A DNA stretch of 64,000 nt from Tubiluchus corallicola. Lineage: Eukaryota > Animalia > Priapulida. A program made the position numbers and the translations under genes. This document shows, piece by piece, positions 1 through 64,000 of this stretch. Each line of letters begins with the position of its first letter. The stretch's first letter is position 1. The stretch lies in NCBI GenBank assembly GCA_030141605.1, contig JAQGDQ010000986.1, positions 8,911 to 72,910 on the forward strand, read 5' to 3'. Below the pieces are notes generated by a model, which worked only from the letters and a program-made list of their open reading frames with translations, made no database searches and had not been told where the DNA came from.

Positions 1-1
1 C

Positions 2-2035
2 TTAAATAATTTACAATTTCTTTCCCTGGCGAGGAACAGGATCAAGTCTGTTCCAGATGGCATATTTAAACCCCTTTCTTCACTGACTTGCTTGATAATG
101 AATGAAAATCAACTTGTCACTGTGCCCACAAAAGCTTTTCAACGTCTGTCTAGTATTCAAAATCTGCACTTAGTAAGAAATAACTTGACAAAATTTCCCG
201 GGGAGATTGCTGCTTTGCTGTCGACGCCAGAGCAGCCATTACAAGTCTTGAATCTTGAACACAATTTCATCTCGGAATTACCACCAAAAAGTGGAAACCG
301 AGTTGACATATTGGAACTAAATCTGGCGCACAATTTAATTGAACACATCGACGGTTCATTTTTTGAGAACCTTGAGAACAGTTTTGAAGTTATTGACCTT
401 TCCCACAATCAAATACGTACATTTGAAAGCAGTGTTTTTTCAAGCATGAGAAAACTGGAAAGAATTTCAATGCGAGGCAATCAAGTATCACATCTTCTAC
501 ATAATCGAAGAGTCGAAGTTATAGACATGTCTGAAAACAACTTTACGATCTGCAATTTAACTGATTTGGCCAGTTTGCCACGAGTGCGTGTCATCGACTT
601 GCGACAAAACCAGATAAATGACTTCAACACAGCCACTTTCAAGCACAAATCGCTATCCGAACTAGATCTGAGCCACAACAACATCACAAGTGTCTCGCGT
701 TTATTTCAGAACATCCTCAGTTACGTCACTTTCCTGAATTTGTCGTATAATCAGATATCTACGTTTAACAATATCACCACGTTTGGCATTCCTAACATTG
801 AAGTCATTGATGTTTCTCACAATTTAATTTCCTCAGTGCCATATCATCTCTGGGCGCAACCTGGGAAGGGTATCAAGGTATTAAACATCTCTCACAACCC
901 TATTGAAGCCATTGACGAGGACAGCTTTCATGGTTTAGTAACAGTGGAAACTTTAGTCATGACAGACCTGCTGAATCTTACCAACTTGAGCTACACATTT
1001 CCATGGATGATGGATGAACTCAAGGTTCTTCATTTGTATAACTTACCTCTAGTTAAGCACATCGATATTGACATGCTGCTGAAACGTCGTAGCAAACTGA
1101 AAGAGTTAGCTCTTGAAGTCAAAGACAGTGTTCTAGATTCACAGTTGAGCGAGGTGATGCCTACACTCTCTAGCTTGTACATTACTGGCAAAAATTTGAG
1201 GAACATCTCGAAGAAAGCTTTTGAGAGTTTTGGCTCCAAGGTGTCACCTTTAACAGAGTTGGAAACGATACAGTATAAATTGCAGATTAAGGGCACCAAC
1301 GTTCGATACTTATTCTGGCCCCTGTTTCCATTTACGAGTTCTCACATGGCCGTGCATCTGGATCTGAGTCACAACGATCTGTCTGCTTTTAGTCCAGAGG
1401 CACTAGAAGTGTTGAGATTCAATGATATTCTGCACTTGGGACTGGATGAGAGTTGGCTGTATTGTGACTGCTACCATCGCTGGTTTGTTTACTGGTTGCA
1501 GAAATATGAACGGCGGAAGTTCAATGAGTTTATAGACATGATCGAGGACGATCAAGATTCTGCGCATTACAGTGAAAAGTGTGAAGATTACTCAACCGAC
1601 TTTATGAAGAACTTCTATTTAAGTGTGCAGAAACACATTGAAGGCATTAGCTGCTTGGAGCTAAATGGAAAGAATCGTCAGCGTGTGGTCGATTTTAACA
1701 CATCATCAATGGTCTGCGTTTACAAGGCTGAGACGTATGCATTCAGAAACGTTACGGAATGGGTACTTGGCGGAGTCATAGGAATTTTTGCTATAGTGGC
1801 ATTGATCGCCATATTTGCAGCATGCATGTGGTCAGTTCGCAATAAAAAGTCGAAAGACGTGAGTGACATTGCGTACGAAAACTCAGCGTACACCATCACG
1901 CAAGTGAACAGTCATGACAGTCACGACGGAACGCTTGGAAATGGTTTTAGCGCCGAGAACTTAAACAGTACAAATTCCCAGCACACGGAAGACCTCTCCA
2001 AAACTCCCAAGTTCCGCTACACCACCCACTTATGA
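2..2035 (+). CDS. Leucine-rich-repeat single-pass transmembrane protein, 5'-truncated by the window edge (LRR array, LRRCT-like Cys cap, TM helix, cytoplasmic tail without TIR domain)
   Basis: The frame is open from base 2 (LNNLQFLSLARNRIKSVPDGIFKPLSSLTCLIMNEN), so it extends upstream of the ORF-track start at 92. Many LxxLxLxxNxI repeats; WLYCDC...C...C cap; hydrophobic segment WVLGGVIGIFAIVALIAIFAACMW; tail ends YTTHL-TGA; AATAAA at 2166-2171. Confidence 0.92.
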   Translation, partial: LNNLQFLSLARNRIKSVPDGIFKPLSSLTCLIMNENQLVTVPTKAFQRLSSIQNLHLVRNNLTKFPGEIAALLSTPEQPLQVLNLEHNFISELPPKSGNRVDILELNLAHNLIEHIDGSFFENLENSFEVIDLSHNQIRTFESSVFSSMRKLERISMRGNQVSHLLHNRRVEVIDMSENNFTICNLTDLASLPRVRVIDLRQNQINDFNTATFKHKSLSELDLSHNNITSVSRLFQNILSYVTFLNLSYNQISTFNNITTFGIPNIEVIDVSHNLISSVPYHLWAQPGKGIKVLNISHNPIEAIDEDSFHGLVTVETLVMTDLLNLTNLSYTFPWMMDELKVLHLYNLPLVKHIDIDMLLKRRSKLKELALEVKDSVLDSQLSEVMPTLSSLYITGKNLRNISKKAFESFGSKVSPLTELETIQYKLQIKGTNVRYLFWPLFPFTSSHMAVHLDLSHNDLSAFSPEALEVLRFNDILHLGLDESWLYCDCYHRWFVYWLQKYERRKFNEFIDMIEDDQDSAHYSEKCEDYSTDFMKNFYLSVQKHIEGISCLELNGKNRQRVVDFNTSSMVCVYKAETYAFRNVTEWVLGGVIGIFAIVALIAIFAACMWSVRNKKSKDVSDIAYENSAYTITQVNSHDSHDGTLGNGFSAENLNSTNSQHTEDLSKTPKFRYTTHL

Positions 2036-2967
2036 CAATTCGGATGCAACTGTGGCTCTGATGAAGTTCGCCAAGGACTCAATGGCGATTCAGATTACAT
2101 TCAGACAACCCAGTACAAAAAGAAAAGACCTATTCACGTGACACTGGTATAAATTATATTGTAGAAATAAACTTATTATTAGTGTACATATTTATGGGTG
2201 TCAGTGCTAGTGGTAAAGCTACAGTTGCATGGTCTCATTTTTATTTCGCTGAGTCTCGTATATCTCAGTAATGTGCAATTACAAGACTCAGAAATATGGA
2301 GCTTTCTGGGTAAATTTTTAATCTTCTCAAGCCCTGAAAGCATCATTAAATTCTGTATTTTTCTGTTTCTCTGTTTACCTAGTCATGTTTAGCTAATTGT
2401 TAGCTAATAATTTGATAAGCAGTGCGTTTGACGCAGCAACAAGATTAATGCTGATTTTGTCTTATTCGTAAAGGGATGTTAGAAAATATTACTTGCAGCA
2501 TTTCGGCTTTCAGTTAAGCTAAATACCCCCCCCCACACACCCTCCCATCATGTGGCCGAGTATGTAAAGTATAATGGCTTGCCTACCAAGTGCAGTCCCT
2601 GGTACTTCATGATACGGTGCTAGGGTTATACATAAGCTCATTAACAGGTAAATCGATTCGGGTACCATCACAAGGTTGCCTGCTTACCTGGTAAAGTGTA
2701 ACGGCTAAGAAATTACATAACGTCAATTACGTTTTTATTAAAAGCCCTGATTACCTCGCGAGTACGACTCGAAAACTTCAGAGGTTTCTTAAAACCGTTT
2801 GCGTGTTTTGTCTAGAGAGCGTTTCTTGTTAAAAATGATTCGCTAAAATGGTCGAACAAGGGTACTGCCATAAAAGCTTTTGTGAAAAATTGAGTCTATT
2901 AACGATGCAGTTGCAAAGTGGAAGAAAGCCGTATGAGGTTGATGACCAACGAATTTTCAGGAAGAAT

Positions 2968-4146
2968 TATGGTAGGACTGAGACAGAAACGTGACTTACA
3001 TTATATGCCTGTTATGGTAGGACTGAGACAGAAACGTGACTTATATTATATGCCTGGTATGGTAGGACTGAGACAGAAACGTGACTTATATTACATGCCT
3101 GGTATGGTAGGACTGAGACAGAAACGTGACTTATATTATATGCCTGGTATGGTAGGACTGAGACAGAAACGTGACTTATATTATATGCCTGGTATGGTAG
3201 GACTGAGACAGAAACGTGACTTATATTATATGCCTGGTATGGTAGGACTGAGACAGAAACGTGACTTTATATGCCTGTTATGGTAGGACTGAGACAGAAA
3301 CGTGACTTATATTACATGCCTGGTATGGTAGGACTGAGACAGAAACGTGACTTATATTACATGCCTGGTATGGTAGGACTGAGACAGAAACGTGACTTAT
3401 ATTACATGCCTGGTATGGTAGGACTGAGACAGAAACGTGACTTATATTACATGCCTGGTATGGTAGGACTGAGACAGAAACGTGACTTATATTATATGCC
3501 TGGTATGGTAGGACTGAGACAGAAACGTGACTTTATATACCTGGTATGGTAGGACTGAGACAGAAACGTGGCTTATATTATATGCCTGGTATGGTAGGAC
3601 TGAGACAGAAACGTGACTTATATTACATGCCTGGTATGGCAGGACTGAGACAGAAACGTGGCTTATATTACATGCCTGGTATGGTAGGACTGAGACAGAA
3701 ACGTGACTTATATTACATGCCTGGTATGGTAGGACTGAGACAGAAACGTGACTTATATTATATGCCTGGTATGGTAGGACTGAGACAGAAACGTGACTTA
3801 TATTATATGCCTGGTATGGTAGGACTGAGACGGAAACGTGACTTATATTACATGCCTGGTATGGTAGGACTGAGACGGAAACGTGACTTATATTACATGC
3901 CTGGTATGGTAGGACTGAGACAGAAACGTGGCTTATATTACATGCCTGGTATGGTAGGACTGAGACAGAAACGTGACTTATATTACATGCCTGGTATGGT
4001 AGGACTGAGACAGAAACGTGACTTATATTACATGCCTGGTATGGTAGGACTGAGACGGAAACGTGACTTATATTATATGCCTGGTATGGTAGAACTGAGA
4101 CGGAAACGTGACTTATATTACATGCCTGGTATGGTAGGACTGAGAG
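2968..4146. repeat. 45-bp minisatellite, about 26 copies (ATGGTAGGACTGAGACAGAAACGTGACTTATATTAYATGCCTGGT)
   Basis: Directly visible tandem array; two units (near 3267 and 3531) carry a 4-bp deletion. Confidence 0.97.
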
Positions 4147-5129
4147 AAGACTTGCCTTGTGAATTAGAGTAGCAACAATATTGCAACGTTCTTCAAGAAG
4201 CCAGTATTGTAGTTGTGCTTAGACACAGAAAAGTATTGTGTGTCTTAAACACTATCTGCACTACCATAAGCAAAGGTGACTGTCGCAATACCCTCCTTAT
4301 AAGCCGTGTATTCTTAGGAATGAGTAAATACTTTTTGTATTGTTTTGCACATTGCATGCCAGAATGATGGGCCGAAACCAATATTCGTGTGCTTGTGGTG
4401 AGACAATCCACTAACTGACTAGTGATGGTGTTGTTTAACATCTGTCGCAAAATAGCTAATTCACCTTGCCTCTATTACTTAACTAACTATACATGAAGTA
4501 TATTAATTAATCTGACGTAGGCTTGAACCACAATACCAATCGCTCTTTGTTTAACTCTTTCTCTGAGAGACGATTTGCCTACGTCTTATTGTGAGTATGG
4601 GAAGACTGCTTAAAGATGATAGAAATTGTTGATACACTGTACTCATGGTTCGATGTTGTTGGGAATTATAGTTGTGTGTTAGTGCCTTACAGCTAAGAGG
4701 TGATGGATGTCTTGTTTAAAAGTGAATTGTTTTAATTTGAAGAAAATGAGTGAGTCATAATAACGTTTTCACATAATGTGCAATAAGTGTATATAGTTTT
4801 GCAGTGAAGAGTGTGTTTTGTGTGCTATTTGTACTGTTAGTAATAATGCTAGTCTGTAATTTAATACTGCCAGCTGTTACCTTTATTAATTTGTATAATA
4901 GTTCGTATCCCAGTGATGAACATTGAGAAACCCAAGATGCATAAATTATTCTGATGTATATAAAGCTTGTAACATGTTAGTATAGGTCAATTTTTGTTAG
5001 TCAGGTTTTGTGATGTAATAATAATAGGGCCTACCTGGTCTAGTGGTCTTTCTCTTCAAAAGCGCTTTTCCCCCACTACATTTTTTGGCATTTTAAAGAT
5101 TTCCCTAAGCTGCCACAGCCACCAGCAGG

Positions 5130-5335
5130 AGGGTTGCCATCACTCCTAATTTGGCCGGGAGTCTCTTGAAATTAGGTCATAGATTTGGAGTTCGGTCGGA
5201 ATTTTGAAAAATTCTGAAATCTGGCTTTGAAATATTCCCTAGTCATAGATTTGTTGTTCTATGACTGGAAATATTTGTTTGAAATATTCCCTAGCTATTA
5301 CTCCTGACTTCGGGTCACGACGGGGTGGCAACCCT
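5130..5335. mobile_element. MITE with AGGGTTGCCA...TGGCAACCCT terminal inverted repeats
   Basis: Perfect 10-bp TIR pair at 5130-5139 and 5326-5335; no clear target-site duplication. Confidence 0.6.
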
Positions 5336-5369
5336 AAACACGAGACATTTTACATGATGACGCTCATCT

Positions 5370-6882
5370 ATCTACTGCCAATGAACTTTCAGATTAAAAG
5401 AAACGCGGAACTTTAATTGACGCTTTCTGTGATAGTTTCGCCCTCTATTGGACAGATAATTAATTATACACGAGTGTAGGGACAGCCAAGTTATACGCGA
5501 GTTAAGTTACTTATGACTGTAAATTGTTTCTGTTCTCTCAAATTTACTTTTATTTTCGGATAAGAAATTAATTTAATTTTGAAAGTGTATATAAATCCCC
5601 AGTTGGTTGGAGTTAGCCCCAATAGCCTAACCAACCAACTACATGTATATGTATTTATAAATTTACTGTACTGTGTTAATTACTTATAATTAAATGTAAT
5701 GTAGTATGCCCCATTGTATAAATTATAATATGAAACTTTGTAAAATTATTTGTATTCTCGATGCAAATCGTCGTTTGTTAGTGAGCACAGGCATATAATT
5801 ATGTGAGTACTGAGCAATGTTCTTGCACCGTGTAAAATTGTAATACGTCACTCTAGACCATGTTTAGTGACGTAAGAATACCAAAGAGCGGCCTTAATTC
5901 CTCAGAATAGCGCCTTGTCCCACTATCGTATCTTTTGTTACAATACACATTCATGGATAATTTCTAATAAACATATTTTTTCATATTATTGTTAAACTAC
6001 CAAAACTACGAGACATTTTACTCGTTGATAGTGGCGACTCGTAGCTAAATTTAGTGGGGGTGCTGCAAAATTAGGGCCTAAAAATTTTTTTAGCCATTGT
6101 CTTAATACTGTATAAAACGAAACAAACATATGTAATTTTAATGTTGTAGTTGTAATATTAAACAAACAAATTTATACATAAACTTGATAAAATCCTAAAC
6201 AAAAAATGTTGCTTTCTTACGAATAGCCTAAATTGTCGCAGTTCAAGAATATGCTGTTACACGGCTTTTGTACTACCCTCACGTGCTCCAGTACCGCACA
6301 AGTATAAAGAAAGAACTAAATTAAAACGACTTATTATATTGAGTATTATCGATAATAATGAGTGAAAATAGGGGGTGCTGCAGTACCACAGTACCTATAC
6401 ACGAGCCGCCACTGCTTGTTGAGGTTCAGTTCATCAGTTATCTATTGCCAGTGAATTCCTAGGCTAAAAAGCAGTTTAATTGGCGCTTTCTGTGGTGGTG
6501 TCGCCCTCTGTTGGACGGGTAATTAATTAGAACGCGGGTGTAGCGGTAGTTTTACTAAATTTTTTCTCGATTCTCCCAAATTTATTATTACTTTCAGATA
6601 AGAAGTTAAATTACTTTCGTAAATGTACATAAAACCCCATCTTGGTCCAGGTTTCCCGAATAGCCTAGGCAAATCATTTAAAAATATGTCCATTCATCTA
6701 CATTTACATCTATTTATAATGTACTAAGTTATAATTTATGCGTATGTCCCATTGTACAAAAAATAATTATTAAAAACTGTAAAATTATTCGTATTCAGGG
6801 TGCAAATAATTGTTTGTTAGTGAGCACAGACCTACATGTAACAATTGTCATGACTTCTGAGCAATGTTTTTGCATGGTGTAA
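5370..6882. repeat. Two diverged direct copies of a ~450-bp repeat (about 5370-5835 and 6440-6882)
   Basis: Shared blocks in the same order: CGCTTTCTGTG..TCGCCCTCT.TTGGAC, AAAATTATT.GTATTC, GTTTGTTAGTGAGCACAG, CTGAGCAATGTTT. Confidence 0.75.
6029..6414. mobile_element. hAT-like MITE
   Basis: TIRs TAGTGGCGACTCGT / ACGAGCCGCCACTG; near-perfect 8-bp TSD CTCGTTGA (6021-6028) / CTTGTTGA (6415-6422). Confidence 0.8.
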
Positions 6883-7763
6883 TTAAGTTATTGATTGCTG
6901 TTTGCAGTGAATATTTTTTTTCTGTATAAGATTATTACGGTGCATAATAAAGTTTTATAAAATATATACCTTTTAAGTTTTATTATTGCAGTTTAGAAAT
7001 CTCGTATAATTCAAAAAACAAAAAAATCTCGTTACTGCTACAGTTTATAATTATTTATTTTATTACATTGATAAAAATCAAGAATTTTTATAAAAGTCAA
7101 AGGTGAAAAGGCTTGATGCCTTCGTATCATAATAGGAGTTATGGAGGTGAAGCTAATTAATACTGTACATCTTATCTCATTCATGGTCAACAGCAGAAGG
7201 ATTTTATAATATAAAAATAGCTGTATAATTCTGTAAAATAAAAACAAATCTATAATTACAAAATCATTGTCACTACAACATACAGCAGTGTACTAATATT
7301 GCAAGTAGCAGACATTATTTATTTAAATCTGAAAGTAATAATAATACATAATTAACCAAACAATCCTATTTCACAATGACAAAGTTTTTTTGTAGCCATC
7401 ATTTAGGTTTTTCACAGTTTCGTTGTATGCAGGCACAGTTGCTGTAGGTCAAAGGTTAAGTGTACCACAGCAACGCGTCTTAACTACAGCTGCCGAATCA
7501 ATAACTTCAGTTGTTTTACATGGTTTTACATAGAGTGATTTACTAGCTGGATCTTGCTTGGGAACAAGAAAAAATGAACTAAATAAGATTACAGCTAGCT
7601 GTTAAAATGGTTACGATTATAACAGCATGGGCTGTGAGGTGTTGTCAAGTGTACACAAATGTGATGTCTGGAACACTTAACCTTTGACCTCTTCATGATC
7701 ATCATCAATTGCTGGAACTGTGAAAAGGCATGCTAGGCCTAAGTTACAGGTATGTAAGTTGCT

Positions 7764-7990
7764 ACCGGGTGACGTAGCTCAGTGGTAGCGTGCTCGCTTA
7801 CCACCCGGGAGGTCGTGGGTTCAACTCTCAATTGAATCTACCAAAGACTTGAAAAAATGGTTCTTCGACTAAGCACTTGGGTTTATCGAAGTAACATTTG
7901 GGTAATTTATGATCGGGACCACCTTAGAAATAAGTATTGAGTTACTTAAGGTGTTATTCTTGGACTATGTCCTAAATGAAATTATTATTA
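7764..7990 (+). mobile_element. tRNA-derived SINE
   Basis: Pol III A box TAGCTCAGTGG (7775-7785) and B box GGTTCAACTC (7818-7827) in a tRNA-like head lacking a proper acceptor stem, followed by a non-tRNA body and an (ATT)n tail. Confidence 0.7.
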
Positions 7991-8750
7991 TACGGTAATT
8001 ATTATTATTGTTATATCAGAAACTCACCCACAAGAACTACTATGACATTTATTTGCAAAGATAAACTTAATAATAAAGAAGCGTAGTAATGTCATCTGAC
8101 AGAAACTACTAGTAATACATATTACAATGATCAAGGTGCAGGTTTTAACAAGCATTTCATGGTTGTAAAAATAAACAAAATAACTGATCTCCAGCACGAA
8201 AATTTTCGCCAACCATCAAATATCTAAGTGCCATCTATTTTCACAATAGAGAAACGTTGGAAGAGCATAATTGAAAAGTTAAAAACACCACCAATGTATT
8301 TAGGAGACACATGGCACACTCCAGTAAAAGGACCACTCTATATTGATAATATTCATAAAAACAAAACAAAATTTATAAACATTTATAAAATGCCATAAAA
8401 TAAAAACATTTACAATATAATAAAACCATTTGCATTTTGCATTCGTTAATATAATATTAACTGCCTTATTATATTACTTTAATATATATATAATATATAT
8501 ATTATATTATTGTATTTCTTATTATATTAGAAAGTGCAATAAACATACAAACTTATTTTAAATTTGTCTAATCACAAATTCGGATCAAAATGAATAATTT
8601 ACTTAAATTAAAAATAACCAATAGCAGTGAAAGCACAATGGTTTAACAATAAAATGATAAGATCACCAAAAGCCATTAAGCCACCAACACGCCCACTTAT
8701 TTATTGATATAATCATCTTGACGGTTCATCTGTACATGATAAAAGTCAGC

Positions 8751-11700
8751 TTATAGAAGTTCCCTGCCAACAGTATTTGGAAACAAAAGACTGGCCAGGC
8801 CACCTGCCAGCAGGCAGCCGGCAACTAACATGATCGGCACAACGCAGGTAACGTCGATAAGAAGACCGAATAAGACGTTTCCTAAAATTGCTCCGAGGCG
8901 AGCAAACACGAGACCAAATCCAAACGCAGTCGCCCTCACCGAAGTGGGAAACAGTTCCGTTCCCAGGATGTCCATAGCATTCCATGCTATCACAGACACT
9001 CCGGCAAACAAACAGGACAGAATCAGATTCTGCGTCCTGTTAGTAACGAACCAAATGAAAAACACCATGACGGCACTCACGGTCATACTTGCGGCCAAGG
9101 GGAGACGTCTTCCCAGCTTGTCCATGAAAACTACCGAAAGAAGATTTCCGGGCACGTTCGCTAAAGCCAGAAACACCGCATCACGATACACCATGCTATC
9201 TGTACCAACGCCACTGCAGTCGGTAAAATTAACAACTGTACTGCTGTTATCATAATTTATAACGCGATCGCTACACACAGATACGTTATCCTCTCTACCA
9301 TACATCTCCAAGCGTTTGAATAACTCTGGAAACCACATCCACAAGCCATAGTAACCGAATGATAGGGTAAAATTGATAAATATCCACTTTAGAGTATTTC
9401 TCGTTAACGGCGTATAAAACAGTTCAACTGCTTTTGACATTGACATCAGAAGCAGCTTCACTTTACTATGCAATATCTTTGGCTTTTCTTCGTAAAAATC
9501 ACATTGCAATTCAATACCATGCAAATCTGAACGTTGTGCCTTTTTGTTGATCTTGTACATTTTTTGCAAGATGACCATGCACTGTACGTCCTTGCCACAG
9601 TCAAGCAGGTATTTCGGACTTTCGGGCAAAAACGACACCAGCAAGATGGCCGAAAAAGCAGGGAACGTGGCCAAAGCCACAAAGATCCTCCAGCTCGTAT
9701 AGGAGAAGCTTGGTCCAAATAGGTTGAGTTGTGTTTGAGGAATAACTGCCCAGGCTAGAAGAGCAACAAGAAGATTCCCCGACATCCAAAATGTGGCCAA
9801 TAAGCTCAGCATTCGTCCTCTGTACATCCGCGGCTGAAATTCAGCGTAGTATGCCCATATAACCGGAACATTACCGCCCACTCCGAAACCGCTGATTATC
9901 CGAAACGTGAGGAAGAGCCAGTACGATTGAGCAAAACTAGACAAGAGGCCAAATATGCCATTAATGAAGAGAGTAAGAAGAAGAACCTTGCGACGTCCAG
10001 TAATGTCCGCCCAAGTAGCCATTACGTATCCACCAATCATCATTCCTGTGTAAAGACAACGTCTGGACGTTTAATCAGATTTGTAAGTTTTACATAATAA
10101 ACAGTAGTAGTAAGACTTATAATTGTCAAGTGTAAGTCGTGCACTGCAATCCAACTTGCCCTGCTGAAAATGCTTTTCAGAAAACTGTACTAATAAGGCA
10201 TTCACAAATAGAGAATCACTTTTGTATCACTTACATGCTGCCTCACTGCATACAGAGCTTGCGTTAGCAATAACGCTCCATAAAATTTCTAAATTTAAAC
10301 ATCCGTACTGGCCATTAGGCACAGCCATTTCAATGGCAAGTCGTATGAAACAAGCCTAGATGAGAATGGGTAAAGTTTGAGAAAATAATCAGAATGCTCA
10401 TAGCGTTCTGAATAACCAGAATACTAGCAAAGCAAAAGTACCACTTATTTTATATTATCAATAAGATCAATAATGTGCTTTTTGGTGACTACTGGGAACT
10501 GGGATGGTGATGCAGTGATGCTTTACCAACTGGTGCAAATTATCAAATCATTCCATTTTAAAATTATTAAGAATTTTCTTTTCCAATTACACAAGCACTT
10601 TCAAACAGGTAAGCATGATGCTAATTAATGCAATCCGTATGGAAAGTTTTTTGGGATAAACTTTAAAATACCCTTTTCTTAACTTTTCGGCTAATTGTGC
10701 TCACAAATGTCAAGTTATTTCAACGTAACCAAGAATGTTAATGAGTTGGATTTACTGTGATTGAATTTAGCAGTGGTAATATCCACCATGCTGTGCCACT
10801 GTATGTAACCAGTGACTAACCAAATTGCTCACTTTTTGTAAGGGTCAGAGAAATGTAATAACATATGTGTGCTTGCAAACCAAAACCATCCAAAAGTCGA
10901 AATGCCTCAAAGTAGAATGACCCAAAAATTTGGTCAAATATAGTTTTTTTGTTTTTTTTATAAAAACAAACAGTAAATATAATGGACTTTTATATTCTAG
11001 CATCAATTTATCCAAAAAATAGTTAAAATTTAATTTTATAATCGTGCGCCCATTTTTCTGTCTAGAAACTAGTACTGCAATTGTAAAAACTCCTATTTTC
11101 AAACTCTGATAGTAACTCCTGGAAGTTGTCATTTTGTTTCGAGTTTTTTCTCTTGCCAAGCTCAGATCTTCACCAGGAAGAGCCATCTACTGAGTTAAAA
11201 CATAACTTCAATGTGTTCTTGCAAGCAAAGTTCGTAGCAACCAACAAAAAACAATGACTGACGTTAACAGCAATTTTCTCAAGATTATGTTTTTCAGTAC
11301 GCAGCGCCAGCACCTCGACTTAAATGTGGATTATCACAGCTTAGAAGTAGCATAGAGCAATGAACTTGGTATCAAAATGAACCTCGTGAAATGGAGATTC
11401 AGGGAATGTGAATAAGTAGAAAATGTTAATTGCCGACTTATGGACAAGAACACTTTGCTGGGAAAAAAATTATATTCATTTTTTATTTTTGGAATTAGCA
11501 TTTAAAATCGGATCAGTTAGGCCATACCAGGTTCTAGCAAAATGAACTTGACAACCATTTTTGTCAAAGTTATTCATTGAGACTTTATAAACGTTTGCAA
11601 GCTAGAACTAAAAATAAAACAAAGTGCTTACTGTTACATTTGCTCTGAATTAACTATGGATCTACACGCTCATATCTCAGGTTTGCCGAACAAAAGAGAG

Positions 11701-14700
11701 GAGACGTCGGTCTGAATTTGCCGATTGACCATATTTACCAATACTAAGTTAATACAGTAGGAACTGCGAACTAGAGTCACGGTAATATAGAATCAATCAC
11801 CTAATTGTCTCAAAAACGTCTAGTAAGCGCCGCTTCTGACATACAAGCTGCAAATGCGTCATTACACGCTGCTTGGTTGCATGGATATAATGATGCAAAG
11901 AAAGTGACGGAATGCCAACTAGCTGTCAGCTCATGAAACAACGGGCTGTGTCTGTAGTATGCGTGACTTTTAACGGTCCACATTTTCTCCGATTTTTCTC
12001 ATATCTGTAAAAGCGAGGTCCAGCAAACCGAGACCGAGACAATGCACAATAATAAGCATCATGTCTGGGAACTTTCAATAAAAATAGTTCAGTGTCTGTC
12101 TTGAAAGAGAACTGTTGAATTAGTATTTTATAAAACCCCAATTACTGTATAATTAGATTAATTAATTGGAAAACACAACACTTACCAATAAAAATGCTTG
12201 CACTCAGCCATCCTTTATTAGCTGATGTCATGTGCAGCTCACATTCTGCTGATGGAAGAAGAAATGAAACGCACAGTACCTGAAGAGAAAAAACCTTTCG
12301 TAAAACTAGCAACTCGATTAAAGAAAAGGTCAAGCCTGCTGGGAAGACAAACAGCTGCCTCCTTTCAACATTCATAACAAATGTTAGAAGAATTTAGTAA
12401 TAAAAGTGTGATAACTGCCTCATGTAATTAGTAAAATCACTTAAAGTTACGATCATTTCATTCTTGAGTGCTCCCATCATGAAGGCACATTTTTCCACTA
12501 CTGATATTATTTGTGACTGAAAAAAAGCAGTGTTCGAAGTAAAATAAATTTGTACAAAAAATTAGATAGCTTATTTTGTCACAGATATACAAATTATTTT
12601 TTATTTTATTTATTAAATACACCCATACATCCACATTATGTACTATGCAGAAGTCTGAATTAATGCAAAGAGCCACAATACAAAAAGCCATGAAGTCAGC
12701 CAGTTACATGATAATTTTCAAGGCCTGAAAATTTGCATACAGCAGCAGAACACATTAATTTTATGTTTTAGAGGCAGTTTTTTTTGCAAATTTCCCCGTT
12801 ATGTTCTTCTAAGTTAAACTGCTAACAGTAAAATAAAATAAACATGCTAAATAAAGTGTCTTTTCCTTTACTTTCTTCTACTAGACCCTTTCGAATTGGC
12901 TGTATTAGAAGCTTAATGATAGATAAATTAAATTACTAAATGCTAATATAAAGGATTAAATCAAACTGACTAAACATGTGCTGTACTGACCAAAACAGTT
13001 ATAACCTTAGTAAGGAAATGAAAGTTTAATAAGAAGACTTTAATAAACAACAATAAAAACAAAAGACTTGACAATACATTCTGCCAGCGGCTACTTTACC
13101 AACGAAACAATATCAATTATTTTACTTAATTTATACATTAAGTTTGGTGAGGCTGATAACAGTTTTTGAAATTTCATTAGGCAATTGATAATAGCAAAAG
13201 TCAAAAGTACACTGTCGAAAATTCTGAATGATTACTGAAAAAAGAAGCAATTGACGATTCAGTTCTATTATATGTGATTGATTTCGTTGTTTGTTTTGAA
13301 AATTCAGATTAATTCAGAAGTATTTACAAATAGCTGCTGAAAATAGACTATAATTTAAATATGTACACATGACAGTAAGTACTTGCTTAATGACTCCCCA
13401 TTTAGCGACGTTTCGTTTCAACAACACTGTCCTTTTGTCACATCTTTTCACTCAACGACACACATTTCACTTTAATGACAACTTTGCTCAATGTGAGTTT
13501 TTATTTTATCAACAACACTTTTACCTAATTTGATGCATCAAAACAGCGTATGTAGTGTTCGCTCACTTATCATGGGTGTTCCGTTCCAGGCCCACCCGCG
13601 ATAAGTGAATTTCCGCGAAGTAGGGACGCTATACTTATTTTAGTAGTTATACATTATTTTAAGTTTTTATAAACCCTCCCAACACTCTTATACATACCAA
13701 TCGTGTGTTGTGTACAATCTCACGTCGGCAAGTAGCATCTCAAGCGGGCGCAAGTACTACATTTCGTTTTTGGTGTGTATTCATCCGCCGAATAAATACA
13801 CTATTTACTGTAAATGGTAATTTTTTATGATTTACCCTATATTTTTTAATGTTAGAATTAATACTTTTAATATATTTTTATACATTTTGTGATTTTTTAT
13901 GCAAAATTCATCAAATCTATGCATTACCGTATAATACGTACTAAGCATGTGCAAAAATACTTAGGAGTACCACAAAAGCCCGCGAAACGGCGAAAATACT
14001 GCGATAAATATTTTACATTAATATTTTTGAAAACTCGTGAAACAGGAGTCCGTGATAAACGAACCACGAAGTAGCGAGTGAACACTGCATTGTTCTGTCA
14101 TAAAATACACTAGCAACGTAAACAGTGCATTTCTTCGCTTCCCAACTGACTACTAAATCCTAGCTGTTTACATCGAGTGAGATCTGCGAGCAAACTTTAT
14201 GCGTGCAACCTGTTTAAACAGCAACCCGACTAAATATCTAGATAAAATTCCGCAGGTCACCCAGGGCTTGGCTTTGACACTGTTTATTGCTTAACTAACT
14301 TGGTTTATTGCTTAACAGCTGCCCCAGGCTTAAACATTAACGAAAGAGAAACCGCTATAGCTAGGTAATGGTAGGTAAGATAGATGGTTTCATGCAAGTA
14401 GAAAAAATTAATCGGTAGAAATATGAATAAAACTCATAAAATGTTTCAGCTATATGATTTAACCAGCATTGATTTGTGTCTCCGGAACATATCTATATTC
14501 TTTTACATTACTTTCTATGGAAGTCTTGGCTTCATTTAACGACGCTTCGGTTAACATCATTGGAACACATTATCGTCATTAAGCGAGCACTTACTGTACC
14601 ACATAAAATCATTCAAGTTTGCGCAATTAACCATACCTCTACTGCGTCACAAACATTAGCCCAACCAAGTATCAAGACAAGAACCCAATGAAACTTTCCA

Positions 14701-14849
14701 ATTCCAACTATATCGAGAACTTCGTCGTAAGACTTTTTTTCTTTGACGGAGCTAGGACTAGTAATATTTTCGTGATTTGTGTGATACTCTTTGTCACTGC
14801 CACAGGCAACATCACTACTTAACAAGTAGTCTGTTTCATGATCAACCAT
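8751..14849 (-). CDS. SV2-like (synaptic vesicle glycoprotein 2 / SVOP family) MFS transporter, paralog A, about 533 aa
   Basis: Exons 14849-14637, 12279-12186 and 10045-8751 have GT-AG ends and compatible phases. Motifs YDEVLDIVGIGKFHW, WANVCDAVEVLCVSFLLPSAECEL, ADITGRRKVL, YYAEFQPRMYRG, LPESPKYL, FGYYGLWMWFPELF, ELFPTSVRATAFG. Confidence 0.92.
13553..14087. mobile_element. Tc1/mariner (Tigger/pogo-like) non-autonomous element in intron 1 of SV2-like A
   Basis: Imperfect TIRs TAGTGTTCGCTCACTTATC / GAAGTAGCGAGTGAACACTG; flanks TG and CA look like decayed TA TSDs. Confidence 0.6.
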
Positions 14850-15264
14850 ACTGTGTCACAAGTGATTAAATTCAACAAAGTATGTAATTCTCGTACAGAG
14901 TACACGAGATTACTAGGAGTTTCCAATTATTCTGAAATGAAGTGGACTAAAAACCGAAGCTAGACTATATGCAGCGCAAGTCTGTTGCTAAGCCACCATA
15001 ACAGCAGCATTTACTAAAATCTTAATTTGATCTGATCCTTATTAATAAATTCCGCAGCGAATAGTGCCGGGACTATCCATGAAACAAAATACTTTTCGAT
15101 TTGCAGTCTTGCTGTTTGGGCCAGTAGCAAAGCAGAAACTTTTAACGTGAAGTTACTCGGCGAATTCAATTCAAGTCAATTTGTTGTGCAGATGCACTAT
15201 TAACATTACATATATTGTCCAGCACAAAAAGATAATTGTATACAGGTAAAACTACCGATTACTA

Positions 15265-15323
<59 letters not shown>

Positions 15324-16070
15324 AAACTGACGTGCTGCTACTTTGTTATACTAGCTATTACGAGATACAGATCGACTCGTACAATTATATTATTAATCAA
15401 TTGAAATTGGATCAGATCTGCATAGATGAGTCAGCGATTAGCAATAGTAGTTACCTCCATTCTTACACAACACGTCCATTTTCTTCCATTCGGTTTAACA
15501 ATCTGGTAATTATTTTTAAAATTGTCATCAGAGTGATAAGAGTTCATCATGCTAAATACAGCCTCTTATAACAAAGTTATTAAAATAATTATAATGGCTT
15601 TAATAAATAATTTAAAATTAAAACGCAATAAGATTCATGTACAGAGTATATAAATTAATACGGTACTCGAGCTGCTAGAGCACGTAAATTACTATAGTAA
15701 AATTTTAAAATTTCTAAGTAATGAATTGTCATTATCATTTTAGTGAATACTTATAAAACAACTTTAATTTTGAAAATCTGTGACCTCAAGTTCGTAACGT
15801 TAATAAAAGCTAGTCTTGTAATTATATAATAGCAACCTCAATTTAAAATTATTCAGTGGTGGACCAAATCTGTATTAAACTGAGTTCAAAATGAAATTCA
15901 TGCATAATAATAATAACAATAACAATAATAAAAACAATATAAACATAGAAAATGGCACACTCATGTTTATAAATTGTCTTTAAATGAAATTAAATGAAGT
16001 ACAAAATGATTTATTGTGTTTCATTCTTAATTTCGCACATCTTGTAAATTCTCACGTTTGTACAATCCTG

Positions 16071-19000
16071 TCATACTACATTTTCAGGATTAGGAAAAAG
16101 AAGACCAGTTAAACCACCCCCTACCAAACTTATAGTCATCAGTATCATTGGTAAAAAACAGTTTTTGTCAATGAGATGTCCAAACGAAATATTTCCTAAG
16201 ATTGCACCAGTGCGGCCGAATACCTGCGCAAGTCCAAATGCAGTTGCTTTAACAGGTGTGGGAAATATTTCCGAACCCAACACTTCTAATGTATTCCATG
16301 ACAAAACAGACATAGCAGCAAAAGCACAGGAAAGAATTAAATTTTGGAGAGAACTTGTCACAAACCAAATGAAAAATGTAATAATTGCACATGTTGTCAT
16401 GGCAACACCCAACATCAGTCGTCTTTTTACCCTGTCCATAAGCAGAATAGACAATAAATTGCCAGGGATGTTTGCTAATGCAAGAAACACTGTATTCAGA
16501 TATACAGAACTGTTCGTAACAATTTCTGTGCAATTTTCGCTAGAGATTATCTTTGAGGTATGGTTTTTGAAAACTGCAGCACTGTTACAAATGGTAGCAT
16601 TTTTCCCTACATCTTCATCGTGTGCATAAAGTCTTTTAAATAATTCGGGAAACCACATCCACAAACCGTAGAAAGAAAATGCTAATGTAAAATTAACGGT
16701 GATCCACACAAAAGTGAATCGGCAGAGAGACGGATGAAAAAGCTCCTTTGCTTTAGGCGCACATGCGCAAATTATGGAATATTTACTTTTTAGCTCTCTT
16801 CTTGAACCCTTAGGATTAGGGCAGAAATCACTGCAGCACATCAACTCTATCTTGTCGAAATGAACGTAATTTTTGGTGTTTGCCTTTTTATTGAAATTGT
16901 ATATCTTTTCTAAAGTTTCCATGCACAGTTTATCCTTTCCTCTCTCGTGAAAATATTTCGGGCTTTCGGGCAAACACCAAACCGGCATAACTGCCGTAAA
17001 AGCGGGAACTGTACACAGCAAAGTAAAAATTCTCCAACTGGTAAACGAAAAAACTGGACTGACAAAGTTCAACTGCTTTCGGGGAATCACCGCCCAACCT
17101 ACAACAGCAACTAGTATGTTTCCAATAACCCAGAAGGTAGCCAGATAGCTGAGCATCCGCCCTCTGGCTTTCTTTGGCTGAAATTCGGCATAATAAGACC
17201 AGACTACTGGAAAATTGCCACCAACACCGAACCCGCTGAGCACACGTAGAATAAAAAATAGCCAGTAAGACTGAGCGAAACTTGACAGGGCACCAAACGT
17301 GCCATTGATGAATAAAGAGAGAATGAGCACTCTGCGACGTCCGGTCACATCCGCCAAGGTGGCCATTGGATAACCTCCTGCCATCATACCTGCGCAATCA
17401 AAACAAACATTTATCAGCCGAGAGGTATATATCGGTGTATAATAGATCAAATACGTTAATTATTGCCTTAGATCAACGGTGTAGCAACAACTGTAGTGAT
17501 ACAACTGGTGTAGCAATAGAAATAACTTTATATTTGAAAAATAATGATGATGCCACAACATCCATTTACTTTATTTTTCATTTTAAAATGGCAACTCCAA
17601 CAACAATAATACAATATATAACAAAACACAGTATAACATGATATGATATGATATAGCATGATACACACAGGATTTCATAATTATAGTAATATTTTAATAA
17701 AATGATTATGGTATGTGATCTACATAATAATAATATATAATAATGATAATAATAATAATAACAACAACAACAACAACAACAATAATAATAATAATAATAA
17801 TGCTGGATGCATTATTATAGGCATAGTCAGGAAACATTGGTAGTGCGACTATAATGCAACTAATGGTGCAGGTACTACGATGCAAAAAGGGAAGGTAAAA
17901 AAACAATGGAATGATAGGTGGAAGGCCCAAGAGATCGGAATTAGCAGGGTTAGGTTAGGGAAATGATGTTAATGAAAATGAATATGAGATTGCTATTTAG
18001 AACTTTGCAAAAATATGTACACATTTATTTATATATGTTTACTGTGGGCCAGTCTGCTGTGCATTGGGAATGGTGCACTATTTACATGTAAGAAGGGATA
18101 GATGACTTGCCAACTTTAGAACACATTCTTTTTTCACTTCAGCGTAGTGCAATTAAGTCATTGTCTAGCCCTAGCACTCAAAGTCAGGCCTGGGCCACTT
18201 CTTTCTTTGATGACTACATGTGGATGGACCAGAACTCGGTTACCTCATTATCCAGGACATTCCAACATGAATTTCTGAATTGTTAGCGCTGCCTTAATTA
18301 GTTGCAACTTTCCCAGCAAACTAATTTGCTAGTCAGGCACAGTGTTCCTTAACTTTGATTAGGAAAAATTTTACCAGGATAATGCAAAGCCTAAGACCAC
18401 GAATACATTTACCTTAGGTCTTAGGAAAAGAAAGGACAATTGTTATGTGTGAATTGACATTATCATTAAATAATATATAATTAATATTGTAGTTGTAAAA
18501 CAGAACCAGTGTGCAGTTTTTGTCAAAAGCACTTGTTTACTTTATTATTCAAATAGCGTAAGAAAGTAATTATAATCCAAGCAGCACGACAATATTGTAC
18601 CAATGTTGTCACAATGTATTTGCAAATATGGATACCAGATGCAAATGTGGACTTGCTACAATAGCGTACCAATATTTTTTATCAATAAGTGAAAACCATG
18701 TGTTTCCAAAATTGGACGATAATACTGGTCCAATGTTGTACCAATGTTAAATAAAAAATATCCTATGCTGACCAAAAATGTGACAATATTTTCTAAACAT
18801 ATTTTTGTGAATATCCTGGACAAGATCGTGACCACATGGTGGCAATGTTGTGTGCCGCCTGAGAATTTAGTTACCAATGAAGGTGCTTGCACCTAACCAT
18901 CCTTTGTTAGCGGAAGTTAAGCCAAGTTCACATTCAGCTGCTGGAAGCATGAAAGACACGCAAAGTACCTAAAAATGTAAATCATATGACTTTGTTATAA

Positions 19001-19098
19001 TTAAAGCATGATAACGAGTTAACTGACTGCCAATACTTTCATAAAGCAAGTGCTGACATTCACACGCTTTATGGAGGCCACCTGCATTATTGATTCTG

Positions 19099-19155
<57 letters not shown>

Positions 19156-19883
19156 CATATAAAGAATATACTGAACATACAGATTTTTTTAATTTTAACT
19201 CACAGTTACCTTAGTTACTACGTCCAGATATCATTCAGAAAAGTTTGCCTAGTCAAGTTAGCCTGCTAAAACCACTTTTGCAGTTAATCATAAATTAATG
19301 GTTAATTTTTCAAGTTAATGGCAAATACTATAATGGTGAAAAAATTTCAAAATGGCAAGTTATTTACACATATACGTATCAGTTAGTTATACGTCACAAA
19401 AACTGTTTTAAAAACTTGTTATGCACAATTTGAGACCTCATGAGGCAAGACTCAGCAGAGTAAATCAAAAGAACTGATGCGTCTACTCTGCTTAGTTTTA
19501 GGTTCGATTATTACTAGTAACGATTTTCATTATTAAATAGACAGATACATGAGATTTTCTGTAGTGTTAGACAACTAAATTAATAAAGCAAGTTATTTTG
19601 TGGATAAATGAAGAAAATGATCTGCAATTAGTCTAAATTAGTATTTTTGAATTTTTTACTCTGATTTTACCTCAACAGCATCACAAACATTTGACCAGCC
19701 GAGGCCTAATAACAACAGCCAATGGAATTTTCCTACTCCGACTAAGTCAAGGATTTCATCGTACGTTTTCTTGTGTTTTAACGTGACACTGCTCGTTTCA
19801 TAAGTCTCGTATTCTGTATCCATATATCCTGCATCCTTACTGCCATATCCAGCAAGCGGTAATAGTTCTTCAGAAAGCACCAT
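16071..19883 (-). CDS. SV2-like MFS transporter, paralog B, about 541 aa
   Basis: Exons 19883-19671, 18968-18875 and 17389-16071; same intron positions and the same 213-nt and 94-nt first two coding exons as paralog A; same MFS/SV2 motifs. Confidence 0.92.
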
Positions 19884-20559
19884 TTAATTTTTTTAGTAGC
19901 CTCTATTTTTTCGCACCCAGTAACGATTTCCAATCTGTGTACTAAGCAGAACGAAAAGTAAATAACCAAGACGACAAGAAATTCGCAAAAACCACGCAAA
20001 ACTTTCAAACGGGTTTTGCTATTTCTCATTCGTGGTAGAGACTACTAGTCTTCATACAGAGAAATAATGTCTCTGCGTATGCAAAATACCGGGTGCCTAA
20101 TCTATTCTATAATTTGTTTATCTAAGAACTAGATGAGCTCAAATAACTCATCGAGTCATCAGTTTCTGACAACCGCAGAAATGTGGGTAGTCGTAAACAA
20201 TTGATACTTTCAAGGATTTGTCAAGAAACATCGTTGAACATGAACGTACTTTTAGGTCGTTATTTTGCGGTGCTTAGGAAGATTGTCAGGCTACTACTGA
20301 TCATTTTCTACAGGTCGCCAGGTAACATGGCTACAATTAAAAAAAAATTGTTAGAAGTGGTGCTGATAAGACCGAGCTTATAATTGTAATGTTACTGACA
20401 GCACCATAGTTTTGCAAGTAACCACTAAACCTGCTGCGTAGTTTGTAGATACCAACTAGCTACATCATGCAAGATTTTGTCTATTTTAAGCAAGACATAG
20501 AATTTTACTCATTTTTAGTATTTAGCAAAAAATGATATGATAAGGATGCACTTCTTAGG

Positions 20560-20930
20560 GCACATAAATCTTTGTAAGGCCAATCGTTGACTAATGTTCC
20601 CCAGTATGGTACGTGTCCACATTAACCGCGTGACATCGTAGACAAAGATATTTTACACTTTGTCTTATTAGATGTAGCATGACTCATACACCGATATACC
20701 AAAAGTTGTAAATTTAAAGTCATTAGAAGGAAGACGAAATGATCTGTGTATGTGTTATAAAATCACTCTCATAAAGATGTAGGTTTAAGTGTTGGAAAGT
20801 TTTTTATTAGAACGCAATCTGATTGTACGCTGAGTAACCTTTCGTTGAAACTTTCTGTATAAAGAACAGATAAAGAGCACTTTGGACATTTTTTTTAAAC
20901 TGTATTATTCACATGTGGAATTCTTTTTCA
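20560..20930 (+). mobile_element. Highly degenerate non-LTR retrotransposon (CR1/L2-like) 3' fragment
   Basis: Broken-frame remnants resembling post-RT motifs (VRP...PVW; LNLKSLEGRR.DLCMCYKI); recognised by eye only. Confidence 0.4.
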
Positions 20931-21489
20931 AATCTGTGACTGGTTCTTTGCATATAGAGAGCCACAAATATTATAATGTAAAAGCTTGTGTCTAGTTGAT
21001 CTTTATAATTTTCTGAAATATGAAGTGCACATGTGAGCATTGGTTTTTATAAAATATGTCCAATATAGTCCAGTATAGTCCACATAGTCCAATATATTTA
21101 GCATTGGTTTTTAGAAAATATGAAAAATCAACATTGGACCAAATTTTTGGGTCATTCTACTTTGACGTATTTTAACATAGTTTTAACACTGTCAACTTAT
21201 GGACGGTTTTGGTTTGCAAGCACACATATAAGAAAAAAACATTACAAGAAAACAAATTACTGTGCCACCATGCTCATAGTTTAAGTCATTAAGTTTTATG
21301 AACTAAAATTTGAAATTTTACAATAATATAAGCATGCAACTGTATTTTTGAATAGTCTGAATCAAAATCAGACGTTGTATCAGAATTGAAACTTTTTATT
21401 TTTAGTGTAATCAGCATCAGAATTGTCATTTATGTCCTTCCATCACTAGTTTTTCAGTTCTAAGTGTGCCTTTTTAATTTTAGGTGAAG

Positions 21490-24400
21490 ATGTCGGTTAT
21501 TGCTTGCTTGGCTATCTTTGCATTCCTGTTGTATGTTATTAGTCGATTGCTCAGTCATCACCGTGTACCGGCGATTCCGTCCATGTTTCATGGCGATTCA
21601 GAGTTTGTGAGGAAAACATTAGAACAATGTCCTATTTTATACAAAGTGTAAGTATTTTCTCTGTTATGATCAAGTAAGTTAATTTTGTTTAATGAGATCA
21701 ACCATTTTTGTATGTTGTACATTTAATTCTGCCTTTGGGTATGTTTTCCATCATGTTTACCTGTTTCCATTGCAAATGTTCAGCAGGCCCGTTTTATACA
21801 TTGCCAAATTTACAAGTGTGACGGGAACACAAAAGAATTTCCTTCATAGCATATGGTGTTCCCAGAAATCTTTATTTCTGTATATATAAAAAGTGAAAAT
21901 AATAAATCTGACTGCTTTCACTGCTTACAAATGTATAAAGACCTAATTATTATAATTTAAGACAATAATTGTAAATATTACTCACATCGTGCGACTATAA
22001 CAACTTAATACATCCTTGGAACGTCATACTGGTTTACAGCAAATCAGCTAGAGACGCTACAAATAATTACTTGAAAATTTATGTAAACATTATTTAACGT
22101 TTGCTGAGGCTTCTCTAAGCGTGTTTAGTGAGGCTCAACCTAATTTACAACTTCACAGGTAAAATTACAGGTAAGTTCACACAGGTGCTGCCACCTACAT
22201 GTTAAGGCCAGAAACTTACCTTAACAACAAGTGTAATTTAAAATTGAGACAAGAACAAGTTGACCTAGAAGACAAACACAGGAGAAATTTAAATTGTTTC
22301 AGAAGACAAATTTGCTTAGAACTGTTGCTATTAGTCTATACAGAATGGTGCAACTGCTTGAAAAGGAGTTACAGCAAGAATTTAGTTACTGATTTGCTTT
22401 AATTGTCATGGAAGGATATAATCTATTGTTTAACTTACAAGGTTAGCTGTTGCATGATGGGATGTAGATGCGTGGATTAAAGGAAAAACCAACGATAGAC
22501 AGAGCTTTGCATAGCGATGCTTCTGCAGTTCACTTAGAAATTCCTTTATTCTAGCTGATTTGTGTGAAAACTCATCGGATCAATTTGCGATAACTTTAAT
22601 GTGCTTACATTGCTTTAAATCCGCGGGATTAAACCTCAGAATGCATAAGTATTCTGCAAGGCTTTGAACAAACAGAATGTGATAGGAGTAAAATAATTGG
22701 TATAGATGTTACGTTAGAGTTTGTTTATTATAATGGTTAAAGCTGCTTGCTGATTATTGTTGTTTATTGTGAGGTAACCACGATGGGCATGGCAAACTAT
22801 CAAGACTTTATTTAATAAACTAAACATTTATTAAATATCCAGCAATAGTCTAATCTTGCATCATCAAGCATTTAATCTTGAATTATTAATTTAATAATTT
22901 AATCACCAATTTAATCAAAATGACTATTTAACACAGCTTTCCTTTACTACAGGCGGTGTACTTAGCCTATAGACTACAGTTTTAACTTGTTTAAATAATT
23001 ATTCCGTTACTTTGTTGGCGTTAGCTAGCTGAGTTGGAGATTATAATATTAACGTCAGTGTTCTTCATTACATAGTGGGCTAAGTGATTTATCAAAAAGC
23101 ACAGATAGCATTAATAATCTCTCATTTAACATTTTAGATTGTTTGTAGTTGATAATAGTAACTGTAGCTGCAAAAGACGTATGCATCAGCAGCTGGCCGG
23201 GATAAGTGCCTATACTGCACGGTAACCAAATGACACCATTTTTTGTTCAAAATGAGCGCACCAAAGCTCGAAGTGATGACGAGTTTAAATTTTTTAATCA
23301 CAATTATCACGAGGCACTTATCACAATTTTTATTGCTGAAATTTTCTAACATTTTTCCCACACAATAATATGGGTTCCACTTCCCGAGAAATCTGGCTTT
23401 TGCTTTAAAGGAAAACAGGATGGTTTTTCATATACTACCCCATTTTCAACTATGATACAAAGTATATATTTTAACACCAATAAAACTATAAAAGCATTTC
23501 TGATAATTAAATAATAGATTAATATCTTAATTAATGAGAGGTTACTCCAACTAGTGATAACATCACAAACTAACATAATTTTCAAAATCAAAAACATTTC
23601 ACGAGCATGTTGCACGTGTTTGCAAAAAGCAAAAATTGAAGTATAGCTCTACTGTAAGATATTCAGTGTGTTGTAATAGAATTTCTGCAAGTTTTAAGAT
23701 ACAAATTCAGATTTCAAATTTTCCGCAGTACTCACGCCTAAGCTGTCGAACACGCGCAGTTTGTCACATACTAACACGTCTGGACTGAGAGGTACAGCAC
23801 CTGTTTTTTTGTACATCACATTTCTGAAATGCAGGTGCTAGTGCCCGTGTAGCTGTCAAATGGCGAAATGCATGTAACAGTGAAAAAGTAGTGGCACGAA
23901 CGCGAAATTGTGTTTGTGTGGTAGTAATTTTTTCACGTAAGTCATTTTTGAAAAAAATAGTTTGTTTTCTTTCAATGTTTTAAAGAGAAAATCGTTTTGA
24001 CCTAAAGATTAAAATTGGGTCCGGTTTTGCTTTAACATTCAGTTAAATACATATATGTGCAAATGTAAAATGCAATTATTAAATTACTGAACAAACTTTT
24101 TACTGACAGTTGACTTACATCCGTGAATTGTTAATAAATTAATATTTTTTGTAGCTATGACCCTCCTTCCACATGGGGACGAAGTGGACATTTACAGACT
24201 TTCGTATACAGTGTCCTCGGTCGTGTGAAGTCTCCGTTTCCCAGAGGGGAGCGGCGGAGTATACAAATGACAGATGGCGCCACTTTAACATTTGATGTCT
24301 TTCCAGCCCTTGCGAAGCACAGATGTGAGGGTGGGTGTTTCGTATCTAAACTTTATTAATTTTGTTTCTCTATCATAACGTATGTATGAATCATTGGTTT

Positions 24401-27400
24401 CATGCTAGTGGCGTAGCTAGAGTTTGTGTTGTCCTGGCGGCACCTGAGTTTCCGCCTCTTCTCCCCCCGTGAAATATACAAGTTAGGAACTCAGTTTCAG
24501 AATTTAGATTACATCGTAAAGTTTGGAGGTGTGGCATTACTTCGTGATAAGCAGGGATGAGAATTTTCCGCGGATACGCGGAATTCCGAGTTTTTGGAAT
24601 ACCAGTAGTGCCATTTTTGTAAATCGCGTAAATTCGTTGAGAAAATTTTTACGGACCCAATACATTATTTCACAAACTGACCGCTAGTTGGCAGGCCGTC
24701 ACTTTGTTTACATCACGTATATCAGTGTAACCACGTGTATATCTCTATGTATAAAAATATAGAATCAATTTGAGTCAATTACAGACAGTTTTTATATACT
24801 TTTGCATAGGAGCGGCCAGTACTTAGGTGTTTTTGAGACAATTAGGTATCATGTATCCTTGATAGTTGGGTATTTTAAATTATGCATGAAACAAGGTAAT
24901 TGACATTTTAAGTCCACCTAGAGGCTCTCTACGGTCACAAAAATGCAATTTGTTGCTGGCTCCAAGGGGGCTTGCCCCCTTGAATATTCTTGGGGGCTTT
25001 GCCCCTCAACCACATTGGGGGCCTAGGTGGCCCCAAAACCCCTGGCCTGTTTCAGAGTTTTTTTACATTTGTCATTCTCATCCCTGAATGTGGAGATAAA
25101 TGGAAATATTATAAAGCAATTTCTTTATAAAGCAATAAATTCTCCCAGTTAAAGAAGTTAATGTGAGACAGCAGTTTGTAGTGAATAATATAAATGTTTT
25201 GCACACCTTCAACTTCAATAGTTGCTTGCTTCAATGCCTTTTCTATAGCTGCATAAAATGACTCTTTATTCGAAACTCATAACAAAAGATTGCTTTAGAT
25301 ACATTTCTATGTAGCCACATTGAAGGCATTTTGAACTCTTTTGTGTTTTCACAATTCAACGAAAGAAAAATCATTTGAAAATATTAATTTAATACAAACA
25401 ATTGAGAAATATTAATATTATATAATACAGGCAATATAGATAACTAAAAGAAAGTGAAATTATTGCGAAATTCTTATTCAATAGAGACAATATAAAAAGT
25501 GTAAAGAAAATTCATTTTGAAAATTATTATTTAATACAAACAATACAGAAAATTAACTAAAAATTTATTCAAGCTGGAGAGCAAAACGGTAACCATAGCA
25601 ACTGAAGAAGCTGTAAACAAGCAGCAAACACGTCAGTTTTGTGCAAACTTCTAGCGACACAAGTTTCCTCGTTACATTCGGGTTATTTTCATCAAGAGAA
25701 TCTGAGAAAAGAAAGTGTAATTACTTATAAAGTTACAACTAAGAACTGTAAGAAGGTAGTAAAAATGTGTTTTTATTGCAAAATTTGAAGATGAACTAAA
25801 TACAGGACATTTGGGTGTCCCTGAAAGGTCAATAAGGGATAGGGAACAAAATTATCAAATATGGCTATATTTGCCTGGCATCCCTAATCAAAACCCCATT
25901 TTCTTTAAGAGACTATGTCCTGCACACTGGCTTTGTTCAAAATGAACTAGACCTATTTTGTCACACATCGTATATACTGCTGTATACAATGTAGCAAAAT
26001 TTTCGATTCTAGTTTCGAAATGTTGCACTTCCGATCTCATTTACATTTTACTAAATTTCTCGCAGGTGATTACACTGTGATATGTGTGCCAGGTCTTGGA
26101 AATTCCAGTGAGAGCATTTACATAAGAACGTTCGTCAATTTTATGCAGAACTCGGGGTATCGTGTGGCTGTTCTTAATCACTTAGGAGCCTTGAAGACGG
26201 AAAAAATAACTGCTCCGCGATTGTTCACTTACGGTAAGTCACCAAATGCTGTAACTGCTCCGCGATTGTTCACTTACGGTAAGTCACCAAATGCTGTAAA
26301 TTTATCCTTATTAACTATTGGAATTTGGCACGTGGGAAATTTTAATTCAAACTAAATCCTCACTATAATATAAGCTTTTACAACCTAAAATCCTACTCTC
26401 ATTATGAATATTCAATTTATTTTATTATAAACTCCGTAAAACTTGCTTCTTTTGATTTTTTATTGCTTCGTTGTTAGTGATAATAAATTTGAAGAACCTC
26501 CATTTTTCGGTGCTCGAGACAAATGCTGTAATGAGTACAGTCACGAGGTCACCGAATATCGGTTAACAAACATTGGTAAACAAAGACCCTTTCTGTACCT
26601 CGTACGTCATTCTCTCTCACTCGTACCAAAGACATGGCGATTTTTACAGCAACGTGTGCGTTTGAAATTTGCCAGAAAAAGGTAAGTTATTTAATTTATA
26701 AGTCTCTTTGTTTAATAATACCTGTTAATTATTTGTATAATCATAATAATGTGTCAAAAAACTTCATGTTTGTTGGGTTATACAGGCCTTTAAGAGTTTG
26801 TAATGCAGTGTCTGATTAAATACTAAACTTCATGATTGCTTTCTTAAAAAGAACTTCTGACCACAGTTGTATCAGAGGCTTGTCAGTTCTAAGTGTTCTG
26901 GTAAAGCGAAACGTACTTACTGTATATAATGATTTTAAGAGTAAGGCTGTCGCACGGGTATTGTAAGATGAATTTACTGTGCTCCATTCTATTCTTCATT
27001 GTAACTGCTTCATTTTGGAATTCTATAAATACAGGAGGTACAGAAGAGCTTCGCAAGATGATCCAGACCGTCATGGCCCTATTTCCGGGAACCGTTCTCC
27101 TGGGTGTAGGATTCAGTATGGGTGCCAATATCCTCTGCAAGTACCTAGGAGAAAATGATAAACTTGCAAAAAGGTTTTTGTGTGCCATGTCCATATGCCA
27201 AGGATATGATGCTGTCAAGTATGTGTAACCATAGCAACAGTGTATTTGGTACTTACAATAGCTTCTAGTTTTAACGGAAAACAGGATGATTTTTCATAGT
27301 ACATCCCATTTTGAAATCCTTTAAAGGATGATTTTTCATAGTACATCCCATTTTGAAATCGGGTAAAAAGTATACATTTTAATGCCTATAATTATGTCAA

Positions 27401-28093
27401 AGCATTTTCGATCATTGCATTATGGGTTAAAACTATAATTAATGGCTGGTGAGCCCAGCTAGTGACAACAGTACAGCTGACCATAATTTTCAACAGCACA
27501 AACATTCCACGAGTGTGTACACGTGTTTGCGAAAGCGAAAATTGAAGTATCGTGCTACTGTACAACTTTCAATGTGATTTACAAAAACCTGCAAATTTAA
27601 GTTTAAAATTCAAATTTCAAGTTTACCATGCTCACGCATTTGCTCTCGAAAGTGTGCACTACATCACAACTGAACAGAGAGGTACTTCGCCTGTTTTTGT
27701 GTAATGAATTTTCTGAGTTGTATGCACTAATGCCCGTCTAACTAGCGAATGTCAAAAGGCACGAGCAGCAAAGAACTAATCACGTGAACATGAAGATTGT
27801 CTTGAGCTATAGTTTAAGATGTGGTGCTGGTTTCCTTTAATAACCATCATACAAGATTTCTGAATTCGTAAGCGTACCTTTTTTAAATGTTAACACGATG
27901 AATCAACTTAACATTTTGGCAGAAACCTTGCTCAAAATGTGAACATTTCTTTAGAAACCTTACTCAAAATGTGAACATTTCTTTACTAATTAAATTCTAT
28001 GATTTTTGCATATAGTTGGTTGTATATTTATGCATATATATATAAATATTATATTATATTATATTATATTATATATATTATATTATTATATAT

Positions 28094-28133
<40 letters not shown>

Positions 28134-31100
28134 TAAATACTGTACCAGCGACTTTTGAATTGTAAAAGATGCATCTATTTATCTTCCAAAAACATTTCAT
28201 TAAAGATTATAGTTTTTCTTAAAAACTTGCGAAACTGAATACCAAGGTTCCCGCGACTCAGTTTTTACAATTATAAACGATGCCTGCTAAGTGAAAACTT
28301 CAGAAATTTAACCCTTTCACTACAGAAGGCGGCACACGGCTGCCCAAGCTCAGCACTAAATGCAGTCACCCAGGTCTGTCCATTTCACTGCTACAGCCAT
28401 GCAAAACATTGTAGAAAAGTTTAACAGCCCTGGGATTGAGATTGCTTTGCAATGAGTAACGCTAACCAGCCAATCAGCGTCTGAAGCCAAGTGCATTCCA
28501 TAATACTGTACTGCATGGTATGTTCCCATGCAAAATCACTTACCGATCGTTGACGAAACGTATGTTTAGTTTATTGTGCTACATTGCCATAAATTGATTG
28601 CATGTTATGGATGAGTATTGTGCCTTTTGTGATAACTGGTTTCTAAATACAAGTACATGCTTATATATGATGGTGTGTCTGTGCGAGAGAGTGCGTGTAT
28701 GTGTGTTCATGTGTGGAAATAAAACTAATATTCAATATTAGTACTCAATAAAGAATAACTATTTCTTTATTTACAAGATTCTGTTTTAGTAACACACCAC
28801 AAGAAGTTATTGCGAAATGTGCAAAAGTCAATGTGGCCCAGTTAAAAAGCAACTACGTAGTGAAAGGTTTAAAGAACTATAAAGCACAATTATTTCCTGA
28901 ACTGAAATTTCTTCCATATTTGGTGAATTTCATTCAGGTACAGTTGCCTACATTAGAAACATTAATTAACTACCTTAGGTAATTGAAAGTAATACTCTTC
29001 AAATTGCACATTTTCAGAGCGGTGGGATTGCTGATGCGGTGGGAAAACCTGCGACGCGGTTACATATGGGCCATGACGGAAAACATGAAGAAGATCCTTC
29101 GCCGTCATGAGGACGTGATGAACAGCGAAGAGGCTAGACAGCGGTGTCCGTCTATAGACATTTCACACGCCTTAGCTTCAACTTCACTTGTGAGCTTTGA
29201 TGAACATTTCACCAGGTGAGTTTAGTACAACAGTAATGCCAGCATGCAGCCCGGCCGCATAATTAATGCCTGTAAGTTTGAAACGGATTCGTATAAAAGG
29301 TTGTGAATAAAATTAAGACATACGATAATTGTTATTAACTGTTATTATTATCATGACTGCAGTAATAATGATCTTTTTTTTCAATAGACTTAACCTTATT
29401 TCTTTGATATGTTGCGATATCAGTGAGTTTTAAATTCAAGCAGTGAAGTCGTACGCAGTTTTATTCCTAATACTGACATCATTTTAACTTCAAATATTTT
29501 TGCACATTGTGAACATGTGTTTCAAACTTGCTTCAAATGACCTGTCGTCAAAATGGCTGCATCTAACGGTCATCGCGGGATTTAAATTTTCATGTTCTAT
29601 ACAGTGTTACTGCCGATTGAACTCCTGTATGTAAAAGGCAGAATGTAAGTGATATAAAATTTCAAGTCAAATTTTTGAAGCTTTGTGTTTCTGACGGGTT
29701 TTCTTGTGCTTTAATCGTCACTGTGGGAGTTTAAATATGCAAGTTTTCTACAGCGTTACTGCTAATACAAGCTTTGTTTATTTACAGAATGATAGACTGA
29801 TTTGTTTAATACAGATTTTGCAAAAACGTTTCAACATTTGATATTGAAAACCATTTCAGTGCAGAGCCCACAAAGTGCTATTTAGTAATTGTAAAAATCT
29901 ATCCTGCAATACACTTTGTCACATTTTAGACACTCTGTGTCAGTGGTTCCCAGACGGCGAGCCCTTTCAAGAACCCTACATCATATCGCGACCCCACGAG
30001 GAACATAATCACATGTTATACTATTAAACATACTATACTATTCAACAAATTATTGAAAAATAAGTGATTGTTTCACTAATTATTAATATGATGGTTGCAC
30101 TTGTTTCTCAGCAACCAGTAATGCTACGGCAATAGGTATCCAATGTAAAACGAATAGCAACATGTTTTTGGGCAGTGTACACTGTACACAAGTGTACAGC
30201 ATGGAACAACGTGCATTTTCATATTTACGAAAATCAAACACTGGTATGCCGCATTTAGAGTGGGAAAAACCCAATTTCACTTTCCAGAACAAAATGATTT
30301 AATGAGAGACTGAGAAAACAAGACCTACTTACATACATTTTGTGAAAACAGCATTTTTTAAAAATAGTTTTTGGACTAGCCTACTACCACGAAAAGTGCT
30401 TGGCGACCCCACTTGGGGTCGTGACCCCAAGATTGGTAACCCATGCTCTATGTCATTTCACCAGTTGTTGTTACAAGATGTGTACGAGTGTAAATTTTCA
30501 TCTATTCTGTCTTGGTTTAAAGCAGCATCCTCACGTTTCTAAGCAACATTTTCAAGGCCGCTTTTACGTAAAGTTATGCATCAGCATCGATATGAATCAT
30601 TAAATTATATTGTTAATTTAATATCAAATTACAGCCTGTTTTTCCCATTTATGAGTTTAAATAACCTGCTTTTGTCATTTGTTTCTTTGAAGCATTGAAG
30701 CCTGTTTGCTATTCATTAATCAAGCTTTGAAATTTTCGTTCATTTTAATAAGAAATAACGATGTAATTATTATTATTCAATCTTTAAGCATTGAAATTAT
30801 TTCATTAATATTTGCTTATTATTTTTGATGAACAAAGTAAAAATTTACACTGGGTTATGAAAGTAAATGACTGAGTTAACCCATTTCTGTGATGATGATG
30901 GTATCGTTATGCTACTGTAGTTGTCACTGCTAGCTGTTAACCCTTATCCACACATTAAGCACAAATTAAAGACAAACTAAACCCTCACTTTATAAGCTTT
31001 CACAACCTAAAATGCTACTTTCATTACGAATATTCAATTTATTTTATTATAAACTTACTGTAAAACTTGTTTCTGGTACACTTTTCTTGGTCCACTTGAC

Positions 31101-33350
31101 CTTTGACCTACAGGAACAACGAATCTGTTAAAAGGCTTACTAAGTGCTTTTCGTTTCTTCAAATCTTAAACTAAGGGAACTAAGGGGCCATTCACATATA
31201 TCGATACCAAGCTTAGAGTAGGCAGGTGGCAGGAGATGTGATAACACCATTATAATGCAAGGAAGTTAGTGTCTCGCTTGGCGCGAGAGTCGTAGCGAGT
31301 TCGCTGTAGTGTGCGCATGTTGGAAAGTAGAGAAGAAGAAAGTAGAGCAGAAGAATGATGACGTAAAAACACGGCTGAGTTTATTATTTTTGAATTTAAC
31401 GGCTAATAACGCAGCTAAACCATAAAGATTGAGTTACTTTTTAATTTCTAATTAAATGGCCGCTATGGCGTCACAGGTAGGTTATTTAGTTCATGATATC
31501 ATTTTTTCACACGTGTGTACCAGCAGCAGATGAGCAGGGATGAGAATTTTTCGCGGATACGCGGAATTCCGAGTTTTTGGAAGACCAGTAATGCCATTTT
31601 TGTAAATCGTGTAAATTCTTTGAGAAATTTTTTACGGACCCAGTACATTATTTCACAAGCTGACCGCTAGATGGCAGGCCGTCACTTTGTTTACATCACG
31701 TACATCAGTGTAACCACGTATGTATCTCTATGTATAAAAATATAGAATCAATTGTGCGGAGTTATTTGAGTCAGTTGCAGACAGTTTTTATATACTTTTG
31801 CATAGGAGCCGCCAGTACTTAGGCGTTTTTGAGACAATTAGGTATCATGTATCCTTGAAAGTTGGGTATTTTAAATTATGCATGAAACAAGGTAATTGAT
31901 ATTTTAATTCCACTTATGGTCTCTATGGTCACAAAATTGCAATTTGTTGCTTCGCCCCCTTGAACCCCCATGTGGGCCTACCCGGGCCCCCGAACCCCCG
32001 GCCTGTTTCAGAGTTTTTTGCAATTTGTCATTCTCATCCCTGGATGAGGAAGAGGAATCTGCAGAATGTAGGATGAGAATACATTCAGTGAAGAGGCGCG
32101 GCCAGCAGAATTATGGGATTATTTGCCATTAAATAACACAAGTGATGTTTTGTTACTTGTTCTCGGGAGGAGGAAGATTAAAATGTACAAAAAGCTACAT
32201 CAACTGATATCAATATCAATGTAAGGGATAGGTAGGTGGTGGTGATACGATAGCGCTATTATAATGCAAGGTAGGTACGTCCTTGAAATCGGCCAAAAAC
32301 TTGATATCGTTATATGCGGATGGCCTCAGTGAGTGCAATTCAAGAACAAAAAACCCCCAGTTAACCTTAGTACTAAAATTTCTAGTTGGTGCTGCAGAAT
32401 GGCACTAAAATTTTAGAGCTGATGTTGAATGTCACTGAAATTTTAGAGCTGCTTTAGGGAGTAATGTTTGATCCTGTTTGACAGTTTAGGGAGTAATGTT
32501 TGATCCTGTTTGACAGTTTAGGGAGTAATGTTTGATCCTGCTTGACAGTTTAGGGAGTAATGTTTGATCCTGCTTGACAGTTTAGGGAGTAATGTTTGAT
32601 CCTGCTTGACAGTTTAGGGAGTAATGTTTGATCCTGCTTGACAGTTTAGGGAGTAATGTTTGATCCTGCTTGACAGTTTAGGGAGTAATGTTTGATCCTG
32701 CTTGACAGTTTAGGGAGTAATGTTTGATCCTGCTTGACAGTTTAGGGAGTAATGTTTGATCCTGTTTGACAGTTTAGGGAGTAATGTTTGATCCTGTTTG
32801 ACAGTTTAGGGAGTAATGTTTGATCCTGTTTGACAGTCATTAAAACAGATAAACAAATTGCTTTTAAACTGCATCATTTTTGAATTTTCATGTGCACATA
32901 TGATATTTTACTGCTAGTTTAGTGTGCATTTACTATTAATGGTATTATATTGTGCATATGTTGTGGAATTTAGAAGTATGGATGATTTTAAAACTAAGCA
33001 CTCATTTACATATGTACTTAATCTTTTTTACAGACGGTTAGCTGGCTGTGATAGTTTAATAGATTACTACAGAGACCACAGCTGTTCACGAGTTATACAC
33101 AATGTAAGCATTTAAATGATTTTACATAACTTTCTATGGAATTTGTGCAAACTATTAATTTTCAAAGATGACGATGATGCTACTGCTGCTGCTGATCATG
33201 ATGATGATTGTGGTAGTGATGACAATGGTTGTGGCAATGGTGATGACGATGACGATAACGACGACGATGATTGTGGTAGTGATGGTAATGGTTGTGACAA
33301 TGATGATGATGATGATGATTGCATTAGTGGTGATGGTAATGGTTGTGACA

Positions 33351-33393
<43 letters not shown>

Positions 33394-35392
33394 CTACAAC
33401 AATAGTGACAGTGATGATAACAATGATGTTGCTGCTGATTGCCGATGCCATTACGACTTAAAGGTGTTGTCAGAAGAGGTTGTCTATTGTTGGTAATAGT
33501 TGTTGGTCATAAAATTTCATTATTTATTCTTGTATTTAGATATCAGTGCCATTAATGTTAGTTAATGCTGAAGACGACCCCATTGTGCCGGCAGAGTTAC
33601 ATTCCTGCGCCTATGAATATGTTGGTGAGTATGTTTTATTTGTTGACAGCTTGTGTTTTTGTTCCGCAACTTATAACTACTGCAACAATCTGTTATGTTA
33701 GCTTAATGTGCTAGTTTTCATCACCTACCTAGGAGAACTTGAAGGCGGCGTGGTGAACCGATGGCCTCGGTCAGAGACTTAAGGACACTGGACATCAGTC
33801 AGTTTTTTTATTTCCATTCAAATCTTCATAGACCTTTGAGTTTCATTCATTTCTTTGCCGCAAGTATTTAGTCATTGTGGGCTACCCGTGTATCTGGGGT
33901 TATAAAAAACAGGGATTTTTAAGTGGCTAGAAGTTGCAGTGAAAACAGGGAGACTTGCAGAACCTTAACAGAAACAAAACTTTCTGAAACAAAGTGTAAG
34001 ATGAGACAAAATAGTTTTTTGGAACAGGCGAAGATAAACAAGATCAAGGGATTCATCATAATCTTCAGAGCATGTATAAGATTTGTTTAACAAATTTGTA
34101 GTGAGAATCACGTGTACTTATGCAAAATAATACGCAGGTGTATCATAAGCTATCTGTGCTAAGCCTAGACTAATCAAATATATTTAGTATCAGTATAGTG
34201 CCCCACACACATCACTGTGATTATCATATAGGTAAAATATTTGTTTATCACATGTGTACAAATGCTTAGTAAATAGTTTTTTTCGCTTCATAGAATTTAC
34301 AACTAAATTTGTATATCTGTGTATACCTTGTGCAGCTATGTTGAGTCAAATTGTTAGTTACCCGAGTTCTGCCCGCTGATAAAACCATCGGGTATGCGTC
34401 GAGTTTGTAATTTTCGTGTTGGAAATTTGATTTTCAGAAATAAAATATCTATCTAGGTTGTGAATTTAAGGTAATTACCCAGTCATTTTTTATAATTATG
34501 AAAACTAACAACGTAAGCAGAAATGAACTATTGAAATCGAATACACCAGTTTTTAGGCAACCAGTTACGTGAATTAATTCATAAAATGCATTAGATCTCA
34601 CCAGACTACGGCTACATAAGGTGAATGACATTGTGATAAGATTGTCCGAAAAGCATTATGGGATGTCTGTGCCTGCTGTATGTGCTGTGGTGTATGTTCC
34701 AATCTGACTGACGAGCTTCTACATGTTTTGTGTTGTGTATTTTTTGTATGTTATTTATTATACTATTACACGAGTCCAGAATGCCCAGAATTTGTGTAAC
34801 AGGAAGCTCTTGTATTTAAAATCGACCACACTTTTACTTAATTTGTTAATTGTTTTACAAAAGCTGCTGAAATATCACTTTTACACATGTTCCAAAGTTG
34901 TTGGTGAAGCTGGGCTTTTACTTTAATATAAATAGTTCATAATAAAAACCTATGCCAAATAACTGACTGCTTCTAAATGTACATGCACCACATGTGCATT
35001 TTGTGAAGTACATTGTTTTAAATTTGATGTATTTCATGTTGTTTTGCTGTATGTGTTATAAATTTTACAGAATTTTCTGTTTATTACTTGTCTATGTATA
35101 ATAGGTTTTAAAATGCTTATGTAACTGCAAATTCGAATTGAATTTTCAGCTGTGCAAAGTGAATCATGTATCGCACACGTATAAAATACATTATGAAATA
35201 TTTATGTAAACTATTCCACTTTCAGAGAACCATGACCATTCTATATTTGTATTGACTCGACATGGCGGACATTTGGGTTTCTACGAAGGTAGCCTTTTAT
35301 ATCCACTGCCAATTACCTGGATAGATAAAGTTATTCTACAGTACTGTGATGCTAACATACAGCTGAAGAAAGCTGAGAAAACAAGGCACTAG
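21490..35392 (+). CDS. ABHD2: Abhydrolase domain-containing protein 2 (monoacylglycerol lipase ABHD2), about 401 aa
   Basis: Exons 21490-21647, 24155-24330, 26066-26233, 27035-27218, 29018-29215, 33034-33103, 33540-33624 and 35226-35392, all GT-AG and in phase. N-terminal TM; WGRSGHLQT; PGLGNSSESIYIRTFV; AVLNHLGAL; nucleophile GFSMG; LVNAEDDP (Asp); HGGHLGFYEG (His). Colinear with vertebrate ABHD2. Confidence 0.95.
23380..23900. repeat. Dispersed ~500-bp repeat; second copy at about 27270-27800
   Basis: Shared blocks GGAAAACAGGATG.TTTTTCATA, CATAATTTTCAA, CACGTGTTTGC.AAAGC.AAAATTGAAGTAT, GAGAGGTAC...CCTGTTTTT. Confidence 0.7.
24552..25086. mobile_element. MITE with CAGGGATGAGAAT TIRs, copy 1
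   Basis: TIRs CAGGGATGAGAAT / ATTCTCATCCCTG; body nearly identical to 31535-32042. Confidence 0.88.
26207..26296 (+). repeat. Perfect 45-bp tandem duplication spanning the donor of ABHD2 coding exon 3
   Basis: TAACTGCTCCGCGATTGTTCACTTACG|GTAAGTCACCAAATGCTG at 26207-26251 and 26252-26296. Confidence 0.97.
28312..28868. mobile_element. piggyBac-like MITE
   Basis: TTAA (28308-28311) + CCCTTTCACTAC ... GTAGTGAAAGGT + TTAA (28869-28872). Confidence 0.75.
29941..30445. mobile_element. hAT/Charlie-like MITE
   Basis: Ends CAGTGGTTCCCAG / TTGGTAACCCATG; 8-bp TSD CTCTGTGT (29933-29940) / CTCTATGT (30446-30453). Confidence 0.8.
31184..32327. mobile_element. Harbinger-like MITE interrupted by a nested MITE
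   Basis: Imperfect TIRs GGGGCCATTCACATATA / TATATGCGGATGGCCTC, left flank TAA; family assignment is inferred. Confidence 0.5.
31535..32042. mobile_element. MITE with CAGGGATGAGAAT TIRs, copy 2
   Basis: Same TIRs and body as 24552-25086; flanked by a GATGAG direct repeat. Confidence 0.88.
32453..32837. repeat. 32-bp minisatellite, about 12 copies (TTTAGGGAGTAATGTTTGATCCTGYTTGACAG)
   Basis: Directly visible array in ABHD2 intron 5. Confidence 0.96.
33165..33450. repeat. (GAT)n-rich low-complexity tract
   Basis: Trinucleotide runs inside ABHD2 intron 6 (33104-33539). Confidence 0.9.
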
Positions 35393-37338
35393 ATGGAGTT
35401 AGTAATACATTCTTGTTTTACCCCAGGAATAAATTTGTATTTTTCCATTAGAATCAAATTATCAAATGTTTTACTAGCCAAATGCAAATTTTCTTCTGCC
35501 ATAAATGTTTTGAAGATATTTATTCTATAAGATTATTTGTTGTCAACCAACAATCTGTGTGTCTTTGTAATGCGCCATCTTGCATTTAATGCGACATTTA
35601 TATGTAAAAAAATCTTACGATGATGTCAATGAATAGGCCACTGCCAATTTTGTATATAAAATTCGTAACTGTAGTTGAGTAGCAGTCACACAGAATTGTG
35701 ATCTAGTTCATATTATAAAGATATATTATTGTTTTGTTATTGTATTATAAATGGCAGTTTATTTAAATTTGTTAAAATGAGTTATAAATGCCACGCTTCA
35801 GATGTTGTAGTATAATTTATAAATAGACTATTTGTTTTTGAAGGCAGATATGTTCTGGGTTAGTGGTGTTTGTATTGTAAACTGTGATCTAGTCATCTAG
35901 TCTTGCAATTTGTAGTTAGAAATTATTTTGACTGAGTTGTCTACTTTTTGTGCTTGCTAGAATATGTGAAAATAAACAAACTACTTTTGTTGAATATTTC
36001 TTTCTTTTGTTTCTTGGTGGCACGCCTTATACACAGGTATAGCAAGTCAACTGTACGCTAGGGCGTATTTAAAAAACTTTCACTAATCTTTTTGGAACAC
36101 CCACTTATGGAGGCTTGTGAAAATGTTTGCTTGCAAATTTTTAGCTTCATTGAATATTGGGAACATGTGTCTCAGCACGTTAGCTTATTCACATATTTGG
36201 CATATTATAGAGTCTTATTGTTTATCACAGAAAATGAACAGTTTTTGGACAAAGCTTTAGAACTTTACCCATCTGAAGGGTTCACAAGAAAATGTTCTTA
36301 TACAAAATTTTAGCTTTTTTCAATGTTGGAAACATGTCTCCACATAGCAGCACACTGGTACATTTTGTATTTTTATATACAGTGGGGTCAATATAATGAA
36401 CAAAATAGCCCTACTTCTATATGATGCAGATAAATGCAAGTTAGATAGGATGATAAGTTGTACAAGAAAATTTATGTGTTCCAGTCACCAAATGTAGGAA
36501 TTTATCTGTCATTCATCTATGACAAAAAGACACAGAGATGCAACAACCCAACTACTGCAAAAAGTTGCTACACAGACAAAACACTTTTACTACTGCACAA
36601 ATCAACTTTGAGATGAAGTTCAACGCAGAGGCAAATTAACAGTACTATTACGCTGAGGAAGTCATTCATAGGGGAAAGAACAGCACACGTTGTCTGAAAG
36701 GCCACCATACACTTTTGTAAATTAATTTTGTTAGTAAACAAAAAAATATATGTTTGAAAATTAGCACAGATAAACTAAAACCTTTGGCAATCTCGTTTTG
36801 CCAGATTAGATGAAAATCTGCAAAGAACTACTGCACTAGTAGGCATTACTGTTTTCGCTACCTTCTTTCAAGGACCTCAAGAGCCTCGGAGACCAGTCTA
36901 ATGACAAGTCGGGAATCTTCCATTTAGTAAATCTCTTACAGCCCATGAGTGGTGAGGAAAGGCTTCGTCTCGTTCAAAAACTACATTGTTAATAGTGTGG
37001 TGGGTCCATTGCTCTGAATTTCTGCTGAATTTGGTGAAATTTTTGATCGAAGGACCTTATACCAGGTTGATACTACGCCTCATTTCTAACATTACTGTGG
37101 TTGTCATGGCAACGAGTTTTCAGTTAGTCAAAAAATAAATTGAAAAAATATTGCTAAAGGCCTCCTTTGATTCTGTGTAAGGACCTGCTGAAATCGGAGA
37201 AGCATTTAAAAAGGAAATTGGCAATCAAAGTGTATAAGAACACAATTACACGACATAAACGTGCGTAACACATCACAACAGAACAACATTATGAGTAAAA
37301 ATAATTCGTTGTATTGGTTGTGTATAGCCGATTATTGG

Positions 37339-37564
37339 TGTTTTAGGGATGGCAAAACTATGAAGAGTCTGATTATAAAACTACACGTTTATTAAACACC
37401 AAACACAATAGATATAACAGATAGTAATGCCAAGCCCCTGATCTAGCTTGCTCTGCTCCGGCTCCCGGACTCGGTCTAATCTCCTGAGCTGGGGGCATCA
37501 CAAGGCTTATATATCGTGCGCGGAGCTTTGACACCTCGATTCTGAATCACTTACTCACGTGACA
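37339..37564 (-). mobile_element. Possible LTR remnant
   Basis: On the minus strand: purine-rich AAGGAGTGG, then TGTCACG...TATATAA...AATAAA...AAAACA (TG..CA ends). No TSD, no partner LTR and no internal ORF seen. Confidence 0.35.
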
Positions 37565-38010
37565 CCACTCCTTAACTGGCTTCATGCCAGCATTCATCAA
37601 CATAATTATCTATCATAATCTAACGCTTTTGACATAATTTAACAGGCCCTCTTTACTTTATGTAACAGAACATTTCATTGCATATAAATATTGCAACAAA
37701 GTTCATTCTGCGGGCATGGATCTGCATTCGACAAAGAATTCAGAAGAAAGCCAACTAGAGATTGATCTTAGTACTGAAATACTGTGCTAGATGCTGAGAA
37801 AAGTGTTCAATACCGTCCATATTGTCATATTTATTTTATAATGAAATTTCGAAGGGCATTGAAAGCAAACAAATTGATCTCACGGTAGGCCACTGTTTGA
37901 TTTGTATAGGAGAGATGTAGGTCCTACATTGTAGGGCTTCAATTGAATATAATATTCGAATCGGATGGTTTTATACCACTCACGCTACCATAAAAAAGTC
38001 TGTAATTAAC

Positions 38011-38170
38011 TTAAAGGACAAGAAAGGGGGCAGTTGAAGTAGATTTTAGAAAAATCGCTTTAAAAATTTTTACTACTTTACAGCAATTCTATACATATAT
38101 GGTATTCGCGTTGAAAGGAATTTTCGTTTGTCTTCATCTTAAATCTCCCGCAATACTGTACCATTACATG
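38011..38170. repeat. Kolobok-like element end; inverted copy at about 44690-44843
   Basis: TTAAAGGACAAGAAAGG...TAAATCTCCCGCAATACTGT matches the reverse complement of ACAGTATTGCGGGAGATTTAA...TTTCTTGTCCTTTAA. Confidence 0.6.
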
Positions 38171-39952
38171 ACGTCACTATGCCACGTATATCAGGGGAAG
38201 AAAAGTAAATCTTAAATTATGGCCTAAAAAACTTTCCGTGCAAATCTATATTACTTAGCATTTCACTTACCTGCTGGAAAGACTTATGTAACTAGACTAA
38301 TAATTAAAATGTTTGGTAAAATGTCGCTTCACCCTCCAGGGTGCGCCATTCACTAGCCAAAAACGTATTTTTAATCTTATTGACAAGATACAGTAATTTT
38401 ACTTAATTAGTAACATGTATGCCACGAATGCTCTGATTATTTTTTCAAACTTTACTCAATGTTATCAAAACTTGTTTCAAACGACCTACCATTAAAATGG
38501 CTGCGTCTAACGGTCATCGTGGGGGTTTAAATTTACACGTTTTATACAGCATTGCGGCCGATGCAAGCCATGCATACGAAAAGGTAATACGCAAGTAGTA
38601 TAAAATTTCGAGACTAATTTTTTTAAGCCTTATGTAAGTGGAGGGTTTTCTTGTGCTTTAAGCTAGTGGTCGAGATTTCTGATTGCAACCGAGCAGTCTT
38701 GAGTTTTATACTTGCAGCTGCCAACGCCAGGTCATACACTCTATACGTTACTAGTTGTTTGTGCGTTGCGTCGTTGTCTTCATTGTTGTGTGTAAGTCAC
38801 TAAATAACCGTTAGTGCTAATGTTGTCTGGTAAATGATCAATGGTCAATAAATGTTGTCTTTGTCTTTAATTGAGGACTTTGTAAACTCTTTCAGATTGC
38901 AACAATTTTACAACGAGATTCGTAAATCAATCAATGTGAAACGATCGATTTTCTAACCGGGCCGCTAAACCTTTTATTTCCTGCGTCTATTGTTCACCTT
39001 TCACGAGAACAGCCTCACGTTCATTATTGTACATATCAGTGTATTTGTCTACGCTAGCTATACGCCCATGGCTGAGTATACATTATACATAATAGTGCCT
39101 ATTTGCATATTTACCACTATTGTAATACAAGTAGTGATGATTACTGCTAATTGCAAATGACATGTAAAATAGACTCTAAATTACGCGAGTTGGTTTTCAA
39201 CTGTAACGTACAACTTGTGTCCTGAAGTGCAAGCCTTGACAGATACATCACAGAAAAAGTTGAGAAGCCTAAAGCAAGGATAGATTAATAGAGATAGATT
39301 TCACTGTCTCTGCTACACACATGATAGTTTCGTATTTAGCTCATTTTTGCAGCGTGTTTTAACCTGACCTTTCCTTTCTCTAATTTGTGGTTGTCCAGAG
39401 ACAGAGAGGACATTTTTTTATAAAGCCAAGATCTGTTCAAATGATTTGCTCAAATCAAGGAAACCGCATTTACAAATTCCAAAGCACCAGGTCTGTACTT
39501 GTGTGCGCAGTACTAACTGGAAAAATTGATTTCATGAATGAAGTTGTTTAACAGCAATTGTCTGTCCAATAATGCTAGTTATTTTCTCCGGTTCTTCCGC
39601 GCATGCTCACTAAACGATTAACGATGAGATGTGCGAAGCCAAAGTTCGCTATACAACAGTGAAGTAACGGCCAGTGTTTTGGTTAATTTGTACTACGATA
39701 TCGTTGGTTATATTGTTAAAGAACTGGAGTATGCTACCTGTTGATACATTGATGCTTTGAACACCAAAATGGACGCAGACAGGATTTATTTAGCCTGACT
39801 CATTTGTGTGTGATAGACTAAACATATCAGAATGACCACTTGGCCTATGCTCTTGTGTGTGTGTGTGTGTGTGTGCCAGCCAGTTTTAAATCTTTGTGTA
39901 TTTACGCCCATCTGCAACTTTAAAATTAGTTAATAATGATTATTTTATTATA

Positions 39953-54197
<14,245 letters not shown>

Positions 54198-55092
54198 AGA
54201 ACACACGAACAACACAGGGGAGCATTTTATCCAAAAACTAACTCAGGGAATAATCAAGATCTAGGTAACCTGTGGACAGTAACACTATCTGATTTCCAGA
54301 TGACGTATAAAGAAATGATGTCCTGTAATGACCTATTTTCCTTGTTCCATAAAGATAAAACTACAGATGGAAATGTGATTGCTAATTGTGGGTACATCAT
54401 CGCGAGTTAAGTTCTGCAATTTTCTGCAAGGTTTTGTCATGCAGTTTTTGAGACTGGACAGCTTTAAACCTGATTTGGAGGCAGCTTATTTCCAGCGTAA
54501 TAATGGTCTAAGAGGGAGCACAAAATGGGCTTCGAAATACCTCTTTACTGGTTGAAATGTTACATTTAATTTAATAAAGAAAATCTGTGTTACAATGAAT
54601 ACATTAATCATATTTATATCTATGTGCGGATATCTTCTGTTTAGGAAACAATCATTTATTAATGTTCACTTAACAATTACAAACAAATTAAAAACAATAT
54701 CAACACCTTTTGGGACTTTCTTATACTACCAGAAACACATATTTTGTCAGCATTAGTTGAAGTCAGAGAAGCATTTCCATATGGTTGACACATCAATAAA
54801 AGCTTTTTCTTTATCAGTTTTATGCTTTTCACAATTTGTTAAGAAATGTTGCACGTCTCGAATAGTGGCGTCTGCTGCATAGACTGTAGCATTTCTTATG
54901 GTAACCACAAACTTTGCAAAATTCTTTCAGAATTGCAATACTGAACCAGAAACATCTTTGATAAATCACAGGCAAACAAACTCTAAATGTAGCTATTGGT
55001 ATTTTTCTTGATGAAAATATGAAGTTCATCAGGCAGAACAGATTAGCAAATAAATTGTTAAAGGAAATCATTCAACACAGCCCGTTCTGTTT

Positions 55093-58000
55093 TTAACACG
55101 TCCTCTGCTCAGGCAACTTTGCCTGAGATGGCCATTTGCCGTCGTTATCAATTTCTCTTTCAACAGATGGTACAGCGAACACGTACGTGTTGTCTTTTAC
55201 ACCAGTGGTCCAGCTTTGTGACAAAGTTGAGCTCTGGAAATCAGAAATGATTTTTTCCATAGACTGGCAAGTGCTTGATTTCTCCGTTCCTCTGTCCTTT
55301 TTTGTAGTTAGTGATTCATCAGAAGCAGACGTGGTTTCCGACAACCGCTTGTATAGAGTCTTCTTCACTCTGTACATGGTATGTCTAAACTGAGCGTTGC
55401 CATTCCAACACTCCTGTATCAGTTTCGACAAGTCGGATAAGATCTAAAAATGAAGTACAAGTTAATTTAAACTTTGTTTATTTATAGTGGACTTACAAAA
55501 CAGACTGGGTCTGATACAGGTATCTCTACGGTGCAAGTGCTGAGTGCAAAATGTTAATAAAAGATTAATGGACGTCACAACTAATAATGATCACACTCAT
55601 TTCGATAAAACATTTAACAGAATTACAATCAACAGATGGTAATTAAACTTACACACACGAACAGTATAAACACAATATTTTAATAACAACAGTAATGGTA
55701 GAAATGCATTTACAAAGTAAGTTAGCTGATTAATCACTTAACATTAAATTCTATTGTATTATAAAGCGAAGGTTGATTTAATAAACTGCTGTAATAAACT
55801 ATGGATAATAAAACAGGATGGGGGACCAGTTTTGTGTTATTCTAATATGTTTCTGTGTCGATTTTGTCAGAATTACGATTTTGTAAAGATTCGCGTGTTA
55901 CAATCTGGTGGTCGAGTAGGTCGTCTAATAAAACCGTTCTAGCTCTATCATATTTTACGAAAATGTAATGGTAAGAACCTTCTATAAAATCACTGCAGAT
56001 ACATTTGGGGTCGTCAATTAAGTATCTAATAAGAAGGTCACCTTTTAACTGAGAAAAATTTGTAATGCATCTATTTGTGAATATTTCGTTAGCTCGATCA
56101 TTACTGTATCGAGGACATAATATTTTTGCGGGAAGATTCCAAAAGGGAAGTATTTTGTTTTTGAACGTTTTACAAGGTCAGAGGCGAGGACTTAGGACAA
56201 TGAAAGAATTAGGAGATCTATATTGAACTGCTGGTGGCGCCTCGCCACCCGGGGGTGGTTCGGTCCTGCAGGTACGGAGGCGGAGCAACCTAATAATGAT
56301 TTCCACATGACCACAATTAAACAAAGCTGAATTAAATAATGACTATTGTGTTGCTTACTAACTTGAAAGAGATTTAAATATTTGAAGACCTAAACTAACT
56401 GTAACAATATTGTAAGTTGTTAAATATGAAATGTAATTACTGTTAGCTGTTATAGCCTTGCAAATAGAGATCTGGAAATACTGTGAGCAGTAATAGTTAC
56501 TGTGTTGTAAACCCACTCAAAATAAATAATATATATATATATATTCAAAATAAATAATATATATATATATAGAGGGCGCATGTATATATGTATAGTTTAT
56601 ATGCTCAAAAAAGAATAATAATAAAAAAATAAACTTTTGATGAAGATTGATATTGTGCTACTTTTCTTCAAGACGAATGACGTCATTGGAAGAAGAATGG
56701 GCATTGAAAATGGGAGCACCCAAGCATGAAGTGATTATGAATTTAAAGTGAGGCATGAGGCACTTCTTGCAGTTTTAATAATATTACTAAATTATTCCAA
56801 CATGTGTTGCAAATATAGAAATATGCCTAACTTCCCGGATGGCTTGGCCTTTTCTTTTGTACAAACTTCAAGGAGAATCTAAACGTGTGCTTCACAAGAG
56901 CCTCACTAGCAAATTAGTTAGAAGGGTGTGAAAGTCATGTTTGAAGTTGTTGTTCACTCACTTAGTTATGATTGAGTTTAGGCACAGAAGTATGAACAAG
57001 AATAAAAAATCTATAATACATATTTGCACTGCACACAACAGAAAAGTTTATTAAAACTACAGACACATGAGTAGCATGACTGCTGCACTGAACACTGAGA
57101 GTGAGAGTGGGAGAGCAAACCAGTCAATATATATATATATATAGGTATAGGTGACCTATGCAGACTTGCACAGGCTTCACAACAACCATTACTTTAAAAT
57201 AGGGAGAGAACCAGTGAATATGCATTCAGTGGACCATACAAGTAAGTCAGCTGGTAGAATGTAACAGGATTAGCCCATAGATGGCAGCACCTAATTTCAA
57301 TGTACAATTCCAACTTCCACAAAGGGTTTGTTTTCCGGGTCATCTATTTATTTAATTTTCATCTTTTCTTCTCTAGCCCTTTACTGTGAGTGGCCTCTGG
57401 CCTCGTTTGGGGCAATTCTCTTAAAATAATTGCAAAAATTTTTATGGTACCTTTTCAGATTCCCAGTTATTGGGAATAGAGGGACGTTTGTCTTCCACGC
57501 ACACAACTTGCTTCATCACTTCAAATGTTGGATCTGGATTGACCAGGTTGTGAAATGGCAGTTCGTATTCTACATATTTCACATCTGAAATGAGTGTGAG
57601 AAAAGGACAAGTCCTGAACATGTCAAGGTTTGATAATAATATTGTTGTTGTTGTCGTTGTCGTCGTTGTTGTCGTCATTGTCATCGTCGTCGCTGTCGCC
57701 GCCGTCATTGTCGTCGTTGACACTTTATAAAAAGTGCTAAAATTATGATCAGATTATGAGTAGTAACCCCGTAAACTGGGGACAGGTAACTCTACTGACA
57801 CTACAGTTTTTCTCGACTTTCCCCCTTTTGGGGTACCTTTGGGGGTGTCCCCCGAAAACGTGAACGTGCTGCTTATCTTTCGTTTTTCCGCGAAACTATA
57901 TTTTTCTACGCATGCGCATGCTAGAGGAACAACTCAGCCTGCAAAGTGTTGAAGGGGTAACCACCAGTGCAGTTACCTGGAAGGGTACCTGTTTTCAAGA

Positions 58001-61000
58001 GAAAAAGTTTATTATCTTGGTCGTAGTTCATAGCCATTATACCAATTGTAGCAACAACAACAACAGCCATTGTAGCAACAACAACAGCAGCCATTGTAGT
58101 AACAACAACAGCAGCCATTGTAGCAACAACAACAACAGCAGACATTGTAGCAACAACAACAACAACAGCCAATGTAGCATCAACAATGACAACCAGATTG
58201 GCTTCGTTTGAGACTCACCTTTGCTTCCAGTCTCTTCACACTTTTTGGCGGTTTCCCACATGACAAGACTAAACGAATAGACGTCTGCTTTGCAAAATGC
58301 ATCAAAACTGTGAATGTTAATTGACTCATCCAGTATTTCAGGAGCCATATATCTAGAATGTACAGTGATTGCAATATACTGCGTTTTCAACTATGTACAG
58401 TAAGTCCTCGCTTAACGACTCCCCGTTTAACGCCGTTTCGCTAAACGTCGCATTTTGTTGCAACGCTTTAGCGTCGTTAAGCGAGGACTTACTGTATAAC
58501 AGAACTTAACTACACAACAAAACAATATCAAGTATTAAAAGTTCAGTTCTTCAGAAATATACTTGTCAGAAAACACTAAATAGGCACATCGAAGCTGAAC
58601 TTTTCCCGATGTTGTAGATGCAGATTGTAAAAATGAACTGCAGTACGTTTTCTACGAAAAGCTCTGATAACAAAATAAACCTACTAATAACAACCTCACA
58701 ATTTACACTGCAAGTTGCCTGCCACTTAATTCAGTAAATCAGTTATTTTATAATAAAATATTAGATTATATAAATTTTTTATCAAATTCCGTTAAAAACA
58801 TTAGTACCTAACTTCCTTCTTCTTCTGCTGTTCTAAAAATCTTTTGTAGACATACAGCCTCTATCCTTTACTAGAGTACTCCACTGTTTCGTGTCAGCAG
58901 GTAAAATTTTCTATTCCTGCGATACTATTATTAGGTTTGGTTTCAGCTGTTGTAAATCTTTGTTAATTCTTGATATCCGGGTTGCTTTTGGGTTTCCCTA
59001 AAGGTCGTTTAGCAGGTTTCAGTGCCTCATTTTTTGCTAATTTTACTGGTGTTGTTTCTGGCAATCTCATTGAATGTTCTACCCATCTTAGTCTTCTCAT
59101 TCCGATTTTAGTGCCTCAATGTTCTTCTTTGTTTGTGTTATACAGCACCTCATTTGATATGACATGTGGCCATTTTATTTTTAAGATTTTTCTGAGTAGG
59201 CCTCTGTGGAATACATTTATTTCTGCTTCCAGCGTTGCAGTTAAGCCCCACATTTCACTGCTGTACGTAAAGGTACTACTTACGTATACATAAAGAGTTG
59301 CAGCCTTGTTTTGAAGGACAGTTTCTTGCTGGTTAGAAATGATTTATTTTGGATAAAATCGTACATTGCCAGTTGCTTCTTATTTTTGATATCATCTTCA
59401 GTGTTAAGTAACGATCCTTCGTATTTGCAACATTTCCAGGATTGAATAGTTTGCACCAAAGTAGCTTAATAATTTTGGTGTAACCAAAATGTTATGTCTG
59501 TAAAATTATCTATCCTGCTCGTATAGCTGGAGTTACTTAGAATTAACTGGAGGGCTTCTCTATGAAAGTTAAAAGAAAACCGAATGATTGTGTCAACTTT
59601 AGTTCGGAATAAAAAATGCTGTAAAATATTGAAAACTACAATAGCTTATTTTAAATCAAAGCTTAGATTAAATAATAATTACCTCGGATACTCAAATTTT
59701 GTTAAACCTTCAAAGCTACGCGCGTCTCAGTGAATCTACTAAGATTGGCAGCGGCGCCTTTTTGTCACGTGCGCGTGGTCGGCAAACAAAAGACGGTATC
59801 GTGATAACCGTGATCATGAACTGCTGTGTTAGTTTCTGACGTCATATGACGTAGAGCCCATTTTCGTGACATCACGCGTTTAAGCAGTAGTGCAAAACTT
59901 AGTCAAACGTGCTTGACGCGCAGGGAAAGATGCCTTTCATTGCACAAACTGTGGTTAGTTTCTGATCTAAGCAATAGATGTGTTCGGTTGCCGTTCATTA
60001 ACTTTCTAAGCCAATTATTCAAATGTAAGAAACAACTGCTAACTTTTATAGGCCAGAAAACGTACATTTTGGAGAGTAAATTAAAATGAGATAAAGTATA
60101 AACAATCATCCGATTTTCCTCTAAGGAGTTTGATATACTGCTCACGCTACCTCTAGGTGCAATGACTATGGTGGGTAACTGAATATTATTGTAAACGTAT
60201 GTAGGATGAATTCAGTTCAACAGATTACTTCATTCATTTAGAAATCACTGGCATTTTTTTTACTGTACCTTTTCGTTCCAACCCTAAAATTCTCCACGCC
60301 GTAGACAGAACCGTCCAAATTGGCAATAATAGACAGACCGAAGTCAGCAATGCAACACTCTCCGTCTAATTTTACTAGAAAGTTTTTAGACTTAACATCC
60401 CTGTGAGCCACTCTCGGTTTATCTGTAAAAAAGCAGTAACCCAAATTTAAAGGAAAAGGCAAGCCTTCTAGGAGGTTAGGCTTATTTCAATGTTCGCGAC
60501 CAATGTTAGAAGAATTTAGTAATAATGACTGTCTTGCCATTATTATCAAATATTGCCATTTAGCAGCTGATTAAAAATTTCTCTGTTTTATTACTTTACT
60601 TTTTAACGTTTCTTAAATAAATTGTGACTTTGTTTGTTTACATGACATTCTTTTCTAGACAAAATTGTGACTTTGCTAAACATCATAAATTAATCGTGAT
60701 TTTTTTCCCTGTGACTTTCCCGGTGACTTTATCAGGTGGGGTACGAATACCGTTCGCCAGCACTGTACTTACTGCTTTTGTCTATCCCTCTAACGCTGGT
60801 ATGTAAGTGATGCAAGCCATTGGCTGCAGATGCTAGAAGCTTCATCATTGATTGTTGTGTCAATACGTGATCTTGCAGGTAATCGTACAGAGAACCACGC
60901 GGATGGTACCTCGTCACCAACCAGTACTGAATACACCCATTGGCAAGATCACAACCAACGTAGCCTGCAAAGTTCACAACAGCAACACTTTTGAGACAAC

Positions 61001-63639
61001 AACAACCTATGTCTGGCATTAGTACTTTTTCTCGTACATCTCACTTTTTTCTATCCAATTTAATCTAATCATCTAAATAAATTCATCTAATTTATTTTGT
61101 CAGGATAACTAAACAGCATTAAACCGTTTCAAAAGTAGTCCTACGCAAGAGATTTGAGACTTCTGGCAGTTAGCACAAGCTTAGGTTATAAATTAGATGA
61201 ACTGGGATATAGTACTGCTAGGACAAAAAATGAGCTGTACTAGACAAACTATTGATACTACGCAAATGTTGTGGAAAGTTTTCGGAAGCTATAGTCAACT
61301 CCTGGCAAAGACAAACCCTTCTAAACTGTAAACGAAAAAATGAATTATGAGAAAAAAGTGTCTTGTGTGGTGAGTCTTCGGTAAACCTTTCAACAGGGAG
61401 TGTTGTGGTTAAATCATGAAATACGTTTAACTAAGCCTCTTAAAATCTATTTCCTATGACATCTGAATTGTAAAACCCCAATAAGTGAAATATTAGATTG
61501 TGTAAACATATCTATTAAGTACTAATATACTGTGCTGGAAATTATTCGATGAGAAAGCTAACCCTTGACTGTATAAGAGCATGAGATATTTTACACAGAT
61601 ATTTTACAATATATTGCACACTGTCACAGTTTTACCTAGTCTTTTCGTCTCATTACTATCACCTGGGCATAAAAACTTTTAGATTTGTGAAATCGCTGAC
61701 CATACTGCTTAATAATGTTTCATTACCTATAAGTTTAAATGGGACATCAATAATGTTTCATTACCTATAAGTTTAAATGGGACATCAATAATGTTTCATT
61801 ACCTATAACTTTAAATGGGACATCAATAATGTTTCATTACCTATAAGTTTAAATGGGACATCAATAATGTTTCATTACCTATAACTTTAAATGGGACATC
61901 AATAATGTTTCATTACCTATAAGTTTAAATGGGACATGCAATAATGTTTCATTACCTATAAGATTAAATGGGACATGCAATAATGTTTCATTACCTATAA
62001 GATTAAATTGACATCAGAAAAAACTTTACCTAGTCTTTTCGCCTCATTGCTATCACCTTGGCATAAAAACGTTTAGATTTGTGAAATCATGCTAAACATA
62101 GTGCTTTATTTGTGATGACAATAGACTGAATGAAGTAATTATATACATATTAAGTAATTCAGTTTATTGTCGTAACAAATAAATCAAGATCCCTAACAAA
62201 ATGTCACAAATCTAAATTTTTTTATGTCCAGGTGATAGCAATGAGACGAGAGGACTGGGTACAGCTGAGACAGTGAACACACATTAAATTTGAGCTTGAT
62301 CTAATACATTCTTTTCAGCAAGCAATGCATGGGGCAGTGTGGTTAGTGCTAGTACATACTAATACATAAAAATTGCTTTTACCGAGGACATTTTCGTGAG
62401 ATATCAATGGACTTTCATAAATTCGTCTCTCCCTTAAGAACGCCACCTCATTTAAGGTTGAATAGATCTTCACGGCCACTTCACTGTTCTGATATCTGCC
62501 TTTCCAGATCGGGCACATTTGACAATTCCCGCCTCTTCCTAAATGCACGTAAAAAATAGCTTCAGTCCATGCAAGCGCAACATAAAACGATGACGATGTT
62601 GGCATCTAGTTTAGGACAGATTTAATCAAGCCCAAGCCTCTGGTTGCTGTTAGTTTGAATTTGTTTGTTTACATTTACAAAAGAAACATCTAACATATTT
62701 CGTTAGAACACTCATACTTTTTAAATATTTTCAAACGAAATGATTTACCAAAGATACTTGTAGAAACTGCCTGCACATTAACATCTTATGATCATTAATT
62801 ATTATAGCTTTGCCTATAGACGCGTTGATTTTTGCAGATAACAAGCCGTTGCTGCAATTATTAGACTAAATGAGACATCAATAAAGTTTCATTTCCTATA
62901 TGTTTAAATGAGACATCAATAAAGTTTCATTTCCTATATGCTTAAATGGGACATCAATAATGTTTCATTCCCTATATGTTTAAATGAGACATCAATAATG
63001 TTTCATTTCCTATATGTTTAAATGGGACATCAATAATGTTTCAATTCCTATATGTTTAAATGGGACATCAATAATGTTTCATTTCCTATATGTTTAAATG
63101 GGACATCAATAATGTTTCAATTCCTATATGTTTAAATGGGACATCAATATTGTTTCATTTCCTATATGTTTAAATGAGACATTAATAATGTTTCATTACC
63201 TGTAAGTTTAAACGAAACATCAATAATGTTTCATTACATATAAGTTTAAATAAGACATCAATAATGTTTTATTACATATAAGTTTAAATAAGACATCAAT
63301 AATGTTTTATTACATATAAGTTTAAATAAGACATCAATAATGTTTTATTACATATAAGTTTAAATAAGACATCAATAATGTTTTATTACATATAAGTTTA
63401 AATAAGACATCAATAATGTTTTATTACATATAAGTTTAAATAAGACATCAACAATATTTCGTTGCCTATAAGTTTAACCAGGATATCAATAAGGTTTCAT
63501 TACCTATAAGTTTTAATAGCGAAATGTCTTGGTGAAACTTCCTATCTGCAATCACAGTTGGTCCAGATCCAGATCCGCTTCCAGAAATGGAAGTTTCGAA
63601 ATCACTCATCAGCTTCTCAGTTATTGGCTCAAAAGTATT
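55093..63639 (-). CDS. TGF-beta/activin/BMP family type I receptor Ser/Thr kinase, divergent; ectodomain and TM exons not found in the window
   Basis: Exons 63639-63504, 62538-62383, 60964-60773, 60422-60269, 58352-58219, 57584-57451 and 55443-55093, all GT-AG and in phase. GS box SGSGSGSG, VAVK, SHENVLG, YHPRGSLYDYL, AHRDVKSKN, IADFGL, VGTKRYMAPEILD, ADVYSFSLVMWE, ECW..RVKKTL. Confidence 0.93.
58398..58494. mobile_element. 97-bp Tc1/mariner (Tigger-like) MITE
   Basis: TA + CAGTAAGTCCTCGCTTAACGAC ... GTCGTTAAGCGAGGACTTACTG + TA: perfect 22-bp TIRs and a TA TSD. Confidence 0.92.
58810..59460 (-). mobile_element. 5'-truncated, degenerate RTE-like LINE
   Basis: The minus strand reads TYSSEMWGLT..INVFHRGLLRKILKIKWPHVISNEVLY..RRLRWVEH.MRLP..RPLGKPK with stops, which is typical of the region after the RT domain; ends in a (GAA)n-like tail. 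Confidence 0.8.
59569..60124. mobile_element. Kolobok-like non-autonomous element, copy 2 (inverted relative to copy 1)
   Basis: TTAA-AAGAAAACCGAATGATTGT ... ACAATCATCCGATTTTCCT-CTAA; shares e.g. CAGTGAATCTACTAAGATTGGCAGCGGCGCC in reverse with 50938-51491. Confidence 0.75.
61619..62275. mobile_element. CACTG-ended TIR element with a duplicated left arm enclosing a 38-bp satellite array (61710-62015)
   Basis: The left arm CACTGTCACAGTTTTACCTAGTC..TTAGATTTGTGA recurs directly at about 62024-62090 and inverted at about 62204-62275 (ending CTGAGACAGTG). Confidence 0.65.
62867..63513. repeat. 38-bp minisatellite, about 17 copies, overlapping the donor of the GS-box exon
   Basis: Unit approximately CATCAATAATGTTTCATTACCTATAAGTTTAAATGGGA; the last unit contains the real exon/intron junction at 63504/63503. 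Confidence 0.93.
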
Positions 63640-63789
63640 CTGCGTAGGAAATGTTCAAAGTACCAAAAGTACCAACAAGTATTACATCGATACTACGTAT
63701 TTATATAGTGCTTCAACTTTACAATGTATATCATAATAAAAATTATAATAAATTATCAGAATTTTAGCAGCTCTTGTAACATTTGAGCA

Positions 63790-63794
63790 TCAGT

Positions 63795-63870
<76 letters not shown>

Positions 63871-64000
63871 CCATCATCATTGCCATCACCACAAACGCCA
63901 GCAAAACCACCACTACCCTCACCACCACCATCACTACCACAACCACCACCACCACCACCTAAAGCACCACCACCACCACCGCCACCTCCACCAACATCAC
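63790..64000. repeat. (CAT)n/(CAC)n low-complexity tract
   Basis: Trinucleotide runs in the intron upstream of the GS-box exon. Confidence 0.9.

What the first reader, a model, noticed from the sequence alone, without database searches (positions are those of the whole stretch)
2018..2171. Candidate programmed stop-codon readthrough that swaps the PDZ-binding tail of an LRR membrane protein
Seen: the ORF ends YTTHL-TGA and the stop context is TGA CAA TTC. The frame stays open for 38 more codons (QFGCNCGSDEVRQGLNGDSDYIQTTQYKKKRPIHVTLV, TAA at 2150-2152). The composition stays coding-like until that second stop and then turns AT-rich, with AATAAA at 2166. By-eye pairing gives a hairpin just downstream: TCGCCA 2068-2073 with TGGCGA 2083-2088, and GGATGCAACTG 2042-2052 imperfectly with CAGATTACATTC 2091-2102. 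Known: UGA-C is the leakiest stop context, CARYYA is the TMV-type readthrough motif (5 of 6 positions match here), 3' stem-loops stimulate readthrough, and both T-H-L and T-L-V fit the class I PDZ ligand consensus S/T-x-hydrophobic-COOH. Inference: one mRNA makes two receptor isoforms with different PDZ ligands, a translation-level switch of scaffold partner.
Basis: partly seen in the sequence, partly recalled or inferred. Interest (0 to 1): 0.85.

Follow-up and report, generated by a model that had tools for sequence, protein, structure and literature searches.

The report
Leaky stop swaps receptor's scaffold tail
In an invertebrate leucine-rich-repeat membrane protein gene, the UGA stop is followed by 38 more in-frame codons and, 8 bases after the stop, by one arm of a predicted 14-base-pair long-range RNA stem, so some ribosomes likely read through and replace one scaffold-binding-type tail with another, by a mechanism already known from insects and viruses.

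Summary
The sequence facts are right: YTTHL-TGA-CAA-TTC, 38 open codons, TAA at 2150-2152. Both homologous C-termini found (Priapulus caudatus and an unnamed one) end at the same PKFRYTTHL, so the first stop is old, not a nonsense allele. The likely stimulator lies outside its coordinates: a 14-bp stem, 2044-2057 with 2217-2230, starting 8 nt after the stop, the geometry of Drosophila kelch (14 bp, 8 nt). It beats 3000 of 3000 shuffles and is the only such helix at 481 TGAC sites in the window. A diverged lineage shows 3 synonymous and 1 non-synonymous change in the extension, without indels (suggestive, small sample). No homolog DNA, ribosome or protein data were available. Readthrough about 0.7; a true PDZ-partner switch about 0.45. 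AATAAA at 2166 lies inside the loop, so poly(A) choice could gate readthrough (untested). The scan holds no note on this gene; it noted similar stop-plus-stem cases in other genomes and two other readthrough candidates in this one (unreviewed).

The parts
2..2035 (+). 3' part of a chaoptin-like LRR single-pass membrane protein gene (677 codons in the window, start lies upstream of the window)
   Evidence: LRR_8 E 4.7e-49; 40% identity over 689 columns to Priapulus caudatus XP_014669029.1, named
1763..1819 (+). predicted transmembrane helix (residues 588-606 of the window ORF), followed by a 71-residue cytoplasmic tail
   Evidence: hydropathy scan
2006..2032 (+). invariant C-terminus PKFRYTTHL, class 1 PDZ-type end (T-H-L)
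   Evidence: identical in window, P0001 and P0002 while the rest of the tail diverges
2033..2035 (+). first stop, TGA, followed by CAA TTC (5 of 6 positions of CARYYA)
   Evidence: bridged without a listed difference by contigs of X1 and X3
2036..2043 (+). 8-nt spacer between stop and stem
   Evidence: kelch 8 nt, VEEV 8-9 nt (PMC3159437)
2044..2057 (+). 5' arm of the predicted long-range readthrough stem
2036..2152 (+). 38-codon readthrough region and second stop (TAA 2150-2152); ends HVTLV, class 1 PDZ-type end (T-L-V)
   Evidence: 3 synonymous and 1 non-synonymous listed change, no indel, in run X6
2160..2214 (+). candidate proximal poly(A) site inside the loop: TGTA 2160, AATAAA 2166-2171, CA 2187-2188, then G/T-rich sequence
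   Evidence: read from the sequence; use untested; the consensus elements are recalled, from no call
2217..2230 (+). 3' arm of the long-range stem, in the 3' UTR, 159 nt from the 5' arm
1856..1864 (+). consensus-like 5' splice site at a codon boundary (rival route to the extension, with an in-frame AG at 2103-2104)
   Evidence: three listed changes in X6 (1858, 1861, 1864) weaken it

Best explanation
The gene's TGA stop is followed by CAA TTC, 38 in-frame codons and a predicted 14-bp long-range stem 8 nt downstream, so it is likely a programmed readthrough site at which a minority of ribosomes would make a longer receptor whose ancient T-H-L end is buried and replaced by a T-L-V end. Steps. 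(1) Shown: stop, context, open frame, complementary arms, spacing, and both motif matches. (2) Inferred from kelch, alphavirus and dfr experiments: with the stop in the A site the stem sits at the mRNA entry channel and disfavours termination, the weak UGA-C(AA) context lets a near-cognate tRNA in (Trp, Cys or Arg, recalled), and readthrough would be a few percent to about 10% (VEEV 7.6%, 10.1% with CAA-UUA, PMC3159437 section 14). (3) Inferred: translation runs to TAA 2150; PDZ domains read a free C-terminus, so the long form would lose the T-H-L ligand and present T-L-V, probably to a partly different set of PDZ scaffolds. Readthrough about 0.7; that the new end is a working, different PDZ ligand about 0.45 overall.
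For: First stop is old: P0001 (P. caudatus) and P0002 (unnamed) both end at PKFRYTTHL. Stem: -21.4 kcal/mol as an isolated helix; 0 of 3000 dinucleotide shuffles reach that energy and 8 of 3000 reach 14 pairs with a start 4-14 nt after the stop and a span of 300 nt; 10 of 6287 other window positions reach it; 1 of 481 TGAC sites in the window, this one, has any helix of -15 or better, and it is also open for 38 codons; five other apparent ORF ends in the window have helices of only -2.4 to -8.0. Region 2036-2260 z -2.68, 2 of 200 shuffles. Geometry matches kelch (14 bp, 8-nt spacer, 268-nt loop) and VEEV (11-12 bp, 8-9 nt, 101 nt) (PMC3159437); distance from the stop matters in dfr (PMC13170385 section 19). 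Run X6 (a lineage 90-95% alike or less): listed changes in the extension are 3 synonymous (one a first-position Arg AGA to CGA) and 1 non-synonymous, no indels; all 4 would be non-synonymous in either other + frame; about 1 change in 50 non-synonymous sites against 8 in 62 nt after the second stop (Fisher p 0.04). X6 stays alignable to 2244, just past the 3' arm, then diverges. No in-frame Met, no antisense ORF of 60 codons over the extension, no SECIS. Drosophila chaoptin and its Anopheles ortholog, distant family members, are listed as TGA-C readthrough candidates (PMC5100048 Data S1).
Against: No direct evidence of readthrough (no raw RNA reads, ribosome footprints or peptides). DNA behind the stop in P0001 and P0002 could not be read, so TGA identity, extension and stem are untested in distant homologs; no covariation was seen or testable. 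The X6 signal rests on 4 changes: 3 of 4 synonymous has p 0.03-0.08 under a neutral model; the UTR control itself has 5 of 8 changes at in-frame third positions and the extension-versus-UTR synonymous ratio is not different (Fisher p 0.55); 3 of X6's 15 differences were not listed, and if all fell in 2051-2080 as amino-acid changes the contrast vanishes (p 0.55); they could also fall in the stem arms. X6 does not cover the TGA, and that it is RNA is only a guess. The stem was found after looking, and 10 of 6287 window positions do as well. No protein carrying the extension was found. One in 30 random open segments ends in a PDZ-like triplet.
Confidence: 0.7

Rival explanations
1. No selected readthrough. 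Translation ends at TGA; the open frame and the T-L-V end are chance, and the stem is an ordinary 3' UTR structure (stability, localisation or poly(A) control) that explains the raised conservation of 2051-2244.
For: 8.4% of stop-to-stop segments are this long and 3.4% of those end in a PDZ-like triplet; the UTR after the second stop is also alignable in X6; synonymous excess not significant against the UTR control; codon score not frame-specific.
Against: Needs the stem's 8-nt spacing, the TGA-CAA context, the open frame and the low non-synonymous rate to coincide: 1 of 481 TGAC sites has such a helix; changes are synonymous only in the ORF's own frame.
Confidence: 0.16
2. Alternative splicing, not recoding: an intron from the donor at 1859 to the AG at 2103-2104 (or 2112-2113) removes most of the cytoplasmic tail and the TGA and joins the juxtamembrane region in frame to the last 15 (or 12) codons of the extension. 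This would still swap T-H-L for T-L-V.
For: A GTGAGT donor at a codon boundary and in-frame AG acceptors exist; long-range pairings can steer splicing (recalled).
Against: X6 carries three listed changes in the 9-nt donor, two at intronic consensus positions; acceptors have only 6-7 pyrimidines in 12; X6 contigs run unspliced across donor and acceptors and neither lay lists a joint (contigs drop rare forms, so this is weak); it leaves the 8-nt stop-to-stem spacing unexplained.
Confidence: 0.07
3. The stop is recoded otherwise: A-to-I editing of UGA to a Trp codon, or selenocysteine insertion.
For: UGA is the codon for both; weak pairing over the stop is predicted in some folds (unpaired probability 0.21-0.26 at 2033-2035 in the 2030-2260 fold); a Cys-x-Cys motif follows the stop.
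Against: No SECIS by Rfam (best hits in 1900-3000 all far under their thresholds, none SECIS); a loose SECIS pattern hits only at 2933 and 4159, at the edges of a 45-nt tandem array; the strong helix does not include the stop; Cys-Asn-Cys is encoded by the stem's 5' arm, so RNA pairing may dictate it; homologs end at the stop.
Confidence: 0.04
4. The arms are terminal inverted repeats of an old 187-nt miniature transposon inserted 8 nt after the stop.
For: Size and inverted ends fit; GG flanks both ends.
Against: No second copy in the window; in run X1 only one contig lies on 2044-2230 at 80% likeness whereas a repeat shows as an extra contig at 2334-2368; the inside evolves with a frame-specific pattern.
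Confidence: 0.03

Closest known systems
Drosophila kelch UGA readthrough with extended 3' stem (Firth et al. 2011, PMC3159437; passages and section 14 seen)
   Same: Cellular gene, UGA, 8-nt spacer, 14-bp predicted stem, long poorly conserved loop (inner pairings here are also broken in X6).
   Different: kelch context is UGA-AUG, its stem has a bulge and is conserved in 12 species, and its extension is hundreds of codons long (316 in Table 1 of PMC4999894); here the extension is 38 codons, the 3' arm lies beyond the second stop with an AATAAA between the arms, and conservation is untested.
Alphavirus (VEEV, SINV) nsP3/nsP4 readthrough stem (PMC3159437)
   Same: UGA-C, 8-12 nt spacer, 10-12 bp stem, 101-154 nt loop; CAA-UUA after UGA adds to the stem's effect in VEEV.
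   Different: Viral, experimentally shown; extension is an enzyme, not a short tail.
Drosophila dfr/vvl stem-loop readthrough (PMC13170385; abstract, sections 19 and 22 seen)
   Same: Stem starts about 9 nt after the stop and its position matters.
   Different: UAG, compact local hairpin within 60 nt; a 60-80 nt screen of that kind would miss this element.
Mammalian AQP4ex (PMC6444679, passages) and predicted PDZ motifs in readthrough extensions of OPRK1, OPRL1, AQP4 (PMC4999894, passages)
   Same: Readthrough of a membrane protein buries a C-terminal PDZ ligand (SSV) and changes anchoring; PDZ motifs at extension ends have been predicted.
   Different: Those use UGA-CUAG (recalled); a working class 1 to class 1 swap is not shown in the passages seen.
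Drosophila chaoptin (chp) and Anopheles AGAP000019 readthrough candidates (PMC5100048 Data S1)
   Same: Same broad LRR family, TGA-C, short second ORF (26 and 55 codons).
   Different: No RNAz structure listed, stops marked not orthologous even between the two insects; chaoptin is GPI-anchored (recalled) while this protein has a transmembrane helix and PDZ-type tail; orthology not shown.

Membership tests
Structure-stimulated programmed stop-codon readthrough (kelch/alphavirus type) | Leaky stop, typically UGA followed by C | tested here: met
   TGA CAA TTC
Structure-stimulated programmed stop-codon readthrough (kelch/alphavirus type) | In-frame second ORF without an internal start or antisense gene to explain it | tested here: met
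   38 codons, no Met; stops in all three minus frames
Structure-stimulated programmed stop-codon readthrough (kelch/alphavirus type) | First stop is ancestral, not a recent nonsense change | tested here: met
   P0001 and P0002 end at the same residue; the stop triplet in those species was not readable
Structure-stimulated programmed stop-codon readthrough (kelch/alphavirus type) | Stem of 10-14 bp starting 8-12 nt after the stop | tested here: met
   14 bp, 8 nt; 0 of 3000 shuffles, 1 of 481 TGAC sites; predicted, not probed
Structure-stimulated programmed stop-codon readthrough (kelch/alphavirus type) | Stem conserved across species with compensatory changes | tested here: inconclusive
   X6 covers 2051-2244 but differences near the contig's ends, where both arms lie, are not listed (3 of 15 unlisted); no other homolog DNA
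Structure-stimulated programmed stop-codon readthrough (kelch/alphavirus type) | Protein-coding evolutionary signature in the second ORF, ending at the second stop | tested here: inconclusive
   3 synonymous, 1 non-synonymous; p 0.03-0.08 neutral, p 0.04 against UTR rate, p 0.55 in the worst case
Structure-stimulated programmed stop-codon readthrough (kelch/alphavirus type) | Not explained by splicing, editing or SECIS | tested here: inconclusive
   SECIS not found; splice donor not kept in X6; editing untestable without raw reads
Structure-stimulated programmed stop-codon readthrough (kelch/alphavirus type) | Measured readthrough that depends on the stem | not testable with these tools
   needs reporter, ribosome profiling or mass spectrometry
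TMV-type readthrough (UAG-CAR-YYA) | UAG followed by CARYYA | tested here: not met
Class 1 PDZ ligand | X[T/S]X-hydrophobic at a free C-terminus | tested here: met
   T-H-L and T-L-V against the definition in PMC2553845
Class 1 PDZ ligand | Binding to a PDZ domain, and different partners for the two tails | not testable with these tools
   no binding test run; PMC2553845 reports eight position-0 specificities and contacts to up to seven residues, which makes a difference plausible only
Chaoptin orthologs | Groups with chaoptin-like GPI-type proteins; hydrophobic end without cytoplasmic tail | tested here: not met
   window, P0001 and P0003 form their own clade (100/100) with unresolved neighbours among 17 rows; the protein has 71 residues after its hydrophobic helix; Drosophila chp itself was not in the tree
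Selenoprotein | SECIS element in the 3' UTR | tested here: not met

The most novel reading that the evidence does not exclude
A two-layer switch: the stem's 3' arm lies downstream of a proximal poly(A) signal, so short mRNAs (cut near 2188) lack the stem and make only the T-H-L receptor, while long mRNAs fold the stem and make a T-L-V isoform. Poly(A) site choice would thus set the readthrough rate and thereby which PDZ scaffold an LRR receptor binds, in a lineage outside Pancrustacea, where abundant readthrough was thought absent. Searches for readthrough with alternative polyadenylation and with PDZ ligands listed no paper that describes this.
Probability: 0.15. Interest if true: 0.8.

Novelty: new member of a known kind. 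Interest (0 to 1): 0.5.

Why it matters
It is a compact, directly testable cassette (about 230 nt). If real, it gives a clean case of readthrough exchanging one C-terminal PDZ-type ligand for another, a function predicted for readthrough extensions (PMC4999894) but not found demonstrated in my searches. It would place a kelch-type long-range stimulator in a probable priapulid relative, outside the Pancrustacea to which abundant readthrough was confined (PMC5100048), and it shows that screens folding only 60-100 nt after the stop miss such elements. If the poly(A) signal between the arms is used, mRNA 3'-end choice would control recoding.

Tried and rejected
Nonsense allele or assembly error: rejected. 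Local folding of 2036-2152 and eight shorter or shifted local windows: none significant (z +0.7 to -1.64). Other inner helices of the 2036-2260 fold: 6 of the 9 paired positions that differ in X6 lose their pair, so not conserved. The other open + frame (2065-2271): 11 of 12 X6 changes are non-synonymous, rejected. No whole genome is held. Homolog DNA: a degenerate pattern and a profile scan of metagenome contigs found nothing. Proteins bearing the extension: none among 24 profile hits or 34 short candidates. Sequencing runs: no RNA holder listed; X4 and X5 laid nothing; these blanks are no evidence. ESM Atlas gave generic LRRCT clusters only; PDB gave nothing better than E 0.001; Rfam nothing above threshold. 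Tree placement against chaoptin-like and other clades unresolved (17 of the 30 stored proteins plus window considered: fragments P0002, P0004, P0006, P0011, P0012, P0018, P0023, P0024 and cluster mates P0025-P0030 were left out). Paper searches with no listed paper: (readthrough with Priapulus). No structure or complex prediction was run: the tail is short and probably disordered and no PDZ partner sequence was at hand.
Full report
The gene. The window begins inside a single long reading frame (2-2035) for a leucine-rich-repeat protein with a predicted transmembrane helix at residues 588-606 and a 71-residue tail. A word-indexed search with residues 380-677 found 1 relative among 1117 candidates, Priapulus caudatus 'chaoptin-like' XP_014669029.1, 40% identical. 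A profile search of 1.84 billion representatives gave 24 hits, 3 at 1e-10 or better: P0001 and two unnamed fragments, P0002 and P0003. Window, P0001 and P0003 form one clade (100/100); its place among chaoptin-like and other transmembrane LRR clades is unresolved. I infer a priapulid or near relative; the organism is not otherwise identified.

The observation. TGA at 2033-2035, CAA TTC after it, 38 open codons, TAA at 2150-2152 and AATAAA at 2166 are as described. Alone they are unremarkable: 670 of 7933 stop-to-stop segments elsewhere in the window are as long, and 23 of those 670 end in a class 1 PDZ-like triplet. GC drops from 43.9% to 32.5% at the second stop, but a codon-usage score is not frame-specific.

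The first stop is old. P0001 and P0002 both end at PKFRYTTHL, identical over nine residues while the rest of the tail has diverged and carries indels; P0003 does not reach the tail. Contigs from runs X1 and X3, two studies, bridge the TGA with no listed difference. So the T-H-L end is a conserved free C-terminus, as expected of a PDZ ligand (class definition: PMC2553845, passages), and the stop is no error or null allele.

Folding further downstream reveals a 14-bp helix between 2044-2057 and 2217-2230, 13 Watson-Crick pairs and one G-U, 8 nt after the stop, with a 159-nt loop. Its 12 inner pairs have probabilities 0.92-1.0 in four contexts of 231-1400 nt. Scoring the best helix that starts 4-14 nt after a site within 300 nt: 0 of 3000 shuffles reach its -21.4 kcal/mol and 8 of 3000 reach 14 pairs; 10 of 6287 other window positions reach the energy and 56 the length; among 481 TGAC sites on both strands only this one has a helix of -15 or better, and five other apparent ORF ends reach only -2.4 to -8.0. 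Firth et al. (PMC3159437; passages; section 14) describe this architecture: kelch 14 bp, 8-nt spacer, 268-nt loop; VEEV 11-12 bp, 8-9 nt, 101 nt, with 7.6% readthrough in cells, under 1% without the 3' arm, rescue by compensating mutations, and 10.1% when CAA-UUA follows the UGA. In dfr, moving the stem 3-9 nt away lowers readthrough (PMC13170385, abstract and sections 19, 22). I found the stem after looking for one, and it is predicted, not probed.

Evolution of the extension. Only one diverged source exists: run X6 (guessed RNA), whose 4 laid contigs are 90-95% alike or less. In the main ORF, 22 of the 26 listed differences (of 38 in three contigs) are synonymous. One contig covers 2051-2244 with 15 differences, 12 listed, no gaps. 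Four lie in the extension: three synonymous and one Asn-to-Lys change that also removes the closing pair of the inner hairpin; all four would change amino acids in the other two + frames. Eight lie in 62 nt after the second stop. About 1 change per 50 non-synonymous sites against 8 per 62 nt gives Fisher p 0.04; 0.013 if the three unlisted differences are in the UTR, 0.55 if all three are amino-acid changes in 2051-2080. Against my reading: 3 of 4 synonymous has p 0.03-0.08, the UTR control has 5 of 8 changes at in-frame third positions, and the two synonymous ratios do not differ (p 0.55). The T-L-V end and TAA show no listed change, a 5-14% chance outcome. X6 does not cover the TGA, and its letters in the stem arms cannot be confirmed. 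It becomes unalignable 14 nt past the 3' arm. Homolog DNA was not obtainable, and no protein with the extension was found.

Rivals. A splice route exists on paper: a GTGAGT donor at 1859 in frame with AG at 2103-2104. X6 has three changes in that donor, the acceptors are weak, and no joint is listed. No SECIS. No second copy of the arms or inside, against a miniature transposon. No in-frame Met or antisense gene. Pure chance with an unrelated UTR stem remains the main rival (0.16).

Mechanism. Shown: stop, context, frame, arms, spacing, motif matches. Inferred: the stem at the mRNA entry channel and the weak context let a few percent of ribosomes pass; the long form buries T-H-L and ends in T-L-V after a basic KKKRP stretch. 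PDZ domains differ at position 0 and read up to seven residues (PMC2553845), so partners would plausibly differ; masking alone, as for the SSV end of AQP4 (PMC6444679, passages), is the smaller claim. AATAAA 2166 lies inside the loop with TGTA before it, CA 15 nt after it and G/T-rich sequence beyond (consensus recalled). Cutting there removes the 3' arm (folds of truncated RNA); ATTAAA at 2345 and 2737 are downstream alternatives, and the X6 contig runs past the arm. Poly(A) choice could therefore gate readthrough; untested.

Comparison with what is known. It works like kelch/alphavirus readthrough and meets four testable features, with three inconclusive and the measurement untestable; it is not strictly TMV-type. 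PDZ motifs in readthrough extensions were predicted before (PMC4999894, passages). Drosophila chp (TGA-C, 26 codons) and its Anopheles ortholog (TGA-C, 55 codons) are listed candidates (PMC5100048, supplementary file 2 searched; file 1 could not be searched; passages); orthology to this gene is not shown. That paper confines abundant readthrough to Pancrustacea and does not mention priapulids. PMC2235866 (passages) and PMC9226519 (passages) gave background only. Searches for readthrough with PDZ ligands and LRR proteins (no papers; 30 of 46 listed, titles and abstract starts), with Priapulus (none) and with alternative polyadenylation (listings) showed no description of this gene or of such a switch; subscription journals are largely outside the library.

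Earlier notes of this scan. None on this gene or look-alikes. Two unreviewed readthrough candidates in the same genome and four stop-plus-stem cases in other genomes; I saw the latter after finding the stem and the Firth paper, and tested none.

Verdict. Likely programmed, stem-stimulated readthrough (0.7); PDZ-partner switch plausible but unshown (about 0.45); new member of a known kind; interest 0.5.

Noticed in passing
window 2968-4145: 45-nt minisatellite, 26.4 copies, 96% matches, about 800 nt after the gene's end; gives long spurious ORFs on both strands.
   Followed up: partly
window 8754-10070 and 16074-17459, minus strand: Two tandem paralogous major-facilitator transporter ORFs (Sugar_tr E 1e-33), each a single long exon; resemblance to SV2 is recalled. 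The second apparently ends TGA-CAG with a 19-codon second ORF and no strong helix; the ORF ends may be exon ends.
   Followed up: partly
window 2-2035 versus P0002 and P0003: No intron in 2 kb of coding sequence here, whereas P0002 begins and P0003 ends with unrelated residues that look like translated intron, suggesting intron loss or gain in this family.
   Followed up: no
window 2334-2368 and 2386-2421: A short repeated segment (extra contig with higher depth in X1 and X2) next to an imperfect palindrome built on TTAGCTAA: possibly a small mobile-element remnant in the distal 3' UTR.
   Followed up: no
run X6 versus window 932-2244: A run carrying the same species label as the best DNA holder differs by about 7-10% in coding sequence with a short indel near 1918: a cryptic species, a distant population or a label error.
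   Followed up: no
window 25951-26352 (+), 47740-48108 (+), 45096-45965 (-), 58040-58390 (-), 39890-40678 (+): Exon-sized pieces of an alpha/beta hydrolase, an ionotropic-receptor-like channel, a C2H2 zinc-finger protein and a receptor-type kinase (Pfam); the cysteine-rich 263-codon ORF at 39890 has no Pfam match.
   Followed up: partly
PMC5100048 Data S1: Chaoptin is a readthrough candidate in both Drosophila and Anopheles with non-orthologous stops; with this gene, readthrough may recur in chaoptin-like LRR proteins as a way to change the membrane-side tail.
   Followed up: partly
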